A stretch of DNA of 64,000 nucleotides from assembly GCA_945889495.1 (NCBI GenBank), contig CAMDBU010000001.1, positions 17,877 to 81,876 on the forward strand, given 5' to 3'. Positions 1 to 64,000 of the stretch are shown in pieces (positions within the stretch are counted from its first letter, which is position 1; each line of letters begins with the position of its first letter). The position numbers and the translations under genes were made by a program. The stretch comes from Syntrophobacter sp. SbD2 (GTDB lineage Bacteria; Desulfobacterota; Binatia; UBA9968). The notes beneath the pieces were generated by a model, which saw only the letters and a program-made list of their open reading frames with translations, had not been told where the DNA came from and searched no databases.

Positions 1-2898
<2,898 letters not shown>

Positions 2899-2950
2899 GC
2901 GCTATTCCGTTTGCTCGGCGCGCGTACCGGCACTAGAATCGCCGTCAGTC

Positions 2951-3481
2951 ATGGGCAAGCCGCCACGTTCATCGCCCCGTTGCATCATCATCGCCGGACC
3001 CAACGGCGCCGGTAAGACGACCTTTGCCCGTGAGTACCTGACTCAGGAAGCGGGTATCGTTCATTTCGTCAATCCGGATTTGATCGCCAGCGGGCTCTCG
3101 CCATTGCGGCCGGAGTTGGCGGCTTTTGAGGCGGGGCGATTGTTTCTTCGAGAAGTGGATCGTTTGGCTCGGGCGCGAAAGAGTTTCGCTTTCGAAAGCA
3201 CGTTAAGCGGCTTGAGCTACCGGCAGCGGCTGATGCGTTGGAAGGCTGCCGGCTACCGAATTCAAATTGTCTACCTACGAGTCTCCTCTCCTAAGATTGC
3301 GTTCCTGCGTATCGCCGCACGGGTTAAACAAGGTGGGCATAACGTACCGCGCAAGGACGTGCTGCGCCGGTTCGGTAGAAGTTGGATCAACTTTACAAAG
3401 GACTACCGTCTGTTGGCCGATACCTGGAGCGTATATGATAACTCGGGAATCGTGCCGCGGTTAGTGGAGCAGGGACCGTGA
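2951..3481 (+). CDS. P-loop NTPase / kinase, zeta-toxin-like (AAA_33 / PF06414-like), 176 aa.
   Basis: Walker A motif [19 protein letters not shown] at the N-terminus. Size and layout are those of small zeta/UNAG-kinase-like P-loop kinases. Confidence 0.5.
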   Translation: MGKPPRSSPRCIIIAGPNGAGKTTFAREYLTQEAGIVHFVNPDLIASGLSPLRPELAAFEAGRLFLREVDRLARARKSFAFESTLSGLSYRQRLMRWKAAGYRIQIVYLRVSSPKIAFLRIAARVKQGGHNVPRKDVLRRFGRSWINFTKDYRLLADTWSVYDNSGIVPRLVEQGP

Positions 3482-3636
3482 AAACTACAAAAGTGAAAAA
3501 AGAAACCAGGGAATTTTCCGCCGCCGTCGGCCGCGCCTTGCGCCGGGCGGCCAAGGTGGCGCGCAAGACCGCGCGCATGCATGGCACGCCGATTTATGTC
3601 TGGAAAGACGGCAAGGTCGTCGCCGAAAAGCCGTAG
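3478..3636 (+). CDS. Small basic protein, 52 aa, translationally coupled to the upstream kinase (GTG start inside a GTGA overlap with the kinase stop). Candidate partner or antitoxin-like ORF.
   Basis: The GTG overlaps the TGA of the kinase. GGAG lies 9 nt upstream. The second half has high GC3. Sequence VKTTKVKKETREFSAAVGRALRRAAKVARKTARMHGTPIYVWKDGKVVAEKP. It is below the 60-aa cutoff of the ORF track. Confidence 0.35.
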   Translation: MKTTKVKKETREFSAAVGRALRRAAKVARKTARMHGTPIYVWKDGKVVAEKP

Positions 3637-3754
3637 CCGATCTCGCCGGATTCCCCGATCTTCCCGTCAATAATTCAACTTGCACAAAGAGCGGCGTGGC
3701 TGTTAGTGTCGCCGCACAGACTAGCGGGCTAACTCATTCAAGAAGGAGAATTTT

Positions 3755-4138
3755 ATGCCGACCAAAAGCGAGCCGATTATCATCGAAGCGGCGGGGATGC
3801 GGATCTGGGTGGATTACCGCAAGGGCATCGGCGGCGACGAGGGGCTGACCTTCGACGTTACAACCGTGGGCGACAAGGACGGAGATAGAATCCTGCGTTT
3901 CGACTGCTTCAGCAAGACGCCGCATTACCACGTCGGTTCCGCGCCCAAGAGTCCGGTGCACGACATGATCGCCGAAGGTATCGCCGACCCGGTGCGTTGG
4001 ACTTTGGAACAGTTGAAGACTCGGCTTCCCTCCATGGTCGCCGAAGCCGGCTACGACGATATCGCCAAGACCATCGACCAAGCGGCGATTGCCCAGAGCC
4101 TTACCCGAGCGGAACCCGACATTTTCGCCAAAATGTAG
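3755..4138 (+). CDS. Hypothetical protein, 127 aa, with no recognisable domain.
   Basis: Strong RBS AAGGAGAATTTTATG. High GC3. An isolated ORF between the kinase pair and the cupin gene. Confidence 0.5.
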   Translation: MPTKSEPIIIEAAGMRIWVDYRKGIGGDEGLTFDVTTVGDKDGDRILRFDCFSKTPHYHVGSAPKSPVHDMIAEGIADPVRWTLEQLKTRLPSMVAEAGYDDIAKTIDQAAIAQSLTRAEPDIFAKM

Positions 4139-4395
4139 CGGCGTGGCGGTTGGTTCTCTTCGATCTTAAAAGAAGCGCGGGCTTTCTAGCCCACGTGGTT
4201 AATTTCGCGGACAGGAATGTCCGCGCTCCCATCTCGTGATCTTTTCTGCAACCACTTGGATTGCTTGCGTGGCACTACTCAGTAGTGGCATATCCACTAC
4301 TGAGAGCTGCCTCCCTCGAAGCGCGTTTAACCCACGCGCTTGCACTGAGCCAGCTCTGTCGGAACCCACTGAACAATCAACGGAGGCATTACACC

Positions 4396-5541
4396 ATGGC
4401 GCAAGACTTTGTTGGCACCAAACGCTGGATACGGCCGGCGACTCCTTATGAAACTTACATGGACGAGCAAAATCTGCCGATCCATCGCGGCGCGGTGGGG
4501 TTCTATGACATTCGCGAGCTCGACTTGGCGCCTTGGCCGCGCATGGGCGCGCGTGGCGCATTCATCGAGCTCAACGGCTGCGGCGGTCTCCAGGGCATGT
4601 ATGTCATCGAGGTGCCGAGCGCCGGCGTGATCGCGCCCGAGAAGCATATGTACGAGGAGATCTTCTACGTGCTCGAAGGGCGCGGCACCACCGAGATCTG
4701 GAGCGACGATGCGACCAAGAAGCAGACCTTCGAATGGCAGCAGGGCAGCTTGTTCTCGCCGCCGATGAATACCTGGCACCGCATCGTCAACGCCACTTCC
4801 AGCCCGGCGTTGCTGCTCGGCGTCACCAACGCGCCGCCGATTTTTCATCTGTACCGCAGCCAGGACGCGCTGTTTAACAATCCCTATCAGTTCAAAGACC
4901 GTTACGATGGCAGCGCGGAGTATTTCAAAGCGCACACCGAGCTCGGCAAGGACCCGCGCCATGGCCGGGCGCGCAATTACGGCAACATCATTCCCGACGC
5001 CGACCGCGTCGAGCTGCCGCTGGACGGCCAGCGCGGTGTCGGCCACCGGACGTTTTTTTGGAATCTGTCGGGCAATAGTTTTCAGGGCTTCATCGCGCAG
5101 TACGCGCCGGGGCGCTACTCGCGCTGTCACAACCACGAAGCCGGCCCAGTGCTGCTCTGCCTGGGCGGCAAAGGTTACACCATCACCTGGCCAGGCGGCG
5201 CCGGTACGACACCGTGGCAGGATGGTAAAGGCGACTTGGTGCTGCGCCAAGACTACAAAGCCGGCGGCATCGTTAGCGCCGCGCCCGGCGACGCCGGCTG
5301 GTTTCACGGCCACTACGGCGCGTCCAAAGACCCCTTGCGCGTGTTGGCTTTTCTCGGCGGCTTTCCGCGCCGCGTCATGGGCGTGCCCGGCGTCGACTGG
5401 CGCGGTTTGAATCTTGACATCAAAGAAGGCGGCAGCACCATCGAGTACCGCGACGAAGACCCCTACATTCGCAAAATGTTCCAGGAGCAGCTGGCCAAGG
5501 AAGGCGCGGCGTTCAATATGCCGGAGGAAGCGTATCGGTAG
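4396..5541 (+). CDS. Bicupin protein, gentisate-1,2-dioxygenase-like (two cupin barrels), 381 aa.
   Basis: RBS GGAGG then ATG at 4396. The track ORF starts further upstream in the same frame. It is a paralogue of 32345-33442. Cupin His motifs (…CHNHEAGPV…) are present. Confidence 0.7.
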   Translation: MAQDFVGTKRWIRPATPYETYMDEQNLPIHRGAVGFYDIRELDLAPWPRMGARGAFIELNGCGGLQGMYVIEVPSAGVIAPEKHMYEEIFYVLEGRGTTEIWSDDATKKQTFEWQQGSLFSPPMNTWHRIVNATSSPALLLGVTNAPPIFHLYRSQDALFNNPYQFKDRYDGSAEYFKAHTELGKDPRHGRARNYGNIIPDADRVELPLDGQRGVGHRTFFWNLSGNSFQGFIAQYAPGRYSRCHNHEAGPVLLCLGGKGYTITWPGGAGTTPWQDGKGDLVLRQDYKAGGIVSAAPGDAGWFHGHYGASKDPLRVLAFLGGFPRRVMGVPGVDWRGLNLDIKEGGSTIEYRDEDPYIRKMFQEQLAKEGAAFNMPEEAYR

Positions 5542-5591
5542 GAGGTTCGAAGCCGCGAGAGGTGCAGACTGTTTACGTCCGACTAACACCC

Positions 5592-6572
5592 TCAGCGAAT
5601 CACCCGATCGGCTCGGCGCAGCACCGCGTCGGAAATTTTTAGATTCAGCGCCTTGGCGGTTTTGCGATTGATCACGAACTCGAATTTGGTCGGCTCTTCC
5701 ACTGGTAGCTCGGCGGGTTTCACGCCCTTGAGTATTTTGTCGACGTAACCGGCGGCGCGGCGGAATACTTCTGGCTCGTCGGCGGAGTAGGACATCAGGC
5801 CGCCGGCTTCCACCCAGGTGCTACCTTCGAAGGCGCTCGGCAGCCGGTGTTCGATGGCGAGCTCGGCGATGCGCTTTTGGTGATTGATCAGCATGGGCGT
5901 TAGCGTCAGCAGAGCATCCAACTGCAATTTTGCCGCGGCACCGAATGCGCCTTCCAAGTCTGGCTGTGAACCATGCACATCGATGACCTGCCCCTTAAGA
6001 TTCACATCGTGAGCGGCGGTTTCGATCTCGCGCATACGGAGCAAACTGTTACTAAGGTCGTTGGTGTTGCGCAGGATACCGATGCGCGTGATCTGCGGCA
6101 CGATCTCTTTGAGTAACTCGAGCCGCTTGTTGGTCAATGGCCGGCTCAAGGTGGTCACGCCGGTGATGTTGCCGCCGGGACGAGCTAGGTTTGGGACGAG
6201 GCCGCTGTCCACTGGGTTCATGTTACTGACCATGACGATCGGTGTCGTCTTGACTAATCGCTTGGCGGTGACGACCTGGAGCGGCACGACCATGACATCG
6301 ACCTTGAGATGGAGTAGTTCGCCGATGAGCCGCTGAAACACTTCGCTTTCGGTGGCGCTGAAGCGGTACTCGACGACGATATTCTTGCCCTCGACGTAGC
6401 CGAGTTTCGCCAACCCCTGGCGAAACGCCGCCACCAGCGGCCCAGGCGACGCCGCATCGCGGCCGGAAATGTAACCGATGCGCGGAACTCTAACGGTCTC
6501 TTGCGCGTGGATCGCGGAGGCGAGTTGGAGATTGGCGATGATGACGACAGCTCCGATAAGTGATGGGATCAT
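5592..6572 (-). CDS. ABC transporter substrate-binding protein (PF04392 / ABC_sub_bind type). An orphan.
   Basis: Signal peptide MIPSLIGAVVIIANLQLASAIHA. Conserved …RIGYISG… and C-terminal …YVDKILKGVKPAELPVEEPTKFEFVINRKTAKALNL…. It is a paralogue of 44565-45554. Confidence 0.7.
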   Translation of the reverse strand: MIPSLIGAVVIIANLQLASAIHAQETVRVPRIGYISGRDAASPGPLVAAFRQGLAKLGYVEGKNIVVEYRFSATESEVFQRLIGELLHLKVDVMVVPLQVVTAKRLVKTTPIVMVSNMNPVDSGLVPNLARPGGNITGVTTLSRPLTNKRLELLKEIVPQITRIGILRNTNDLSNSLLRMREIETAAHDVNLKGQVIDVHGSQPDLEGAFGAAAKLQLDALLTLTPMLINHQKRIAELAIEHRLPSAFEGSTWVEAGGLMSYSADEPEVFRRAAGYVDKILKGVKPAELPVEEPTKFEFVINRKTAKALNLKISDAVLRRADRVIR

Positions 6573-6656
6573 GGTGCAATGTTCATCAGTCAATCTAAGG
6601 AACCAGGTCAAGGATACAACAACCTGCCGGGTATTTTAAACCACGCGATGGCACCG

Positions 6657-7883
6657 CTAGCCCCAGAGTTCTTCGCTCGCCAGCCTGGCGCCTTCAGTCA
6701 TCGCGTAAAGCTTTGCCATCGCAAGATTGGCATCCGGCAGATGGCGCAGCCCGCAGTCGGTGCAGGCGATCAAATTTTCTTTGCCGACCAGTTTGGCGAG
6801 CCGAATCAGCCGTTCGGCGACTAGTTCTGGGTGTTCGATGGACAGCGAAATATCGTCGATGACGCCGGGGAAGAGAATCTTGCCGTCGGGCAGTTTAGTT
6901 TCCTGCCAGATTTTCCATTCATGGCCGTGGCGCGGGTTGGCGGATTCAATCGTCACGCCGGTGACGTTGGCTTTGAGGACGATGTCGATGACGTCTTGGA
7001 GCGCGATGTCGCGGTGGTGCGGCCCGGCGTAGTTGCCCCAGCAGACATGCATGCGCACTTGCTCGGGCGGGATGGTCTTGAGCGCGTAGTTCAAGCACTC
7101 GACATGTTGCTCGATGACCTTGCGAAATTGTTTGACGCTCAGATGCGCGTAGTCGGTATTGGCGCCGGAGGCTAAGTCTGGGCAGTCCAGTTGCAAGACA
7201 AAACCGGCGTCGGTAATCGCTTGGTATTCCAAACGCATGACATCGGCGACCGCCTGCATGTAGCGCTCTTCGTTGGGATAGTATTCGTTTCTGAAAAAGC
7301 GCACGAAGCAACCGGGTGACAGCGCCGACATGAAAGTGTCGTGGGGCGTGGTTTTCGCTACCGCGGCGGACAACCGCGCGATGTCGGTTTCCACGGCAGC
7401 AAAATCCTTCCAGGTGATCGGGCCGGTGCAGACGTAAGCGAAGCCGCCGTTGTCCTGGCCATCGCTCTGGGCGCGTGCCAGATCGTGGAACTCGGCGATG
7501 TCGGTGCGGTAGTGGCGCGGCGCGCCGGCGAGATCGTCGCGCCGGGCTAGGCCACTGTCGTGCGGCCGGACGATGCCCTGGACGACGCTCCACGGTTCGG
7601 CGCTCTGGGCGCGCGAGCGCGGCTTTCGTTCCAGGCCGCTCACCCGGTGGACGACATAATCGTTCCATGCGGTTTTGCTGAGCTCGCCGTCGCCGACGAT
7701 GTCGACGCCGACTTCGATCTGGCGCCGCACCACTTCATCGATGGCGGTGGTCAAGGTCGCGTCGATGATCGTCTGATCGTAGGCCTCGCCGCGCCGCTTG
7801 GCGCCCAACGCCTGGCGCACCTGCGGTGGCAACGGCAGGCTGCCGGTATGGGTGGTGAGAATGCGTTCGGTGCTGCGTTTCAT
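6657..7883 (-). CDS. Short, stand-alone catalytic-domain form of the cobalamin-independent methionine synthase (MetE) family, 408 aa.
   Basis: Zn-ligand-like motifs HVCWGN and CTDCGLRHLP (compare MetE H-x-C and DCGLK). It has no N-terminal folate-binding duplication. Confidence 0.7.
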   Translation of the reverse strand: MKRSTERILTTHTGSLPLPPQVRQALGAKRRGEAYDQTIIDATLTTAIDEVVRRQIEVGVDIVGDGELSKTAWNDYVVHRVSGLERKPRSRAQSAEPWSVVQGIVRPHDSGLARRDDLAGAPRHYRTDIAEFHDLARAQSDGQDNGGFAYVCTGPITWKDFAAVETDIARLSAAVAKTTPHDTFMSALSPGCFVRFFRNEYYPNEERYMQAVADVMRLEYQAITDAGFVLQLDCPDLASGANTDYAHLSVKQFRKVIEQHVECLNYALKTIPPEQVRMHVCWGNYAGPHHRDIALQDVIDIVLKANVTGVTIESANPRHGHEWKIWQETKLPDGKILFPGVIDDISLSIEHPELVAERLIRLAKLVGKENLIACTDCGLRHLPDANLAMAKLYAMTEGARLASEELWG

Positions 7884-7913
7884 TGAGAAATCCTTGGCCG
7901 TGCAAGATCGAAG

Positions 7914-8198
7914 CTATTTGAAGGGGACGCTCTCAGTTAAGCTGAGTATCTCCTCGATGTTGTCGACATCGGTGAACCGGCATACACCGAGGTTCACGGA
8001 CTGAGTGTGACATGGCTTGCTATGGTGCGCCGAACTGGTCAATAAGTCGATGCCTTCGCGTAGTGCGGCATTGAGCACTTCCACCAGGCTAACTCCCTGA
8101 TTGTCGGCCAAGCGTTGGGCGGATTCAGCGAGATCTTGGTCCAAATAGATTCTGACGCGCATGCGACGAAGCATAGTTGTCCAGATCAGCCGATGCAA
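7914..8198 (-). CDS. Ribbon-helix-helix (CopG/antitoxin-like) DNA-binding protein. The start is uncertain: TTG at 8198, or ATG at 8174 or 8162.
   Basis: MRVRIYLDQDLAESAQRLADNQGVSLVEVLNAALREGIDLL is a typical RHH beta-strand plus two helices. It lies 30 nt upstream of the MetE-like gene. Confidence 0.45.
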   Translation of the reverse strand: MHRLIWTTMLRRMRVRIYLDQDLAESAQRLADNQGVSLVEVLNAALREGIDLLTSSAHHSKPCHTQSVNLGVCRFTDVDNIEEILSLTESVPFK

Positions 8199-8266
8199 GA
8201 ATATATTCTTGTCCCAGCTCGCCGCTCGCGGAAAATTTCATGCTCATGGATGATCAAGGGCAACCA

Positions 8267-9511
8267 TCACGCCGGCTCCTGCACCAAGACCGGCGACTCC
8301 TTCGCCTCTTCGCGGATCGCCAGGACGATCAGGTTGGCGACGAACACGGTGCCGGCGAGGAAATAAAAGGCGCTCAAGATGCCCCAGCGGTCGGCGATCA
8401 TGCCGCACAGCCATGGCGAGACCGAGCTGAGTAATGATTGGGCGCCGGAGAAAAAACTCACCGTGCTGCCGCCGACTTCCTTGGGGCTCAGGTCGAGCAC
8501 CCAGGCCCAGATCACCGGGCGCACGGCGTAGAGGAAAAATCCCAGCATGGCCAGGCCGCTGATGAACAACCAGTTCAAACGAAAGTAAGCGAGCACGATG
8601 AGCGCGATGCTGGTGGAAAATAGCCCGGCGGAGAGCACGCGCTTGCGGCCGCTGCGGTCCGACATGCTGCCGGCGATGGGCGTGCCGATCAGCCCGGCGG
8701 TTTGGATCACCGATGGATAGAGCCCGGCCACCGCGCTCGATAGCCCTAAGTCGTTGGTTAGGTAGATTGGGATGAAGGTGTGCAAGCCCTGCTGGGTCAT
8801 GGAGCGCATGCCGGCGACCAGGACGAGTAGCAAGATGCTCGGGTTCTGCGCCAGCTTTTTCATGCCGGAAAAGTATTCCTTGGCGGACAAGCCCTTTTTC
8901 CTTTGGGTGACGGAGTCCAATTTGCCGAAGAGGAATTTCCACAGGATGAAAGCGATGACGATGCCAGGAATTAGATTGATGAACAGCACGCTGCGCCAGG
9001 ATAGATAGAGCAGCAGGATGCCGACTAACAACGGCGCCAGACTTTCGCCGACGTTGGGGCCCATGGCGTGGATGGCGATGGCGAAGCCGCGCTTGTCGGG
9101 ATAGCGTTCCGACAAGGTCGAGATCGCCGCCGGATGCCAGAGATAATTGCCGACGCCGACAAACGCCATGAACAGAGCGATCCAAAAGTAATTCTGGCTG
9201 ACGCCGACGAGAAAGTAGGGCACGCCGGTGGCGACCAGCGCCAGCGCCATCAGCAGCGCCTTCTTGCCGATCAAATCGACCAGCATGCCGGCGGGTATGT
9301 TGATCAACAAATTGGCTGCGGCGCGGATGGTGACGAGAAAGCCGGCCTGGGCGTAGGTGAGCCCCATCTCCTTGACCAAAAACGGCAGCAGCAGATAGAA
9401 GGTCGCCGGACACCAATGAGTAAACGTATGGCCCAAGGCGATCATCCAGAGGATCGAATCGGTCTGGCGCAGCTCGCGCACCTGATTCACGATGTTTTGT
9501 TTTAACGACAT
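8267..9511 (-). CDS. MFS transporter, 414 aa.
   Basis: About 12 predicted TM helices. An MFS motif-A-like sequence sits between TM2 and TM3 and again between TM8 and TM9. Confidence 0.8.
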   Translation of the reverse strand: MSLKQNIVNQVRELRQTDSILWMIALGHTFTHWCPATFYLLLPFLVKEMGLTYAQAGFLVTIRAAANLLINIPAGMLVDLIGKKALLMALALVATGVPYFLVGVSQNYFWIALFMAFVGVGNYLWHPAAISTLSERYPDKRGFAIAIHAMGPNVGESLAPLLVGILLLYLSWRSVLFINLIPGIVIAFILWKFLFGKLDSVTQRKKGLSAKEYFSGMKKLAQNPSILLLVLVAGMRSMTQQGLHTFIPIYLTNDLGLSSAVAGLYPSVIQTAGLIGTPIAGSMSDRSGRKRVLSAGLFSTSIALIVLAYFRLNWLFISGLAMLGFFLYAVRPVIWAWVLDLSPKEVGGSTVSFFSGAQSLLSSVSPWLCGMIADRWGILSAFYFLAGTVFVANLIVLAIREEAKESPVLVQEPA

Positions 9512-9624
9512 GGCGCCATCCTAGATCTCCAGACTATCGAATTTTTACTTATGCCCGGCGCTGGATTATTACAAGCTGAACAAACTGAGGTGTGACTCTT
9601 GGCTCGGTTCAAGTTTCCGGCGCG

Positions 9625-9726
9625 GTGAAAATCCGTCATTGCCGTGGCAACGGGAATCCAGGTTATTTCGCGTGGCAGTAAACTCGGAGGGCCTGGATTC
9701 CCGCCTCCGCGGGAATGACGGAATAT
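9625..9726. repeat. REP/MITE-like hairpin element, D family: two inverted copies of …TCCGTCATTsCCGnGG…GGGAATCCAGG.
   Basis: TCCGTCATTGCCGTGGCAACGGGAATCCAGG at 9632-9662, and its inverted partner CCTGGATTCCCGCCTCCGCGGGAATGACGGAAT at 9692-9724. It explains spurious ORFs 9569-9814 and 9765-9971 (…SFPRRRES…CHGNDG…). Confidence 0.6.
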
Positions 9727-9741
9727 CGCGATTTTCTGCGA

Positions 9742-10434
9742 ATGGCTTTGTCCCGTTGGGAACGTTATAAAAGTTGTCGAGGTAATCGATCGGTGAAAGG
9801 TGTTGGCAAACCAAAGCTCCGTTGCGCGGCCTGCGGCTCTTCGCTGGCGTTGTGCATGTGCGCCGAGTTGCCGCGCCTGGAGTTGCGCACCAGGGTGGCG
9901 CTGGTGATCCATCGCCATGAGCTGTTGCGCAGCAGCAACACCGGCATGCTGGCGCTGCGCGCGCTGGTCAATAGCGAGCTGCGCGTTCGCGGCGAACTGC
10001 GCGAGCAGCTCGACTTGAGCGAACTGTTGTCGCCGCAATATCGCTCGCTGCTCTATTTCCCCAGCGCCGACGCGCAAGAGCTCACGCCGGAATTGGTCGC
10101 CCAGGACCCGCGGCCGATCCAATTGATCGTGCCCGATGGCACCTGGCGCCAGGCGCGCAAGATTCACTCACGGCAGTATGAATTGAAGCAGGTGCCGCGG
10201 GTCAAGATCAGCACGGCCAATGATTCGGGCTACCAGCTGCGCGCCCAGAGCCGGCGCGAAGGCATGGCGACCTTGCTGGCGATCGCAGCGGCGCTGCGCA
10301 TTATCGAAAGCGACGCGGTGGCCGATCGATTGACGCAGCTCTATCAAGCGCGGGTGGCGCGCACGCTGGCGGCGCGCGGCCAGTTGCCGAAGGATTCAGA
10401 GTGGCGTTTCGCGACCGGCGCCAAGCTGTCGTAA
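9742..10434 (+). CDS. DTW-domain protein (tRNA-uridine aminocarboxypropyltransferase family, YfiP/TapT-like).
   Basis: Cys cluster LRCAACGSSLALCMC near the N-terminus and the DTW motif LIVPDGTWRQARK. The start was chosen at the ATG downstream of the repeat; ATG 9715 or a GTG are possible alternatives. Confidence 0.7.
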   Translation: MALSRWERYKSCRGNRSVKGVGKPKLRCAACGSSLALCMCAELPRLELRTRVALVIHRHELLRSSNTGMLALRALVNSELRVRGELREQLDLSELLSPQYRSLLYFPSADAQELTPELVAQDPRPIQLIVPDGTWRQARKIHSRQYELKQVPRVKISTANDSGYQLRAQSRREGMATLLAIAAALRIIESDAVADRLTQLYQARVARTLAARGQLPKDSEWRFATGAKLS

Positions 10435-10441
10435 GCGTGGC

Positions 10442-11524
10442 TCAGTCTCTAATATCCTGCAAAAACCAATCGGTGGGGATTTCTTGGCCGAGGCCGCGCT
10501 TCTTCGCTTCGCGCACCACCCAGCCGGCGGTGGAGGCGAACTGCAAGCCCTGGGTGCCGCTGTTGGCGAAAAAGGTGACTTGATTCTTGTCGGTGCGCCC
10601 TTTGAGTCTGCCCGCCATGATATCGGTGAGCAGCGGATAGTCTTTGGAGTAAACGTCGACTTTAGGATTGGCGATGCGTTTGATCTCTTCGGCGTTGCCG
10701 GCGACCACCGCGGCTTCGCCGCCGATGCGCAGCTGGCCGACGTCGAGATTCAAGGTCGGCCGGCCCATGCGGATCACCACGTCGGAGTTTTGCACGATCT
10801 CCGGGCTCCACTCGTTGGCTTTGACAGAGGTCAGATGCATGCCCGATTCGATCAAGTCCGGATCGCTGACCAGGACCTCGATGGAATCGGTGCAGGTGGC
10901 GACGATGTCCGAGCCGCGCAGCACTTCTTCCGGCTTGTCCACCGGAATAATTTCTAAATTCAATTTTTTGCCCATCTCAGCGGCAAAAGCATCGCGATTC
11001 TTTTTGGTCGGGCTGTAGACTTTTACTTTCTCGATCTTGCGCACTTCGTTGAAGGCCAACAGATAAGTTCGCGCCATGCCGCCGGAGCCCAGGATGCCGA
11101 CGGTTTTCGAATCCTCGCGGGATAAATATTTTACCCCCAAGCCGGCGCAGGCGCCGACCCGCATATGTTGGATGATGCCGTCGTTGATGATCGCCAGCGG
11201 TTCGCCGTTCTGGGTCGAGAACACCATGACGAAGCCGCAGAAGGTGCCAGGCTGGACGCAATATTTCTCGACGGTCTTGCCGTCGGGCCATTCGAGCATG
11301 TCGGATTTCATTCTGATCGCGAAGGTTTCAAAGGAGCGCGACGCCCCCTCCATGGTGCCCCAGCGGTACATCAGTTTGGGGTTGTCATTGGGCACAAAGA
11401 AATCATAACGGCCGCGATAATTGGCGCGCTCGTTCACTAGATCACGGTAGCCGGTGTCGAGGGCTTCGATGCAGCCCTTCATATCGAGAATCTGTTCGAC
11501 GACTTTATTATTGATCAGCAGCAT
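10442..11524 (-). CDS. Ornithine cyclodeaminase / mu-crystallin family protein, 360 aa.
   Basis: NAD-binding motif ILGSGGMARTYL. Length and overall pattern match the OCD family. Confidence 0.8.
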   Translation of the reverse strand: MLLINNKVVEQILDMKGCIEALDTGYRDLVNERANYRGRYDFFVPNDNPKLMYRWGTMEGASRSFETFAIRMKSDMLEWPDGKTVEKYCVQPGTFCGFVMVFSTQNGEPLAIINDGIIQHMRVGACAGLGVKYLSREDSKTVGILGSGGMARTYLLAFNEVRKIEKVKVYSPTKKNRDAFAAEMGKKLNLEIIPVDKPEEVLRGSDIVATCTDSIEVLVSDPDLIESGMHLTSVKANEWSPEIVQNSDVVIRMGRPTLNLDVGQLRIGGEAAVVAGNAEEIKRIANPKVDVYSKDYPLLTDIMAGRLKGRTDKNQVTFFANSGTQGLQFASTAGWVVREAKKRGLGQEIPTDWFLQDIRD

Positions 11525-11625
11525 GGAGCCTCCGGTTTCGACGCGATGTCGATTCTATTGCGGAGAAGCGGTTTGAATGCAAGCGGTCTCAGGGAAACGA
11601 GCTTGGGGCGGAGGGGAAGTCGGAG

Positions 11626-11710
11626 TTAACCACGAAAAACACGAAAGGCACGAAAGTTGGGATTCGGAATCCTTTTCTTCTTTTCGTGTCTTTTCGTGTT
11701 TAAAAATCTT
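11626..11710. repeat. Hairpin repeat, A family (ACCACGAAAAACACGAAAGGCACGAA…), with nested palindrome GGATTCGGAATCC.
   Basis: The same ~40-nt core recurs at 35614-35672 and 37031-37112, with variants at 38341-38390 and 52895-52960. Confidence 0.6.
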
Positions 11711-11745
11711 TGGGTTTCGGGTCGATGCGAGGGGCGAGCTCTCGC

Positions 11746-12198
11746 TTAGCTATCCAGATCCGGCTTGGGCAGCGGGATGCAGGGGACGCCTTCTTCGGCG
11801 AGTTCTTTGACTTCGTTCAGAGTCGCGGTGCCGTGGATCGGCCGCTCTTCGGCTTCACCTTTGTGGATCTGTTTGGCTTCCTCGGCGAAGCGCGGGCCGA
11901 CGTCCTCGAAGTTTTCCTTGACGTAGTGGTGCACGCGCAGGAGCATTTCCTTGAACTCCGCCGCGCTGGGCGGCGCCTCGGTGGCCGGGGTTTGTTTCTT
12001 GGCCTTCGCCGGCGGCGCGGGTGGCTGCTCTTTTTTTACATGGACGGCGCAGGCGTGGGGCACCTTTTCGACCTTGGTGGTGCCGCAGGTGGGACAAGAG
12101 ATGAGCTTCTTGTCGGCCTGCTTCTGGAAATCTTCGAAGCTCGGAAACCAGCCTTCGAAGCTATGCTTTTTCTTGCACAGGAGATTGTAGATCACCAT
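11746..12198 (-). CDS. DUF1178-family protein, 150 aa.
   Basis: N-terminal MVIYNLLCKKKHSFEGWFPSFEDF…ISCPTCG zinc-ribbon-like motif, characteristic of DUF1178. Confidence 0.6.
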   Translation of the reverse strand: MVIYNLLCKKKHSFEGWFPSFEDFQKQADKKLISCPTCGTTKVEKVPHACAVHVKKEQPPAPPAKAKKQTPATEAPPSAAEFKEMLLRVHHYVKENFEDVGPRFAEEAKQIHKGEAEERPIHGTATLNEVKELAEEGVPCIPLPKPDLDS

Positions 12199-12355
12199 GG
12201 ATATTTACCGCTGAGACAATCATTAAGGTCGCTCGCTGGGGTTGTCAAGAGTGGGCGTCGCTGGGACCGGCGGGCAACGCGCAAAAAGCGCTGTAGATTC
12301 CAATTCTTTACACAAAAGTATAAAAAGAGCGGCATGACAGTTAGATTGAAAGCCG

Positions 12356-13510
12356 ATGGCCGAGCCAATTAGCCTGCGCGTGGTGCAGAAGATCGCCGAT
12401 ATCCCGCGCCAGCGCTGGGATGGGTTGGTCGGCACGGCGACGCCGTTTCTCAAATGGGATTGGTTGGAGAGCCTCGAACAGTCGGGCTGCGTCAATGAGC
12501 AGTCTGGCTGGCTGCCCCATCACATCGTCGTCGAGCAGGGCGGCCAACTGGTCGGCGCCTGCGCGATGTATTTGAAGCTCCACAGCATGGGCGAGTTCGT
12601 GTTCGACTACGAGTGGGCCGACGCGGCGCAGCGCTCTGGCATTCAATACTATCCGAAAATGCTCGTCGGTGTGCCGTTCACGCCGGTGACCGGCCAGCGC
12701 TTTCTCACCGCGCCGGGCGAAGATCGCGGCGCGCTGATTCAGTTCATGGGGCAGGCGCTGGCGAAGATCGCCGCCGACAACAAGATTTCCTCGGTGCATG
12801 TCAACTTTTGCCAGGCCGACGAGAAGGAAGCGCTGGAAGCGGTGGGCTTCATGCCGCGCCACGGCATTCAGTATCATTGGCAAAACCGTGGCTATTCATC
12901 CTTCGACGACTATCTCGCCAGCTTTCGTAGCGACCGGCGCAACAAGGTCAAACGCGAGCGCCGCGAGGTCGCCGAGCGCGGCATTACGATCCGTGCCTAC
13001 GAGGGCGCCGAGCTGACCCAAGCGCATCTGCGCACCATGTTTCAATTATACAAAGGCCATGTCGACCGGCTCTACTATGGCCGGCAGTATCTAACCCAGG
13101 AGTTTTTCGACGAGCTGCACAAGCGCTTCGCTAACAATCTTTGCCTGATGCTGGCCGAGCGCGACGGCAAGATCATCGCCGGCACGTTCAACGTGCGCGA
13201 CGACCAGGCGATGTACGGTCGTTATTGGGGCTGTTCGGAGGAGCATCCATTTTTGCACTTCAACGTTTGTTATTATTCCGCCATCGAGCACTCGATCCGC
13301 ATCGGCCTCGCGCGCTTCGAGGCCGGCGCCGGCGGTAGTTTTAAACAGCTGCGCGGCCTCGACCCTGAGCATACTACCAGCGTGCACTACATCGTCGATG
13401 GCCAATTTCGCCGCGCCGTCGAGCGTTTTCTTGCCCAGGAGCGGGAAATGATCCGGCGCAAGCGCGAGTTACAGCTCGAACATAGCCAGTTGAAGCCCGA
13501 CAGAGATTGA
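12356..13510 (+). CDS. GNAT/FemAB-like N-acyltransferase family protein (PF04339-like), 384 aa.
   Basis: Length and overall conservation pattern (…FLKWDWLESLEQSG…, C-terminal GNAT-like fold). The assignment rests on family recall only. Confidence 0.5.
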   Translation: MAEPISLRVVQKIADIPRQRWDGLVGTATPFLKWDWLESLEQSGCVNEQSGWLPHHIVVEQGGQLVGACAMYLKLHSMGEFVFDYEWADAAQRSGIQYYPKMLVGVPFTPVTGQRFLTAPGEDRGALIQFMGQALAKIAADNKISSVHVNFCQADEKEALEAVGFMPRHGIQYHWQNRGYSSFDDYLASFRSDRRNKVKRERREVAERGITIRAYEGAELTQAHLRTMFQLYKGHVDRLYYGRQYLTQEFFDELHKRFANNLCLMLAERDGKIIAGTFNVRDDQAMYGRYWGCSEEHPFLHFNVCYYSAIEHSIRIGLARFEAGAGGSFKQLRGLDPEHTTSVHYIVDGQFRRAVERFLAQEREMIRRKRELQLEHSQLKPDRD

Positions 13511-13530
13511 TTAGCGACTGGAAGCTGGAC

Positions 13531-14844
13531 CTACAGCAGAGTGCCGCGTAATACGACCGCCGCTACCGTAAAGTAAATCACCAAGCCAGTGACATCGACG
13601 AGGGTTGCGACGAAGGGCGCCGACGCGCTGGCGGGGTCGAAGCCCAGCGAGCGTAAAATGAACGGCAGGATCGAGCCCATCAGTGATCCCCACATGACCA
13701 CGCCGACTAAACTTAGACTGACGGTCAGAGCGATGAGAAAATAATGCTCGCCGTAGGCGGCGAACCAGTATTGCCAGAGTAGGATGCGCACCAGGCCGAT
13801 GGACGCCAAGATCAGCCCCAACGCCAGGCCGGTGGTGAACTCGCGGCGGATGACGCGCCACCAGTCGCGCAGCCGCACTTCGCCCAAGGCCATGGCGCGG
13901 ATCACCAACGTGGTCGCTTGGGATCCGGAGTTGCCGCCGCTGCTGATGATCAGCGGCACGAACAGGGCGAGGATCACGGCGCGGGCGATCTCGGCCTCGA
14001 AATAGCCCATCGCCGTGGCGGTGAGCATCTCGCCCAAAAACAGCGCGGCTAGCCAGCCGGCGCGCTTTTGAATCATCTTCGCCAGCGAGACTTGCAAGTA
14101 GGGGCCGTCCAAGGACGCCGCGCCGCCGATTTTGTGAATGTCCTCGGTGGCTTCTTCCTGGACGACATCGACGATGTCGTCGACGCTGACGATGCCTTTG
14201 ATGCGCCCTTCGGCGTCGACCACTGGAACCATCAGCAGGTGGTGGCGCATGAAAAGCTTGCTCAGCGCCTCCTGGTCCATCTCTTCGTTGGCGGCGATGA
14301 TCTGGGTGCGCATGACCTCGCCAATCGATTTATCGGCCGGCGTGACGATCAAATCGCGGAAGGTGACGACGCCGAGCAAGCGCTCTTGGTGATCGACGAC
14401 ATAGGCGTAATAGGTCGTGCGCGCCCGGCTCTGGGCGTCGCGGCGCAGATAACTGATCGCCTCGCCGACGGTCATCTCGGGACGGAGCCGCGAGTAGCGC
14501 GTGTTCATCAAGCCGCCGGCATCGTCCTCGGCGTAATCGAGCAGCCCTTTAACTTCCCGTTGGGTGGCGTTGTCGAGTAGTTCGAGTAGCGCGCTGCGCT
14601 CCTTTTGCGGCGCTTCTTGGATCAAATCGGCGGCGTCGTCGGGGGCGAGCAGGCGCACCCATAGGCGGCGCTCGCCGGCGGGCAGGCCGAGCACCAGGTT
14701 GGCGCGGTCGCGCAGGCTCAATTGCAGGAAAAACGATTCGGCGTCGTCCCGTTGTAAAAACTCGAAGCCCTCGACGCGCTCGGCGCGGGACAGCACCGGC
14801 CAGGCGTCGTACAACTCGGAAGGGGTGAAAGTTTTCTGCGCCAT
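13531..14844 (-). CDS. mgtE: Magnesium transporter MgtE, 437 aa.
   Basis: N-terminal domain, tandem CBS region, then a C-terminal 5-TM domain with …SSGGNSGSQ…. Confidence 0.85.
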   Translation of the reverse strand: MAQKTFTPSELYDAWPVLSRAERVEGFEFLQRDDAESFFLQLSLRDRANLVLGLPAGERRLWVRLLAPDDAADLIQEAPQKERSALLELLDNATQREVKGLLDYAEDDAGGLMNTRYSRLRPEMTVGEAISYLRRDAQSRARTTYYAYVVDHQERLLGVVTFRDLIVTPADKSIGEVMRTQIIAANEEMDQEALSKLFMRHHLLMVPVVDAEGRIKGIVSVDDIVDVVQEEATEDIHKIGGAASLDGPYLQVSLAKMIQKRAGWLAALFLGEMLTATAMGYFEAEIARAVILALFVPLIISSGGNSGSQATTLVIRAMALGEVRLRDWWRVIRREFTTGLALGLILASIGLVRILLWQYWFAAYGEHYFLIALTVSLSLVGVVMWGSLMGSILPFILRSLGFDPASASAPFVATLVDVTGLVIYFTVAAVVLRGTLL

Positions 14845-14927
14845 GGTGTGTCAATCTCGGGAACCGTTGCACTGGTTTCTAACACATCGCCTCGTGCGTG
14901 CAATTGAGCGCCAATGACGGATCGGTG

Positions 14928-15773
14928 ATGATTCTTCGCTCCGGCAATTTCTTGACTCCATGGATGCTTTCCATTAACGTCGGCGCCAGTGCAGCTGTGA
15001 AATCTTCCTGGAAAAATGTCGCCGAGCCGGTGGTCTTCTTTGTCGTCCTGCTGATTTTGTGGGAGATCCTCGTCGAGGTCATTCAAGTTCCATCCTTCAT
15101 TTTGCCGCCGCCGCGGGATCTTTACACGGCATTTATCAAAAAGTTGCCGATCTTAGGCCATCACGCCTGGATCACCTTCATCGAAGCCTTCGGCGGCTTC
15201 GCATTATCTCTAATACTCGGCGTCGGCTTCGCCATCTCGGTGGTCTACTCGCGCCATTTGCAGAATACCATCTATCCGCTGATCGTGATTCTCTACGCCA
15301 TGCCCAAGAGCGCCTTCGCGCCGTTGATGGTGATCTGGGTCGGCTATGGCATGTTTTCGAAAATCTCCATCGCCTTTCTCGTGGCGTTTTTTCCCATCGT
15401 CGTCAATACCGTGGTCGGACTGAAAGAAGTGGAGCCTGAGCTCTTGGAGCTGGCGCGTATCAACCGCGGCTCGGCTTGGGATGTGTTCAAGAAAATCCGC
15501 CTGCCCAATTCGCTGCCCTACATGTTCGCCGGCATAAAAGTCGCCATCGTGCTGTCGGTCACCGGCGCCATTGTCGCCGAGTTTGTCGCCGCCAACGAAG
15601 GGTTGGGCTATTTGGTTCTGCAAGCCAACTATAGTTTGGATACGGCGTTCGCTCTGGTGATTCTACTAATTCTCGCCGTGTTATCTTTGGGGCTATTCTG
15701 GTTGGCCGAGTTCTGCCAGAGGAAACTCGCGCCCTGGAGCGCGGGGGTACGCGAAGTCGAAGGTTCTTTCTAA
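14928..15773 (+). CDS. ABC transporter permease (NitT/TauT family, binding-protein-dependent inner-membrane component).
   Basis: Six TM helices. The gene is immediately followed by its substrate-binding-protein and ATPase genes. ATG 14928 was chosen; GTG 14898 is possible. Confidence 0.75.
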   Translation: MILRSGNFLTPWMLSINVGASAAVKSSWKNVAEPVVFFVVLLILWEILVEVIQVPSFILPPPRDLYTAFIKKLPILGHHAWITFIEAFGGFALSLILGVGFAISVVYSRHLQNTIYPLIVILYAMPKSAFAPLMVIWVGYGMFSKISIAFLVAFFPIVVNTVVGLKEVEPELLELARINRGSAWDVFKKIRLPNSLPYMFAGIKVAIVLSVTGAIVAEFVAANEGLGYLVLQANYSLDTAFALVILLILAVLSLGLFWLAEFCQRKLAPWSAGVREVEGSF

Positions 15774-15795
15774 TTTGTCATTGGCGGAGGAAACC

Positions 15796-16794
15796 ATGAA
15801 ATTGCGCTTCTCTATATTGACGACGGCGCTGGCTCTGGCGCTGAGCAGTTCCGCAGCGCCGCTCATCGCTGCGGAATTGACGCCGGCGAACATTCGCATG
15901 GACTTTATCATCGGCGGCAAGCATGCGCCCTGGTATGTCGCTTTGGAAAAAGGTTTCTATGCCAAGCGCGGCATCGCGGCGACGATTCAGGCGAGCACCG
16001 GCTCGGCGGACACCGTGCGCGTGGTCGGCTCCGGCGGCGCCGATTTTGGCTTCGCCGACATCGCCACCATGATGGTGGCCAAAACGCGCGGCGCGCCGGT
16101 GCAGGCGGCGGCGCAATTCGGCTATGTCGGCGCGACCATCATGTGGCGCGACGAGGGGGCGATCAAAAGCATTAAAGATCTGCCCGGTAAATCCTTGGCC
16201 ATCAGTCCGGGCCAGGCGCAATGGTTTTTGATGCCGGCCTACGCGCGGGTCAACAAAATCGATTTCAAGGCGATCAAGATTCAAGAAACCGCGCCGCCGA
16301 TCCAGCCGGCCGCGTTGGTGACCAAGAAAGCCGACTTCATCATCATGTTCCGCGCCTCCAACGATGAAGTCGCCGAGCTGGCGGCCGCCAAGGTCGGCGT
16401 CAAGCTGACCCGGGTGTTCATGAAGGATACCGGGCTGGATATTTACGGCACCAGCCTGATCGTCAAGGATGAAGACATCAAGAAACGGCCGGAGTTCGTG
16501 CGCGGCTACGTCGAAGGAACTTTGGAAGGGTTGCGCTACGCGCGCGACAATCAGGAAGAGGCGCTGAAAATCCTCCTCAAGCATAAACCGGAACTCGACG
16601 GCATTTTGACCACTCAGCAGTTGAAAAACGCCCTCACCGAAGTGTTTCTGCCGCTGGAGTCGGTGAATGTCGGTTTGGGTTTCATGAAGCCAGACATCAT
16701 GGAAAAGACCGTTAGGGTGGTCAATGAATACTTCGACGTTGGCCGCAAGGTGATGGCGAAGGAAGTTTTCACCAACCAGTTCATCAAGCGTTAA
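15796..16794 (+). CDS. NMT1/THI5-like ABC substrate-binding protein (nitrate/sulfonate/bicarbonate family), with signal peptide.
   Basis: RBS GGAGGA then ATG 15796. Signal peptide MKLRFSILTTALALALSSSAAPLIAA. It sits within the transporter operon. Confidence 0.8.
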   Translation: MKLRFSILTTALALALSSSAAPLIAAELTPANIRMDFIIGGKHAPWYVALEKGFYAKRGIAATIQASTGSADTVRVVGSGGADFGFADIATMMVAKTRGAPVQAAAQFGYVGATIMWRDEGAIKSIKDLPGKSLAISPGQAQWFLMPAYARVNKIDFKAIKIQETAPPIQPAALVTKKADFIIMFRASNDEVAELAAAKVGVKLTRVFMKDTGLDIYGTSLIVKDEDIKKRPEFVRGYVEGTLEGLRYARDNQEEALKILLKHKPELDGILTTQQLKNALTEVFLPLESVNVGLGFMKPDIMEKTVRVVNEYFDVGRKVMAKEVFTNQFIKR

Positions 16795-16816
16795 TCGGTT
16801 AGCTGAAAGTAACGTT

Positions 16817-17611
16817 GTGCCACCGCTGATCGCCGTCCAACAAGTCTCGCGGCTGTTCACCACCGCCACGCGGACGGTGACGGCGTTGGACAATATCTCC
16901 TTCGACATCCATCCGGGCAACTTCGTTTCCATCGTCGGGCCGAGCGGCTGCGGCAAGAGCACGCTGTTAAAAATCATCTCGGGCTTGATGCCGGCCTCCT
17001 CCGGCACGGTCACCGTGGCCGGCCATCAGGTCGATAGCCCGCTGGAAAATGTCGGCATGGTGTTTCAGGCGCCGGTGCTGCTCAAGTGGCGCTCGGTGCT
17101 TGGCAACGTGCTTTTGCCGGTGGAGTTCGCCAAACTCGAGGTCGCCCAATATATCGACAAGGCGCGCGCCTTGATCAAGCTTGTCGGCCTCGACGGTTTC
17201 GAGGAGATGTATCCCCATGAGCTCTCCGGCGGCATGCAGCAGCGCGCGTCCTTGTGCCGCGCCCTGGTCACCGACCCGCAATTGTTGCTAATGGACGAGC
17301 CCTTCGGTGCCCTCGACGCCATGACCCGCGACGAGCTGGACATGGAGCTGTTGCGCATCTGGGAGGAGCGCAAGAAGACGGTTTTGTTCGTCACCCACAG
17401 CATTCAGGAAGCGGTGTTTCTCTCCGATTTAGTTTTCGTCATGTCGGCCCGGCCGGGCCGGCTGATCGAGACCATCGCCATCGATTTGCCGCGGCCGCGC
17501 ACCATGGAAATGATGAGCGCCGTGAAATTTGGCGAGTATACGTTGCAAATTCGCGCCCTGCTCGCCTCGGCCGGCGGCGCCCACGCGGCCGCGGTCGGCT
17601 CGACCACGTGA
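16817..17611 (+). CDS. ABC transporter ATP-binding protein (NitT/TauT family).
   Basis: Walker A GPSGCGKST. Signature LSGGMQQR. Walker B LLLMDEPFGALD. GTG start. Confidence 0.85.
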   Translation: MPPLIAVQQVSRLFTTATRTVTALDNISFDIHPGNFVSIVGPSGCGKSTLLKIISGLMPASSGTVTVAGHQVDSPLENVGMVFQAPVLLKWRSVLGNVLLPVEFAKLEVAQYIDKARALIKLVGLDGFEEMYPHELSGGMQQRASLCRALVTDPQLLLMDEPFGALDAMTRDELDMELLRIWEERKKTVLFVTHSIQEAVFLSDLVFVMSARPGRLIETIAIDLPRPRTMEMMSAVKFGEYTLQIRALLASAGGAHAAAVGSTT

Positions 17612-17644
17612 ACTTTAAATTCTAGTGCGCTATGATGCTCGGAA

Positions 17645-17664
17645 GGGCGAATGATTATTCGCCC
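17645..17664 (+). terminator. GC hairpin GGGCGAAT-GATT-ATTCGCCC downstream of the ABC ATPase. No T-run follows it.
   Basis: Perfect 8-bp stem seen in the sequence. Without a T-run, its role as a terminator is uncertain. Confidence 0.3.
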
Positions 17665-17777
17665 CGACACCGAGGCGCCGAGAAGATAACTTCCCACGAG
17701 AGATAATTTCTGAACTCTGTGCCCTCTGTGGTGAAAAAGTCTTTTCCCAACGAAGCGAACGCGAATTCATACTTAAG

Positions 17778-18821
17778 ATGGCAACGACAAAAGGACTGAC
17801 CTACGCCCAGGCGGGCGTTAGCATCGAAGCCGGCGACCAACTAGTGCGGCGCATCGGCCCCATCGCCAAAGCGACCCAAGTCCCCGGCGTGCTCGCCGGC
17901 GTCGGCGGCTTTAGCGCGCTGTTCGATCTCAAATCGCGCGGCTATCGGGCGCCGGTGCTGGTCTCCTCCACCGACGGCGTCGGCACCAAACTTAAGATTG
18001 CCTTTCAGACCGGCATTCACGACACCATCGGCATCGATCTGGTCGCCATGGGGGTCAACGATATCTTGACCCAGGGGGCGGCGCCGCTGTTTTTTCTCGA
18101 CTACTTCGTCTGCGGCAAGCTCGACGTCAAGATCACCGAGGCGGTGGTGCGCGGCATCGCCGCAGGCTGCCGCCAGGCCGGCTGCGCGCTGATCGGTGGC
18201 GAGACCGCCGAGCATCCCGGCGACTTTCCCAAGGGCGAGTACGATCTCGCCGGCTTTGTCGTCGGCGTCTTGGAAAAGAAAAAAATCATCGATCCGGCGG
18301 CGATCGTGCCGGGCGATGTTTTAATCGGTATTCCGTCCAGCGGTTTGCACAGCAACGGCTATTCACTGGCGCGCAAGGTCTTGCTCGAACATGGCGGATT
18401 GAAATTATCTCGGCGTATTCCCGAGCTTGGCCGCAAGTTGGGCGAAGAGCTGCTCGAACCGACACGCATCTACGCCCAGTTGACTAAGAAACTGTTCAGC
18501 GAATTTCGCATTAAAGGCGCGGCCCATATCACCGGCGGCGGCATCACCGGAAATCTGCCGCGGGTGTTGCCAACTGGGCGCCACGCGGTGATCGAGCGCC
18601 AGAGTTGGCCGGTGCCGGTCATATTCAATCTAATTCAAAAAATCGGCGCGGTGGCGCAGCCGGAGATGGACGCGACCTTCAATATGGGGCTCGGCCTGAT
18701 TCTCGTCGTCGCCAAGAAAGATGCCGACCGGGTTGGCGCCACGCTCAAACGCATGGGCGAGGACAGTTTTGTTATTGGCGAAATTCGCCGAGGTTCTAAA
18801 GGCGCGACGATTCGGTCGTAA
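17778..18821 (+). CDS. purM: Phosphoribosylformylglycinamidine cyclo-ligase (AIR synthetase).
   Basis: MATTKGLTYAQAGVSIEAGDQLV… is a canonical PurM N-terminus. 347 aa. Confidence 0.9.
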   Translation: MATTKGLTYAQAGVSIEAGDQLVRRIGPIAKATQVPGVLAGVGGFSALFDLKSRGYRAPVLVSSTDGVGTKLKIAFQTGIHDTIGIDLVAMGVNDILTQGAAPLFFLDYFVCGKLDVKITEAVVRGIAAGCRQAGCALIGGETAEHPGDFPKGEYDLAGFVVGVLEKKKIIDPAAIVPGDVLIGIPSSGLHSNGYSLARKVLLEHGGLKLSRRIPELGRKLGEELLEPTRIYAQLTKKLFSEFRIKGAAHITGGGITGNLPRVLPTGRHAVIERQSWPVPVIFNLIQKIGAVAQPEMDATFNMGLGLILVVAKKDADRVGATLKRMGEDSFVIGEIRRGSKGATIRS

Positions 18822-18828
18822 AAAAATT

Positions 18829-19491
18829 ATGGCGAGAAAAGTTCCCATCGGCGTATTGCTCTCCGGCGGCGGCACCAACCTGCAGGCGATCATCGACGCC
18901 ATCGCGGCGCACAAGCTCGACGCCAAGATCGAGTTGGTGCTGAGCAACAAAGCTGACGCCTTCGGTTTAACCAGGGCGCGCAACCATGGCATCGCCACCG
19001 AAATTTTAGATCATAAAGCGTATCCAAGCCGCGAGGCCTTCGATCAAGCGGTGGTCGATTTGCTGCGCGGCCACGGCGTCGAGCTGGTGGTGCTCGCCGG
19101 CTTCATGCGTTTGCTCTCGCCGGTGTTCATCAAAGCCTACTCCAACCGGATCATGAACATCCACCCGGCGTTGCTGCCGTCATTCCCCGGTCTCCATGTG
19201 CAGAAAAAAGCCCTCGACCATGGCGTGCGTTTTGCCGGCTGCACGGTGCATTTCGTCAACGAAGAGTGCGACGAGGGGCCGATCATCATTCAAGCGGTGG
19301 TGCCGGTATTCCCCGACGATTCGGAGGACTCCCTGGCGGCGCGCATCCTCACGCAGGAGCATCAGATTTATCCGCGCGCCATTCAGCTCTACGCCGAAGG
19401 CCGTCTGCATGTCAGTGGCCGGCGCGTGCTAGTGGATGGACTGAACAAAGACGAGGGCGCCGTGCTCGTCCAACCGCCGCTGCAATCATGA
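18829..19491 (+). CDS. purN: Phosphoribosylglycinamide formyltransferase.
   Basis: MARKVPIGVLLSGGGTNLQAIIDA… and …NIHPALLPSFPG… are PurN motifs. ATG 18829 is 8 nt after the purM stop. Confidence 0.85.
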   Translation: MARKVPIGVLLSGGGTNLQAIIDAIAAHKLDAKIELVLSNKADAFGLTRARNHGIATEILDHKAYPSREAFDQAVVDLLRGHGVELVVLAGFMRLLSPVFIKAYSNRIMNIHPALLPSFPGLHVQKKALDHGVRFAGCTVHFVNEECDEGPIIIQAVVPVFPDDSEDSLAARILTQEHQIYPRAIQLYAEGRLHVSGRRVLVDGLNKDEGAVLVQPPLQS

Positions 19492-20462
19492 AGCAGGCAA
19501 AACCGATCGTTATCTTGCTGCTCAAGCTGCTGGTTAGCGGCGGCCTGTTGGCGTACTTTTTCTCCCGGGTGCATCCCGAGTGTTTCATTGAGACCTTCGC
19601 CACCGCGAACTACTCTTGGATCCTGTTGGCGTTGGTGGTCTACCTGTGCACTCAAGGGCTGAGCGCGGTACGCTGGGCTGCGCTGGCGCGTCCGTTGGGT
19701 ATCCAGACGCCGTTCAGGGACATGCTCAAATTTTACTTGATCGGTATGTTCTTCAATTTATTCGCGCCAGGCACGGTGGGCGGCGATGTTAGCCGGGTGC
19801 TCTATTTGGTGCGCGATCAAGACGCCCACGCCGCCGGACGCTCGGTGACCACCACCCACGCGACGATGTCGGTGTTGATGGATCGCGCCATCGGCATGAT
19901 CGTCTTGGTCTGGGTCGGCGCCGCGGGGCTGTTGCTTTTTCCCGCCTACCCGGTGCCGTCGCTGGCTCGTTTGATCACCCTGTTGCTCGCCGGCGGCTTT
20001 GTCGGCGGCGTGCTGTTACTGCCCATGCTCCGGCGTTTGTTGCCCGAAGACGGCCATCCGCTGGTGGTCAAGATTCGCCTGGCCCTGCGCAGTTACCGCA
20101 CCCAGTGGCGCGCCTTGGCGCTGGCCGCGGCGCTATCTCTGGGGGTGCATCTGATCCAGGCCTGGATGCATCAGGTCATGGGCCGGGCGCTCGGCTTAAC
20201 CGTGCCCTATTCGTTCTGCCTAATCGTCTATCCGCTGGTTGGCACATTCTCGGCGATCCCGGTGAGTGTGAATGGACTGGGGTTGCGCGAAGGCGGCTAT
20301 ATTTATTTGCTCGCCGTCATCGGCATCGGCACCGAGCAGGGCATCGCCTTCGGGTTGCTGCTGTTCCTGATCGTCGCCCTCGACAGTCTATTGGGAGGGG
20401 TCCTCTTCCTCCTGCAAAAGTCGCCGCGAGCGGCTACCACCGTCGCCGAAAAAGCAGTCTAG
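19488..20462 (+). CDS. Lysylphosphatidylglycerol-synthase-TM-like / flippase-like membrane protein (UPF0104 family).
   Basis: Its ATG overlaps the purN stop (ATGA). Eight predicted TM segments. …LIGMFFNLFAPGTVGGDVSRV… is typical of this family. Confidence 0.55.
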   Translation: MKQAKPIVILLLKLLVSGGLLAYFFSRVHPECFIETFATANYSWILLALVVYLCTQGLSAVRWAALARPLGIQTPFRDMLKFYLIGMFFNLFAPGTVGGDVSRVLYLVRDQDAHAAGRSVTTTHATMSVLMDRAIGMIVLVWVGAAGLLLFPAYPVPSLARLITLLLAGGFVGGVLLLPMLRRLLPEDGHPLVVKIRLALRSYRTQWRALALAAALSLGVHLIQAWMHQVMGRALGLTVPYSFCLIVYPLVGTFSAIPVSVNGLGLREGGYIYLLAVIGIGTEQGIAFGLLLFLIVALDSLLGGVLFLLQKSPRAATTVAEKAV

Positions 20463-21814
20463 ACTAAATACGCGCGGAAAATCGTCGCCAGGCCGAGGAA
20501 CGACAGAAAGCCGAAGGCATCGGTAAGACCGGTGACGATGATGCCGGACCCAAGGGCGGGATCGAGCTTCATCGCTTTCAACAACAGCGGAATCACCGCG
20601 CCGGCAAAACCCGCCATCAGTCCCAGATTCAACAGCATGGCGCCGGCTAGCACCAACCCCAGATAAGCATTACTCTTCCACAGACCGGCGGCGACGGCGA
20701 TCATGACGCCGGCGGCGATGGCGATGCAAATATTCACCGAGACCTGTTTGACGATCGCTTTCCAGGCCGAGGAGAATTCCAGCTCGCCCAGCGCGATGGC
20801 GCGAATGATCACCGTGGCGGTCTGGGTGGCGCCGTTGCCGCCGACGCCGGCGACCACCGGCATGAAGGTGACCAGGGCGATGATCTCGTGCAGCGTGCCT
20901 TCGAACAGCCCGACGATGGAAGCGGCCAGGGATGCCGTCAAGAGATTGAGGATGGTCCAGGGCAGGCGCATCTTCACCGAGCGCGCCACCGGCGTGAAGA
21001 CCCGGTCCTCCTCGGCCAAGCCGACCATCTTGTACATGTCCTCGGTGCTTTCTTCCTTGATGATGTCGATGACATCGTCCACCGTGATGATGCCTTCAAG
21101 GCGGCCGCCTTCGTCGACGATCGGCAGCGCTAGTAGTTCGTACTTGGCGACCAGGCGGGCGGCGTCCTCTTGATCCATGAAGACATCGGCCTTGATCGGA
21201 TCGGCGATCATCATCTCGCTCAATTTGCGCGCCGGCGGCGCGATCACCAGGTTGCGGATCGGCACCACACCGGTGAGCTTGCCGTCGTCGTCGACGACGT
21301 AGAGATAAAAAAAGCTTTCGAGCTCGCCGCGCTCGCGGATTTTATCGATGGCGCCCTGGGCGGTGGCGTCCGGCGGCAGCGCCATGAAGTCGGTGGTCAT
21401 CAGGCGGCCGACGGTGCCGTCGGGGTAGTTGATGATCTCGCGCACCGCCGCCTGGCGCTCCGGGTCGAGCAGCGCCATGACGCGCTCGCGGCGCTCGTCG
21501 GGCAGGCTGTCGATGAAGGTGACCGCGTCGTCGGGGTCGGCGCGCACGATCAGCCGGCCGACCTTATCGTCGTCGATCAGCGCGAGAATGTCCGGCAGCA
21601 GCTCCGGCGGCAGTTCTTTGAGGGTCTTGGCGGCGCGCCGGGACGAGAACAAGACGTCGAACAGCTGGCGCACTTCGGCCTGGTCGAGTCCTTTGAACAG
21701 CAAAGCGATGTCGGCCGGATGACTCTTGCCGATGAAACGGAGCACCCGGTCGGGGGTCGCGGTGCGCAGCATTTCGCGCACGGTGTCGTAATCGATGGGA
21801 GCGGGTTTCATCAT
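20459..21814 (-). CDS. mgtE: Magnesium transporter MgtE (second paralogue), 451 aa.
   Basis: Same N-domain / CBS / TM architecture as 13531-14844. Confidence 0.85.
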   Translation of the reverse strand: MMKPAPIDYDTVREMLRTATPDRVLRFIGKSHPADIALLFKGLDQAEVRQLFDVLFSSRRAAKTLKELPPELLPDILALIDDDKVGRLIVRADPDDAVTFIDSLPDERRERVMALLDPERQAAVREIINYPDGTVGRLMTTDFMALPPDATAQGAIDKIRERGELESFFYLYVVDDDGKLTGVVPIRNLVIAPPARKLSEMMIADPIKADVFMDQEDAARLVAKYELLALPIVDEGGRLEGIITVDDVIDIIKEESTEDMYKMVGLAEEDRVFTPVARSVKMRLPWTILNLLTASLAASIVGLFEGTLHEIIALVTFMPVVAGVGGNGATQTATVIIRAIALGELEFSSAWKAIVKQVSVNICIAIAAGVMIAVAAGLWKSNAYLGLVLAGAMLLNLGLMAGFAGAVIPLLLKAMKLDPALGSGIIVTGLTDAFGFLSFLGLATIFRAYLV

Positions 21815-21958
21815 GCTTTTTTGCCTTAAAGGTAGGTTCCTTCATAGACATTGAGATAGTTATTTGCAAATGTTCTCTGCCAAAGGCGCCAGTTTAACCG
21901 TGCCGGGGAAATTTGCTATGGTGTTGCCAGGGCCGAGAGCGCCGAGGATTATACGTTG

Positions 21959-23395
21959 ATGTCCAGATCCGAAGGTTCGTCATTGCGACGTTGTGTGATT
22001 TCGCTGCTGGCGATTGGCCTGGGGCTGTTTGGCTTAACCCTGCCAGGGCAGGCCGCCGCCGCCGGTTTGGCGGTCCTCGATGGCAACCGGCCGCCGTCCT
22101 TCGCTAGCATCGCCAAAAAGACCTCGCCGGTGGTGGTCAACATTTCGACGCTGACCCAGCGCACCCCGCGCTCCGGTTCCAACGATCCCATCGAAGATTT
22201 TTTCAATCGCTTCTTCGGCGAGTCGGCGCCGCGGGAAAACAACTCGCGCAGCTTGGGCTCGGGCATCTTGATCAGCCGCGACGGCGAGATTCTCACCAGT
22301 TATCATGTCGTGCGCAGCGCCGATACCATCAAAGTGAAACTGGGCGACCAGACCGAGCATGAAGCGCGCTTGATCGGCAAGGACGACCGCACCGATTTGG
22401 CGTTGATCAAGATTCGCCGGTCGGGCGGCAATCTGCCCTTCGCCAAACTCGGCAACTCGAGCCAACTGGAAGTCGGCGATTGGGTGATGGCGATCGGCAA
22501 TCCCTTCGGTCTCGAACATACCGTCACCGCCGGCATCGTCAGCGCCAAGGGGCGAGTGATCGGCGCTGGCCCCTACGACAACTTCATTCAGACCGATGCC
22601 TCGATCAACCCCGGCAACAGCGGCGGGCCGCTGATTAGCGCCGAGGGCGAAGTGATCGGCGTCAACACCGCGATCTTCAGTCAGTCCGGCGGCAACGTCG
22701 GCATCGGCTTCGCGATTCCCATCGATCTGGCGAAAAAAGTGTTGGAGCAGTTGCGCAAAAATGGCAAGGTCGTGCGCGGCTGGCTCGGCGTGCGCGCTCA
22801 GGATTTAAGTGCGACCCAGACCGCCGCCTTGGGCGTGACCCGCAGTCCCGCCGATCTGGCGATCGTCACCGAGGTCGCCGACAAGAGTCCGGCCGCCGAA
22901 GCCGGTATCAAGACCGGCGATGTGATCGTCGAGTTCAATGGCAAGCCTGTGCCCAAGAGCCATGAATTTCCCGCCGTCATCGCCGACATCGCGCCGGGAC
23001 AAAAGGTCTCGATCAAAATTCTCCGCGAGAAAAAAGAACAGACTGTCGGCGTGCGCATCGGTGAGCTCGCTGACGAGACCGATGGCAACCAGCAAGCCGA
23101 GGCGCGCGACGCCGAACTCGGCCTGCGCGTCCAGCGGATCACGCCGGAAGCGGCGCGCCGCCTGGGGCTGAGCTCAGCCAAAGGCGTGCTCGTGGTCGAA
23201 GTCCAGCCCGGCAGCCCCGCCGATCTGGTCGGCATCGAGCCCGCCGATGTGATCCGCGAGGTCAATCAGCGGCCGGTTTCCAATGTTAAGGAATTTGAAC
23301 GGGCGGCCCGGCAAGGCCGGCGCGGCGATCGCATCTTGCTGCTTGTGCAGCGGGGCGATAACGCGGTATTCTTCGCCGTGAAGCGGAAAGCTTAG
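21959..23395 (+). CDS. Do-family periplasmic serine endopeptidase (DegP/HtrA-like) with two PDZ domains.
   Basis: Signal peptide. Catalytic-triad context HVV…DLALIK…GNSGGPL. Two PDZ-like C-terminal regions. Confidence 0.85.
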   Translation: MSRSEGSSLRRCVISLLAIGLGLFGLTLPGQAAAAGLAVLDGNRPPSFASIAKKTSPVVVNISTLTQRTPRSGSNDPIEDFFNRFFGESAPRENNSRSLGSGILISRDGEILTSYHVVRSADTIKVKLGDQTEHEARLIGKDDRTDLALIKIRRSGGNLPFAKLGNSSQLEVGDWVMAIGNPFGLEHTVTAGIVSAKGRVIGAGPYDNFIQTDASINPGNSGGPLISAEGEVIGVNTAIFSQSGGNVGIGFAIPIDLAKKVLEQLRKNGKVVRGWLGVRAQDLSATQTAALGVTRSPADLAIVTEVADKSPAAEAGIKTGDVIVEFNGKPVPKSHEFPAVIADIAPGQKVSIKILREKKEQTVGVRIGELADETDGNQQAEARDAELGLRVQRITPEAARRLGLSSAKGVLVVEVQPGSPADLVGIEPADVIREVNQRPVSNVKEFERAARQGRRGDRILLLVQRGDNAVFFAVKRKA

Positions 23396-23403
23396 GAGGA
23401 TTC

Positions 23404-23592
23404 ATGTTTGGACTTGGCGTGCCGGAACTGATGGTGATCCTGGTGATCGCGCTGGTGATCTTCGGCCCGAGCAAGCTGCCGCAAATCGGCAGCGGGCTCG
23501 GCAAGGCGATTCGCGATTTCAAAAAAGGCGTGACCGAAAAGGAAGATGAAGAGGCCAACGCTAAAAAGGACAGCAAAGATCTACCCCGTTAA
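23404..23592 (+). CDS. tatA: Twin-arginine translocase subunit TatA/E, 62 aa.
   Basis: MFGLGVPELMVILVIALVIFGPSKLPQIGSGLGKAIRDFKKG is the TatA signature. RBS AGGAGGA. Confidence 0.85.
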   Translation: MFGLGVPELMVILVIALVIFGPSKLPQIGSGLGKAIRDFKKGVTEKEDEEANAKKDSKDLPR

Positions 23593-23776
23593 TCGCCGTC
23601 ATCACCTACCAGCGCAGCGTTCCGGTAAGTCTTCGATAAATACCGGTTGACGCTAAACTCCCGCTCAATGACTCGATCTTGACTCCAATAGATCGATCAG
23701 CCGATTACAATTACTGTGATTTTTCCTGTCGCGGATCGTGCCGATACTTGGCACGGTCGGGTGCTGGCGTGCGCGC

Positions 23777-24427
23777 TTAGAGCTCGCGCACCGGGTGGAA
23801 GCCGTTGGCGCTCTTGCGGCCGAGCACTACGGTGTAGAGCGAAGTCTTGCTGAGCTTGTAGACACTCTCGACGGTCAAACCGGTGCTGGCGATGAACGGC
23901 TTAAGCTTTAAGTCGGTGCGCCAGCCCAACCAGCGGGTCAGTGGATCGATGGCTCGGGTGACGGTGCCGATCACCGGCATATCGGTGGTGAAGTGATTCA
24001 AGATGACGATGCGGCCGCTCGGTTTGCACACCCGTTTGGCCTCGGCGATCATGCGGATTGGATCGGGCACCACGGTGACGACATGGAAAGCCATGACGTA
24101 ATCGAACGAGTTGTCGGCGAATTTCAGATTGAGCGCGTCCATTTCCATGACTTTGAAATGGTGCCAGCCGTTTTCGACGATCTTTTGCCGCGCCCGCGAT
24201 AGCATGTCTGGCGCCAGGTCGACGCCGGTGACTTCGCAGTGATTGGGATAGGCGGGGAACGATGTACCCGTGCCGGCGCCGATTTCGAGGATCTTGGCGC
24301 CCGCCGGGATGTCGAGATTTTCTATAACCCGTTCGATGCGATTGTAGAAGAGCTTGCCAAAGATGCGGTCGTAGAGCGGTGCAAACTCGCCGTAAAGTTT
24401 GCTCTCATGCGCTTCGATTTCAGCCAT
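23777..24427 (-). CDS. Class I SAM-dependent methyltransferase, 216 aa.
   Basis: Motif I ILEIGAGTG. Motif post-I VTGVDLAPDML. Confidence 0.7.
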   Translation of the reverse strand: MAEIEAHESKLYGEFAPLYDRIFGKLFYNRIERVIENLDIPAGAKILEIGAGTGTSFPAYPNHCEVTGVDLAPDMLSRARQKIVENGWHHFKVMEMDALNLKFADNSFDYVMAFHVVTVVPDPIRMIAEAKRVCKPSGRIVILNHFTTDMPVIGTVTRAIDPLTRWLGWRTDLKLKPFIASTGLTVESVYKLSKTSLYTVVLGRKSANGFHPVREL

Positions 24428-24456
24428 TCACCCCAACCCCAATCAACCACGTCCGG

Positions 24457-24651
24457 CTAGGCGTCGCGGATATCCCTCGGTTGCTTCTTGTAAAAAACCG
24501 AAATGTCGCGCTTGCGAAATCGCCATTGTTTGCCTTTTTTAAAGGCCGGGAGAATATTTTTACGGGCGAATTCATTGACAGTGTCGGGACTCATGTCGAG
24601 AATCACGGCGACTTGTTTGCTGTTGAGCAGTTCTTCTTCTCGTTCCACCAT
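24457..24651 (-). CDS. Helix-turn-helix DNA-binding protein, excisionase/MerR-like HTH_17 family (~65 aa from the internal ATG).
   Basis: …LLNSKQVAVILDMSPDTVNEFARKNILPAFKKGKQWRFRKRDI…. No integrase is nearby. Confidence 0.5.
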   Translation of the reverse strand: MVEREEELLNSKQVAVILDMSPDTVNEFARKNILPAFKKGKQWRFRKRDISVFYKKQPRDIRDA

Positions 24652-24885
24652 AGACTCTCCCTGCGCTAAACACCAGTAGGCCAAAAAGTTCGTTTTATCT
24701 AACAACTTCGTCTAGGGCTGTCAAGGCAAGAATGACATGCAAGAATGACATGACCGAGTTCGGCTGATGATTGTGCTTGTCAGCGGGCGATCGATTTCTG
24801 TATGGTAACGCCATCAAGGTTGGCTGACGCGCGGCCGGCGCGTCGATCCAGCTATATCACGAATGTTCACCGGAGGACTCCATTA

Positions 24886-26412
24886 ATGACCCGATTCAAT
24901 AAGCCAATCGCTTGCGCCGCCATCTTGGTCGTTTTTGCCGCTGTCGGCGCTAGCGGTTCAGGCCTCGCCCAAACTCGAGTCACCGTCGGCGTCACCGAGA
25001 CCATGGAGACCTTTCATCCCTACGGCGACAGCGTGGCGCTGCTCAATACCATTTGGTGCCAAGTCAACGGCTGCCTGGTGGGCTATGATTTCGACAAAGG
25101 CGATTACGTCGGCTTGCTCGCCGAACGTTGGGAGGTCAAAGGCGCCAACACCTGGATATTTCACCTGCGAAAAAATCTGCGTTTCCACGACGGCTCGCCG
25201 TTGACCGCGGCCGATGTCGTGCACTCCTATAAACGGGTGAGCACCGATCCGCTGAGTAAGCAGGGCGCCAATGTCGCGCCTATCGCCAGCGCCGAAGCGC
25301 TCGATGCCACGACGGTGAAATTCACCACCAAGGAAGCGACTGCGCCGTTGCTGGAATATATCTCGGACAAATTTTCCATCACCAGCAAAGCGGTCTACGA
25401 CAAATATGGCCCGGAGGTGGGCGACCGCAAATTTCCCATCGGTGCCGGCCCCTATAAGTTCAAGGAACTGCTCCCCGGCCAACATTTCGTCATCGCGAAA
25501 AATCCCGACCATCCCGAGGCCAAGAAAAATCCCCAGGCGCCCGATGAGCTGGTTTACCGGGTTATGCGCGAGCCCGAGCAGCGCATCACCGCGCTACTCA
25601 ACGGCGAGATCCAGATCGCCCAGTTCGTGCCGCCGCATCTGCGCGAGCGCGTCGAAGGCCATGCCAACAGCAAGTTAACTTCAGTGGACTCCATGGAGAT
25701 CATGTTCTTGGCCATGAGTCCCAAGACCAAGCCTTGGGACAACAAATTGATGCGCCAAGCAGTGGCCTACGCCATCGACCGTGACGCGATTATCGCGACG
25801 CTGCTGCGCGGCCAAGCCACGCGCCTCGACGGACCCATCGGCCGGGGCCAATACGGCTTCGATGCGAAATTGAAACCCAAATATGAATTCAACCTCGAAA
25901 AGGCGCGCCAACTGGTCAAACAAGCGGGTTACCCCAACGGTGTCGATGTGGAATTTTCCACGCCAGTGAGCCGTTACACCTTGGACAAGCAAATCTCCGA
26001 AGCGATTGTGCCGATGCTCAACGCAGCCGGTATCCGGGCCAAGTTGCAAACACCTGAGTGGGCGACGCTATGGGCCAATGTCCAGCAGGGCAAAGTGCCT
26101 TTTTACTACATGGGGCGCGGCGGCATCATCGATCCGAGCCCGGCGCTGGGGCAATATTTCGAAACCGGCGGTTCGCCGCGCATCGGTTACTCGAACCCGC
26201 AGTTGGACAAACTGCTCGCCCAGGAGCGTCAGACCTTCAACGCCGCCAAGCGTAAACAAGTGCTCGCCCAAGCGATGAGCTTGATCACCGAAGACGCCCC
26301 GGCGCATTTTCTCTGGCGCCACCAACTCACCGATGGGGTCAGCAAGACCATCGAGTACAAAGCGCGCCCCGACCTGCGCGTGTTCGGCTTGAATATCAAA
26401 GTGCTGCGCTAG
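24886..26412 (+). CDS. ABC transporter substrate-binding protein, family 5 (peptide/nickel type). An orphan.
   Basis: RBS GGAGGA. Signal peptide. ~510 aa, with the family-5 conservation pattern. Confidence 0.75.
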   Translation: MTRFNKPIACAAILVVFAAVGASGSGLAQTRVTVGVTETMETFHPYGDSVALLNTIWCQVNGCLVGYDFDKGDYVGLLAERWEVKGANTWIFHLRKNLRFHDGSPLTAADVVHSYKRVSTDPLSKQGANVAPIASAEALDATTVKFTTKEATAPLLEYISDKFSITSKAVYDKYGPEVGDRKFPIGAGPYKFKELLPGQHFVIAKNPDHPEAKKNPQAPDELVYRVMREPEQRITALLNGEIQIAQFVPPHLRERVEGHANSKLTSVDSMEIMFLAMSPKTKPWDNKLMRQAVAYAIDRDAIIATLLRGQATRLDGPIGRGQYGFDAKLKPKYEFNLEKARQLVKQAGYPNGVDVEFSTPVSRYTLDKQISEAIVPMLNAAGIRAKLQTPEWATLWANVQQGKVPFYYMGRGGIIDPSPALGQYFETGGSPRIGYSNPQLDKLLAQERQTFNAAKRKQVLAQAMSLITEDAPAHFLWRHQLTDGVSKTIEYKARPDLRVFGLNIKVLR

Positions 26413-26719
26413 CGCGGCGCAGTGGCCAGGGATTGCGGTTCAGTCTGAGTCAGACGCTCATCATCGTGCTCAGCAAGACATCTCGTCGCGTCGAAATGAT
26501 GGCGGACGAGCCCAATTGTTATGTCGAAACCAGCGAACGGTCTTGGGCCGACGGCATACCAGCCAAGATTGACCACGCTAGCCCTAGTGGAGTCACCCCC
26601 GGAGACCTGTCTACAACAATTTCCCGGTCCGCGTGCGGCGCTGGCCTTTCTTGCACAAGCCAATTCAAACTGACAATCTAAATTCAACTAATCAGATTCC
26701 GAGGTGCTCGTTTCAATCC

Positions 26720-28405
26720 ATGGCTACTACAGAACCCAATAAAATTATCTACTCGATGGTCGGCGTCGGCAAGAATTACGACAAGCGCGCGGTGTTGAAA
26801 GACATCTACCTCTCTTACTTCTACGGTGCCAAGATCGGTGTTATCGGACTCAACGGCTCGGGCAAGTCGTCGCTGCTCAAGATCATGGCCGGGGTCGACA
26901 AGGAATTTAACGGTGAGGCGATGCTATCGCCGGGTTACACGGTGGGCTTCCTGCAACAGGAACCGCTGATCGACGACGCCCGCACGGTACGCCAGGTAGT
27001 CGAAGAGGCGGTGCAAGAGACCGTCAACCTGCTCAAGGAATTCGAAGCGATCAACGCCAAGTTCGCCGAGGAAATGTCCGACGATGAGATGAACAAACTG
27101 CTCGAGCGCCAGGGCGAAGTGCAGGAGAAGCTCGATCATCTCGATGCCTGGGATCTCGACGCGCGCTTGGAGATGGCGATGGATGCGTTACGCTGTCCGC
27201 CGTCGGACACGCCGGTGAAGATTTTATCCGGCGGCGAGCGCCGCCGCGTCGCGCTCTGCCGCTTGCTGTTGCAGAAGCCGGATATTCTCCTGCTCGACGA
27301 GCCGACCAACCATCTCGACGCCGAGTCGGTGGCCTGGCTCGAACATCATTTACAGAGTTACGCCGGCACGGTCATTGCCGTCACCCATGACCGTTATTTC
27401 CTCGACAACGTCGCCGGTTGGATCTTGGAACTCGACCGCGGCCAGGGCATCCCGTTCAAGGGCAATTACACTTCCTGGCTGGAGCAAAAACAGGAACGGC
27501 TGCGCCAGCAGGAAAAGTCCGAGAGCGAACGGCAGAAAACTTTACAGCGCGAGCTCGAATGGATTCGCATGTCGCCCAAGGCGCGCCAGTCGAAAGGCAA
27601 GGCGCGCATCACCGCCTATGAAGCGCTGCTCGACCAAGAGTCGCAAAAGCGGCGCGAGGATTTGGAAATCCCGATCCCCGCCGGGCCGCGGTTGGGCAAT
27701 GTCGTCATCGAAGCCGACAAGGTCAGCAAAGCCTACGGCGATAACCTGCTGGTCGATGGCATGACTTTCAAGCTGCCGCCCGGCGGCATCGTCGGTGTCA
27801 TCGGCCCCAACGGCGCCGGCAAGACGACCTTGTTCCGCATGATCACCGGCCAGGAGAAACCCGACAGCGGCAAGATCCGCATTGGCGAAACCGTCCAGTT
27901 GGCCTACGTCGACCAGAGCCGCACCCTCGATCCCAATAAAAACATCTGGGAAGAAATCTCCGGCGGCAACGATTTACTGAAGATCGGCAGCCGCGAGGTC
28001 AACTCGCGTGCCTATGTGGCGCGATTTAATTTCTCCGGCACCGACCAGCAGAAAAAAGTCGGCAGCCTATCGGGCGGCGAGCGCAACCGCGTGCACTTGG
28101 CGAAAATGTTGAAGGAAGGCGCCAACGTCATCCTGCTCGACGAGCCGACCAACGACCTCGATGTGAATACCCTGCGCGCGCTGGAAGAAGCGCTGGAGAA
28201 TTTCGCCGGCTGCGCCGTGGTGATTTCCCATGACCGCTGGTTCCTCGACCGCATCGCGACGCATATCCTAGCCTTCGAAGGCGACAGCAAAGTGGTGTGG
28301 TTCGACGGCAACTATTCCGACTACGAAGCCGACCGCAAAGCGCGTCTGGGTGCCGACGCCGAGCAACCGCACCGCATTAAGTACCGGCCACTGACGCGCC
28401 AATAG
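26720..28405 (+). CDS. ettA: Energy-dependent translational throttle protein EttA (ABC-F ATPase).
   Basis: Two ABC cassettes (GLNGSGKSS…[11 protein letters not shown]; GPNGAGKTT…[11 protein letters not shown]) plus an arm insertion. 561 aa. Confidence 0.9.
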
Positions 28406-28466
28406 TAACCGTGAAAAAGCACCTGGCGCCATGGCATCGAGCGCCGGGGGAGCCGGAGGTCCAACC

Positions 28467-28880
28467 ATGTGCAAATATTGCGACCTGTCGGAAACCAAGA
28501 TCGAAAAACTCGACGACGACGAAGAAGAATCTCCTTGCGAATGGGTATCGGAAGAGTCTGGCCCTGGCGTTTGCGATGAGCCGGCGGCCTACGTGGTCTC
28601 CGATTGGTTCGTCTACGATCACCTGTGCGCAGCCCATAAGCTCGAGGTCGAACCAGAGATGGCCGAAGGGCTCGGCGAGTTCATCGAAGCCGTGGGCTTT
28701 CAGTCGCAATACGAAATCAAAGCCATCGACGACGACGAAACCTGCGACTACATGGATTTTGACCAACCGGGTTGGCAACGCTGCGGCAAGAAGGCCGGTT
28801 ACGCCAACTACCTACTGGACACCGCGCTGCTATGCCCAGAGCATGCCGCGGAAGCGCAAAGCGACGCGGAAAAAACCTGA
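28467..28880 (+). CDS. Hypothetical acidic Cys-rich protein, 137 aa.
   Basis: RBS GGAGG then ATG 28467. MCKYCDL…, several CxxC/C…C pairs, and Asp/Glu runs (DDDEEE). Confidence 0.45.
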   Translation: MCKYCDLSETKIEKLDDDEEESPCEWVSEESGPGVCDEPAAYVVSDWFVYDHLCAAHKLEVEPEMAEGLGEFIEAVGFQSQYEIKAIDDDETCDYMDFDQPGWQRCGKKAGYANYLLDTALLCPEHAAEAQSDAEKT

Positions 28881-29159
28881 GCGCCGGTTAAGCCGCATAA
28901 TAAGAAATCTCGCCACTTTGGCCGTTCCGTGGGAATCCAAAGGTACTTGAACATCCTCTTCGGTCCCAAGTGGGGTGACAAACCCTAGTCGAGATATCCG
29001 CCTGTTGGTCGCTTTTGTTGGCGGCTTGACGATCGGCTCGGCGTATCGTCGTGGATCTCCTAGAGGCCGGTCCCCGCTCTAACAAGTTTTGCTAGCCGCA
29101 CCGCGGGATTCTCGCCGATCTGCTCTTGGCGCGTCGCTTTCAAAGGGCTATGATGCCGC

Positions 29160-30185
29160 ATGATGATTTCTCGGCTCGTTCACTTCCGGCGGATATTTTC
29201 CCTCGGCTTCGCTATCGGATTGGCGGTTTGCGTTGGCGCTGTCGCGCGCGCAGCGGATAGTCCGAAGAAATTGCGCTTGGCCTATGCCGGTTGGGAAATC
29301 GGCACGGCGGTGGCCTATATCGGTGTCGACTCGGGTTTGTTCAAGCAGCATGGTTTGGACGTCGAGGAGTTGCCGATCCGCGATACCTTGAGCGCCGGCG
29401 TGCAATCGCTGTTGGGTGTCGATTTGTTGATCGGATTCGGCAATCCGCTGGCGGTGGTGCAGCCGCTGGCCAGCGGCTGCGATATCGCCGTCATCGGTTC
29501 TCACGTCAGCTTCGATCAGTATGGCATGGGCGTGGCGTCGAGCATCGAAGCGGTTAAAGATCTCAAGGGCCAAAAGGTCGGTGTCGCCGCCCTCGGCGCG
29601 CGTTCGGATTTGATCGCCCGGGTGATGTTGCGCCGAGCCGGCCTCGACGCGTCGAAGGACGTCGAAGTGGTGGCCGCCGGGCTGGCGCCGCAGCGGGCCT
29701 TGGCACTGACCAAGAATCTGGTCCAGGGCGCGCCGCTGCGCGAAGATCTCATCGCCGAGGCGAAAAAAGCTGGGATCAAAATTCTCGAGGTCAAAAGCGT
29801 GCCGGTGGTCACCGATTTGCTGATGACCACCCGGTCATTCATCAAGCGCGATGAAGAAACCATTCGGCGCTTCATGAAAGGCTACGCCGCGGCGATCCAT
29901 CACTTCATATCCAAGCGCACCGAGAGCTTGGCGATCCTGAAAAAATATTTCCCCGGCACCCAAGGCATCTCGGTGGACACTATGTATGACGCCTACTCTG
30001 CCCAGCTCCGGCCGCTGCCGGAACTCAACAACGAATCGCTCCAGGCGCTGATGGATGTCAGCGCCGGCGCTGACCGGCGCGCCAGCAAGCTCAAACCGGC
30101 GGATCTCACCGACTCGCGCTTTTTCGACGAGCTCAAGAACAGCAAATTCTTGAAGGATCTTTACGTCGAGAAGGTTAGTTTATAG
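29160..30185 (+). CDS. NMT1/THI5-like ABC substrate-binding protein. An orphan.
   Basis: Signal peptide. The conservation pattern is shared with 15796-16794. Confidence 0.7.
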   Translation: MMISRLVHFRRIFSLGFAIGLAVCVGAVARAADSPKKLRLAYAGWEIGTAVAYIGVDSGLFKQHGLDVEELPIRDTLSAGVQSLLGVDLLIGFGNPLAVVQPLASGCDIAVIGSHVSFDQYGMGVASSIEAVKDLKGQKVGVAALGARSDLIARVMLRRAGLDASKDVEVVAAGLAPQRALALTKNLVQGAPLREDLIAEAKKAGIKILEVKSVPVVTDLLMTTRSFIKRDEETIRRFMKGYAAAIHHFISKRTESLAILKKYFPGTQGISVDTMYDAYSAQLRPLPELNNESLQALMDVSAGADRRASKLKPADLTDSRFFDELKNSKFLKDLYVEKVSL

Positions 30186-30336
30186 CTATATCTAGTTGCG
30201 AGTTTCGGGTTTTGAGTTTCGGGTTACATCCCGCCATCGAGTCATTCTTTTACCTTGTTTGGGCAGGCGTCGGGCTGGTGGAAGTTTCGCGGCCCTTTTG
30301 ATATGCAGCAGAGAACAAATTCAAGCGGAGGAACTC

Positions 30337-31083
30337 ATGAGACTTAAAGATCAAGTGGCGATTGTCACCGGCGCGGGCCGCAACATTGGCGAAGACGTGG
30401 CCAAGCTGTTTGTCGCCGAAGGCGCGAAAGTTGCTGTGGTCGATATGGACCCAGGCCGTGGCAGCGCCGTGGCGGCGGAGATCAACGCGAAAAATCCCGG
30501 CAAAGCGATTTCGGTCGTTTGCGATTGCGCCAACGCGGCGTCGGTCAATAGCATGGTCGATACCGTGGTGAAGGCCTTCGGCGGCGTCGATATTTTAGTC
30601 AACAACGCGGCCTGGACCGATCACAAGACGATCTTCGATATCACCGAAGAAGAGTGGGACCGGACCATGAACGTGTGCATGCGCAGCGTCTGGTACTGCA
30701 CCAGGGCGGCGGCCAAGGTGATGATCGATCAGAAGCGCAAAGGGCGCATCGTCAACATCGCGTCCACTTCGGGCCACTGGGGCCGAAAGGAAGCGACGGC
30801 CTACACCACGGCAAAGGCCGGTGTGTTGAACCTAACCCGTTCCATCGCCGTGCAGCTGGCGCCGGAAGGGATTCGCGTCAATTCGGTTTCACCCAACCGC
30901 ATCGGCTCACCGGTGGGCCAGCAAGACATTCCGGAAAATCGCTTCGTGAAAAACCTGGCCGGCCGGCGCGGCGTGCCGATGGACATCGCCAAAGCGGTGG
31001 TATTCATGGTCTCCGACGAGTCGGAGTTCATCTATGCCATCGACCTGCCGGTGGACGGCGGCGCGTTGGCGATCCGCGATTAG
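30337..31083 (+). CDS. SDR-family oxidoreductase (short-chain dehydrogenase), 248 aa.
   Basis: TGAGRNIGE (TGxxxGxG). NNAA. Catalytic Y…K (YTTAKAG). RBS GGAGGA. Confidence 0.85.
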   Translation: MRLKDQVAIVTGAGRNIGEDVAKLFVAEGAKVAVVDMDPGRGSAVAAEINAKNPGKAISVVCDCANAASVNSMVDTVVKAFGGVDILVNNAAWTDHKTIFDITEEEWDRTMNVCMRSVWYCTRAAAKVMIDQKRKGRIVNIASTSGHWGRKEATAYTTAKAGVLNLTRSIAVQLAPEGIRVNSVSPNRIGSPVGQQDIPENRFVKNLAGRRGVPMDIAKAVVFMVSDESEFIYAIDLPVDGGALAIRD

Positions 31084-31103
31084 TGTTTAAGTTCGAACGC
31101 ATG

Positions 31104-31143
31104 AAGGCGGTGGAGCTTTTGCGGCTTCACCGCCTTTTTTTGC
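31104..31143 (+). terminator. Rho-independent terminator after the SDR gene.
   Basis: AAGGCGGTG…CACCGCCTT stem followed by TTTTTTTG. Confidence 0.5.
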
Positions 31144-31207
31144 TTCGGACTCGGAAAGTCTCACCACAGAGCGCACAGAGATCACAGAGTAAGGAATTTC
31201 GCACGTA

Positions 31208-31232
31208 GGGGGCGGGTTTTAAACCCGCCCCC
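31208..31232. repeat. Perfect palindrome GGGGGCGGGTTTTAAACCCGCCCCC followed by TTTT. Its 19-nt core is repeated at 54174-54197.
   Basis: An identical core GGCGGGTTTTAAACCCGCC is seen at both loci, each upstream of a + strand gene. Confidence 0.55.
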
Positions 31233-31294
31233 TTTTGCTCGCGTTGACAGTCTTTCGCTTGATCGGATAACTTCGTCTTAAAGAGGAGCCCACC

Positions 31295-32332
31295 ATGAAT
31301 GAAACTCCGATCCAACCAGCGGTTCAGCCCGATGCTACTTTGAAGTCGACACCGGAGACGATTCTCTGGGGCTATATCGCGGCCAATTTGGCGCCGGCGT
31401 TGACCGTCAAGTCGGGGCAGATCGTCGAGATCGAGGCGCTGTCGCACCAGGGGCTCACCACCAACAAGGACCCGGAAAAGTTTTTCGCCGGCTACGGCAT
31501 TCCCGGCAGTGAAGTGTTGGGCGATGCGAAAAATATTTACGCCGAGGTGAAGCGGCCCAAGGGCGCCGCCGTGCATATTCTCACCGGGCCGATTTATGTC
31601 GAGGGCGCGGAACCGGGTGACACGTTGGAAATCCGCGTTCACGACATCAAGTTTCGCGTGCCCTACGGCGTCAACAACACCGGGCCGGGCAAGGGCGTGT
31701 TGCCCAAGCTGCTCAAAGATCCAATCGCGAAACTCATTCGCATCGACCTCGAACGGCGCGTGGCGCTGTTTTCCGACGATATTCAGATCCCACTGAGTCC
31801 GTTCATGGGCATCATGGCGGTGTCGCCGCCGACCAGCTTGGGCATGGTGTCCTCCACGCCGCCGGGCGCCTGGGGTGGCAACATCGATCTGAAATACACC
31901 GGCATCGGCTCGTCGTTGTTCCTGCCGGTGTTCAACCGGGGCGGACAGTTTTTCACCGGCGACGGCCACGCCGTGCAGGGCGACGGCGAAGTGGACGGCG
32001 GCGCCATTGAAATATCGCTCAAGCCGACGCTGCAATTCATCGTTCACAAGGGCAAGACGCTCAAGCAGCCGCGGGTCGAAACCGCGACCGATTATCTCAC
32101 GACCGGTCTCGACGTCGACTTGAACGTCGCCACCCGCATCGCCATGCAAGAAGCGGTGGATTTTCTCCAAGCGGAAAAGGGGCTGAGCGCGGCGGACGCC
32201 TACGCGCTGTCGAGCCTGGCGGTGGATTTAGGCATTGGCGAAGCGGTCGACATAGTAAATCTAGTCTACGCCAAGATTCCCAAGAATATTTTTAAGAGCA
32301 ATCCGCCCTTCTGGTATCGCCCGGAGAAATAA
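31295..32332 (+). CDS. Acetamidase/formamidase family protein (FmdA_AmdA), 345 aa.
   Basis: Length and conserved blocks typical of PF03069 (…GPIYVEGAEPGDTLEIRVHDI…). Confidence 0.7.
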   Translation: MNETPIQPAVQPDATLKSTPETILWGYIAANLAPALTVKSGQIVEIEALSHQGLTTNKDPEKFFAGYGIPGSEVLGDAKNIYAEVKRPKGAAVHILTGPIYVEGAEPGDTLEIRVHDIKFRVPYGVNNTGPGKGVLPKLLKDPIAKLIRIDLERRVALFSDDIQIPLSPFMGIMAVSPPTSLGMVSSTPPGAWGGNIDLKYTGIGSSLFLPVFNRGGQFFTGDGHAVQGDGEVDGGAIEISLKPTLQFIVHKGKTLKQPRVETATDYLTTGLDVDLNVATRIAMQEAVDFLQAEKGLSAADAYALSSLAVDLGIGEAVDIVNLVYAKIPKNIFKSNPPFWYRPEK

Positions 32333-32344
32333 CCGACGCAGGGA

Positions 32345-33442
32345 ATGGTCATGGACATCGCGCCGATCAATCAGAAAACCGGTTACGTGCGCTGGATGAA
32401 GAGTCTGGGGCTGCCGATCCACACCGGTCATGGCATGGCCGATCTGCGCGCGCTGGAAGTCGCGCCCGACCCACGCATGGGCGGCCGCTCAGCGTTCATT
32501 CACTTGCACGGTATGCAAGGCATCACCGGCGGTTACATCGGCGAGATTGCGCCGGGTGATGCGTTGAAACCCGAGCGCCATTTGTTTGAAGAAGTGATCT
32601 GCATTCTCAACGGCCAGGGCGCGACTGAATTATGGGACGATCACGGCCACAAGAAAATGTTCGAGTGGGGCAAGTGGAGCCTGTTCGCGCCGCCGATGAA
32701 CACCACGCACCGTTTGGTCAACGGTTCGCGTGAGCCGGTGCGCTTTCTCGCCGTCACCAACGCGCCGCTGGCTTTCGACATTTACCGCGATGAAAATTTT
32801 GTCTTCAACTGCCCGTACAGCTTCAAGGACCGCTACTACGGCGAAGAAGATTATTTCGAGGTTGGCAAGAAACGCTACGTCAGCGGCATGATCAATATCT
32901 GGGAGACCAACTTCATTCCCGACATCAACGCGGCGATGTTGGAGAGCCTCGAAGTCAAAGGCGCGGGCCTGCGGCTGGCGCAGTTCGAGATGGCCGGCAA
33001 CGCGCTGGTCGGCCACTTGGGCGAGTGGCCGGTGGGTAAGTATCACAAAGCGCATCACCACGGCCCGGGCGCGATCATCGTCGGCACCAAGTCGGTGGGC
33101 AACGTGCTTCTGTGGCACAAGCAGTTCGGCATGCACCCCTACACTGACGGCCACGAAGACCAGATCGTCGACATCCAGTGGGGCGAAGCGAGCATCTACT
33201 GCCCGCCCGGCGACTGGTTTCACCAGCACTTCAACACCGGCAAAGAACCCGCGCGCCACTTGGCTGTTCGCTACGGCAGCCGCATCCATCCCCTGGGATT
33301 CAAAGTCTCGCACCAAAAAACCGACGACGATGTCTTCCGCAGCGTCGACGAAGGCGGCTGGATGATTCCTTACGAGAATGAAGACCCGGAGATTCCCAAA
33401 CGGTATCAGGCGGCGCTGCGGGAGAATGGGGTAACATCTTAA
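32345..33442 (+). CDS. Bicupin protein, gentisate-1,2-dioxygenase-like. Paralogue of 4396-5541.
   Basis: KYHKAHHHGPGAIIVG His cluster. About 45% identity blocks with the first bicupin. Confidence 0.7.
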   Translation: MVMDIAPINQKTGYVRWMKSLGLPIHTGHGMADLRALEVAPDPRMGGRSAFIHLHGMQGITGGYIGEIAPGDALKPERHLFEEVICILNGQGATELWDDHGHKKMFEWGKWSLFAPPMNTTHRLVNGSREPVRFLAVTNAPLAFDIYRDENFVFNCPYSFKDRYYGEEDYFEVGKKRYVSGMINIWETNFIPDINAAMLESLEVKGAGLRLAQFEMAGNALVGHLGEWPVGKYHKAHHHGPGAIIVGTKSVGNVLLWHKQFGMHPYTDGHEDQIVDIQWGEASIYCPPGDWFHQHFNTGKEPARHLAVRYGSRIHPLGFKVSHQKTDDDVFRSVDEGGWMIPYENEDPEIPKRYQAALRENGVTS

Positions 33443-33473
33443 AACCGATTGCGGGTTCCAATCGCCGCGTTCT

Positions 33474-34496
33474 TTATTGCCCTAAGAAAATCTTGCGAAA
33501 TTCGCTTTGCAGTTTCTTAAATTCCTCTTCGCTTGGATTGTCCATGAAGATCGCGTTGGCGACGACTTTCTCGGCGTCTTTGACGTTCGGGTAGATCCCC
33601 GGCGCCAGTGGGAAGTCGCCGGTTTCGGCGATGATCTTTTGGATTTCCGGCGTGCAGAGGAAGTCGATATAAAGTTTCCCGGCGTTAGGGTTCGCTACCT
33701 TGGCACCCAGGGCCAGGTCGGTGGAGTCGGTAAAAATCTTGTCGAAGACCACATGGCTTAGCGGGCCTTTCACTTGGGTCGTATACTGCGCGTAAGTGAT
33801 GCCGAGGTGGGCTTCGCCTTTGACTAGGGCCTGCGGCAATGGCGCGAAGGACTCGACTAAGAATGGCTTTTGCCTGGCGAGCGCGCGCACGTAGTCGAGC
33901 CATTTATCGCCCTTGATTTTCTGCAAGCTCCAAAGAAATTGCGCGGTGCTGGTGTGGCGTGACGGATCGGGGATGGAAATTTTTCCATGCCACTTCGGGT
34001 CGAGCAGGTCGTCGTAGCCCTTGGGTAGATCCGCGGCCTTTACCAACTCAGTGTTGTAGAGCAGGCTGATCGGCGTATGGCGAAAGGCATTGAGGATTCC
34101 ATCCTTGTCCTTGAACTGCGAGGGAAATTTGGCGGCCGCCGGTGCGCTAAATTTGACCAGGGCGTTTTCGCGTTTTAACAGCGCGGCGGTGCCGTTGATC
34201 GCGAAGACGACATCGAAGGCGGGTTTGCCGGCGCGCCATTCGGCAATCGCCCGTTCGGCAATGGCTGTGGCGGACGCGCGCCAATATTCGACCTTCACCC
34301 CATAGCGTTTTTCGAAGGCCGTGTGGATCGGCGTCATGACGTTAGCCACGGTGCTGCCGTAGACGACGACTCGGCCTTCCTTCTTGGCGGCTTCGATATC
34401 GAGGGATTGGGCTAATAGCGCGCCTGGCGCTATGAGGAATGCGCCGACAAGAAGAAAAAGCGCGACGATGCGGCGACTCGCATGGCTCGGTTTCAT
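33474..34496 (-). CDS. ABC substrate-binding protein, ferric-type / SBP family-1-like. An orphan.
   Basis: Signal peptide. Paralogue of 41504-42499 (…KVEYWRASATAIAER… vs …KVDYWRAAGATVLER…). Confidence 0.65.
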   Translation of the reverse strand: MKPSHASRRIVALFLLVGAFLIAPGALLAQSLDIEAAKKEGRVVVYGSTVANVMTPIHTAFEKRYGVKVEYWRASATAIAERAIAEWRAGKPAFDVVFAINGTAALLKRENALVKFSAPAAAKFPSQFKDKDGILNAFRHTPISLLYNTELVKAADLPKGYDDLLDPKWHGKISIPDPSRHTSTAQFLWSLQKIKGDKWLDYVRALARQKPFLVESFAPLPQALVKGEAHLGITYAQYTTQVKGPLSHVVFDKIFTDSTDLALGAKVANPNAGKLYIDFLCTPEIQKIIAETGDFPLAPGIYPNVKDAEKVVANAIFMDNPSEEEFKKLQSEFRKIFLGQ

Positions 34497-34608
34497 GGAA
34501 GACTCCCTGTATCGTTAAGTTAGTCCGCTTGTCTGGACGATCACTGTGGCACTTCTACTCGTCGGCGGCAACGATCAAGCTTCAGTCACGAGGCGGCCGC
34601 TCTGCGGT

Positions 34609-35562
34609 TCACTTCACACTCGGTAAAAACGCCACGATCTCTTTCACGACCTGCGCCATAATCGGCAGCGCCGGATTGGTGTAGGTGGCCTGCTGCTCCG
34701 CCGGCAGCTTGGCCTGCTTGAGGACGTGGTTCATGCCGTCGATTAAACTAAGCTTCGCGGTTTTCTTAGCGGCGGCCAATCGTTTGGCGTCGGCTACTGA
34801 GACTTGCAGGTCGGTGGTTCCCTGAATGATCAGGACGGGAATTTCGAGGGCGGCGATTTCTCTGACCGGATCGTACTTGAACCAGGAAATCAGGTAGGGT
34901 TGTAGGCTCGGGCGGTAGAGCACCATCAGCTCGGTTGGTACATTGGTCACGGTTTGGCCGGCGCTAAGTTTATCGAGGAATTCGTTGTTCTTCGTTTGGA
35001 GATTCGCTGGCAGTTTGCCACGCAGTTGCTCACGGAGGAGCGCTTGCGCGGTGCGGCCGCTGCCGGCGATGGAGATATAGCCATCGGCTTTAGTCTGTTT
35101 CGCGGCGACCATGCCGATCAACGATCCTTCGCTGTGGCCGGCGATGCTGACTCGGGAAAAGCGCGGATCTTGGCGCAGCCAGTCTACCCATTGGCCGGCG
35201 TCGGCGATGTAGGTTTCAAAGCGCATTTCGGCTTCCGTGGCCATGGCGCTGGCGCTTTCGCCCACGCCGCGCTTGTCGTAGCGCAGCGCGGCGATGCCTT
35301 TAGCGGCTAGCCCTTGGCCGAGTTGCTTCAGGCTATCGTTTTTCAACTGCGTTTGATTGCCGTCGCGGTCGGTGGCGCCGGAGCCGGCGATGATGAGGAC
35401 TACGGGATAGGGAGCGGTGCTGCTCGGTAGATCGAGGGTGCCGTGGAGTGTGCCGGTCGATGTTTTGAGTTGAACGCGCTCGTCGACGGCCCAGGCTTTG
35501 GTGAATGAGAGTGCAAGGAGGGTGGCGATGATAAGACCGCGAAATCGACGGTAGGGCTTCAT
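34609..35562 (-). CDS. Secreted alpha/beta hydrolase, 317 aa.
   Basis: Signal peptide. Nucleophile elbow GHSEG. Confidence 0.7.
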   Translation of the reverse strand: MKPYRRFRGLIIATLLALSFTKAWAVDERVQLKTSTGTLHGTLDLPSSTAPYPVVLIIAGSGATDRDGNQTQLKNDSLKQLGQGLAAKGIAALRYDKRGVGESASAMATEAEMRFETYIADAGQWVDWLRQDPRFSRVSIAGHSEGSLIGMVAAKQTKADGYISIAGSGRTAQALLREQLRGKLPANLQTKNNEFLDKLSAGQTVTNVPTELMVLYRPSLQPYLISWFKYDPVREIAALEIPVLIIQGTTDLQVSVADAKRLAAAKKTAKLSLIDGMNHVLKQAKLPAEQQATYTNPALPIMAQVVKEIVAFLPSVK

Positions 35563-35613
35563 CGGGGTCGACCTCCCATGGTTGGGGATGTCAGGCGGGA
35601 ATTATCGGATTTG

Positions 35614-35672
35614 GGGATTAACCACGAAAAACACGAAAGGCACGAACTTCGTGTTTTTCGTGGTTAAAATCT
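35614..35672. repeat. Hairpin repeat, A family (perfect stem AACCACGAAAAACACGAA / TTCGTGTTTTTCGTGGTT).
   Basis: Seen in the sequence. It lies between the hydrolase start and the stop of the first Rieske gene. Confidence 0.65.
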
Positions 35673-35692
35673 TCTCCGTTTCCGTTCTAACT

Positions 35693-36964
35693 CTACGCTT
35701 CCCAGTACTTGTCTTTTTTCAACTGCTCAACGACATAGGTTTTTGGATCTCTACTCGCGGGTATCGTCGTGGCGATGCAGGCGACGTGGCGGACGTCGGT
35801 TTGTTCCTTGGTGCGGATGACATGCGGCGGTTCTTTGCCGGCGGCGACGGTGCGTGCGGCATTCAATAAAAACTTGCGCACGCCGATGACGGTCATGTCG
35901 CTGACACCCAAGTGCTCTTTCGAGCGGTCGTAGATCGGGCCCATGGTTTCAGTAGCGCAGGCGTCGTGGTTCAAAAAGATCGGCCCCATGCCGGTGAAGT
36001 TTTCGCGCCGCTGCTTTTCCCGGTCGATCAGATAGTCGTTGCGCAGGTTGCGGATTTTGACGAAGTCGGGGCCGATCTCTTCGTCATGCTGTCTTTCGTC
36101 TGGCTCGATAGTGCGGTTGCGCCGAAAGTGAATGTTGAAGCGCAAGCTATGCTCATCGTCCATCGGCACATGGGAGTGGATCGTGTAGCCTTCCGGGTTG
36201 CCCTTGACGCCGCCGGTGGGGATGAAGCCGTGGCAGGGCATGACGATGTTGGACACGCGCAGGTAGACTTTGTCGGCGGCGACCTTGCGGCAGGAGAGCA
36301 TGCGGATGCCGTAATCGGTTTCAATCCCTTCCAGCGTCGGCGCGGTGTCGGCGGCGTAGAGCTCGCCGTCGCCGCCGCCGCGCGGCCGGTCGCCGGTGAA
36401 GCTGCGATGCAGGAACGACAGATGCGACGAGTCGCACTCGCCTTCAAGGCCTTGGAGCCAACTACAGTCTTGATAGGATTTTGACACGTAGATTTTTTCC
36501 GCCGGCATGGTCATCCACTCGTAGTTGGGCAGGAGCGGCTGTTTTTCTTTCGGTCCCATGTAGGTCCAGATCATGCCGCCGGCTTCTTTGCACGGGTAGG
36601 CGACTTGACGCACTTTGTCTTTTAGCGTGCTGCCGGCGGGCTCCGCCGGGGTTTCGAGGACTTTGCCGTCGATGTCGTATTTCCAACCATGGTAAATGCA
36701 GCGCAGGCCGCACTCTTCATTCCTGCCGAAAAATAGCGACGTGCCACGGTGCGCGCAATGCTCTTCGAGTAAGCCGACTCGGCCTTGAGTGTCGCGGTAG
36801 GCGACCAAGTCCTCGCCAAGCAAACGCACCCGCACCGGCGGGCAATCGGGTTCGGGGATTTCGCTGGCGAGCAGCGCCGGTATCCAGTAACTGCGCATCA
36901 ATTTGCCCATGGGATGGTCTGGGCCGACTAAGGTGAGCAGGTCGTTGTCTTCGCGTGGTAGCAT
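35693..36964 (-). CDS. Rieske non-heme iron oxygenase alpha subunit, phthalate-dioxygenase-like (class IA), 423 aa.
   Basis: Rieske motif CAHRGTSL…CIYHGW. N-terminal …LLTLVGPDHPMGKLMRSYWIPA… is typical of phthalate-family oxygenases. Confidence 0.85.
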   Translation of the reverse strand: MLPREDNDLLTLVGPDHPMGKLMRSYWIPALLASEIPEPDCPPVRVRLLGEDLVAYRDTQGRVGLLEEHCAHRGTSLFFGRNEECGLRCIYHGWKYDIDGKVLETPAEPAGSTLKDKVRQVAYPCKEAGGMIWTYMGPKEKQPLLPNYEWMTMPAEKIYVSKSYQDCSWLQGLEGECDSSHLSFLHRSFTGDRPRGGGDGELYAADTAPTLEGIETDYGIRMLSCRKVAADKVYLRVSNIVMPCHGFIPTGGVKGNPEGYTIHSHVPMDDEHSLRFNIHFRRNRTIEPDERQHDEEIGPDFVKIRNLRNDYLIDREKQRRENFTGMGPIFLNHDACATETMGPIYDRSKEHLGVSDMTVIGVRKFLLNAARTVAAGKEPPHVIRTKEQTDVRHVACIATTIPASRDPKTYVVEQLKKDKYWEA

Positions 36965-37030
36965 GGGCGAGGTCCTCTCTAAATAGAATTCACGTTTGCA
37001 CTAAGACGAGTCTGGGGAGTTTTCGGAATT

Positions 37031-37112
37031 GGGGATTAACCACGAAAAACACGAAAGGCACGAAAATTGGAGAAATAATTTCGGAATTTATTTTCGTGTT
37101 GTTCGTGGTTAG
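37031..37112. repeat. Hairpin repeat, A family.
   Basis: GGGGATTAACCACGAAAAACACGAAAGGCACGAA…TTTTCGTGTTGTTCGTGGTT. Confidence 0.65.
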
Positions 37113-37146
37113 AATCGTTTCCGATTCCCATCTGACTGTAAGCGCC

Positions 37147-38301
37147 TCAGCTCAGTTTAAATTCTCCTGGCGCGATTTCAACGATGCGGTTTTTCGCCGG
37201 GTCGCGGATCGTGCCGATGGGGTCTTTGCCGGCGGCGATGGCGTCCATGGAGTCTTTGTAGAGCTTGCGCAGCATGATCACGCCCTTGTCCGAGACGCCC
37301 AAGTGTTCGATGGTACGGTCGCAGATTTCGCCTTGGCTTTCCTGGGCGGCGCGGTCTTGATCGCCGCGCGCGAGATAGCCGGTCGCTTCGTCGTAACGGT
37401 ATTGGCCCGGCGTGGTTTCGACTACGCCTTTTGCGCCGGAGTCCGGCGGGATCGTGCCGGTGGGCTTGCCGTCGACCACGGGCGCGAAGTAGACGGTGAA
37501 GTGCATGGTGTGGGTGTCGTCGGCGGGGACGCGCCAGCGCAGCGCTTCGTAGCCTGGATGATTGGCCGCCATGCCGCAGGGATGGCTCTCCGGTACGTGA
37601 TAACCGGTCTTGTTCATGGTTGGCATGATGAAGTAGCTCAGCGTCTGGTAGCGCTCGCCGCCGCCGCTGCGCGCGAAAGTATCGCGGATGCCGTAGTCGA
37701 AGTATTCGGAAGTCAGCACCGGATCGGTCCATTTTTTCGTGTTGGGCGTGCGGTGCAGCCACTTGAAGTGATGTTGATCGACGGTGTTCTCGACCATTTG
37801 CAGATAATTGCAGCTGGCGATGCGCCCTTGCAGCGAACGCACACCGTCTTCCCTGACCAAGACATCGTAGCGCGGCAAGAGCGGCGCCGGCTCGGGGCCT
37901 AGATACGCGAAAATCACGCCGGCCAACTCTTCGACTTTGTAGGACGGCTGGCGCACTTTGTCTTTGAAGTTGGCTTCCGCCGGTTCGGTGGGCTGCTCCA
38001 AACAGCGGCCGCTGACGTCGAACAGCCAGCCGTGATAACAGCAGCGCAAGCCGCCGTCTTCGATGTAGCCCAAATGGAGCGAGGTGCCGCGATGCGGGCA
38101 GCGCGCGCCGATCAGACCGAGCTGGCCCTTTTCATCGCGGAACAAAACCAAATCCTCGCCGAGCAGCTTGCGCCGCACCGGTTTGCCCTTGAGCTCGGCG
38201 GTGAAGCCGACCGGATGCCAGTAGCGCCGCATCATGATGCCGCAGGGTGTGCCGGGCCCGACCCGGGTCAAGTCGTCGTTTTCTTGGGCGGTGAGTGCCA
38301 T
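37147..38301 (-). CDS. Rieske non-heme iron oxygenase alpha subunit (second paralogue), 384 aa.
   Basis: CPHRGTSL…CCYHGW. No beta-subunit or reductase gene lies nearby. Confidence 0.85.
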   Translation of the reverse strand: MALTAQENDDLTRVGPGTPCGIMMRRYWHPVGFTAELKGKPVRRKLLGEDLVLFRDEKGQLGLIGARCPHRGTSLHLGYIEDGGLRCCYHGWLFDVSGRCLEQPTEPAEANFKDKVRQPSYKVEELAGVIFAYLGPEPAPLLPRYDVLVREDGVRSLQGRIASCNYLQMVENTVDQHHFKWLHRTPNTKKWTDPVLTSEYFDYGIRDTFARSGGGERYQTLSYFIMPTMNKTGYHVPESHPCGMAANHPGYEALRWRVPADDTHTMHFTVYFAPVVDGKPTGTIPPDSGAKGVVETTPGQYRYDEATGYLARGDQDRAAQESQGEICDRTIEHLGVSDKGVIMLRKLYKDSMDAIAAGKDPIGTIRDPAKNRIVEIAPGEFKLS

Positions 38302-38340
38302 GGGAAGTTCTCCTGTCGATTACGGAAGATTGGAGTTGAT

Positions 38341-38460
38341 CGTGAAAGAGTGTTTCACCACGAAGGCACGAAGACCACGAAGGTGTCGGAGGGAGGGCGC
38401 AGCATGCTGCGCCCTTACAAATCGTGATTCCCTTTTTGTGTCCTTTGCGTTCTTTGCGGC
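38341..38460. repeat. Composite repeat block: an A-family variant (CACCACGAAGGCACGAAGACCACGAAGG), a perfect 20-bp palindrome GGGCGCAGCATGCTGCGCCC (38395-38414), and CTTTGCG heptads.
   Basis: Seen in the sequence. The palindrome recurs at 42518-42537. Confidence 0.6.
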
Positions 38461-38481
38461 CAATCTCGTCTTCTCTGCAAC

Positions 38482-39546
38482 TTACCTTGAAAACAACTTC
38501 AATTTCTCAGCCGGCAGTCGGATGTAAACTTGCTGCGCCGGGGCGGTACTTTGGGTGGTTTTGAAGCGCAGGGCTTTGCCGTTTATTTTCACGTCACAGA
38601 CCGTGAGCTCGCCCAAGAATGTCGACGATAACACTTCGGCGGCGAATTCGTTTTCCAAGCCCGTGGCGGTGACCGACAGCAGCATCTCTTCGGGACGGAT
38701 GGCGACGCTGACGTTTTTCAATTTGCCGTCGCCGACGGCGCAGTTGAGCTGGCCCAAGTCGGTGTTGACCTGGCCGCCGTTATTGACCACGCCGTCGATT
38801 AAATTAGTCGCGCCCAAAAACTCGCAGACCTCGCGGCTCGACGGCCGGTCGTAGAGTTCACGCGGCGGCGCGCATTGTAAAACTTTACCCTTGCTCATGA
38901 CCGCGACGCGGTCGGCCAGCGCCATGGCTTCCACTTGATCGTGGGTGACGTAGAGCACGGCGATGCCGAACTTCTTGGACAGATTTTTGATTTCGTCGCG
39001 CACCTCTTCGCGCAGCCGGGCGTCCAAATTGCTCAAGGGTTCGTCCATCAATAGCACTTTGGGTTCCACCGCCAGGGCGCGGGCGAGGGCCACGCGCTGC
39101 TGCTGGCCGCCGCTCAAGAACGGCGCGGGCCGATCGGCCAGGGCGCCCAACTGGACCATTTCCAGAGCGTTCATGACGCGCTTTTTGACGTCGGCGCGGG
39201 ACAGCTTGTGCGGGCCGTTATTGAGTGGGAAGGCGACGTTGTCGTACACCGTCATATGCGGCCAGACGGCGTAGGATTGAAACACCATGCCGATGCCGCG
39301 GCCTTCGGGGGCGACGAAGAAATTGCGCTCGGCGGAGCTTACTAAGGTGTTGCTGATGGCGATCTCGCCGCCATCGGGCCGCTCCAGGCCGGCGACGCAG
39401 CGCAGGAGCGTGGTCTTGCCCGAACCGCTGAGGCCGAGCAGGACGAAAAACTCCTGCTCGCCGACATCGATGCTGACGCCGTCGACGGCATGCACGGCAT
39501 CGCCGCCGGACTTGTAAATCTTGAGTAAATTTCTTACCGAGATCAT
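38482..39546 (-). CDS. ABC transporter ATP-binding protein, PotA/FbpC-like with a C-terminal TOBE/MOP domain, 354 aa. No cognate permease is adjacent.
   Basis: Walker A GLSGSGKTT. LSGGQQQRVALARAL. Walker B LLMDEPLSNLD. Confidence 0.8.
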   Translation of the reverse strand: MISVRNLLKIYKSGGDAVHAVDGVSIDVGEQEFFVLLGLSGSGKTTLLRCVAGLERPDGGEIAISNTLVSSAERNFFVAPEGRGIGMVFQSYAVWPHMTVYDNVAFPLNNGPHKLSRADVKKRVMNALEMVQLGALADRPAPFLSGGQQQRVALARALAVEPKVLLMDEPLSNLDARLREEVRDEIKNLSKKFGIAVLYVTHDQVEAMALADRVAVMSKGKVLQCAPPRELYDRPSSREVCEFLGATNLIDGVVNNGGQVNTDLGQLNCAVGDGKLKNVSVAIRPEEMLLSVTATGLENEFAAEVLSSTFLGELTVCDVKINGKALRFKTTQSTAPAQQVYIRLPAEKLKLFSR

Positions 39547-39689
39547 GGGTGAATACTTAGCTCCGCTGGTTGTCGCGCCCGCGCTGCCGGCGAAATGCAC
39601 CCGAATTTTTATCATTCCGCCGGGGATTTGCAACTCGAAGCGCGGCTGGCGCAGCGGTGCGCGTATGTGAAGAGAATTGGGTTCGAATT

Positions 39690-39810
39690 TTTCTCTCGCA
39701 AAGGCGCAAAGACGCCAAGTTCGGAGAAGAAAAGTTTGATATCGTTGCCAAGGACTTTGCTTCGCATTCTCCGACCTTTGCGACCTTAGCGCCTTTGCGA
39801 GAGATAATCC
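39690..39810. repeat. CTTTGCG heptad-repeat element (C family).
   Basis: …GACCTTTGCGACCTTAGCGCCTTTGCGAG…. Related arrays occur at 38425-38460, 48488-48530, 54010-54075 and 54137-54150. Confidence 0.5.
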
Positions 39811-39835
39811 GAAACCCGGTTGCGTCGTTGCCGCG

Positions 39836-40609
39836 CTAATCGCCGGCATAATTCAGCCGCCAATAGTAATTGGCCCAGCCGAGGTATTCGTGAATCGTCT
39901 GGAACAGTTTCGGCGCGACGCTTTCGTTGGGGAAGAAATCGAAGGGCGACCATTCGAATTTTCCGGAGGTAAAATCGCCGGGAGCGGCGATGGGCTCGCC
40001 GGCCCGCGCGCTGAACACCAGCATGCTGCGCGGCATATGCATGGCCGAGGTGACTAGCAGATAGCGCTTCCAGCCATGTTTCTTGAGGATCTTGCCGCTC
40101 TCCAGCGCGTTCTCGAAAGTGTCGCGGGATTTTTCTTCGCCGATGACATCTTGCTTGGGCACGCCCCATTTGATCAAAAAGTCGCGGGCGATTTTGTTTT
40201 CGTCCATGGCCGGGGTGAACGGGTTGACATGGCCGCCGGAAATAATGATCGGCTTGGGCTGGATACGATAGAGCCGCCAGGCCTCGTCGAGGCGGCGAAA
40301 CATATGCTCGTCGATGGACGGGAATGGAATTAACCCGGAGGCTGGCACGCTGCCGCTGGTGAGGACGACGATGGCGTCGTAGGCGCCAGCCTTGCGCGGG
40401 TCGATGAGCGGCGGGTAGCGCGACTCGAGTTGGTAGCGCAAGGCATAGTTCACCGGCCCGCAGTGAAGTCCCAAAATAAGTAGAAAGGTGACGCACAGTA
40501 GCTTGCGCGCCCAGCGCCGCTGCCAAAAGACCAACACCGCCAGCAACATCAACAGCCACGGCAGCGGCGGCAGCAGCAGCACTTTCAAAAACTGCTTGAG
40601 GGTGAACAT
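39836..40609 (-). CDS. DUF218/YdcF-family protein (ElyC/SanA-like), 257 aa.
   Basis: N-terminal TM anchor. …IIISGGHVNPF… and …EEKSRDTFENA… are typical of DUF218. Confidence 0.6.
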   Translation of the reverse strand: MFTLKQFLKVLLLPPLPWLLMLLAVLVFWQRRWARKLLCVTFLLILGLHCGPVNYALRYQLESRYPPLIDPRKAGAYDAIVVLTSGSVPASGLIPFPSIDEHMFRRLDEAWRLYRIQPKPIIISGGHVNPFTPAMDENKIARDFLIKWGVPKQDVIGEEKSRDTFENALESGKILKKHGWKRYLLVTSAMHMPRSMLVFSARAGEPIAAPGDFTSGKFEWSPFDFFPNESVAPKLFQTIHEYLGWANYYWRLNYAGD

Positions 40610-40619
40610 GGGAGCAGTT

Positions 40620-40710
40620 GGCAGTTGCTAGTTGTCAGTGGTCAGTTTGCAGATTCGGATCTTAACCGCCTTTAACTGAGAACTGGCAACTGACCACTGA
40701 CAACTATTCT
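40620..40710. repeat. Heptad tandem repeats (G/T)CAGTTG x5 that form a long inverted repeat with AACTGGCAACTGACCACTGACAACTA.
   Basis: Seen in the sequence, immediately 3' of maiA. Confidence 0.55.
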
Positions 40711-41355
40711 TCATTCCGCGTCCGCCTGTTTCTCCGGCGCGGCGTCGGCGAAGGCTGGGAGGGCGTTGCAGTTTTTTTCAATCTCTAAAATCGTCGGGTA
40801 CTTGGCCAGGTCGCAGCCGTAGCGCCGGGCGTTGCCGAGTTGCGGGATTAAACAGATATCCGCGAGGGTCGGTGTGTCGCCGAAGCAAAATTTGCCGCGC
40901 TTGGACTGGGCGACGATCATTTCTTGCAGCGCCGCCAGGCCGAGGTCGATCCAATGTTGGGCCCATTTGTTGACCTGCTCGTCGGTCTGGTTGTAGCTCG
41001 CCTTGACGTAATTCAACACGCGCAGGTTTTGAATCGGGTGGACTTCGCAGGCGATCACCAGCGCCATGCTGCGCACCAGCGCTTTGTCGGCGGGGTCTTT
41101 CGGTAACAGCGGCGGATGGGCATGGGTCTCGTCGAGATACTCGATGATCGCCAAGGATTGCGTGAGGATTCTGCCGTTGTCCTCCAGCGCCGGCACCAGC
41201 GCTTGGGGATTCAGCTTTGTGTACGCCGGCATCAACTGCTCGCCGCCGCCGCGGCGCAGATGGATCGGCGCTTGCTCGCAGCTCAAGCCTTTTAGATTGA
41301 GCGCGATGCGCACGCGGTAGGAAGCGGAGCTGCGGAAGAAGGTGTAAAGTTTCAT
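40711..41355 (-). CDS. maiA: Maleylacetoacetate / maleylpyruvate isomerase (glutathione S-transferase zeta class), 214 aa.
   Basis: MKLYTFFRSSASYRVRIALNLKG is the GST-zeta signature. Confidence 0.75.
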   Translation of the reverse strand: MKLYTFFRSSASYRVRIALNLKGLSCEQAPIHLRRGGGEQLMPAYTKLNPQALVPALEDNGRILTQSLAIIEYLDETHAHPPLLPKDPADKALVRSMALVIACEVHPIQNLRVLNYVKASYNQTDEQVNKWAQHWIDLGLAALQEMIVAQSKRGKFCFGDTPTLADICLIPQLGNARRYGCDLAKYPTILEIEKNCNALPAFADAAPEKQADAE

Positions 41356-41374
41356 GGGCGCCCTCGGAGTGGAG

Positions 41375-41485
41375 TGATGGAGTGTTGAAGATCTGGAGTG
41401 TTGGAGTGATGGAGTATTGGAATGTTGGGTCTGGATTCCGACCAACCCATTACTCCATCACTCCCGTACTCCAACACTCCAATCT
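41375..41485. repeat. TGGAGTG heptad tandem repeats that form a ~35-bp inverted repeat.
   Basis: GGAGTGATGGAGTGTTGAAG…GGAGTGTTGGAGTGATGGAGTATTGG // CCCATTACTCCATCACTCCCGTACTCCAACACTCC. Confidence 0.55.
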
Positions 41486-41503
41486 AAAGTCCATCGCTCC
41501 GGG

Positions 41504-42499
41504 TTATTGAAATATTTTTCTGTATTCCTTGCGTTTCTCGGCCATCTGGTTGGCATCGGGTTCGTCCATCTCGACGACGTTGATCTTGTCGGCGTCGGGT
41601 AGCGGCGGATGGATGCCTTTGCGGGTGACGAACTCGCCGAACTTGGCCATCACGCGCAGGCTGTCGTCGCTGTAAAAATAATCGAGAAACGCCTTGGCGG
41701 CGTTGGGTCGGGCGGCGCGGCTACTCATGGTGATGGCGTGGGAGTGGCTCAAAAACTTGTCTTGGCGGACATAATCCAGTGGCGCGCCCTTCTGGCCGAA
41801 GCTGACGACGTATTTCAAATAGGTGATCGCGATGGGCGTCTCGCCGCTGGTGACCCGCTCGGCGGCGGGTAGGACGCCTTCGAGGATCGCCGGCTTGGTG
41901 GCGCCGAGATCACGCAGATATTTTTCGGCGCGATCTTTGCCCATGAGTTTGTACAAGCTCATGGGCCACATGACCGCCACTGCGCCGCGCGATGGGTCGG
42001 GAAAGGCCAACTTGCCGCGGAACTCGGGCTTCAATAAATCTTCCAAGCTCTTCGGCGCTTTGTCGGGTGGAATAATGCTCTTGTTATAAACGATGCCGAC
42101 GATGGAGGTGCGATAGCTCGGCCCCAGCTGCGGGTGCTGATGTTCGGCGGGAAAATTCTTGGCCATCGGCGAGTCGTACTTCGCCAGGGCACCTTCGGCG
42201 AGCAGTATCTCCATGGGCCCGGCGTTGTTGAGCACGAGATCGTAGCCGACTTTGTTGGCCTTCCTTTCGGTGGAGGCCCGTTCGAGCACGGTGGCGCCGG
42301 CGGCGCGCCAGTAGTCGACCTTGATGCCGGTCTTCTTTTCAAATCCCTGCTGAATGCCGTCGAAGATATCGGTCTCCATGGAGCCGTAGATGACGACTTT
42401 GCCTTCCTTCTTCGCCTCGGCGACGAGTTTGGCGTCTTGGGCCGCGACCAGAGTGGGCAGACAGAGATAGAGACAGAGAAGGGCGATCGATATGCGCAT
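41504..42499 (-). CDS. ABC substrate-binding protein, ferric-type / SBP family-1-like. An orphan.
   Basis: Signal peptide. Paralogue of 33474-34496. Confidence 0.65.
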   Translation of the reverse strand: MRISIALLCLYLCLPTLVAAQDAKLVAEAKKEGKVVIYGSMETDIFDGIQQGFEKKTGIKVDYWRAAGATVLERASTERKANKVGYDLVLNNAGPMEILLAEGALAKYDSPMAKNFPAEHQHPQLGPSYRTSIVGIVYNKSIIPPDKAPKSLEDLLKPEFRGKLAFPDPSRGAVAVMWPMSLYKLMGKDRAEKYLRDLGATKPAILEGVLPAAERVTSGETPIAITYLKYVVSFGQKGAPLDYVRQDKFLSHSHAITMSSRAARPNAAKAFLDYFYSDDSLRVMAKFGEFVTRKGIHPPLPDADKINVVEMDEPDANQMAEKRKEYRKIFQ

Positions 42500-42517
42500 C
42501 TTGGTTTCCTACTGTAG

Positions 42518-42537
42518 GGGCGCAGCATGCTGCGCCC
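42518..42537. repeat. Perfect 20-bp palindrome GGGCGCAGCATGCTGCGCCC (second copy).
   Basis: Identical to 38395-38414. Confidence 0.6.
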
Positions 42538-42543
42538 GTCCGA

Positions 42544-43512
42544 CTACGCCGCCAATTCCACCGAGGTGACGAACGGCAACCCGCTAGCCACTTGGCGCGC
42601 GCCGCTGTCGTCGACCATCAGTAAAGTTCCGTCCGAGGTGCCGGCGATCATGCCGTTGCCGTCGGGGGTCGGGCAGAGGTGCATGACGCCGCCGTTCAAA
42701 TTATCGATCACGCTGTCCCAGGTTTTGCCTTTGTCGCTGCTGCGCAGGATCGCCGACAGGGCGCCGCCTTCGCGCAGCCAGAGATTGGGCCGGCCGCGCG
42801 CCGCGCCGACATAGAGGACGCCGTTTTTGTCTTCGGCCACCGAGATGCCGTAGTCGTGATTTTTCGGCGAGATGTTTTCCCAATGGCCGGCGCGGTCGGG
42901 GCTGCGGAAGCAGGCTTCGCCGCAGGCGAGAAAGACGTTGCCCGAGTGTTGTTCAGAGGCGAGGATCTCGTGGATGTCCATGTCGGTGAGTCCTTCGTTG
43001 CACGGCTCCCAGCCGCGGCCGCCGTCGTCGCTCAGCACCATGCCGCCGACTTCGATGCCGGCGTAGAGGCGGTTCTTATTTTCCGGCTCGTAGGCGAGGT
43101 AGCGGGTGCGCGATTGGAGCTCCGGGCTCGGCGGAAAGTTCGCCCCGGCGCTGTGCAGGCGCACGCCTTCGAGTTCTTCCCAACCGCCGCTCTTGCTGCG
43201 GTACACCGCCGATGGAATCGTCCCAACCATGACGCCGCCATTCAATGCCAACGCCGAGTAGAGAAACATCTTCGGCACCTGCGGATCGGCTCGGTCCCAA
43301 TGGGCGCCGGCGTCCTTGGTATAAAAAAGCCCCGAGTGCTCGGTGCCAGCGTAAAGCGTCTTGGGATCCTCCGGGTCGACGGTCATGCAAGTGAGCGTCC
43401 AGTAGGAAAGATCGCGCTTGGTCTGAGTAAACTCCTTGCCATGCTGCTCGAACCGGTACCAGCCGGAAAAGGTTGCGACATGTAAAGCCTGCTTGCCATT
43501 GGTCCCGCTCAT
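42544..43512 (-). CDS. BNR/Asp-box repeat beta-propeller protein (sialidase-like fold), 322 aa.
   Basis: Repeated S/T-x-D-x-G-x-T/S-W motifs: TKDAGAHW, SDDGGRGW, SSDKGKTW. Confidence 0.65.
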   Translation of the reverse strand: MSGTNGKQALHVATFSGWYRFEQHGKEFTQTKRDLSYWTLTCMTVDPEDPKTLYAGTEHSGLFYTKDAGAHWDRADPQVPKMFLYSALALNGGVMVGTIPSAVYRSKSGGWEELEGVRLHSAGANFPPSPELQSRTRYLAYEPENKNRLYAGIEVGGMVLSDDGGRGWEPCNEGLTDMDIHEILASEQHSGNVFLACGEACFRSPDRAGHWENISPKNHDYGISVAEDKNGVLYVGAARGRPNLWLREGGALSAILRSSDKGKTWDSVIDNLNGGVMHLCPTPDGNGMIAGTSDGTLLMVDDSGARQVASGLPFVTSVELAA

Positions 43513-43731
43513 GGAATGCTCCTTCGGCGCTGCGCCGTGAAAGTTAGTGAGACCTTTTTAACTCGACTGGGGTGGGGTTGGCAACATGGGGGAAGGCATT
43601 AGGCAATAGCTTTCGGAACCGGACAACCGTGGATCACGATCCGAAAGTCACATCTTTGAGGGAATGTTGATGCCTGCCAATCATACGCTCCAGAGGAGCG
43701 TCGTTGTGTAAATTCCGGGGCCGTGAAATAA

Positions 43732-43745
43732 TACCTTTAAAGGTA
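43732..43745. promoter_or_regulatory. Palindrome TACCTTTAAAGGTA, 20 nt upstream of the phd start. Candidate operator of the toxin-antitoxin module.
   Basis: Perfect 14-bp dyad in the AT-rich leader, overlapping the likely promoter. Confidence 0.4.
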
Positions 43746-43765
43746 CTTTAAAAGGAGGTTCGGCA

Positions 43766-44053
43766 ATGGATATTACCCAGGATATTCAATCCTTGACGAC
43801 ATTTCGTAACAACTCCGTGGCATTTCTTCAGCAACTGAAAAAAAATAAACGCCCGGTTATCTTGACGGTTAACGGTAAGGCCGCCGCCGTTGTCCAGGAC
43901 GCCGAAGCGTATCAACGTTTGCTCGACATCGCGGCGCGGGCCGATGCCGTGGAAGGCATCCGCCAAGGACTTGAGGATGTCGCGAAAGGCCGTACCCGTC
44001 CAGTCCGGGAGTTCGTGGCGTCGTTCCGGCGGGATCATGGCATACCGCGTTGA
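43766..44053 (+). CDS. Phd/YefM-family type II antitoxin, 95 aa.
   Basis: …RPVILTVNGKAAAVVQDAEAYQRLLD… is the Phd/YefM fold signature. RBS AAGGAGG. Confidence 0.8.
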   Translation: MDITQDIQSLTTFRNNSVAFLQQLKKNKRPVILTVNGKAAAVVQDAEAYQRLLDIAARADAVEGIRQGLEDVAKGRTRPVREFVASFRRDHGIPR

Positions 44054-44333
44054 GATTACGGCTCGCGCTGAAAGCGACCTGGCTGACATTTACGGGCGCA
44101 TACAAGCCGAGACTTCACCCCAAGCAGCCAAGTGGTTTAATGGCATGGCGAGAGCGATGACCAGTCTTGAGAAGTACCCAAAGCGCGCTCCATTCACTCC
44201 CGAGAGTCGCGGCTTGCGGCACTTTCTCTACGGCAGGAAGCCTAAAGTCTATCGGATCATTTTCAAAATCGATGAAAAAACGTCTACCGTCCATGTTTTA
44301 CACGTACGCGCGCCAGGACGCGACCGGATGTAG
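44037..44333 (+). CDS. RelE/ParE-family type II toxin, 98 aa. It overlaps the antitoxin by 17 nt.
   Basis: MAYRVEITARAESDLADIY…YRIIFKIDEKTSTVHVLHVRAPGRD is the ParE/RelE pattern. Confidence 0.75.
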   Translation: MAYRVEITARAESDLADIYGRIQAETSPQAAKWFNGMARAMTSLEKYPKRAPFTPESRGLRHFLYGRKPKVYRIIFKIDEKTSTVHVLHVRAPGRDRM

Positions 44334-44564
44334 AAGCAGTAGGGAGCATCTTGCTAGCTCAAAGTTTTACCCGGCATTTTAACTGAATTCTCCAACTAAC
44401 AAATCGTGTGCGATCGAACTGTAGCGTCTTACAGTTCAATCCGATAAAGAAATTAGCCATTATCTCCTCGACAACTCCGGTTCAGTTGCTGCCGTAAATA
44501 ATCTGCCGTAAATAATCTTTTCTCAATGACCCTGCTCGTGATAGCCTCCAGAGCAAGGTGGGCA

Positions 44565-45554
44565 ATGAAGAAATCTGCTATGTCATCGATCTTGGTTGCA
44601 CTGTTCGTGCTTGTTCTTGGCGTCGTTGCCCAGGCGCAGCAGCCGACAAAAATCCCTCGCATCGGTTTTCTCTTTAGTGGCTCCAATGATCAGCCCCACC
44701 TCCCGTCGTTCCGCCAGGGGCTGCACGATCTGGGCTACATCGAGGGCAAAAGCATTGCCATCGAGTATCGCTACGCCGCGGGAAAGCCTGACGCGCTGCC
44801 AGGGCTTGCAGCCGAACTGGTGGGTCTTAATGTTGACGTGATACTTACGACAACTCCTCTAAGCAGCCGCGCGGCGCTCCAGGCAACCAGCACGATTCCA
44901 ATTGTCGGGGTGGGGGCCGGTGATCCTGTTCTAGAGGGGCTAGTCAACAGCCTGGCGCGACCGGGCGGCAATCTTACCGGTCTGTCAAACGTCGCCGCAC
45001 CCGGTATGGTGGGCAAGCTTTTGGAGCTGCTCAAGGAGGCTAGTCCCAAGGCCAGCGTAGTGGCGGTGCTGTGGAATGCCGGAGCTGGCGAGTTCGCAGG
45101 TGCTGGGCTTGAAGAGGCAAAAACGGCGGCCAAGGTTCTTGGAGTAAGATTGCGCCCTTACGAGATCAAGAGTGTCGGGGATATCGAGCGCGCCTTCGAC
45201 GATTTAAAGAAATCGCAAGTTAACGCGCTGCTTATACCCGGGGGCCCGGTAATGACTCAACATTCAAAGCGGATTGCCGAGCTCGCCACCAAGCATCGCT
45301 TGCCAGCAATGTATAATTCGCGGCAATTTGTCGAGAACGGCGGATTGATGGCCTACGGGGCCAATTTCGGAGATATTTACCGCCGCGCCGCCACCTATGT
45401 CGACAAGATCTTGAAGGGAAGAAAGGCTGTCGATCTGCCGGTCGAGCAGCCGATGAAATTTGAGTTCATCGTCAATCTCAAAGCCGCCAAGCAAATCGGC
45501 GTGACAATCCCGCCTAATGTGTTAGTGCGGGCGGATAAGGTGATTAAAGATTAA
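44565..45554 (+). CDS. ABC substrate-binding protein (PF04392 type). An orphan.
   Basis: Signal peptide. …KIPRIGFLFSGS… and C-terminal …YVDKILKGRKAVDLPVEQPMKFEFIVNLKAAKQIGV…. Paralogue of 5592-6572. Confidence 0.7.
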   Translation: MKKSAMSSILVALFVLVLGVVAQAQQPTKIPRIGFLFSGSNDQPHLPSFRQGLHDLGYIEGKSIAIEYRYAAGKPDALPGLAAELVGLNVDVILTTTPLSSRAALQATSTIPIVGVGAGDPVLEGLVNSLARPGGNLTGLSNVAAPGMVGKLLELLKEASPKASVVAVLWNAGAGEFAGAGLEEAKTAAKVLGVRLRPYEIKSVGDIERAFDDLKKSQVNALLIPGGPVMTQHSKRIAELATKHRLPAMYNSRQFVENGGLMAYGANFGDIYRRAATYVDKILKGRKAVDLPVEQPMKFEFIVNLKAAKQIGVTIPPNVLVRADKVIKD

Positions 45555-45588
45555 CCACGCGGCGACGCCAGGATTTAATCTAATATTC

Positions 45589-45679
45589 CCCGCTGCTTGC
45601 GGCGGGCACAACTAAATGGGGTTTCCAAAGGGGGCGAGCATCCCCTTTGGTCGCGATCGGGGTTCATACCCCGATCGCG
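45589..45679. other. Three consecutive GC hairpins between convergent genes.
   Basis: CCCGC…GCGGG; CCAAAGGGG-GCGAGCAT-CCCCTTTGG; CGCGATCGGGG-TTCATA-CCCCGATCGCG. Confidence 0.4.
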
Positions 45680-45809
45680 AAATGCCAGGTTGATTGTTTC
45701 GTAGGAGCAAATCGGGTTACTAACGGTATGTGGAACCGAATTGATCATTCTGTTCGAAAAGACTGGCATCGAGAAAGCGGATACTGCCAGGGGTGAACGC
45801 GTTTTCTGA

Positions 45810-46220
45810 TTACGGCCTTTGTTGCCCCCGGACCAATCCATCGACGTAAGGGATCGCGTCTTCGATGCACATTTGGAAGCGGCGGGTGGCGGCTGGGTCG
45901 GCGCGTTCGGTGGCGCGCAGGGATTTTAGTAGGTCGAGCATCTCCGGCGAAGCCAATGCAACCGTTCCGTCCAAGGCGGCTTGCCAGACTTCTTCAGCGG
46001 CGTCGTTGAGCGCTTCGGCGATGAAGGACGGCGAATGCTCTTCGCGCCGTTCCCAGGCTACCGTGACGAGAAACGCGCGCGCCTCGGGATTGGCTTCTTG
46101 GCGAAAGGCCTCAACCAATGCCGGCACAAGCTCTTCTTCGGCTTCGAGCAATGCCGTCATCGCGGCATCGTCGTCGCCGGCGCGGAAGGCTTTTAGGCTG
46201 TCGGTGATTTTAGTTTCCAT
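45810..46220 (-). CDS. Hypothetical acidic protein, 136 aa, alpha-helical.
   Basis: Intact ORF with codon bias. No recognisable motif. Confidence 0.45.
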   Translation of the reverse strand: METKITDSLKAFRAGDDDAAMTALLEAEEELVPALVEAFRQEANPEARAFLVTVAWERREEHSPSFIAEALNDAAEEVWQAALDGTVALASPEMLDLLKSLRATERADPAATRRFQMCIEDAIPYVDGLVRGQQRP

Positions 46221-46252
46221 GGGTTTTACTCGGGCAGTTTTTCTTAGAATTA

Positions 46253-46346
46253 CTTCCTTCCCCTCGACGGGGAAGGATAGAGGTAGGGGTGCTCAATTGA
46301 ATTCCCCTCACCCTTGCCCTCTCCCGCAAGGGGAGAGGGTACTCGG
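46253..46346. repeat. GC-rich hairpin repeat, E family (CCTTCCCCTCGACGGGGAAGG … CCCTCTCCCGCAAGGGGAGAGGG).
   Basis: Homologous to 50447-50552 in the same orientation. It explains the spurious …PLPQGERV… ORF. Confidence 0.6.
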
Positions 46347-46390
46347 ATGCGGTCGGTAAGGTTAGTTGGTCCACTTTGATCGGCCTACAG

Positions 46391-47023
46391 TTAACGCTGC
46401 CAGATTCCGATCAATTCTTTCGACTCCACCACGTCAGCGAATTTCTCAATTCGTTTCAGCGCAGCGTTCTGCCCTTCTTCCGTATAAGTCCCGACGCAGT
46501 CGCGGACGACGACCATCAGATGGCCGCGGTTGTGGCCGTCGCGGACGGTCATCTCGACGCCGCCGTCGGTGGTGCAGCCGATCATGACTATCGTCGTCGC
46601 GCCGCGGTTGAGCATGATGGTTTCGAACTCGTTGCCGATGAACATGCTCGGTCTTCGCTTATCGATGACGATGTCTTCTGGCGCGGGTTTGAACGGCGCC
46701 ATGATTTCCCAGTTGGTGCTGCCCTTCAGACGGCGCGGTTTTAGTTTGCTCGGATGATCGACCTTTTCGTTCCTCATCGCTCGGCGAATCCAGGTGACCG
46801 CTTCCTCGCTCCAGAGAAACGGCGTCTGGCGCGTGTAGACGGTTTTGATCCCGGCTTCGGCCGCGGCGGCGATCAGCGGCGGCGCGATGCGGATCAGCGC
46901 GTCTTTGTTGAACGCGCCGCCGGCTTGGTCGTTTTGCATATCCCAGACCAGCAGGACAGTCTTGGCTGGATCGACGATTTCTTTTAGTTCGGTGGGTATC
47001 TGACGGCCGGCGAATTCAATCAT
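46391..47023 (-). CDS. Isochorismatase-family cysteine hydrolase, 210 aa.
   Basis: …VLLVWDMQND…, Lys, and Cys in …VMIGCTTDGGV…. Confidence 0.7.
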   Translation of the reverse strand: MIEFAGRQIPTELKEIVDPAKTVLLVWDMQNDQAGGAFNKDALIRIAPPLIAAAAEAGIKTVYTRQTPFLWSEEAVTWIRRAMRNEKVDHPSKLKPRRLKGSTNWEIMAPFKPAPEDIVIDKRRPSMFIGNEFETIMLNRGATTIVMIGCTTDGGVEMTVRDGHNRGHLMVVVRDCVGTYTEEGQNAALKRIEKFADVVESKELIGIWQR

Positions 47024-47193
47024 TGGCGTGGTCTCCTCTTTCTTCGCTAACTACCTTTATCGGAGTCCTTCGACGGGCTCAGAGCCTGTCCCGAGTCCAT
47101 TGAGGGAACGAACGGAGGGGAGTTGTTGCGAATGTGGCTTCTCCGTTCATGCTGAGGTTCTCGAAGCATTCCGAACCATATTTCAGCTAGATG

Positions 47194-48183
47194 CTAATAG
47201 TTGCCGCCCTTGGCTTCAAACTCTTTGCGCACCTCTTCGGCGATGCGTAGGTCGAAAAACTGTTCCGCCGCCAGCGGTTTGTCGAGTTTGAGCGGGATGC
47301 GCAGTTCATGTTCGAGGATGTTCTTCACGCCTTCGGCCGATGGCACGCCGGGAATCCCCGCTGGAAAGGCGCGGGTGTAGCTACGGATCGCTTCGGTCAA
47401 CATCGGCTTGGTGATGTTCCTAATGCGCAGACGTTTGAGCGCGATGTCGGCGGCTTCTTCGGGGCGGTCGCGGACGAATAGCAGCGAGCGGGTCATGGCT
47501 CTGATCCAGCGCTTTACCTGGGCGGGATTGTCTTTGAGCTTCTGGTTGGTAACGACGTAGCCCTGAAACGGCAGCGGAAAGATATCGCCCAAGTAGGCGA
47601 GCTTGCGCAGCCCCTCGCGCTCCGCCGCGACGGTGCCGGCGGGATCGAGGACGACGGCGGACACCGCGCCGCTTTTGACGCCGAGGATTTTGTCGCCGAT
47701 GCCCGTGCCCAGGGAGATTTTGGTTAAGTCTTTGGCCGCGACGCCGGCGCGTTCGGCGAACAGAGTGATAAACCGGTCTTCGCTATCTCCGATCAGGGCG
47801 GCGCCGACCTTTTTGCCCTTGAGGTCGGTGCCCGATGTTATGCTCGGATGGACGACCAAATACCAGGTGGGCTTTTCGGTTTGGTAGAAAATCGCTTTGA
47901 GCGGCGCGCCGCGCACCGCACCACGCAGGCCGCTTCCGCCGGCGCCACTGAAGTCGATCTCGCCGCTCAATAACGCGGCGATGCCGGCGGGACCGCCGAT
48001 GGCGATGGTTTCATTGTCAAATCCCTCGTCGCGGAAAAACTTGCGCTCGTCGGCGCTGTAGACCGTCAAGTAATTCAAGTTGGCGCCGGGGATGGCGGTG
48101 CGAATTTTTTCGGCGTGGGCGTTGGCGGGGAGTATGGCAACCCAGATGACCAGCGCGACTAGAAAATGGAGTTTGCCGATCAT
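47194..48183 (-). CDS. NMT1/THI5-like ABC substrate-binding protein. An orphan.
   Basis: Signal peptide MIGKLHFLVALVIWVAILPANAHA. The track's TTG start at 48195 is less likely than ATG 48183. Confidence 0.7.
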   Translation of the reverse strand: MIGKLHFLVALVIWVAILPANAHAEKIRTAIPGANLNYLTVYSADERKFFRDEGFDNETIAIGGPAGIAALLSGEIDFSGAGGSGLRGAVRGAPLKAIFYQTEKPTWYLVVHPSITSGTDLKGKKVGAALIGDSEDRFITLFAERAGVAAKDLTKISLGTGIGDKILGVKSGAVSAVVLDPAGTVAAEREGLRKLAYLGDIFPLPFQGYVVTNQKLKDNPAQVKRWIRAMTRSLLFVRDRPEEAADIALKRLRIRNITKPMLTEAIRSYTRAFPAGIPGVPSAEGVKNILEHELRIPLKLDKPLAAEQFFDLRIAEEVRKEFEAKGGNY

Positions 48184-48285
48184 GGTCCCTCTCAAGTTGA
48201 AGTTAACATGCGACGTTCAGGATTAGCCAGGTTTGCAAAGTCGGTGACAGCGGGGATCGATGGGTATCGCTGCGCTCCCCCCTTC

Positions 48286-48489
48286 CTACGGGACGCGTGG
48301 CTCGTATTGCAGTAACGCTCCGGGCTCGGGACAGTAGGGCAAACAGTCGGCGCAGCCGGTGCATTCGTTTTCGAGCACTTCGTACATGTGATGGATGTCC
48401 TGCATCTTCGGATGGACGGCACGCTCGGGGCAGACTTCGCGGCACAGGCCGCAGGCGATGCACAGGGATTCGACGATTTTGACTTTCAT
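48286..48489 (-). CDS. 2x[4Fe-4S] ferredoxin, 67 aa.
   Basis: CIACGLCREVCP and CTGCADCLPYCP. C-terminal …PRVP is shared with the other ferredoxin. Confidence 0.75.
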   Translation of the reverse strand: MKVKIVESLCIACGLCREVCPERAVHPKMQDIHHMYEVLENECTGCADCLPYCPEPGALLQYEPRVP

Positions 48490-48531
48490 TGCTTTGCGCC
48501 TTTGCGTCTTTGCGGGAGAAAATTCCAATTC

Positions 48532-49272
48532 TTAAGCCGCGCCACCCAACGCCCGGCTGGGTTCCGGCGCCCAGGGGCGCAGGAGGAAATCGAAGACTTC
48601 TTCAATCGGTTTTTGATCCTCCGGCGTTAGCGCGTAGGCGTCGATTTGATATTTGCCTTCCATGAAATGCATGAGCTCTTCGGCGGACTGGCTGTGCAGT
48701 TGGTGGCGGATCAGGTCGTCGTCGATGACGCTCAGCGTCGCGGTGATGCCAAGGCAGGCCATGGATTCGTTGTAATAGTGCTGGCCGGCGCGGGCGAGCG
48801 GATGGATGTGGGGAAACATGGCGGTCATGCCGAAGTAGGAAAGCTTCGGCTGGGTGTTGGCGCGCGGGTCGTCCATCAACTCTTCTTCGCGCTTGATGAA
48901 GCCGCCGCGCAGCATGACGTCGGCGTGGAGCTGGCCATGTTTCACTTCATCCCAGATCTGCCGGGCGCGCATGCGTTGGAGGTCGATGTATTTCGGCTGT
49001 TGGTCGGTGCTAACCGAAAGGATCTGCGTCGACATTTGTTTGAGCGACATGAACGGTCCCTCGGCGGCGTAACCGCCGCGCGCGCGGGCGGCTTTGTACT
49101 CGTCGCTGCCCGACGCCAAATCGGTCTCCGCGGCTTTGAGCGCTTGCAGGACTAATTTATCCCACAGCGGCAGGCAGCGCTCGGTCTGGCGCAGACGGAA
49201 GTCGACGCCGGGGCCGGTGAAACCTGTTGGGTAGACCCATTTGTCTAGGAAGTCTTTTAGGATGGCGTGCAT
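48532..49272 (-). CDS. Hypothetical metalloprotein B (246 aa) with three conserved His motifs. Possibly a ferritin-like or heme-oxygenase-like di-iron fold.
   Basis: WDEVKH, FPHIHP, HSQSAEELMH. Diverged paralogue of 49642-50394. Confidence 0.45.
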   Translation of the reverse strand: MHAILKDFLDKWVYPTGFTGPGVDFRLRQTERCLPLWDKLVLQALKAAETDLASGSDEYKAARARGGYAAEGPFMSLKQMSTQILSVSTDQQPKYIDLQRMRARQIWDEVKHGQLHADVMLRGGFIKREEELMDDPRANTQPKLSYFGMTAMFPHIHPLARAGQHYYNESMACLGITATLSVIDDDLIRHQLHSQSAEELMHFMEGKYQIDAYALTPEDQKPIEEVFDFLLRPWAPEPSRALGGAA

Positions 49273-49318
49273 TTAACGCTCCGATTCTACGGGTTCCAAA
49301 AGTTCCAATCGTTTTCGG

Positions 49319-49591
49319 TCACGGGACGCGCGGCCAGCGCTTGTTCTCGGTCCAGACCTCCTGCGGCGGTGGGACCATGGAGCGGCCGGTTTTGGTTTCG
49401 ACGATGGAGCCTTCGGCTGGGCAATACATCAGGCAGACCGTGCAACCGGGATAGGTGCAGCGCTCGTCGATTTCCAAAAAATGCTGCGAGGACGGCGCGA
49501 CTACCACCGCGTTGATTTCGATTTCGCGGCAAACGACGTAGCACATGCGGCACTCCGTACATTTCGCGTGATCGATTTTAAGAGTCGGCAT
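49319..49591 (-). CDS. 2x[4Fe-4S] ferredoxin, 90 aa.
   Basis: CTECRMCYVVCR and CTYPGCTVCLMYCP. Ends …WPRVP. Confidence 0.8.
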   Translation of the reverse strand: MPTLKIDHAKCTECRMCYVVCREIEINAVVVAPSSQHFLEIDERCTYPGCTVCLMYCPAEGSIVETKTGRSMVPPPQEVWTENKRWPRVP

Positions 49592-49641
49592 CGGATCAAT
49601 TCCAGATTACAAATTTCAGATTCCAAATTAACCGGACGTCG

Positions 49642-50394
49642 TCAGTCGATGTCGGCTTGCACGGTTACCTCGCCGGCTTTTTCCGCGGCCATGCCGAGGA
49701 CGAAGCGGGCGGTTTCTTCGAGGAAAAACAGGTAGTCGCGCTTGGTTTCGACGCACAAGCGCTTGGCCAGTTCGATGTCGATATCTTTGTGAATGTACTG
49801 TTCCACTTGGTGGCGGCCCATCAAGATATGGCTGCGGGTTTCGGCCAGCTGGCTGTGAAAAACCGCGCACAGGGATTCATCCGGCAATAGTTTGGCGAAG
49901 CGCTCGGTCCAGGAAAGTTCGATGACTTTGGCGCCGAGATTGAGCGCGGCGATGCGGATGTGGTGCGGATAATTGGCGAGCGCGCGCAGGCAAAAGATGT
50001 AGGCGCCGGTGCGCGTGGCGATGGCGAATTGGCCGTAGGGATGGGCGAATAGCGCGCGCTGGGTCGGCACCAAGCGGCGGCGCAGGATCTCGTCGCAGTA
50101 TTGCATCTCCTGAGTCGACTCGTCATAGGTTTGCTTGCCGAACAGATAGGCGACGCCGGGCGGGTAGTCGTTCAAATTGATGCCTTGGGCCCAACCGCCG
50201 TAGACGTAATAGAGCATGCGCTTTAGCGTCCACAGCCGGGCGAGCAAGCGGAAGCAGTGATCGTTGGTAAATTTGCCGGCGCGGGCGAACTCAATGACCG
50301 CGTCCATCGGTGTGACCGCGGCTTCTTGCTCGCTTTGTTGGAGCAGCTGTGCGGCGAGGGCGGCGCGGGGTTTGGCGGATGGCGAGGCTGGCAT
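49642..50394 (-). CDS. Hypothetical protein A (250 aa), a diverged paralogue of B.
   Basis: YDESTQE (Q replaces the motif-1 His), YPHHI, HSQLAETRSH. Motif spacing matches B. Confidence 0.45.
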   Translation of the reverse strand: MPASPSAKPRAALAAQLLQQSEQEAAVTPMDAVIEFARAGKFTNDHCFRLLARLWTLKRMLYYVYGGWAQGINLNDYPPGVAYLFGKQTYDESTQEMQYCDEILRRRLVPTQRALFAHPYGQFAIATRTGAYIFCLRALANYPHHIRIAALNLGAKVIELSWTERFAKLLPDESLCAVFHSQLAETRSHILMGRHQVEQYIHKDIDIELAKRLCVETKRDYLFFLEETARFVLGMAAEKAGEVTVQADID

Positions 50395-50446
50395 TTAGAA
50401 GTTTGCAGTTCAGCAATTGGTCGGAGTGTCTTCCTTCTGATCCGAT

Positions 50447-50552
50447 TTCCTCTCCCTCGACGGGGGAGGATTAAGGTGGGGGTGCCCGGCAAGTTTAATT
50501 AAATGCGTAGCACCCCCACTCTAACTCTCCCCCGTCGAGGGGGAGAGAATCG
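50447..50552. repeat. GC-rich hairpin repeat, E family (CCTCTCCCTCGACGGGGGAGG … CTCTCCCCCGTCGAGGGGGAGAG).
   Basis: Direct copy of 46253-46346. It explains the spurious …LTLPRRGGENR… ORFs. Confidence 0.6.
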
Positions 50553-50587
50553 GAAAGGAGGGGGAAGAAAATACAGCAGACAATGGG

Positions 50588-51709
50588 TCAGCTCGCCGCC
50601 GCCAGCAACCACTCATGCCCTTTCTTCGAGATCGGCGTCAGGTTGTCGGCGATCAACGCCCAGGTTTCACCGTTGTCTTCGCTGCAAAAAACCTCGCCGC
50701 CGGTGGTGCCGCCGAAGATGGCGCAGACGCCGTCGACTTCTTCGGCGCAGAGCGCGCCGAACTCGTGCTTCAAGCTCGCGGGCAAGCCGCCGCCTAGGCG
50801 CTCCCAGCTCTTGCCGCAATCCTTGCTGCGATAAATCTTTCCTTCGGCGCGCGCGGCGGGGCCGGCTTTGCGCCAAGTCGCCGGATTATGTTCGGCGGCG
50901 GAGACGAACATCAGGTCGGGGTTTTTTGGATTCCAAGTAAAGCCGTCGGGGTAAACATCCGCCGCCCAGTCGGTCGCCGTCCAACGTTCCCAATTGCCGC
51001 CGCCGCTATGAGTTACGTATAAGCCGGCGCCGCCGGTGACGTAAATGTTATCGGGCTTGCGCGGATCGATGAGGCAGCGGTGCACGTCGTAAAAATGTTC
51101 CACCGGGCGACTTTTGTCTTTGTAGAAACCGACGGTGTTGAGTTGTTTCCAGCTCTGGCCCAAGTCGGTACTTTTTAAAAATGCGCCCTGCTCGACGCAA
51201 GCGTAAATGGCGTTCTGGTCGAAGGGATCGAAGGTGATGAACTTGGTGTGCGCCACATGGGGCGCCGCCGGGAAGGACCACTCGCCGACGCTTTCCACTG
51301 CGCGCATCGACGGCAACTCGCGCCAGTGCGCGCCTAGGTCTTCGCTAACGAAGATATGCGCCGGTTGAGTGCCGCAGTACACGCGCGCTTTGCCGTCGAC
51401 GACGTTAGTGGCCAGGCTGTAGACATCGTGGTAGGCGATGCCGTTGTCGCGCCGCTCCCAAGTCTTGCCACCGTCGGCACTGGCGTGCACCGAGCCGAAG
51501 AAAGCGCCGGCGAAGATAGTGTTGGTGGTTTTTTCAAAGACGATGGCGCTGATATGCTGGCCGCGCAGGGCGCGTTGCACTTCACGCCACTTGCCGACGC
51601 TCTCGCGTTCGAGCTGCACCAGGCCGTCTTTGGTCGCGACCCAGAGCTGGTTGGAGCGCGCGCCCGCCGAATAAACATTGGTCCCGCCGTGGGAAAGTCC
51701 GATCGCCAT
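50588..51709 (-). CDS. BNR/Asp-box repeat beta-propeller protein. Paralogue of 42544-43512.
   Basis: SADGGKTW, STDLGQSW, SKDCGKSW, SEDNGETW. Confidence 0.65.
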   Translation of the reverse strand: MAIGLSHGGTNVYSAGARSNQLWVATKDGLVQLERESVGKWREVQRALRGQHISAIVFEKTTNTIFAGAFFGSVHASADGGKTWERRDNGIAYHDVYSLATNVVDGKARVYCGTQPAHIFVSEDLGAHWRELPSMRAVESVGEWSFPAAPHVAHTKFITFDPFDQNAIYACVEQGAFLKSTDLGQSWKQLNTVGFYKDKSRPVEHFYDVHRCLIDPRKPDNIYVTGGAGLYVTHSGGGNWERWTATDWAADVYPDGFTWNPKNPDLMFVSAAEHNPATWRKAGPAARAEGKIYRSKDCGKSWERLGGGLPASLKHEFGALCAEEVDGVCAIFGGTTGGEVFCSEDNGETWALIADNLTPISKKGHEWLLAAAS

Positions 51710-51835
51710 GATTCACCTCCGCTGACTTTGTGAAATTCACTTTAGCAATCCCGGTTCTTCGCCGTCAATGGCCGGGCGCGAGATTCACCTCGGCGCCATT
51801 GACGGCGCGGCGCCGCTTCGGTTAGGGTCGCGGCC

Positions 51836-52855
51836 ATGGGTTCGGTGCTGCCGATCGTTCGCCGCGGTTTATCGTTGCTGGTGTTTATCACGCTGAGTTT
51901 GTTCGGTCTGGAAAGCTCAGCGCAGGTGAGTAAATCTACCACCGCGTACGTTTCCGATTCCGCCGGTGTGTTGCCGCTGTGGATCGCTAAGGAGGCCGGC
52001 ATCTTCGCGCGCAACGGCATCGACGCCCAGGCGGTGCGGGTGCACGCCAACATCGGCGTCATGGCGCTGCTCGCTGGCGAATTGCAATTTGTCCTGGGCT
52101 CAGCCCCGGTGGTGCTGGAAAGCGCGCTGCGCGGGTCCAATCTGGTCTACGTTGCCGGGGGCATGTCGACGCTCGACTTCGTTCTCGTGTCGCGGCCGGA
52201 AATCAAAAGCGCCGAGCAACTCAAAGGCGGGGTCGTCGGCCTATCGGCGCTGCGTGGCGCTAATCCCACCGCCACCCGCTTCGCCCTGCAAAAACTCGGG
52301 CTCGCGCCCAAGGATGTTTCGCTGCTGGTGATCGGCGGCACCAGCGAGCGCATCGCCAGCCTGCGCTTGGGGAAAATTCACGCCACCTTGTTCAGCCCGC
52401 CGCAAAATATCACCGCCCAACGGGAAGGCTTCAACGCCTTGGCCGATGTCGCCGAGTTGGGATTGCCCTTCGTCCATATCGGCGTGGCCACCAGCCGCGC
52501 GGTGATCCGCGACAAGCCGGAGCTTGTGCGCCGCTATGTGAAATCTCATCTCGAAGCGATCGCCGTGATGAAGACCGACCGCGAGTATGCGCTCAAAGTG
52601 TTGGCCAAGTATCTTGGCCAAATCAAAGACCGCGACGTGCTGGCGCAATCCTACGACTCCGCCGCGCCGGACAACCGCATCTCGCGCAAGCAGTATCCGT
52701 CCGTCGCCGGCCTGCAAATGGCGCTGGATTTACTCGCCGACGATAATCCCAAGGCGAAGAGCGCGAAGCCGGACGACTTCGTCGACAACCGGTTCATCAA
52801 GGAACTCGACGACGGCGGCTATATCGATGGCTTGTATAGGGCGAAGGCGCGGTGA
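51836..52855 (+). CDS. NMT1/THI5-like ABC substrate-binding protein. An orphan.
   Basis: Signal peptide and family pattern. Confidence 0.7.
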   Translation: MGSVLPIVRRGLSLLVFITLSLFGLESSAQVSKSTTAYVSDSAGVLPLWIAKEAGIFARNGIDAQAVRVHANIGVMALLAGELQFVLGSAPVVLESALRGSNLVYVAGGMSTLDFVLVSRPEIKSAEQLKGGVVGLSALRGANPTATRFALQKLGLAPKDVSLLVIGGTSERIASLRLGKIHATLFSPPQNITAQREGFNALADVAELGLPFVHIGVATSRAVIRDKPELVRRYVKSHLEAIAVMKTDREYALKVLAKYLGQIKDRDVLAQSYDSAAPDNRISRKQYPSVAGLQMALDLLADDNPKAKSAKPDDFVDNRFIKELDDGGYIDGLYRAKAR

Positions 52856-52975
52856 TTGGACGGCAGTTTCGCTTCGTTGGGTTTTCAGTCGGTCGTGAAG
52901 ATGTGTTCACCACGAAGGCACCCTTCGACTTCGCTCAGGGCAGGCTCCGGGCACGAAGGTCGGAGAAGTTGAGCT

Positions 52976-53938
52976 ATGTTCATCAGTCTGAATAAAACTT
53001 TGCTGGCTGCTTTAGCGTTGCTGTTCTGCGCTGGCGCTAGCGCTCAGGCCAAGCCGATCACGCTGGCGTACAACACCAACTCGCTGAACGTCATGCTGCC
53101 GCTCCTGGTCGCCCAGGAGTTGGGCTTCTTCACCGCCGAGGGGTTCGAGGTGACGCCGGTCTATGTGCGTAGCGGGCCGACGGCGATGGCGGCAATGGTG
53201 AGCGGCTCGGCGGATTATTCGATCGTCGGCTCGACGACGGTGGTGCAGGCCATCGCCAAGGGGATTCCCGCTCTGGTGATCGGCAATTATGTGCGCCATG
53301 TCAATTGGATGCTCATGGGCGGCGCCGGCGTCACCAGTCTCAATGCGATCAAGGGCCAGGTGGTCGGCGTGACCTCGGCCGGCGGCATGACGGAATTCTT
53401 AACCGTGGAAGCGCTGGCGCGGCGTGGTCTCAAGCGCGACCGCGACTATCGGATTCACTACGCTGGCAACAGTCCGGCGCGGGTGTTAGCGCTGGAGACG
53501 AAAATCATCCAAGCCGCGGCGTTTTCGCCGGGAGAGCGAGTGGCGTTGGAGCCCAAGGGTTATTCCTTGCTGATGGACATGGTCCAGGTGATCCCGGAAT
53601 TTCCCCTGAGCATCCTCGCCAGCAGCCGGCGCAAGGTCGAGAGCAATTCGGCGGAAGTGGAAATGTTTCTGCGCGCGCTACACCGGGCCATGGAAGTGAT
53701 TCGCACCGACAAAGATCGCGCCGCCGCGGCGGCGTTCAAAAAGATCCCGCGCAGCGAACTGGCCAGGGAGCGCAAGGCACTCGACTATCTGGCCGACGAT
53801 TATTCCATCACAATTAGTAAAGAGAATATCCAAGCGCTGATCTATGCCGCCGGCGTCGAAGCCGACGCGCGCAAACTCGGCGGCGCGGAGAGGTTTTACG
53901 CGGCGGAGCCGCAGACCAGGGCGGTGGGGCGGCGGTGA
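52976..53938 (+). CDS. NMT1/THI5-like ABC substrate-binding protein. An orphan.
   Basis: Signal peptide MFISLNKTLLAALALLFCAGASAQA. Confidence 0.7.
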   Translation: MFISLNKTLLAALALLFCAGASAQAKPITLAYNTNSLNVMLPLLVAQELGFFTAEGFEVTPVYVRSGPTAMAAMVSGSADYSIVGSTTVVQAIAKGIPALVIGNYVRHVNWMLMGGAGVTSLNAIKGQVVGVTSAGGMTEFLTVEALARRGLKRDRDYRIHYAGNSPARVLALETKIIQAAAFSPGERVALEPKGYSLLMDMVQVIPEFPLSILASSRRKVESNSAEVEMFLRALHRAMEVIRTDKDRAAAAAFKKIPRSELARERKALDYLADDYSITISKENIQALIYAAGVEADARKLGGAERFYAAEPQTRAVGRR

Positions 53939-54173
53939 GGGCAGGAAGATATGGGGCCAGAGAGCGCTGATCGCGGCAGAGTCGCAGCCGAAGTTCGGAA
54001 GATCTCGCGCCAAGCACGCAAAGGGCGCAAAGGAAGAAATAATTCAATTCTTAACTTTGCGACCTTTGCGACCTTGGCGGGCCTGGCGCGAGGAATAACT
54101 AAGATCGAGAATTATTGGCGCTGACCATTTGCGCATGCCGCGCAAAGGGCGCAAAAAAAATTCTTGATTGTAG

Positions 54174-54197
54174 AGGCGGGTTTTAAACCCGCCCTCG
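54174..54197. repeat. Palindrome GAGGCGGGTTTTAAACCCGCCCTC (second copy of the 19-nt core), 22 nt upstream of an SBP gene.
   Basis: Identical core to 31208-31232. Confidence 0.55.
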
Positions 54198-54218
54198 GCT
54201 GACCAGCGAGAATTCATC

Positions 54219-55226
54219 ATGGTGAAACTCTACATTTTCGGCGCGGTGATCCTTGGCGTGGTATTGAATGCAAATTCTGCCGCCGCCGCGGCCAAGATGG
54301 TGCTTGGCCATGGCGCGCTCAATGCGCGCATCGCGCCGCTGTGGATCGCCCATGAGCAAAAGTTTTTCGCCAAATATGGCGTCGAGTCGACGGTGATTTT
54401 GGTGCGCCAGATTCAGATCATGGTCAGCGGGCTCGGTACCGGCGAGATCGATTTGGCGTTGTCTTCGGGCAGCACGCTGCTCGGCGCTTCATCCGGTGGG
54501 CTCGATGCCAAGATGGTGGCGGCGCTCAATGGCCGGGTGAATTACGATCTGGTGGCGGCGCCGAGCATCAAAACCGTCAAAGACCTGCGCGGCAAGCGCT
54601 TCGGCATTCAAGCCTTTGGCGGCGGACTGTGGATGGGCGCCATGCTCGGCTTGGAATCGCTAGGCGTCGATCCGCAGCGCGACAATCTAAACATTCTCCA
54701 GGTCGGCGATCAGTCGGTGATCGCCCAAGCCCTCGAAGCCGGCAGTATCGATGCCGCGGCGCTCGACGGCGTGTTTAGCCGGCGGTTGAAGCAAAAGGGC
54801 TTTACCGTGTTGGCCGAGTTCAGCAACGCCAACATTCCCACCATCGGTCTCGGCTTGCTCGCGCGGACTCACACGATTCGCGACCGCCAGGAGGCGCTCG
54901 ACGGCGCGCTGCGCGGCTTGGCCGAAGCGGTGGCGTTTATTCTCAGCCCGAAATCCAAACCGGCGGTGTTGAAGACCATCACGCAGCACCTGCGCATCCA
55001 CGATGCGGCGACGGCGGAGGAAGGCTATCAGGATTTAATTACCGGCCTCGACCGCAAGCTCATCCCATCGATGGACGGCTTGCGCAACACCCAACGGTTG
55101 CTTAAGCCGCGCAATCCCAAGCTGGAAAATATCAAGGTCGAAGAGCTGATCGACGACCGTATCGTCAGGAGACTCGACGAGAGCGGTTTCATCGGCCGTT
55201 TGCAGGCGGCGTACGGAATCAAGTGA
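54219..55226 (+). CDS. NMT1/THI5-like ABC substrate-binding protein. An orphan.
   Basis: Signal peptide and family pattern. Confidence 0.7.
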   Translation: MVKLYIFGAVILGVVLNANSAAAAAKMVLGHGALNARIAPLWIAHEQKFFAKYGVESTVILVRQIQIMVSGLGTGEIDLALSSGSTLLGASSGGLDAKMVAALNGRVNYDLVAAPSIKTVKDLRGKRFGIQAFGGGLWMGAMLGLESLGVDPQRDNLNILQVGDQSVIAQALEAGSIDAAALDGVFSRRLKQKGFTVLAEFSNANIPTIGLGLLARTHTIRDRQEALDGALRGLAEAVAFILSPKSKPAVLKTITQHLRIHDAATAEEGYQDLITGLDRKLIPSMDGLRNTQRLLKPRNPKLENIKVEELIDDRIVRRLDESGFIGRLQAAYGIK

Positions 55227-55493
55227 CCGTGGCTGATGGTTTTAGGAACGAGTTTGGGTTTGGGAAAAAGTTTGACTTCGCGGCAAGCTGCAAACGATGG
55301 GTATCGCTTACGCTCCACCCATCCTACGCCGGAATCCTGGCGCAGCCGCGGGAATAAACGGTCTTCGCTGCGAGCGGTTCTAGCCGGTCGGTAAATTATT
55401 CTCACTGTCAATAACCCGAGCCGATAAACCGTAAAAAAACCGTTGGACTCGGGCGCTGAATTGCGCTATTTGACTGCGGAACCGGTAATCACC

Positions 55494-56522
55494 ATGGGAT
55501 ACTTTCGCAATTCATTCATCGTCACCTTTGTCGGATTGGGTCTTGGCGCTTTTCTTGGCTGGGAAGTGGACCAAACTTTAGTCACGGCGCTGTCGACCAT
55601 GTTCATCGTCGGCGTGCTGGCGATCCTGGAAGTCTCCCTCTCCTTCGACAACGCGGTGGTCAACGCCACAGTGCTCAAGGAGATGGATACGATCTGGCGC
55701 CATCGCTTCCTCACCTGGGGCATCGCCATTGCGGTGTTCGGCATGCGGATCATCTTCCCGTTGATCATCGTCGCGATCATCGCGCGCATCGATCCCTGGT
55801 CGGCGCTAGTCATGGCGGCCACCGATCCGGATCGGTATTCGCGGGTGCTCACCAGCGCGCATATCACGGTGGCGGCGTTCGGCGGCGCGTTTCTCGCCAT
55901 GGTCGGGCTCAAGCATTTTTTCAACCAGGAAAAAGACGTTCACTGGATCGCCTTCATCGAGCGCCCGTTGACCCGGCTCGGTCGGATCTCAGCGGTGGAG
56001 TTGGGCTTGGTCATGCTGCTGTTGTACGTCGTGTCGCGCTGGCTCGGCGGCGCCGAGCAAACTGAATTCTTGATCGCCGGTATCTTCGGCCTGGTGACCT
56101 ACATCGCGGTGGATGGCGTGTCGGCGCTGCTCAACGTCGAGTCGGCGGTGGCCGGCGGCGCGGTGCGCTCGGGGGCGGCGTCCTTCCTCTATCTCGAAGT
56201 GCTCGACGCCAGCTTCAGTTTCGACGGCGTGATCGGCGCCTTCGCGCTGTCCAACAATTTATTCATAATCGCTATAGGCTTAGGCATCGGCGCCATGTTC
56301 GTCCGCAGTCTAACCATCATGCTGGTGGAAAAAGAGACGCTGGCATCCTACCGCTATCTCGAGCATGGCGCGTTCTACGCGATCATCGCGCTGGCCGTGA
56401 TGATGTTTCTCAACGCCGTCATGCATATTCCGGAGGTCGTGACCGGTTTGATCGGCAGCGGTTTCATCGTCTGGGCATTTTACGACTCGATCCGCTACAA
56501 CCGCCGCGAAGGCGCCGCGTAA
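55494..56522 (+). CDS. DUF475/TerC-related integral membrane protein, 342 aa.
   Basis: …LEVSLSFDNAVVNA… and a second …SFSFDGVIGAF… repeat. Multiple TM helices. Confidence 0.6.
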   Translation: MGYFRNSFIVTFVGLGLGAFLGWEVDQTLVTALSTMFIVGVLAILEVSLSFDNAVVNATVLKEMDTIWRHRFLTWGIAIAVFGMRIIFPLIIVAIIARIDPWSALVMAATDPDRYSRVLTSAHITVAAFGGAFLAMVGLKHFFNQEKDVHWIAFIERPLTRLGRISAVELGLVMLLLYVVSRWLGGAEQTEFLIAGIFGLVTYIAVDGVSALLNVESAVAGGAVRSGAASFLYLEVLDASFSFDGVIGAFALSNNLFIIAIGLGIGAMFVRSLTIMLVEKETLASYRYLEHGAFYAIIALAVMMFLNAVMHIPEVVTGLIGSGFIVWAFYDSIRYNRREGAA

Positions 56523-56800
56523 CATTCTCGGCACCGGGCGCTGGGACGATTTGTCGCCGCGGTGCATTCCTACTCTCCGGACTTCCCCTCAGAACGCAAT
56601 TGGGTTTCGCTATCTGAAAACCTTGTTGACGGCCGGCCGTAACCAAAAAAAGTACTTCGCGCCATTCATAGCGCGGCTAGGGTCGCAATGCTGAAGCGGG
56701 AGTTGCAGTCAAATCACCAGCTTAAGCTTGGTGCTTGGCTCGACCAGGAGCTGGCGTTAAGTTTGCTTAGGAAATCATTCAAAAACCCAGGAGGTCTACC

Positions 56801-57877
56801 ATGGCGGCGAAACGAATCTTAATTTGTCTAGATGGAACCGGTAACGATCCAAGCGATGCCAAGCAGAAGGTCGATAAGGAAGGCAAGATGGAGGACGACA
56901 ATATCTCCAACGTGCTCAAGCTGCACTTGTTGGCGGGCGGCCGGCTCGACAATGTGCAGTTAAACGCCGCGCAGCATTCTTACTATTACTCCGGTGTCGG
57001 CACCCGAGGAACAATTTTCCGCCGGGCGTTGGCGTCGGCCTTTGCCAGGTTGGAGCCCAAACTGATTCTTAAAGACGCCTATGACGACCTCTGCGGCCAT
57101 TATCAAGTAGGTGATGAGCTGTTTATTTTCGGCTTTAGCCGCGGCGCGGCGATCGCGCGCCGGCTGGCGTCCCAGATCTCGCGTGAAGGCGTCGTCGTCG
57201 GTCGTGTCAAACATGAGCCTCATATCAAAATGCTCGGAGTCTGGGACACCGTTGCCGCCATCGGTGTGCCGAACCTGGATGATAGCGAGCAGCCGGTATC
57301 CGATGTGGTGTTCGAGAACGGCACCATCGCCGACAAGATCGACCATGCCTTTCACCTGGCCGCGGTGGACGAGACCCGCCTGGCGTTTCGACCGACGTTG
57401 ATGAATTTCTCGCCACGGGTCAGTGAAATTTGGTTTCCCGGAGTGCATAGCGATGTCGGCGGCGGTTACCGGTTGAGCGGGCTGTCCGACCTCGCGCTCA
57501 AGTTCATGATGGACAAAGCGCGAGATCATGGCGTGGCGTTCATTCAACCCAGCGCCATCGCACCGGCAGCCTTGTCGCAAGGCAAGCACAAGATCGATCT
57601 TGAAGATGTCGCCGCCGCGCCCGATGCGCGCGACCGTTTGCATGTCCATGTGCGCGATGAAAAGGTCGCTTCGGTTACGCTCAAGCCGAGAAATATCCAT
57701 GTGACGGTTGGCGATAAACCAAGCGCCGATCGTTTACCGATCCTGCACCACAGCGTTATCGAGCGCATCAAGGGCGACTCCAGCTACCGTCCGGTGAACC
57801 TGAAGGAGCTCAAGCATCAGGTGCTGCACGCGGATGGAAGTTTGACCCAGCACGGTGGGTTGGAAGAATTTATTTAG
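56801..57877 (+). CDS. DUF2235 alpha/beta-hydrolase-domain protein (T6SS Tle1 phospholipase-effector-like family), 358 aa.
   Basis: N-terminal ILICLDGTGND and GxSxG nucleophile FGFSRGAAIARRLA. RBS AGGAGG. Confidence 0.65.
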   Translation: MAAKRILICLDGTGNDPSDAKQKVDKEGKMEDDNISNVLKLHLLAGGRLDNVQLNAAQHSYYYSGVGTRGTIFRRALASAFARLEPKLILKDAYDDLCGHYQVGDELFIFGFSRGAAIARRLASQISREGVVVGRVKHEPHIKMLGVWDTVAAIGVPNLDDSEQPVSDVVFENGTIADKIDHAFHLAAVDETRLAFRPTLMNFSPRVSEIWFPGVHSDVGGGYRLSGLSDLALKFMMDKARDHGVAFIQPSAIAPAALSQGKHKIDLEDVAAAPDARDRLHVHVRDEKVASVTLKPRNIHVTVGDKPSADRLPILHHSVIERIKGDSSYRPVNLKELKHQVLHADGSLTQHGGLEEFI

Positions 57878-58036
57878 TCCGGTCACTTCGGTAAATTCTC
57901 CTCTATGGCGGCCGGTTTCCTTGGACGGCGAAACCGGCCGCCGATTTTTTGCGACCTTCCTTGCGTTGTTCAATCCGGTCGTTGTAAGACGGCTAGAATT
58001 TCATGTATTAATTTTTTCCCAGATGAGGGTAGAACC

Positions 58037-58828
58037 ATGATCGATCTATCGCGATTTTCTCTCGACGGCCGCACCGCGATTATCACCGGTGGCAGCGGCG
58101 GTATCGGCCGGGCTTGCGCGTTGGCCTTCGCCAAGGCGGGAGCGAACATCGTCATCGCGTCGTTACCCGCCGACTCGATCCCGCCGGTGGTGCAGGAAGT
58201 GGAAGCGCTCGGCGTCAAAGCGCTCGGGTTGGCGGTGGATGTGTCGGACGAAGCGCAGGTCAATTCGCTGGTCGAGCAGACGTTGGCCAAGTTTGGTCGC
58301 ATCGATGCGCTGGTCAACGTCGCCGGCGGTTCCTACAGCCGCAATCCCGCCATGCCGGCGTTCAATCGCGCGCCGCTACTCGAACTTGCCCCAGAAGATT
58401 TCATGACCGCCTACGCGGTCAACACCAAGAGCGCATTTTTATGCGCCAAGGCGGTGGCGCCGCATATGAAGGCGCGCGGCCAGGGTAGCATCGTCAACAT
58501 CGGGTCGATCTCCGGCCGCGGCACCAAGAAAGAGCGCGCTGACATGGCCGCCTACGGCACGGCCAAAGCCGCGGTTATGAATCTGTCGATCCACATGGCG
58601 CAGCATTGGGGACCGGAGGTCCGCGTCAACGCCATCGCCCCCGGCATCATCGACACGCCAAGACCGGCGGGTAGCACGCGCCAGGACGGCTGGTCGGAGG
58701 CGCTCAAAAGAATCGCCATGGGCCGCGCCGGCACGGCGGACGAAGTCGCCAGCGTGGCGCTGTTCTTGGCCTCCGACGCGGCGAGCTTTGTCAGCGGCGC
58801 GATTGTCGATGTCAATGGTGGGGAGTGA
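58037..58828 (+). CDS. SDR-family oxidoreductase, 263 aa.
   Basis: TGGSGGIGRA. NVAG. YGTAKAA. C-terminal …IVDVNGGE. Confidence 0.85.
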   Translation: MIDLSRFSLDGRTAIITGGSGGIGRACALAFAKAGANIVIASLPADSIPPVVQEVEALGVKALGLAVDVSDEAQVNSLVEQTLAKFGRIDALVNVAGGSYSRNPAMPAFNRAPLLELAPEDFMTAYAVNTKSAFLCAKAVAPHMKARGQGSIVNIGSISGRGTKKERADMAAYGTAKAAVMNLSIHMAQHWGPEVRVNAIAPGIIDTPRPAGSTRQDGWSEALKRIAMGRAGTADEVASVALFLASDAASFVSGAIVDVNGGE

Positions 58829-58831
58829 CGC

Positions 58832-59008
58832 GAAGTGTTGTCATTTCGACCGCAGGGAGAAATCTCTTCGCTGAACCGGAGAGATTTCTCACATTCGTTC
58901 GAAATGACAGCGTAAAAAAATCTGTTATACGGGCGCAGGCCGGTATCCAGGAGTGGGGTGGGCTCCAATCTGGATGCCGGCCTACGCCGGCATGACGGAA
59001 ATGAGGTG
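58832..59008. repeat. REP/MITE-like hairpin cluster, D family (GTCATTTCGA…GAGAAATCTC dyad, then GCCGGTATCCAG…CTGGATGCCGGC…CATGACGGAAAT).
   Basis: Seen in the sequence. Related to 9625-9726 and 62381-62572. Confidence 0.6.
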
Positions 59009-59056
59009 TTCGACTTCGGTTCGACCTGATCGGAATTTTTCAGCCGCCAGCCGTAA

Positions 59057-60163
59057 CTAATCCAGCCAATCCTTATCCTTCAATTTTCTCGGCAGGTAAG
59101 TATTGGTCAAATACTGAAAATCTTTGTTCGCTAAGGCATCTAGTTCGAACTTTAGGCCGCTGGTGAGCATGCCTTTGATTTCGTTTTGCCATTCTTTTTT
59201 CTGGAACCATTTGTATTTCATCAGTTCCTTGGCGCGGTTGATGTCTTTGTCGTTGAGCTTAATACCGACGTTGCGCGGTAGGCCGTAGCGTTCTGGATCG
59301 GCGCTGGAGAAGCCGATGAATTTTGCCTTGGGGATCGCCATGCGTTCGCTTTCGAAGGCGAGATTGATCGACCCCTGCTTGATGACCGAGTAGATGTAGT
59401 AGCCCCAGGGGTCGTTGTCGACCAGAACATAAACCGGCAGTTTGTAATCTTCATGCAGCCGGCGCGCCAGCCGGCGCACGCCGCGCGGCGGTTGGCCGTT
59501 GCCGGTGAGTAGGATGCAGTTATAGCGGCGCCAGAATTTATCTTCCGACAGCCGGTTCCACTGGGTGCCTTTTTCCACCAGCAGGACGAAGTCGGCGCTG
59601 CATTTGGCGATCTGAATATATTCCGGCTCGACAATCGATGGCACCGAGTAGCCGCCGTTGCCGAGCTTGGTGCAATCGACCCGGTCGCCATCGTCGACAA
59701 TCGTCATCGGGCCGACCACGGTGCCGCGGTTTTCGGCGCGGACATGGAGTTCTTCGCGCAGCGCTTCGAGGGTGACTTCGAGATCTTCGATCAACGGATC
59801 GGACTCGTTCTGGTCGTCAAAGGTGTTCTCGTTGGAATTCTTAATCGTGTGTTTGGTGCGATAGTAAATTTCCCGCAGCGAGGTGGTCAGGTTGGCGCGC
59901 TGGAGTTCGGCCAAGGCGTCGGCGACCATTACGGTCTGCATGAATTTCTTGGCCATGCCGACGTTGAAAAAGGTTCGCGCTTGTTTGCGCTTGCCCATTT
60001 CAATGATGCCGCGTTTGGCGTTGAAGTTGACATTGGCCAGGCTGCGCACCGGGATCGCCAGCGCCGGGTCCTGGCTGCGCTGGGCCGCGCCGATGACGAT
60101 ATCGGCGATGCCAATCAGTTTTTTCTCGACGACGCCGTTATTTTTTGGTTTTTTTGCCGCCAT
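59057..60163 (-). CDS. top6A: DNA topoisomerase VI subunit A (Spo11/Top6A family), 368 aa.
   Basis: Catalytic-Tyr region LREIYYRTKH. TOPRIM acidic motif YVLVDNDPWGYY. Confidence 0.85.
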   Translation of the reverse strand: MAAKKPKNNGVVEKKLIGIADIVIGAAQRSQDPALAIPVRSLANVNFNAKRGIIEMGKRKQARTFFNVGMAKKFMQTVMVADALAELQRANLTTSLREIYYRTKHTIKNSNENTFDDQNESDPLIEDLEVTLEALREELHVRAENRGTVVGPMTIVDDGDRVDCTKLGNGGYSVPSIVEPEYIQIAKCSADFVLLVEKGTQWNRLSEDKFWRRYNCILLTGNGQPPRGVRRLARRLHEDYKLPVYVLVDNDPWGYYIYSVIKQGSINLAFESERMAIPKAKFIGFSSADPERYGLPRNVGIKLNDKDINRAKELMKYKWFQKKEWQNEIKGMLTSGLKFELDALANKDFQYLTNTYLPRKLKDKDWLD

Positions 60164-62156
60164 GATTCTTTCCTGTCTGCTTTGCCGGTTTTACGAGGGG
60201 AAGGGCTAATTGTTTTTTGTCTTTGGTACCGCGTTCCGGTTTCGCTTTACTTGTTACCGGTTGGGTCTTCGCCTTGGCTGAAGCGCGGTCACTCGCCAAG
60301 GTCGGTAGCGCCGGCTCGGCAGCCGCCGTTTGCGACGCCGCTGCTTGTGTCATGCTAGGCACTTCTGGCGCGTCGCCCTCGGCGCCTTCGGCGGTGACGA
60401 TGATCGAGTGCGGCAAACCCTCCGGTCCGCTGTCGTGGCCGAGGATCTCGTCGATCTTTGGCCCGCCGGTGCGTTTGGCGGCGATCTTTTGCAGTTGTTC
60501 TTTCAATTTTTCCGTGGCGATCTTGCCGCCTTTCAAGCGGCCGCAGGCTTCGGCGACCTCTTCGATGTAGAGCTCGAAAATATTGCGCCGGCGAAATTCG
60601 TCCTTGGCGCGCTCGCGCCGGCGCAGAAAGACGCCGAGCCGCCGGCCGCACTCTTGGAGCGCCAGTTTGATTTCTTTTCTGATCTCGTCGTAGTCGGCGA
60701 TGGCTTCTTTCGATTCACTGGTAAACGGCACCCACACCGACGCCATATGGACGAAGATCACCATCGGCCCGGCGGGCAGGGCGCCGCGCGATTGGCCGAC
60801 GCCATAGTTGCGCCAGCTGGTGTCGAGCACCGATTTGAATGTCGCGCAGGCCGACTGCTGGTAGAGTAGCGGCACGCGGTTGGCGTAGCGGATCACGCTC
60901 GCCAACTCGTTGTCGTCGTCTCGCTCTTCGCCTTCGGCGAGCGGCATGTTTTGCTCTTTCACTTTCGTCACGTGGTCAGGATGCTTGCCAAAGGCAAGGC
61001 CGGCCTCGATGACGAACGGGTTGCCGCGGTAGACCGCCGGCGGCCGGGTCACGGCGGTGTAAAATTCGCCTTTGATCTGTTTGTACAGGCCATGCAGAAT
61101 CGCGCGCTCGCCGATGGGCGAGAGGCAGTTCGACGGCGGCGCCATGATCTTGGTCGACTGGATCGCTTTGTAAAACGTTTCCGCGGTGGCGCCGTGCAGA
61201 TCGCGCGGTTTTAAGTTCGGCGATAGCTTGGCGGTTTTGCAAATCTCCTGCGCCAAACTCGATGACACCCGGCTAAACTCGCTCGATAGAAAACCCACCA
61301 GCGAATGGCTCTTGGTGTCGTGCAGCATCTTGAGCATCATGCCGAACTCTATTCCGTAGGGATGCGGCTTGATCTCGCGCGGCTGCGGCGGCAGCTCGTC
61401 AATCGTTCTCGGATACTGTTTAATCTCGCCTTCCGGCGTGTGGTAGATGAGCTTCACATGGGGATTGGCGATGGCGGTCTGTTCCAAATATTCGTCCACC
61501 GAAGCGCGGCCTTTTTGATAGCGCCCTTCGATTTCCAAACTGACCTGGGTGCCGCGCTGGTTTTCCCAGTCGATTTTTTTGTTTTCGAAGATGCGCGGCT
61601 CATTCTTTTTCGTATCGATCTGCACTTCGAAATAGTGCGCCGGCGCCTTGGCGCCGGTGCGGGAAATGATCTGCACCGGCTTACCGGTGGTCAGCTGGGC
61701 GTACATGCCGGCGGCGGAAATGCCGATGCCTTGCTGGCCGCGGCTCATGCGCAGGCGATGAAACTTCGAGCCGTAGAGCAGCTTGGCGAAGATCGGTGGG
61801 ATCTGCTGGCGCACGATGCCGGGGCCGTCGTCGATCACCGTGACGCGAAAGCGCGTCGCCTGAGCGGGGGTGGGCATGGCGCCGCCGTTGGCAACCACTG
61901 CCAGCTTGACCGTGACTTCCGGTAGGATGCCGGCCTCTTCGCAAGCGTCGAGAGCGTTGTCGACCGCCTCTTTGATGCAGGTGAGCAGCGCCTTGCGCGG
62001 ACTGTCGAAGCCCAGCAGGTGGCGGTTCTTGGTAAAAAATTCCGAGACGGAAATTTCCCGCTGGCGCGCGCCCATCTCGGCCGCGGTGACGGTTTTTCTC
62101 GGTTCGGCCGGCGCCGGTGCGGCTTCAGCCTCAGCCTTGGGCATAGGTTTAGACAT
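60138..62156 (-). CDS. top6B: DNA topoisomerase VI subunit B (GHKL ATPase), 672 aa with a ~140-aa Ala/Lys/Pro/Thr-rich C-terminal tail.
   Basis: Bergerat-fold motifs CIKEAVDNALDACEE and VIDDGPGI. Transducer region. It overlaps top6A by 26 nt. Confidence 0.85.
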   Translation of the reverse strand: MSKPMPKAEAEAAPAPAEPRKTVTAAEMGARQREISVSEFFTKNRHLLGFDSPRKALLTCIKEAVDNALDACEEAGILPEVTVKLAVVANGGAMPTPAQATRFRVTVIDDGPGIVRQQIPPIFAKLLYGSKFHRLRMSRGQQGIGISAAGMYAQLTTGKPVQIISRTGAKAPAHYFEVQIDTKKNEPRIFENKKIDWENQRGTQVSLEIEGRYQKGRASVDEYLEQTAIANPHVKLIYHTPEGEIKQYPRTIDELPPQPREIKPHPYGIEFGMMLKMLHDTKSHSLVGFLSSEFSRVSSSLAQEICKTAKLSPNLKPRDLHGATAETFYKAIQSTKIMAPPSNCLSPIGERAILHGLYKQIKGEFYTAVTRPPAVYRGNPFVIEAGLAFGKHPDHVTKVKEQNMPLAEGEERDDDNELASVIRYANRVPLLYQQSACATFKSVLDTSWRNYGVGQSRGALPAGPMVIFVHMASVWVPFTSESKEAIADYDEIRKEIKLALQECGRRLGVFLRRRERAKDEFRRRNIFELYIEEVAEACGRLKGGKIATEKLKEQLQKIAAKRTGGPKIDEILGHDSGPEGLPHSIIVTAEGAEGDAPEVPSMTQAAASQTAAAEPALPTLASDRASAKAKTQPVTSKAKPERGTKDKKQLALPLVKPAKQTGKNHGGKKTKK

Positions 62157-62380
62157 CGAGATTTAGTTTCTCCATAGATAAATTGTGCGCCGGAAATCTG
62201 AGACTATTGGGCGGCACGGGGCGCCGCCGTAAACTCTGGTGACGCGATAGTCGAATGCAAAGCCAGGTCAAACGTTCACGCTTCGGAAGGTTGTTGTTCA
62301 CCGCCGATTATAGCAAAGCGGAAAAAGTTGTGAATGGTTGTGGAGAAAATTCTGAAAAAAGTTTCGGCGGTTATTCTCTC

Positions 62381-62572
62381 CGTCCTTCCCGCGTAGGCGG
62401 GAAGGACGGTTTGTTCGAACTCAATAAGATGGATTCCTGCCTGCGCCGGAATGACGGAATAAGAGCGAAGCGCGCGGCTCCATGGTTGTCATCCTGAGCC
62501 AAAGGCGAAGGATCTCGTCTTTGTAAGCTGCAGCCGAGACGAGATTCTCCGCTCACGCTCAGAATGACGTTC
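62381..62572. repeat. REP/MITE-like hairpin cluster, D family.
   Basis: CCGTCCTTCCCGC-GTAG-GCGGGAAGGACGG. GGAATGACGGAAT. GTCATCCTGAGC…GAAGGATCTCGTC // GACGAGATTCTCC…CTCAGAATGAC. It explains spurious ORFs 62371-62556 and 62489-62734. Confidence 0.6.
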
Positions 62573-62585
62573 GGAATGGGGTTCG

Positions 62586-63392
62586 CTAAAAAAACGCGAA
62601 GGCGCGCACTTCGATGCTTTGCCGCGCCGGTGCGCCAGCTGGGGTGTTGGGATCGGCGAAGGAGGTGTGCGGCGTGAAGCGGGCGCAGCCGTCGCGCTGG
62701 GAATCGTAGACTTTGAACACCAACGCTTCGTCACGGCGCATTTCGGGGAAATAGTACCAGCGGTGGCTGGCGTTGTACTTCAAACGATAGGTTTGGCCGA
62801 CCCGGTGCGGGTAGCGGCGCTCGGCGACGACCAAGTCTTCCATCGCCACGCTTTGCGCGTCGGCGAGCGCCAGCGGGTTGGATTGGATCGGCTGATTGAT
62901 CGCGCGCCAAACTTGGATGATCGCGAAGCGCCGAGTCAGCAACTCCTCGGCTTCGTCGGGGAGGAACTCGCGCAGGCGGTTGGGTCCCGACCATTCGGTG
63001 TAATCGTTGTGCGCCGACATGACCGGCTCGCGGATCAGTTTTTCCTCGCGCTCAGCTTCATCGCCGGAGCGCAGGGTGTGATCGAAGATCACCACCCGGG
63101 CGGCGCCGGATTGCCGTTTAATCAGCGCTTCGACTTCGGGGTAGTAAACCGATTCCAGCTGCGGGTTGTCGAAGAAATCGCCAACCTTGGTTTTATGCTC
63201 GACCAGGACGAAGCCGTTGCGTTCGAGTGAGATGTCACCGGTGTGTAACCGGCCATTGCGTAGGGCCATGGCCATCAGTTCGTGAACCCCAGACTTGCGC
63301 CGGCGAATGTTATTCGGCCCGAAGGTTTCGTTGACGAGCTTCTCACCGGTTTCGACGGTGTAAGGAATGCCGGCGTTGAGTTCTTGGTTCAT
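62586..63392 (-). CDS. Hypothetical protein, 268 aa. Possibly a CmcJ/NvfI-like oxidoreductase family member; the call is tentative.
   Basis: Intact ORF with strong codon bias. Its stop overlaps the start of the next gene. Confidence 0.35.
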   Translation of the reverse strand: MNQELNAGIPYTVETGEKLVNETFGPNNIRRRKSGVHELMAMALRNGRLHTGDISLERNGFVLVEHKTKVGDFFDNPQLESVYYPEVEALIKRQSGAARVVIFDHTLRSGDEAEREEKLIREPVMSAHNDYTEWSGPNRLREFLPDEAEELLTRRFAIIQVWRAINQPIQSNPLALADAQSVAMEDLVVAERRYPHRVGQTYRLKYNASHRWYYFPEMRRDEALVFKVYDSQRDGCARFTPHTSFADPNTPAGAPARQSIEVRAFAFF

Positions 63393-64000
63393 TGCCTTAG
63401 TCTCCCTTCGCTACGTAGCTCTTGTTGGGCTTGCTTCAATATCCGGTCGTTGATTACCCGGTCTAGAGAAAACCGTTTGTCGACCAGGCCGGAGCGGTGG
63501 TCGTCGTCGAGCATGGTTTGTATGCCGTCCCAGGCCACCGACATGTCGGCGGCGTAGCCGGGGCTGAATAGATCGTAGGAACGCTGGACGATTTCCGGGT
63601 CGCCCTTCAGGCCGGCGGCGAAGCCGGTCTTGATCGCTTCCTGCTTGTTGAACTTGGCGAACTGCATGCCGAGAATCAGTGCCTTCAGAAATCGCTTGGT
63701 CGTGTCCGGGCTTTTCTCCAGCGTCTCGCCGCGGCTGATGTAGACGCTCTGGGGCACGCGCAGCGCTTCGTTAAAATTGGCGATCATCGGAAAGCCTTTG
63801 TCGAGCAATTTGACCGTGTCTTCGGCGGAGAACGGCGCGGCGGAGATCAGCCCTTTTTCCAGAGCGCTGGCGCGCACCACGGTTTGGCCGATGGAGCGCA
63901 GGGTGACGTCTTTGTCGGGTTCGAGATTGTGGCGTTTGAGAAACAGCCGCACGGTGAAGTCGGAAAACGATCCGGCGCCGGTGATGCCGACGATCTTGCC
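63389..64000 (-). CDS. NMT1/THI5-like substrate-binding protein, C-terminal part. It runs off the 3' end of the window.
   Basis: The frame stays open to base 64000 (…GKIVGITGAGSFSDFTVRLFLK…). The track's M at 63952 is an internal GTG. Confidence 0.55.
   Translation of the reverse strand, partial: GKIVGITGAGSFSDFTVRLFLKRHNLEPDKDVTLRSIGQTVVRASALEKGLISAAPFSAEDTVKLLDKGFPMIANFNEALRVPQSVYISRGETLEKSPDTTKRFLKALILGMQFAKFNKQEAIKTGFAAGLKGDPEIVQRSYDLFSPGYAADMSVAWDGIQTMLDDDHRSGLVDKRFSLDRVINDRILKQAQQELRSEGRLRQ

Follow-up and report, generated by a model that had tools for sequence, protein, structure and literature searches.

A conserved four-gene cassette from uncultured bacteria encoding a candidate ferredoxin-driven di-metal oxygenase

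Layout of the locus

The window analysed was a stretch of 64,000 nucleotides from Syntrophobacter sp. SbD2 (assembly GCA_945889495.1, contig CAMDBU010000001.1). Four co-directional genes, A, Fdx1, B and Fdx2, are found on the minus strand of the window (Table 1), with spacers of 50, 46 and 42 nt between A and Fdx1, Fdx1 and B, and B and Fdx2, respectively. The same four open reading frames had been described in an initial annotation of the DNA, and they were recovered at identical positions. An alternative TTG start for Fdx2 is present at 48528.

Table 1. Features of the cassette and its surroundings (positions in the window).
Feature	Position	Strand	Remarks
Gene A	49642-50394	minus	250 aa
Fdx1	49319-49591	minus	90 aa
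Gene B	48532-49272	minus	246 aa
Fdx2	48286-48489	minus	67 aa counted from ATG
Candidate ligand stretch of B	48667-49062	minus	six ligand codons
Candidate ligand codon E71	49060-49062	minus	
Candidate ligand codon E109	48946-48948	minus	
Candidate ligand codon H112	48937-48939	minus	
Candidate ligand codon E169	48766-48768	minus	
Candidate ligand codon E199	48676-48678	minus	
Candidate ligand codon H202	48667-48669	minus	
BNR/Ycf48-like beta-propeller gene	50588-51709	minus	Pfam; upstream, co-directional; context only
NMT1/SsuA-like solute-binding protein	47194-48195	minus	Pfam/NCBIfam; downstream, co-directional, outside core
Isochorismatase-family cysteine amidohydrolase	46391-47023	minus	Pfam/NCBIfam; downstream, co-directional, outside core

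The upstream beta-propeller gene is syntenic in Binatia and constitutes neighbour cluster 2, present in 25 loci. In the survey of ORF clusters, the amidohydrolase cluster was found in 13 loci and that of the solute-binding protein in 11, placed among the Binatia-type loci L015-L042. The closest PDB relatives of the amidohydrolase are biuret hydrolase and RutB. A specifically NicF-like assignment was rejected, as NicF (3uao) scored only 7.5e-7 and both of these scored better. An Rfam scan of positions 46000-52000 returned only sub-threshold miRNA-hairpin look-alikes on a long inverted repeat. Scans for promoters (1 promoter-like site, 1.6 expected) and terminators (15 terminator-like sites, 9.9 expected) were uninformative, and the gene content gave no sign of a CRISPR, mobile-element or phage origin.

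Distribution of the cassette

The gene order A-Fdx1-B-Fdx2 was found in 72 of 80 loci, counted as one per species genome, and four of the eight exceptions were interrupted by contig ends. This arrangement is far beyond chance. The hosts belong to at least five lineages, namely Binatia, Methylomirabilota, Dehalococcoidia, Gammaproteobacteria and Alphaproteobacteria, so the linkage of A and B to ferredoxins, for which the initial annotation had proposed a survey, is conserved across phyla. In the loci surveyed the cassette is confined to uncultured bacteria, mostly from soil and groundwater. No description of it was found in the literature searched.

The pairing with a ferredoxin extends to distant relatives of B. 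An adjacent ferredoxin gene was observed in four of the six distant relatives with readable flanks (L009, L013, L095 and L096). A metagenome scan using a four-sequence alignment of distant relatives gave nine loci, and the same relative-ferredoxin pairing was seen in three more metagenome loci of the L009 clade.

The ferredoxins

Fdx1 and Fdx2 both have the features of 2x[4Fe-4S] ferredoxins, namely a length in the range of 55-100 aa and eight cysteines arranged in two cluster-binding motifs. All eight cysteines are invariant in an alignment of 11 orthologues and relatives. Both proteins match the Pfam model Fer4_21 above its cut-off of 35 bits (Fdx1 36.8 bits, Fdx2 39.1 bits), and Fdx2 also matches Fer4 with 38.6 bits. 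The two CxxCxxCxxxCP motifs of Fdx2 are canonical. In Fdx1 the cysteines are located at positions 11, 14, 17, 21, 45, 50, 53 and 57 and form one CxxCxxCxxxC and one Cx4CxxCxxxCP motif; the regular spacing first read for every cluster holds for Fdx2 and for the first motif of Fdx1, but not for the second. At its C-terminus Fdx1 is extended by about 30 aa, and this extension (TGRS[LM]VPPP..W) is conserved. Between Binatia and Stellaceae, Fdx1 (about 70% identical) is better conserved than B (58%) and A (about 50%).

Fdx2 is 33% identical to Fdx1 (E 5e-7). The ferredoxins of the distant clades are 36-41% identical to Fdx2 and gave no match with Fdx1, and an Fdx2-type ferredoxin also adjoins the single-copy distant relatives of B. 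In one case, P0029, B and Fdx2 are fused in frame. The shared PRVP ending of the two ferredoxins had been taken as a sign that a two-gene unit was duplicated. Both proteins do end in PRVP, but the tail is not conserved in orthologues and is therefore no evidence for duplication. There is no ferredoxin reductase within the cassette. Among aerobic oxygenases, electron donors of the 2x[4Fe-4S] type are unusual.

Family and fold searches

Sequence searches with A and B gave no significant match in Pfam, NCBIfam or PDB, and no Pfam match for either at E values of up to 1. The curated ferritin-like models of Pfam and NCBIfam did not match A or B, nor was a sequence match to the PaaA/PaaC and BoxB models observed. 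A joint alignment (A3) of 29 members was assembled from 15 B-family, eight distant and six A-family sequences. At E values of up to 10 against Pfam these members gave only noise, apart from the distant relative P0345 with sub-threshold matches to COQ7, Ribonuc_red_sm (RNR-R2) and Rubrerythrin. TENA_THI-4/PQQC, Haem_oxygenas_2 and DUF3050 were absent at this threshold.

The structure models of both A (moderate confidence, pLDDT 70) and B matched heme-oxygenase-like and ferritin-like di-iron proteins, and the best matches were heme-oxygenase-like di-metal oxidases. The best Foldseek match of the B model was an UndA homologue (TM 0.52, probability 0.99). The structural similarity is remote, with TM values of about 0.5 and Foldseek E values of 0.08-0.3, and the margin between heme-oxygenase-like and ferritin-like matches is small. 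Ferritin-like matches of B ranked below the heme-oxygenase-like ones (MiaE-like 11.7, PaaA 10.4, Dps 9.8, R2lox 9.7), MiaE was found by Foldseek at TM 0.47/0.56, and Dps, bacterioferritin and encapsulated ferritin were among the fold and profile matches. The predicted structure of B has the seven helices of the heme-oxygenase-like fold, three core and four auxiliary, in the order auxiliary 1-2, core 1, auxiliary 3, core 2-3, auxiliary 4, as in heme-oxygenase-like di-metal oxidases. It also has the Glu and His on core alpha1 (E109/H112) and the Glu on core alpha2 (E169) that are characteristic of these enzymes. The arrangement of three His and three carboxylates with HxxxD/ExxH on core alpha3 is not found in B.

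The profile and Foldseek searches suggested in the initial annotation thus gave no curated family, and structure matches to di-iron proteins. Its reading of the proteins as ferritin-like or heme-oxygenase-like di-iron enzymes is supported by the fold matches, by the E...ExxH...E...ExxH ligand pattern and by the ferredoxin linkage. As one part of a joint reading of all four genes that is somewhat probable as a whole, B would be a helical-bundle protein of the heme-oxygenase-like/ferritin-like di-metal-carboxylate kind.

Candidate metal ligands in B

The candidate di-metal set in B consists of E71, E109, H112, E169, E199 and H202, with Q195 as a possible addition. The spacing read from the sequence, E71-X37-E109xxH112 ... 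E169-X29-E199xxH202, is a duplicated E-X(28-37)-ExxH motif. All six ligand columns are invariant in the 23 B-type and distant sequences of the joint alignment, and column 195 is Gln in 22 of these and Asn in one. E198, D118, H155 and H157 are further conserved residues near the site. Core alpha3 of B reads Q195-x3-E199-x2-H202 instead of the HxxxD/ExxH of heme-oxygenase-like di-metal oxidases, so the predicted ligand set is two His (plus Gln) and four carboxylates. B is likely, judging from this conservation, to be the catalytic di-metal subunit.

Two weak profile alignments point in the same direction. In one of them (E 0.25), the UndA homologue 3oql has its residues E102, H105 and E160 opposite E109, H112 and E169. 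In the other, the C-terminal half-profile aligns E169...E199xxH202 with the E...ExxH of MmoX (E209...E243xxH246; E 0.008) and of RNR R2 (E 0.046); AurF and encapsulated ferritin are also aligned by this half-profile.

The site had originally been defined by three His motifs. Their letters were found in B (107-112, 153-158 and 193-202) and in A (90-96, 142-147 and 180-189), but the motifs do not define the site, which is better described by the set above. The first His of motif 3 (H193) lacks conservation and was rejected as a ligand. H155 and H157 of motif 2 are invariant in 32 aligned B-family sequences; they are unlikely core ligands because they are conserved only within the B family and not in distant relatives or A.

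Gene A

Direct comparison of A and B gave only weak matches (BLASTP E 0.002, hhalign probability 40%). These are too weak on their own, and paralogy therefore rests on a bridging profile: in hhalign, the profile of the single-copy relatives gave E 8e-20 to the A family and E 8e-28 to the B family. The two proteins are thus diverged paralogues, as had been proposed. At the six ligand columns of B, A reads K58, E92, Q95, K156, T186 and H189, and the six A-family sequences read K/E/(Q or H)/K/(T or I)/H, with His at position 95 in some A orthologues. Because of these columns A is regarded as a degenerate partner. A non-catalytic role had previously been suggested as a possibility from the Gln; the site is indeed degenerate, but four positions differ (K58, Q95, K156 and T186), not the Gln alone. 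A is interpreted as an ancient paralogue in which three of the four carboxylates (to K58, K156, T186) and usually one His (to Q95) have been lost.

A is homologous to the predicted catalytic subunit and does not have its metal ligands, as is typical of inactive paralogue subunits. It is probably metal-free with a heme-oxygenase-like helical fold, and by analogy it most likely joins B in a heteromer as a structural or effector subunit. Comparable pairs are PaaC with PaaA and, in the bacterial multicomponent monooxygenases, the beta subunit with the alpha subunit.

The selective change of the site in A bears on the possibility that A and B are metal-free or heme-binding proteins of the heme-oxygenase fold, such as a TenA-like thiaminase, a PqqC-like cofactor-less oxidase or a ferredoxin-dependent heme oxygenase, in which the Glu and His residues would serve catalysis or structure and would not bind metal. 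Ferredoxin is the reductant of cyanobacterial and plant heme oxygenases, which fits the cassette. This explanation is nevertheless very improbable. E-X37-ExxH...E-X29-ExxH is a di-metal signature and is selectively destroyed in A (E to K, K and T), as in inactive partner subunits, the N-terminal helix of B has no invariant His that could be a proximal heme ligand, and the TENA_THI-4/PQQC and heme-oxygenase Pfam models were absent among the 29 family members at E 10.

Gene neighbourhood

A LigB-type gene is located directly upstream of the cassette, in the same direction, in 23 loci. In a lineage about 30% identical, the array UbiD-LigB-A'-B'-Fdx-MFS was observed. Another distant lineage has the order Fdx-relative-NicX-hydrolase-Mo-hydroxylase, where NicX matches PDB 7cn3 with E 6.5e-94. 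Some relatives are found near genes for CoA-transferase, CoA-ligase and enoyl-CoA hydratase, and Rieske oxygenases occur among the neighbours. In Binatia and Stellaceae the cassette lies partly amid housekeeping or unrelated genes, so a catabolic role is not uniform.

The latter context, with the cassette alone amid housekeeping genes in several genomes, would suit a ferredoxin-dependent di-iron peroxidase/oxidase or iron-handling module acting on no organic substrate. B would then reduce H2O2 or O2 like rubrerythrin or symerythrin, or store and release iron, with the ferredoxins donating electrons as Bfd does to bacterioferritin. Four carboxylates and two His are the pattern of ferritin, bacterioferritin and rubrerythrin, and the matches to Dps, bacterioferritin and encapsulated ferritin and the weak Rubrerythrin, COQ7 and RNR-R2 matches of one distant relative agree with it. 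Such a module is considered unlikely, since B, with 246 aa, seven or more helices and auxiliary helices, resembles an enzyme and not a cage-forming ferritin of 150-170 aa, and a conserved degenerate partner subunit is an oxygenase trait. The cassette also recurs beside genes for ring-cleavage dioxygenases (LigB-type and NicX), a UbiD decarboxylase, hydrolases and CoA-transferases, which argues against such a module.

Proposed function

The favoured reading, of moderate confidence, is that the four genes encode one ferredoxin-driven heteromeric di-metal oxygenase system, probably a ring hydroxylase. Points against it are the lack of a curated family, the remote structural similarity, the QxxxExxH on core alpha3, the unusual type of donor, the absence of a reductase gene, the partly unrelated gene context in Binatia and Stellaceae and the moderate confidence of the A model. 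B would bind two metal ions via its six candidate ligands, most likely Fe-Fe and possibly Fe-Mn, and A would pair with B as a structural or effector subunit. Fdx1 and Fdx2 would be dedicated donors that re-reduce the oxidised di-metal centre with single electrons, making it ready in every turnover for the binding and activation of O2. The clusters of di-iron oxygenases require re-reduction by ferredoxins or reductases (bioRxiv 10.1101/2020.07.29.227702). In the likeliest reaction, an aromatic or N-heteroaromatic compound would be hydroxylated, or oxygenated in another way, and thereby readied for ring cleavage.

An O2-independent reductive or radical enzyme was also considered, in which the ferredoxins would power reductive chemistry at the di-metal site (dehydroxylation, N-O/N-N reduction or dearomatisation). 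Low-potential carriers of the 2x[4Fe-4S] type are a classic feature of anaerobic metabolism, 72 of the 80 loci retain two different ferredoxins, the cassette has no reductase gene, and Dehalococcoidia and Methylomirabilota of low-oxygen habitats are among the hosts. BoxA of the aerobic benzoyl-CoA oxygenase, however, also contains two [4Fe-4S] clusters, and the neighbouring LigB, NicX and Rieske oxygenases need O2. Furthermore, the characterised relatives by fold and ligand pattern all use O2 or H2O2 (PMC13108848). A reductive enzyme is therefore regarded as no more probable than the peroxidase or iron-handling module.

Within the oxygenase reading, a further and rather doubtful proposal is that the cassette represents a minimal multicomponent di-metal oxygenase of an unrecognised class. 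It would combine a heme-oxygenase-like fold of about 250 aa and ferritin-type ligands (four carboxylates, two His, plus Gln) with an obligate metal-free paralogue and two private 2x[4Fe-4S] ferredoxins of distinct roles, one feeding the di-metal site and the other docking on A as a gate or effector. If true, this class would be a bridge between two di-iron oxygenase superfamilies and would include the first heme-oxygenase-like enzyme with complete built-in electron delivery, with which uncultured phyla, mostly of soil and groundwater, would hydroxylate aromatic or N-heterocyclic rings. With ferritin-type ligands placed on a scaffold of the heme-oxygenase-like kind, the cassette is a test case for the relation of these superfamilies.

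The cassette is unnamed, and the kind of enzyme itself is already known. It may stand for a hydroxylation step, so far unrecognised, in the breakdown of aromatic compounds or N-heterocycles in abundant, uncultured lineages, mostly of soil and groundwater (Binatia, Methylomirabilota/Rokubacteria, Stellaceae and Dehalococcoidia). The catalytic subunit, degenerate partner and two ferredoxins would form a genetically hard-wired set, and co-expression of the four genes is feasible.

Comparison with known systems

The closest structural matches of the B and A models are the heme-oxygenase-like di-metal oxidases/oxygenases (HDOs: UndA, CADD, BesC, SznF, RohS, HrmI and AetD), a rapidly expanding class for which hardly any physiological electron donor has been identified. 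The ligands of the UndA homologue are aligned with E109/H112 on core alpha1 of B and with E169 on core alpha2. The SznF/RohS subgroup (3His/4carboxylate) has an extra Glu, as E71 in B, at a Gly-Pro break in auxiliary alpha2 (PMC13133933, PMC13108848). HDOs are defined by HxxxD/ExxH on core alpha3 with three His and three carboxylates (PMC13133933, PMC13108848). The cassette differs from them in its QxxxExxH, the lack of a Pfam match, the TM of about 0.5, the conserved degenerate partner and the two dedicated 2x[4Fe-4S] ferredoxins. According to a review, a protein effector is not required by any HDO examined to date (PMC13108848).

MboAB, reported in 2026, is the only HDO with a dedicated redox partner (PMC13108848, PMC13185094). 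The mangotoxin acetylenase MboA resembles the cassette in that a co-encoded, dedicated electron-transfer protein, MboB, is needed for multiple turnovers (PMC13185094). The reconstituted reaction needs both MboB and NADH (PMC13185094), and MboB is not a 2x[4Fe-4S] ferredoxin pair. In addition, no degenerate paralogue subunit is described for MboA/MboB, which belongs to a natural-product biosynthesis pathway. If the favoured reading is true, the cassette would be a rare case of an enzyme of this class with its own electron donors.

Other systems share parts of the arrangement. BoxA passes electrons via its two [4Fe-4S] clusters to the di-iron protein BoxB, and bacterioferritin is a ferritin-like di-iron protein whose gene lies beside that of Bfd, a small electron-exchanging ferredoxin. 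Compared to PaaA/PaaC and BoxAB, the cassette lacks PaaB/D/E or a flavin reductase and its ferredoxins are small free-standing proteins. Bfd is a [2Fe-2S] protein, and bacterioferritin is a heme-containing 24-mer of about 160 aa subunits with no degenerate partner and another gene context.

The bacterial multicomponent monooxygenases (sMMO MmoX/MmoY, toluene and phenol hydroxylases) have the same duplicated E-X(28-37)-ExxH with four carboxylates and two His. Their subunits are larger (about 500 and 330-390 aa, compared to about 250 aa in the cassette), their ferredoxins are Rieske or plant-type and not 2x[4Fe-4S], and their gamma subunit, regulatory protein and reductase have no counterpart in the cassette. 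Four-component toluene monooxygenases resemble it in combining a catalytic and a homologous metal-free subunit with a small dedicated ferredoxin. Another soluble di-iron monooxygenase, HpdABCDE, makes 2,5-dihydroxypyridine for a NicX-type dioxygenase.

The four-gene cassette and its distribution

The four co-directional minus-strand genes of the initial annotation were present in the ORF list at exactly the positions first reported, and the motifs quoted for A and B and the PRVP tails of the two ferredoxins were likewise found in the sequences. The spacers between the genes are 50, 46 and 42 nt (A-Fdx1, Fdx1-B and B-Fdx2, respectively). No description of this cassette was found in the literature searched.

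Coordinates of the cassette genes and other features in the window
Feature	Position	Strand	Remark
Gene A	49642-50394	-	250 aa, ORF list
Fdx1	49319-49591	-	90 aa, ORF list
Gene B	48532-49272	-	246 aa, ORF list
Fdx2	48286-48489	-	67 aa, ORF list
A residues 62-93	50116-50211		most conserved stretch of A
Cassette spacers	49592-49641, 49273-49318, 48490-48531		about 140 nt together
GCAAAGNC x3 array	48492-48514		B-Fdx2 spacer
Inverted repeat arms	50441-50485, 50510-50554		24-nt loop
NMT1/SsuA-like protein	47194-48195	-
NMT1/SsuA-like proteins	51836-52855, 52976-53938, 54219-55226	+
maiA	40711-41445	-	maleylacetoacetate isomerase
Two overlapping small ORFs	43766-44333	+	first 43766-44053, second to 44333
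Tandem arrays	11631-11699, 35623-35646, 37041-37066, 38435-38458, 39697-39800, 40614-40705, 41370-41481, 54055-54079		intergenic, 7-9 nt period

Pattern-based scanning of 185,579 species, each represented by one genome, detected at least 138 loci encoding relatives of B; counts from a scan of this type are lower bounds. The best 80 of the 138 loci, all from MAGs, belong to Binatia (often labelled 'delta proteobacterium'), Methylomirabilota/Rokubacteria, Dehalococcoidia, Gammaproteobacteria (Immundisolibacteraceae) and many Alphaproteobacteria (Stellaceae). When the four window proteins were used as tblastn queries against these 80 loci, the order A-Fdx1-B-Fdx2 was found in 72. Four of the eight exceptions were cut by contig ends, one was without Fdx2, one had only B-Fdx2 and two (loci L054 and L056) had the variant order Fdx-LigB-like-A-B. 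The linkage of A and B to ferredoxins is thus kept in several lineages. Between Binatia and Stellaceae, Fdx1 is about 70% identical, B 58%, Fdx2 55-60% and A about 50%. The genes flanking the cassette were wholly different from lineage to lineage, which argues that selection acts on the cassette itself.

Family and paralogy of A and B

A and B lie outside every curated family searched. No match to Pfam or NCBIfam was obtained at E-values up to 1, and only noise was obtained against PDB sequences at E-values up to 10, so none of the three offered a family to which either protein could be assigned. Word-indexed searches returned 295 relatives of B and 536 of A. Where named, these were called 'hypothetical protein', with a B-Fdx2 fusion labelled 'ferredoxin' as the sole exception, and the relatives named by NCBI came from Candidatus Binatia, Deltaproteobacteria, Methylomirabilis and Eisenbacteria MAGs. 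Run exhaustively with HMMER against 1.84 billion cluster representatives, a B profile gave only 111 matches, mostly fragments, including about ten full-length distant relatives that had no Pfam matches either.

Direct comparison of A with B gave 20% identity in BLASTP (E 0.002) and an hhalign probability of 40%. A profile of the distant single-copy relatives matched both the A family (hhalign probability 99.2%, E 8e-20) and the B family (99.8%, E 8e-28). This bridging profile bears out the initial view of A and B as diverged paralogues and, as judged from sequence, marks the paralogy as ancient.

Predicted fold

AlphaFold2 gave all-helical models for both proteins, a good one for B (pLDDT 86, pTM 0.85) and a moderate one for A (pLDDT 70, pTM 0.73). 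Structural-match scores to the B model were 13.0 for TenA (1rtw), 13.0 for UndA (6p5q), 12.5 for CADD (8va9), 11.7 for HrmI, 11.5 for BesC and 10.7 for AetD, all heme-oxygenase-like, and 11.7 for a MiaE-like protein (8fhc), 10.4 for PaaA, 10.2 for PaaC and 9.3 for phenol hydroxylase, all ferritin-like. The A model gave the same ranking with lower scores (TenA 10.2, HrmI 9.2, CADD 9.1). With Foldseek, the top match of B was the UndA homologue 3oql (TM 0.52, probability 0.99), followed by MiaE (TM 0.47/0.56), every E-value being 0.08 or higher. On these rankings the modelled fold is best described as heme-oxygenase-like, with ferritin-like di-iron enzymes a close second, and it is remote from all solved structures. 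Both di-iron classes proposed in the initial annotation were thus retrieved, at a distance.

Residues 62-93 of A (YYVYGGWAQGINLNxYPPxVAYLFGKQ) are nearly invariant in 29 orthologues and have the lowest AlphaFold confidence (pLDDT below 50). They may form an interface that is ordered only in a complex.

Candidate metal site in B and its loss in A

Fifteen B-family, eight distant and six A-family sequences were aligned jointly. Six columns (E71, E109, H112, E169, E199 and H202, B numbering) were invariant in all 23 B-type and distant sequences, spaced E-X37-ExxH ... E-X29-ExxH; D118 was invariant in all 29 sequences, and position 195 was Gln in 28 of them and Asn in one. The predicted site has the pattern of the duplicated motif of di-iron-carboxylate proteins, with four carboxylates and two His. 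Weak profile-to-PDB matches would place these residues on real ligands. The whole-family profile aligned E109/H112/E169 to E102/H105/E160 of 3oql (E 0.25), and a C-terminal half-profile aligned E169...E199xxH202 to the E...ExxH of MmoX (E 0.008) and RNR R2 (E 0.046) and, also weakly, to that of AurF and encapsulated ferritins.

In the B model, using the heme-oxygenase-like helix nomenclature of PMC13133933 and PMC13108848, auxiliary alpha2 bears E71 at a Gly-Pro break, in a manner resembling the extra Glu of SznF and RohS. Core alpha1 bears E109/H112 and core alpha2 bears E169. Core alpha3 reads Q195-x3-E199-x2-H202, so that the first His of the canonical HxxxD/ExxH is replaced by Gln. Among the three motifs first proposed, motif 1 was right. 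The His residues of motif 2 (H155 and H157) were invariant in 32 aligned B-family sequences but not in the distant relatives or in A, and H193, the first His of motif 3, was not conserved.

In the A family these six ligand columns are occupied by K58, E92, Q95, K156, T186 and H189, with His at position 95 in two of six aligned orthologues and Ile at position 186 in one of the six. Three of the four carboxylates are lost, two of them to Lys. A is strongly constrained, with 85% mean column identity over 29 orthologues, and A' of the divergent A'-B' lineage (about 30% identical) has matching His-to-Gln and Glu-to-Lys changes. Inactive partner subunits are known in PaaC, the partner of PaaA, and in the beta subunits of multicomponent monooxygenases. 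Ligand loss combined with constraint in A is the same pattern, and PaaA, PaaC and monooxygenase beta-type subunits were all among the fold matches of B. By this analogy A would be a degenerate partner subunit of B; the suggestion that it is non-catalytic, made initially, gains from the degenerate columns at K58, Q95, K156 and T186.

A metal-free TenA/PqqC-like or heme-binding role would agree with the top fold matches, but is made highly improbable by a di-metal motif that is invariant in B-type and distant sequences and selectively lost in A, and by the lack of any match to TenA/PqqC-like or heme-binding family models. The ligand set would also suit a substrate-free peroxidase or iron-handling protein of the rubrerythrin or Bfr-Bfd kind, a role considered unlikely since the size, partner subunit and gene neighbours do not fit it.

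Ferredoxins

Fdx1 and Fdx2 scored 36.8 and 39.1 bits, respectively, with Fer4_21, the Pfam 4Fe-4S dicluster model (cut-off 35), and have eight Cys each. Two 4Fe-4S clusters per ferredoxin, as first described, therefore stand. Fdx2 has two CxxCxxCxxxCP motifs, but the second motif of Fdx1, after CxxCxxCxxxC, is Cx4CxxCxxxCP and not the CxxCxxCxxxCP originally read. No substitution of the eight Cys occurs in either ferredoxin family or in the single ferredoxins that accompany distant relatives. Between the clusters (Fdx1 numbering), E40 is found in all 11 sequences, distant relatives' ferredoxins included, and H37 in 10 of them. The PRVP tail shared by the window ferredoxins is not conserved in orthologues.

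Fdx1 shares 33% identity with Fdx2 (E 5e-7). Ferredoxins found singly beside distant relatives are 36-41% identical to Fdx2 and gave no tblastn match with Fdx1, a resemblance which suggests that Fdx2 is the ancestral partner. The Cx4C spacing of Fdx1 and its conserved C-terminal extension (about 30 aa) mark it as apparently derived. An adjacent ferredoxin was present in four of the six distant relatives with readable flanks (L009, L013, L095 and L096), was not found beside the other two (L012 and L097), and occurred in three more metagenome loci of the L009 clade. In the relative P0029 (JGI contig, 94.7 kb), a single 319-aa protein is an in-frame B-Fdx2 fusion, corresponding to 48286-49272 of the window. 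P0052 also looks like a fusion but is frameshifted, probably by sequencing error.

Gene neighbourhood and proposed function

Ring-cleavage dioxygenase genes adjoin family members in three separate branches. In the first, surveyed by ORF-based neighbourhood clustering that is crude in high-GC loci, 23 loci of Stellaceae and some Methylomirabilota have a divergent class III extradiol (LigB-type) gene immediately upstream in the same orientation; in L054 and L056 it lies within the cassette. The second, A'-B'-Fdx, has the order UbiD-family decarboxylase, LigB-type dioxygenase, 95-aa protein, A', B', Fdx, MFS transporter. The third, the clade of the relative P0301, has the order (alpha/beta hydrolase), Fdx, relative, (SnoaL), NicX, the NicX matching 2,5-dihydroxypyridine 5,6-dioxygenase (7cn3) at E 6.5e-94. 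In L100, a locus of this clade, NicX is followed by genes for an alpha/beta hydrolase, a molybdenum hydroxylase large subunit and TetR.

A known precedent is HpdABCDE, a soluble di-iron monooxygenase that supplies a NicX-type enzyme with 2,5-dihydroxypyridine. From this precedent and the ring-cleavage neighbours in three branches, we infer that A/B and the ferredoxins form a putative ring hydroxylase, or a related oxygenase, that precedes the cleavage step. An O2-independent reductive role would accord with low-potential ferredoxins, yet it is quite unlikely beside O2-dependent neighbours. In the proposed oxygenase cycle, the di-metal centre of B, in its oxidised state, would receive two electrons from reduced Fdx1 and Fdx2; because the cassette is without a reductase, cellular systems would charge the ferredoxins. 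The reduced centre would bind O2 and form a peroxo-level intermediate, as in UndA, SznF and ferritin-like oxygenases (PMC13108848; bioRxiv 10.1101/2020.07.29.227702). The substrate would then be oxygenated and the centre returned to its oxidised state. Fdx1 may dock on A, which would keep B in an active heteromer. The parts list and its conservation are observed; the cycle built on them is conjectural at each step. The cassette differs from characterised heme-oxygenase-like oxidases in the ligand set of B (two His plus Gln, and four carboxylates), in the added degenerate paralogue A, and in electron supply by two dedicated 2x[4Fe-4S] ferredoxins; the first dedicated redox partner in the field, MboB, was reported only in 2026 (PMC13185094).

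In Binatia, the window included, syntenic neighbours encode a BNR-like propeller, an NMT1-like binding protein, an isochorismatase-family amidohydrolase and maiA. DUF3500 is syntenic in other Binatia loci and absent from the window, and cupin and Rieske oxygenases are occasional. The window maiA, about 7 kb downstream of the cassette, scored 289.8 bits with TIGR01262 (cut-off 171), and its GST cluster was present in 10 surveyed loci, which hints at homogentisate- or gentisate-type ring catabolism in the vicinity. Housekeeping genes surround the cassette in several genomes.

The cassette-linked LigB-type protein (268-1332 in L056, and 22 other loci) is very divergent and scored below all NCBIfam cut-offs. 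In one alignment its DDQ is paired with PDH of the dioxygenase MhpB, so that Gln may stand in place of a possible metal-ligand His.

Clustered around the cassette are genes for four paralogous NMT1/SsuA-like solute-binding proteins, an expansion also seen in close Binatia relatives. Among the ORFs scanned at 44.5-56.5 kb, neither a permease nor an ATPase gene was seen beside them. By eye, the two overlapping small ORFs look like a Phd/YefM-type antitoxin followed by a RelE/ParE-type toxin.

Repeats in and around the cassette

A 45-nt inverted repeat, 84% complementary, occupies the 193-nt gap separating the BNR-like gene from gene A. Its transcript is predicted to fold with -93 kcal/mol (z = -9.3). 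Rfam gave sub-threshold miRNA-hairpin look-alikes only, and the core sequence was not found in 97 related loci searched. Candidate identities for the repeat are terminator, insulator and REP/MITE-like element.

The cassette spacers contain 4 of the window's 18 TTGGAAY words. Orthologous Binatia spacers (L015-L040) have dense TTGAACNNN / TGGAACNNN words with a 9-nt period, and cassette junctions in non-Binatia loci are short or overlapping; the words may be a lineage-specific RNA- or DNA-level signal. Short tandem arrays (such as CACGAAAGA, CTTTGCGAC and TGGAGTGT x7) occur in many other intergenic regions of the window, which suggests a genome-wide feature of the organism's leader regions.

Follow-up and report, generated by a model that had tools for sequence, protein, structure and literature searches.

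Topo VI is a type IIB topoisomerase, an A2B2 enzyme that acts by ATP-driven strand passage; the holoenzyme relaxes and decatenates DNA, making double-strand breaks with a 2-nt stagger. The locus described here shares with archaeal topo VI (Methanosarcina mazei, 2Q2E; Saccharolobus shibatae, 2ZBK) a two-gene A2B2 composition, catalytic motifs that align, and the domain order, namely GHKL, H2TH and transducer domains in subunit B and a winged-helix domain (WHD) with the catalytic Tyr plus Toprim in subunit A. Unlike the archaeal proteins, to which it is ~45–47% identical, its Top6B contains an invariant 37-aa block and a basic, predicted disordered tail with a clamp-type motif, and it has no counterpart of the Ig-like domain at the C-terminus of M. 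mazei Top6B.

In bacteria, the role of topo VI is an open question; a decatenase function has been postulated where topo IV is absent, and topo IV is reported to be missing from bacteria with topo VI that do not belong to Pseudomonadota or Terrabacteria (Allen & Maxwell 2024). The enzyme reported there from Nitrospira moscoviensis, Pirellula staleyi and Anaeromyxobacter is the same as the one found here, and our Top6B forms a single clade with Nitrospira Top6B (70–79% identity). Binatia, the source of this DNA, are outside the 17 families of that study, in which basic terminal extensions and clamp-binding motifs are not mentioned.

The top6B–top6A gene pair and its surroundings

The window (the whole 64-kb stretch of DNA that was analysed) contains adjacent, co-oriented genes encoding separate B and A subunits. 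The following features were assigned:

60138..62156, minus strand: top6B coding sequence (ORF of 672 aa)
59057..60163, minus strand: top6A coding sequence (ORF of 368 aa)
60138..60163, minus strand: 26-nt dual-coding overlap of the two genes, read from the sequence
61407..62063, minus strand: Top6B GHKL/Bergerat ATPase domain, ~aa 32–250, from the HATPase_c match and alignment with the Top6B proteins of M. mazei and S. shibatae
61155..61397, minus strand: Top6B H2TH region, ~aa 254–334, from a gapless alignment with residues ~225–305 of M. mazei Top6B
60477..61139, minus strand: Top6B transducer domain, ~aa 340–560, from the Topo-VIb_trans match (PF09239, 2.2e-55) and alignment

With an alternative ATG four codons further in, top6B encodes 668 aa, the form present in public databases; this protein (P0001; NCBI, ENA and Logan) is 100% identical to the window Top6B. 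Top6A matched the Pfam families TOP6A-Spo11_Toprim (PF21180, 1.7e-61), TP6A_N (PF04406, 1.5e-18) and Topo_VI_alpha (PF20768, 1.9e-9) and passed the NCBIfam equivalog NF003333 (571.4 bits; cut-off 465). That model carries the product name 'topoisomerase IV subunit A', an oddity of naming. Top6B, which also matched HATPase_c (9.8e-9), passed the equivalog NF003218 (675.6 bits; cut-off 274) and TIGR01052 (521.3 bits; cut-off 380.7). A PDB search aligned Top6B continuously with M. mazei 2q2e_B over residues 22–533 (E = 3e-143) and Top6A with S. shibatae 2zbk_A (E = 1e-79).

The winged-helix/5Y-CAP domain of Top6A (the PF04406 match) includes the catalytic Tyr, and its LREIYYRT aligns with IRDLYYRG of S. 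shibatae and LREAYYVS of M. jannaschii. The PF21180 match spans the entire profile (1–170); the Toprim metal-binding Glu (LLVEKG) and DxD (VLVDNDPWG) align with VLVVEKD and ILTDADPYG. In Top6B, the N-box EAVDNALDA, the G1 box DDGPGI and the G2 box SRGQQGIGISAAG all align with their counterparts in M. mazei and S. shibatae, and the transducer domain includes the switch-lysine block FTSESKEAIA. Judged by these motifs and profiles, the locus is a complete top6B–top6A operon predicted to encode a type IIB topoisomerase with all catalytic motifs intact. Top6A adjoins Top6B in 58 of 84 loci. Without the tail motif considered below, the operon is an ordinary, already automatically annotated member of a known family.

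According to the first-pass annotation, a bacterial chromosome here carries an archaeal-derived operon whose subunit B has a lysine-rich extension; the ORFs, profiles and structure matches support this. The two intact genes with a 26-nt overlap exist as described and pass curated family cut-offs, which excludes a frameshift, and the quoted motifs (LREIYYRT and VLVDNDPWG in Top6A, EAVDNALDA and IDDGPGI in Top6B), as well as the quoted end of the B-subunit tail, were found in the translations. The excess of about 140 aa over archaeal Top6B holds against the 530-aa Sulfolobus protein; that of M. mazei has 621 aa. The extra length consists of ~24 N-terminal aa and ~110 aa past the family profile. 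The reported absence of gyrase and topo IV genes was also borne out, with no type IIA topoisomerase within the window, where the only ORFs of at least 590 aa are MetH (955 aa), Top6B and an ABC-F ATPase.

Intergenic hairpins and a promoter candidate were located around the operon:

62488..62568, no strand assigned: upstream palindromic repeat element (hairpin) with ends GTCATCCTGA...TCAGAATGAC; −43.9 kcal/mol, z = −5.9
62380..62409, no strand assigned: upstream perfect 13-bp hairpin; −28 kcal/mol, z = −5.9
62307..62334, minus strand: candidate sigma-70-like operon promoter (TTCACA, 16-nt spacer, TG-TATAAT; 11/12 matches)
58921..58999, no strand assigned: downstream hairpin, then a U7 run on the operon strand; −44.9 kcal/mol, z = −7.4
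58839..58909, no strand assigned: downstream palindromic repeat element, GTCATTTCGA...TCGAAATGAC; −35.7 kcal/mol, z = −6.2

The promoter candidate, identified solely by its match to the consensus, has the upstream hairpins on one side and the start of top6B on the other. The operon appears to form its own transcription unit, in which A would be translationally coupled to B via the overlap. The hairpin at 58921..58999 with its U7 run is a possible operon terminator; a simple terminator scan made no call there. The ends GTCATYYYGA are enriched (6 vs 1.2 expected), and the pattern of the element at 58839..58909 has matches on both strands (0 expected).

The repeats reported on both sides of the operon are real, being four independent strong hairpins (z = −5.9 to −7.4). 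Their presence on both flanks, together with the typically archaeal occurrence of topo VI, could point to recent transfer from an archaeon, to wrongly binned archaeal DNA or to a contig chimeric at the repeats, but such an origin is extremely improbable. No long direct or inverted repeat common to both flanks was found, and the repeats are ordinary intergenic hairpins and no mark of a chimeric contig or mobile island. The GC3 z-scores of the two genes are −0.22 and 0.04 and their CAI-like index is at or above the window mean, so that the comparison with flanking genes proposed earlier gave a host-typical result. The gene order is the same in four independent assemblies, the operon junctions having been assembled independently in an NCBI MAG, two ENA assemblies and Logan runs, and the NMT1 gene upstream of top6B is also kept in other Binatia species. 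In the window, the operon has a chromosomal housekeeping context with no mobile-element genes around it.

The closest relatives among the matches listed are bacterial (Binatia, Rokubacteria/Methylomirabilota and Nitrospirota; 70–93% identity), while the closest archaeal-type sequences reach ~47% identity or less. The proposed phylogeny check returned a bacterial clade that was monophyletic in 30/30 bootstraps. With the host-typical codon usage and the shared gene order, contamination from an archaeal contig is excluded. At least 594 confirmed relatives were found in one genome scan, and the best 80 of these loci are bacterial, save one MAG labelled Nanoarchaeia. Topo VI had been called sporadic in bacteria, which matches the literature; these genes, however, are not isolated. 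The operon is a long-resident gene pair of the Binatia/Rokubacteria/Methylomirabilota/Nitrospirota clade, descended from an ancient archaeal transfer.

The C-terminal extension of Top6B

Past the transducer domain, the following features were distinguished in Top6B:

60366..60476, minus strand: invariant post-transducer block, aa 561–597, KRTGGPKIDEILGHDSGPEGLPHSIIVTAEGAEGDAP, with nearly all columns invariant in 20 relatives
60141..60365, minus strand: predicted disordered basic tail, aa 598–672, Ala/Pro/Thr/Lys-rich by composition
60297..60317, minus strand: semi-conserved EPxLPxL motif (EPALPTL, aa 614–620), 40–80% column conservation in 58 tails
60195..60212, minus strand: QLALPL, aa 649–654, canonical beta-clamp-binding-type motif fitting Q-phi-x-[LM]-x-[FL]

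The extension thus runs from the invariant 37-aa block through a variable, predicted disordered Ala/Pro/Lys linker to QLALPL and a basic end. Planctomycetota tails hold a cognate of the post-transducer block, acidic and with an [IV][IV][IV] strand. At 0.398, the mean hydropathy of the tail, a composition proxy for disorder, falls under the Uversky boundary (0.466); residues that promote order make up 12% of the tail vs 31% of the core, and K+R 21%. The AF2 model was unusable (mean pLDDT 36.7). Among relatives, the tail sequence differs except at the motifs. The earlier description of an Ala/Pro/Lys/Thr-rich low-complexity tail is right as to the basic, low-complexity composition but incomplete, as the extension also holds the invariant block, EPxLPxL and a near-invariant clamp-binding-type motif.

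The canonical clamp motif is Q-phi-x-[LM]-[FL] or Q-phi-x-[LM]-x-[FL] (PMC11139829), and E. coli Hda, with PAQLSLPLYL, has a KD of 0.38 uM (PMC11139829, PMC9690074). Of 59 full-length tails from the closest homologues, 58 have the pattern Q[LM]xLx[FL], 16–24 aa from the C-terminal end (18 aa in the window protein). In the window Top6B, the motif is followed by V-K and not by an acidic residue. One protein with 78% identity (P0121) has a Lys-rich tail without the motif, and no clamp-type motif was found in Top6A.

Conservation of the tail could also follow from the overlapping start of top6A, the Shine-Dalgarno sequence of that gene and translational coupling, with no function in the protein. 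For the last ~10 residues, this holds. The overlap encodes the Top6B end H-G-G-K-K-T-K-K-stop and the Top6A start M-A-A-K-K-P-K-N-N in two frames, and an overlap of the same 26 nt occurs in the Binatia loci L005 and L006; in Nitrospira and Rokubacteria, the genes do not overlap and are separated by 4–9 nt. The top6A ATG is always embedded in an H/N/D-G pair of Top6B (NAT-GGN codons), the Shine-Dalgarno sequence GGA(A/G) upstream of it is spelled by TGK/RGK codons, and Nitrospira Top6B ends in RGKK (CGA GGA AAG AAA) immediately 5' of top6A. As these codons show, the start codon and ribosome-binding site of top6A also constrain the last ~10 Top6B residues. There are, however, 31 nt between the motif and the top6A ATG downstream of it, and the codons of the motif differ synonymously between relatives, so the motif is conserved at the protein level. 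It is also kept where the genes do not overlap, and in other phyla it occurs at the Top6B N-terminus, far from top6A. Nucleotide constraint as the cause of the motif is refuted by the synonymous variation and the persistence without overlap, and as an account of the tail it is very improbable.

Clamp-type motifs in Top6B across bacterial phyla

Canonical motifs were revealed in terminal extensions of Top6B from five bacterial phyla. In shuffle statistics that take no account of shared ancestry among the 72 labelled bacterial sequences, 16/72 extensions had a canonical motif vs 0.30 expected (maximum of 3 in 3000 shuffles), 22/72 had a member of the broader Q-class set, which adds QxxLF (0.27 expected), and 38/72 had either a Q-class motif or a bare [LM]F (4.7 expected). 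The 16 canonical instances are divided equally between the two termini (8 N-terminal, 8 C-terminal), and a reversed-pattern control gave no matches in the 72 extensions. Neither a Q-class motif nor [LM]F was present in 34/72 proteins, including both Rokubacteria, both Eisenbacteria and several Nitrospira. The motif was found in 0/30 archaeal-type Top6B representatives, which have no N-terminal extensions and whose C-terminal parts are acidic. An Asp or Glu follows the motif in 25/44 instances vs 24% expected (p = 4e-6); an acidic residue at this place is a flank feature described in a review (PMC11139829).

The tail could instead be a non-specific polycationic DNA-binding appendage, like histone H1, which raises affinity or processivity and whose motif has no partner. 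Its K+R content fits this, Lys-rich N- or C-terminal extensions are widespread and sometimes motif-less (P0121, P0138, L007, L009, L026, Eisenbacteria), and Top6A also has a short basic N-terminus. However, the Lys-rich stretch varies in sequence and length while the hydrophobic motif is a conserved island within it. The extensions are otherwise depleted of hydrophobic residues (F = 1.1% of residues), and L precedes F in 33/85 cases vs a 5.8% L+M background. In addition, electrostatics alone would not predict Q-phi-x-L-x-F at either terminus across phyla. A purely polycationic role is, on this evidence, unlikely.

The motif might also serve docking or regulation through something other than DnaN. 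Segregation factors of the SMC/ScpAB or ParB type and protease adaptors are candidates, as is a contact within the enzyme, with the Top6A/Top6B core, by which activity would be gated. Many systems use short hydrophobic motifs, the same extension holds EPxLPxL and the invariant block, neither with an assigned role, and most Planctomycetota versions have no leading Gln ([DEST]LF[GDE]), a form that is rare among known clamp ligands (PMC11139829). Against this stand the exact fit to the clamp consensus in the window clade and several phyla, including the preferred Leu/Phe endings and the acidic flank, and the forms QMDLF, QLDLPF, QMSLSF, QASLF and QSDLF, which none of the alternative partners predicts. 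Gene neighbourhoods indicate no other partner either, and we regard this explanation as quite doubtful.

The best reading of the tail motif, and a somewhat probable one, is that bacterial topo VI is a clamp-tethered decatenase. QLALPL would bind the sliding clamp DnaN in its hydrophobic cleft, and non-specific DNA affinity would come from the lysines around the motif. Topo VI would thereby gather on DNA that has just been replicated, the place where clamps accumulate, and could remove precatenanes, catenanes and positive supercoils there as a replisome-bound substitute for, or partner of, topo IV. We therefore propose Top6B as a putative member of the beta-clamp ligands; a literature search found no paper linking topo VI to the sliding clamp.

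The case is evenly balanced for a broader proposal, in which Top6B, after the archaeal transfer, repeatedly gained clamp motifs in basic disordered extensions at either terminus in different phyla. It would then be the first case of a type II topoisomerase that the bacterial sliding clamp recruits directly, and a replication-coupled decatenase in topo IV-less lineages. The conserved motif makes the question of role concrete, namely whether the enzyme binds DnaN and travels with or behind the replisome. If this is true, a topoisomerase joins the clamp 'tool-belt', whose published partner lists and reviews contain none (PMC9690074, PMC11139829), and the coupling of decatenation to replication in bacteria without topo IV is explained. 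A horizontally acquired archaeal enzyme would have been adapted through a short linear motif in the interaction code of its host. This is relevant to environmentally important carriers of topo VI such as Nitrospira nitrifiers, Binatia and Planctomycetota.

Comparison with known systems

Type IIB ancestry in bacteria is shared with topo VIII and Mini-A, which are type IIB enzymes encoded by mobile elements. In topo VIII, which belongs to plasmids or integrated elements and has remote similarity to topo VI, B and A are fused in one polypeptide; this identity was rejected for the window enzyme, which has two separate ORFs, passes the topo VI equivalog models and lies in a housekeeping context without mobile-element genes. 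With topo IV (ParC/ParE), the enzyme shares the proposed job of decatenating replicated chromosomes and relaxing positive supercoils. Unlike it, topo IV is a type IIA enzyme with a non-homologous cleavage subunit, and we know of no use of a clamp-binding motif by topo IV.

Actinobacterial topoisomerase I, a type IA enzyme, has a lysine-repeat C-terminal tail that acts through charge, and it resembles the window protein in being a topoisomerase with a polycationic C-terminal tail, disordered there and predicted to be so in the window protein; to our knowledge, a conserved hydrophobic docking motif has not been reported in that tail. The beta-clamp ligands of E. coli, namely Hda (N-terminal QLSLPL), Pol IV (C-terminal QLVLGL) and Pol II (QLGLF), have a motif of the Q-phi-x-[LM]-x-[FL] type at a disordered terminus, as Top6B has in its predicted disordered tail, and QLALPL differs from the QLSLPL of Hda only at the tolerant third position.

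Topoisomerase VI genes and their chromosomal setting

The operon and the signals around it are arranged as follows:

58839-58909, palindromic element, downstream flank, strong fold
58921-58999, palindromic element, downstream flank, strong fold, with a U7 run after it (operon strand)
59057..60163, minus strand, top6A, ORF of 368 aa
60138..62156, minus strand, top6B, ORF of 672 aa
62334-62307, sigma-70-like promoter candidate (TTCACA, 16-nt spacer, TG-TATAAT) between the upstream hairpins and top6B
62380-62409, palindromic element, upstream flank, strong fold
62488-62568, palindromic element, upstream flank, strong fold

Both ORFs match the description in the first-pass annotation exactly, including the 26-nt overlap. 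Pfam matches comprised the WHD, beta and Toprim domains in Top6A and the GHKL and transducer domains in Top6B. Top6A passed the NCBIfam equivalog NF003333 (571 bits, cut-off 465), and Top6B passed NF003218 (676 bits, cut-off 274) and TIGR01052 (521 bits, cut-off 381). Among solved structures, the best match differed by subunit, namely M. mazei 2q2e_B for Top6B (E = 3e-143, residues 22-533) and S. shibatae 2zbk_A for Top6A (E = 1e-79). This discordance hinted at separate origins of A and B, an idea set aside since the two genes are syntenic across the clade. The catalytic motifs (Tyr block, Toprim Glu and DxD, GHKL N, G1 and G2 boxes) all aligned to the solved structures, as did the transducer lysine block of Top6B, and on the strength of these catalytic, ATPase and transducer alignments the enzyme is predicted to be catalytically competent. 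Topo VIII was ruled out by the two separate ORFs and the housekeeping chromosomal context without mobile-element genes. Frameshifting in the A-rich overlap, which would fuse B to A, was also rejected: the reading frame of Top6A is +1 to that of Top6B, and no support for a shift was found. AF2 modeling of Top6B from a 20-sequence alignment gave a mean pLDDT of 36.7 and a pTM of 0.24, too low for use. Public MAGs already carry an automatic annotation of the operon, which is close kin of the known Nitrospira enzyme. Several Top6B homologues of 780-1150 aa (protein representatives P0123, P0127, P0130, P0134, P0144, P0148, P0151 and P0172) have intein-like insertions, located in the transducer or immediately ahead of the G2 box SRGQQGIG; bacterial-type sequences are among the carriers.

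The four flank elements are separate, with fold z-scores of -5.9 to -7.4. Two of them have ends of the type GTCATYYYGA...TCRRRATGAC, found more often in the window than expected (6 versus 1.2); further copies of the GTCATYYYGA end motif lie at 23998 and 46548. The "D-family" repeat clusters described on both sides of the operon are present and have structure and end motifs in common, but exact k-mer and repeat-family searches found no long exact sequence in common and no long direct or inverted repeat shared by both flanks. The elements are REP/MITE-like intergenic elements, not island ends. Spurious peptides in the ORF list (…RRNDG…, …SFRRRQES…) are translations of them. Judged by consensus matches only, the operon looks like a transcription unit of its own.

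The remaining window is an ordinary bacterial chromosome with metH, ABC transporters, an HtrA-type protease, two mgtE and a Rieske oxygenase; tRNA and Rfam scans of the 64 kb gave no match. As noted before, the window holds no type IIA topoisomerase, there being no ORF long enough for such a subunit. The gene order NMT1-like, YDMC-like, top6B, top6A, SDR, Tle1-like was the same in the independent assemblies GCA_947446275.1, two from ENA and those of Logan runs, and the upstream NMT1 gene still adjoins top6B in two other Binatia species. Gene-neighbourhood clustering of 80 loci revealed no conserved neighbour beyond top6A, the cluster representatives being unrelated housekeeping genes. Among neighbours restricted to one lineage in these loci, a single one had a DNA/RNA-related function, a ResIII/DEAD-box helicase-like gene just downstream of top6A in six Nitrospira/Nitrospirota loci (L013-L021 type; e.g., L017:6955-8727). 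Two genes from the operon, a 358-aa protein (56801-57877, plus strand) has a Tle1-like T6SS phospholipase catalytic domain (PF09994, 1.2e-48); its surroundings showed no type VI secretion genes. Two MgtE-family magnesium transporter paralogues lie less than 7 kb apart (13531-14844 and 20459-21814, both minus strand).

Relatives and origin of the operon

NCBI, ENA and Logan all contain a 100%-identical Top6B of 668 aa, starting at an ATG four codons downstream. More than 120 protein clusters had at least 77% identity and lengths of 660-690 aa, the named ones being Candidatus Binatia, "Deltaproteobacteria" or similar MAGs. An exhaustive Top6B search gave 3034 representatives at 50% clustering; cluster names supplied taxon labels for Planctomycetota, Aenigmarchaeota and Methanolinea only. 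A scan of labelled genomes found at least 594 confirmed relatives, of which the best 80 loci (L-numbers), without the second bacterial Top6B cluster (Myxococcota, Alphaproteobacteria, Bdellovibrio), were analyzed further. At 70-83% identity these were Binatia, Rokubacteria/Methylomirabilota and many Nitrospira/Nitrospirota, and at 48-59% Planctomycetota, Acidobacteriota, Eisenbacteria and Gemmatimonadota.

The codon usage and phylogeny checks proposed in the first-pass annotation both point to a bacterial gene pair. Both genes are host-typical (GC3 z = -0.22 and 0.04, CAI-like index at or above the mean). In a Top6B distance tree (513 core columns), the Binatia/Rokubacteria/Nitrospirota group was monophyletic in 30/30 bootstraps and nested among bacterial-type sequences, the window sequence grouping with other Binatia; labelled archaea (Aenigmarchaeota, Methanolinea) were distant (d > 0.8). 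Contamination, a chimeric contig and recent archaeal import were ruled out because of the codon usage, the repeated independent assembly, the bacterial relatives, the tree and the conserved NMT1 synteny. A tblastn search of a plasmid collection found three haloarchaeal replicons with annotated Top6B and no further full-length bacterial Top6B lineages. Its only other matches were weak and partial, one in a Synechococcus plasmid and one in a Halapricum replicon, both where nothing is annotated.

Several loci stood out. L042 (JAQTOC010000001.1, a 120-kb contig of a "Candidatus Nanoarchaeia" MAG) encodes a 530-aa Top6B that shares 57% identity with that of the window, lacks terminal extensions and motif, and was placed by the NJ tree within the bacterial-type clade. 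The locus may belong to a DPANN relative of the donor lineage or result from a back-transfer or from mis-binning. The MAG labels of L007 (VBCH01000026.1), L009 (DATHHS010000209.1) and L024 (CAYHPY010000140.1) are out of keeping with their Binatia/Nitrospira-type Top6B, which suggests mis-binning, mislabelling or recent inter-phylum transfer. Such Top6B was found at 82-83% in Betaproteobacteria/Burkholderiales-labelled MAGs and at 71% in an Elusimicrobia-labelled MAG. In the L007 and L009 proteins the N-terminal extension is rich in Lys, and a clamp-type motif is absent.

Top6B tail and the dual-coding overlap

The Top6B tail was aligned with those of 20 relatives and then in 59 full-length tails. 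Its parts are:

aa 561-597 (nt 60366-60476), invariant block, KRTGGPKIDEILGHDSGPEGLPHSIIVTAEGAEGDAP
from aa 598, variable linker, Ala/Pro/acidic, with semi-conserved EPxLPxL at aa 614-620
about aa 630-648, Lys-rich stretch, variable in sequence and length
aa 649-654 (nt 60195-60212), motif Q[LM]xLx[FL], QLALPL in the window
aa 655-672, basic end, 16-24 residues in relatives
motif-bearing peptide, GTKDKKQLALPLVKPAK

As these alignments revealed, the tail is not simply the low-complexity sequence of the first-pass annotation but contains an invariant block and a conserved motif. The block, 37 aa after the transducer, follows the pattern KRTGG.K.DEILG..GPEGLPHSIIVT.EG.EG.AP. A cognate "acidic + [IV][IV][IV]" strand was seen in Planctomycetota tails, and the block is missing from bacterial Top6B forms ending at ...LERSRKL. 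EPxLPxL (60297-60317) reads EPALPTL in the window and EPELPILVDD in relatives; a DLLG motif occupies about the same position in Nitrospira tails. By composition, aa 598-672 are predicted to be disordered (hydropathy 0.398 versus a Uversky boundary of 0.466; order-promoting residues 12% versus 31% in the core). The motif was found in 58/59 full-length tails. The only close homologue with such a tail but no motif, P0029, ends in ...SKSEQRKANDFRP versus ...SKSESAKQMTLGF... in relatives, a difference that suggests a frameshift in this assembly.

The gene overlap is a confound, since the same 26 nt encode Top6B ...HGGKKTKK* and Top6A MAAKKPKNN.... For 45 close homologues that the search pattern picked up, residues -9 and -8 counted from the C-end of Top6B read HG, NG or DG; the NAT-GGN codons of this pair always embed the top6A ATG, and the preceding T/S-G-K/R codons spell GGA(A/G), the Shine-Dalgarno sequence of top6A. 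In Nitrospira the genes are 4-9 nt apart, and Top6B ends in RGKK, whose codons CGA GGA AAG AAA form the SD of the non-overlapping top6A. Conservation of the last ~10 Top6B residues is therefore not readable as protein function. A dual-coding 3' end of top6B was seen in the window (60138-60194), L005, L006 and L013-L030. The clamp-type motif differs: the top6A ATG is 31 nt downstream of it, and its codons vary synonymously (Q as CAA or CAG; L as TTA, CTG, TTG, CTC or CTT; F as TTC or TTT). It is kept where the genes do not overlap and is N-terminal in other phyla.

Clamp-type motifs across phyla and known clamp partners

Top6B was translated from the 80 labelled loci, and motifs were counted in the terminal extensions of 72 sequences. 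Clamp-type motifs recur there in different phyla, at either end.

Clamp-type motifs in terminal extensions of Top6B (locus; lineage; end; motif)
L005; Binatia; C-terminal; QLSLGL
L006, L008; Binatia; C-terminal; QMSLGF
L013, L015, L021; Nitrospira; C-terminal; QIALF, QAALF, QMALF
L035; Phycisphaerae; C-terminal; QSDLF
L084; Planctomycetota; N-terminal; QMDLF
L032; Phycisphaerae; N-terminal; QLDLPF
L037, L055; Planctomycetota; N-terminal; QLELTF, QLELGF
L057; Acidobacteriota; N-terminal; QMSLSF
L065; Acidobacteria; N-terminal; QASLF
L062; Gemmatimonadota; N-terminal; QIDLL

Many Planctomycetota carry [DEST]LF[GDE], a form without Q, and a K/R cluster after it. In shuffle tests, which ignore shared ancestry, the canonical motif in its published definition was found in 16/72 sequences (8 N-terminal, 8 C-terminal) versus 0.30 expected (maximum 3 in 3000 shuffles), a broader Q-class set adding QxxLF in 22/72 versus 0.27, and this set or a bare [LM]F in 38/72 versus 4.7. 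The reversed pattern did not occur in the extensions. Leu precedes 33 of the 85 Phe residues in extensions (L+M background 5.8%), and an acidic residue comes directly after the motif in 25/44 instances versus 24% expected (p = 4e-6). No clamp-type motif was found in 30 archaeal-type Top6B representatives, whose C-terminal parts are acidic and which are almost devoid of N-terminal extensions, or in Top6A of any lineage examined. Nor were archaeal-type termini enriched in PCNA-type PIP boxes, the only matches being QxISxAEFF, which lies in the folded core, and one relaxed C-terminal match. Because the flanks are unalignable and the motif switches terminus between lineages, selection on the motif itself is argued.

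At the level of sequence, the operon encodes an intact bacterial topoisomerase VI with a conserved basic extension, predicted to be disordered, that bears a canonical clamp-binding-type motif. It seems fairly probable, on balance, that the motif docks on the sliding clamp DnaN and the tail lysines add DNA affinity; a preferential decatenase would thus be gathered on freshly replicated DNA. The docking is made less certain by the 34/72 sequences without any such motif, the missing Gln in most planctomycete versions and the lack of an acidic flank in the window motif. PMC8837201 describes topo VI as a decatenase. Allen & Maxwell (2024) counted 17 bacterial families with topo VI, Nitrospiraceae among them and Binatia not, called its role in bacteria unresolved and made no mention of extensions, tails or lysine. 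They found topo IV absent from topo VI bacteria outside Pseudomonadota and Terrabacteria; a decatenase acting on replicated DNA would fit this absence in most topo VI-bearing groups.

A full-text search of an incomplete collection, so that an earlier description elsewhere is possible, returned no paper linking topo VI to the clamp, DnaN or a clamp-binding motif. Two clamp reviews (PMC11139829, PMC9690074) name no topoisomerase among bacterial clamp partners and list Topo I and Topo II-alpha for PCNA. The former, from 2024, gives Q-phi-x-[L/M]-[F/L] and Q-phi-x-[L/M]-x-[F/L] as canonical beta-clamp motifs, located in disordered termini and often with acidic residues after them, and lists PAQLSLPLYL of Hda with a KD of 0.38 uM. 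The tail is what appears to be new here, a type IIB topoisomerase with a seeming bacterial clamp-docking code: its KKQLALPLVK fits the hexameric consensus and differs from the Hda motif solely at the tolerant third position.
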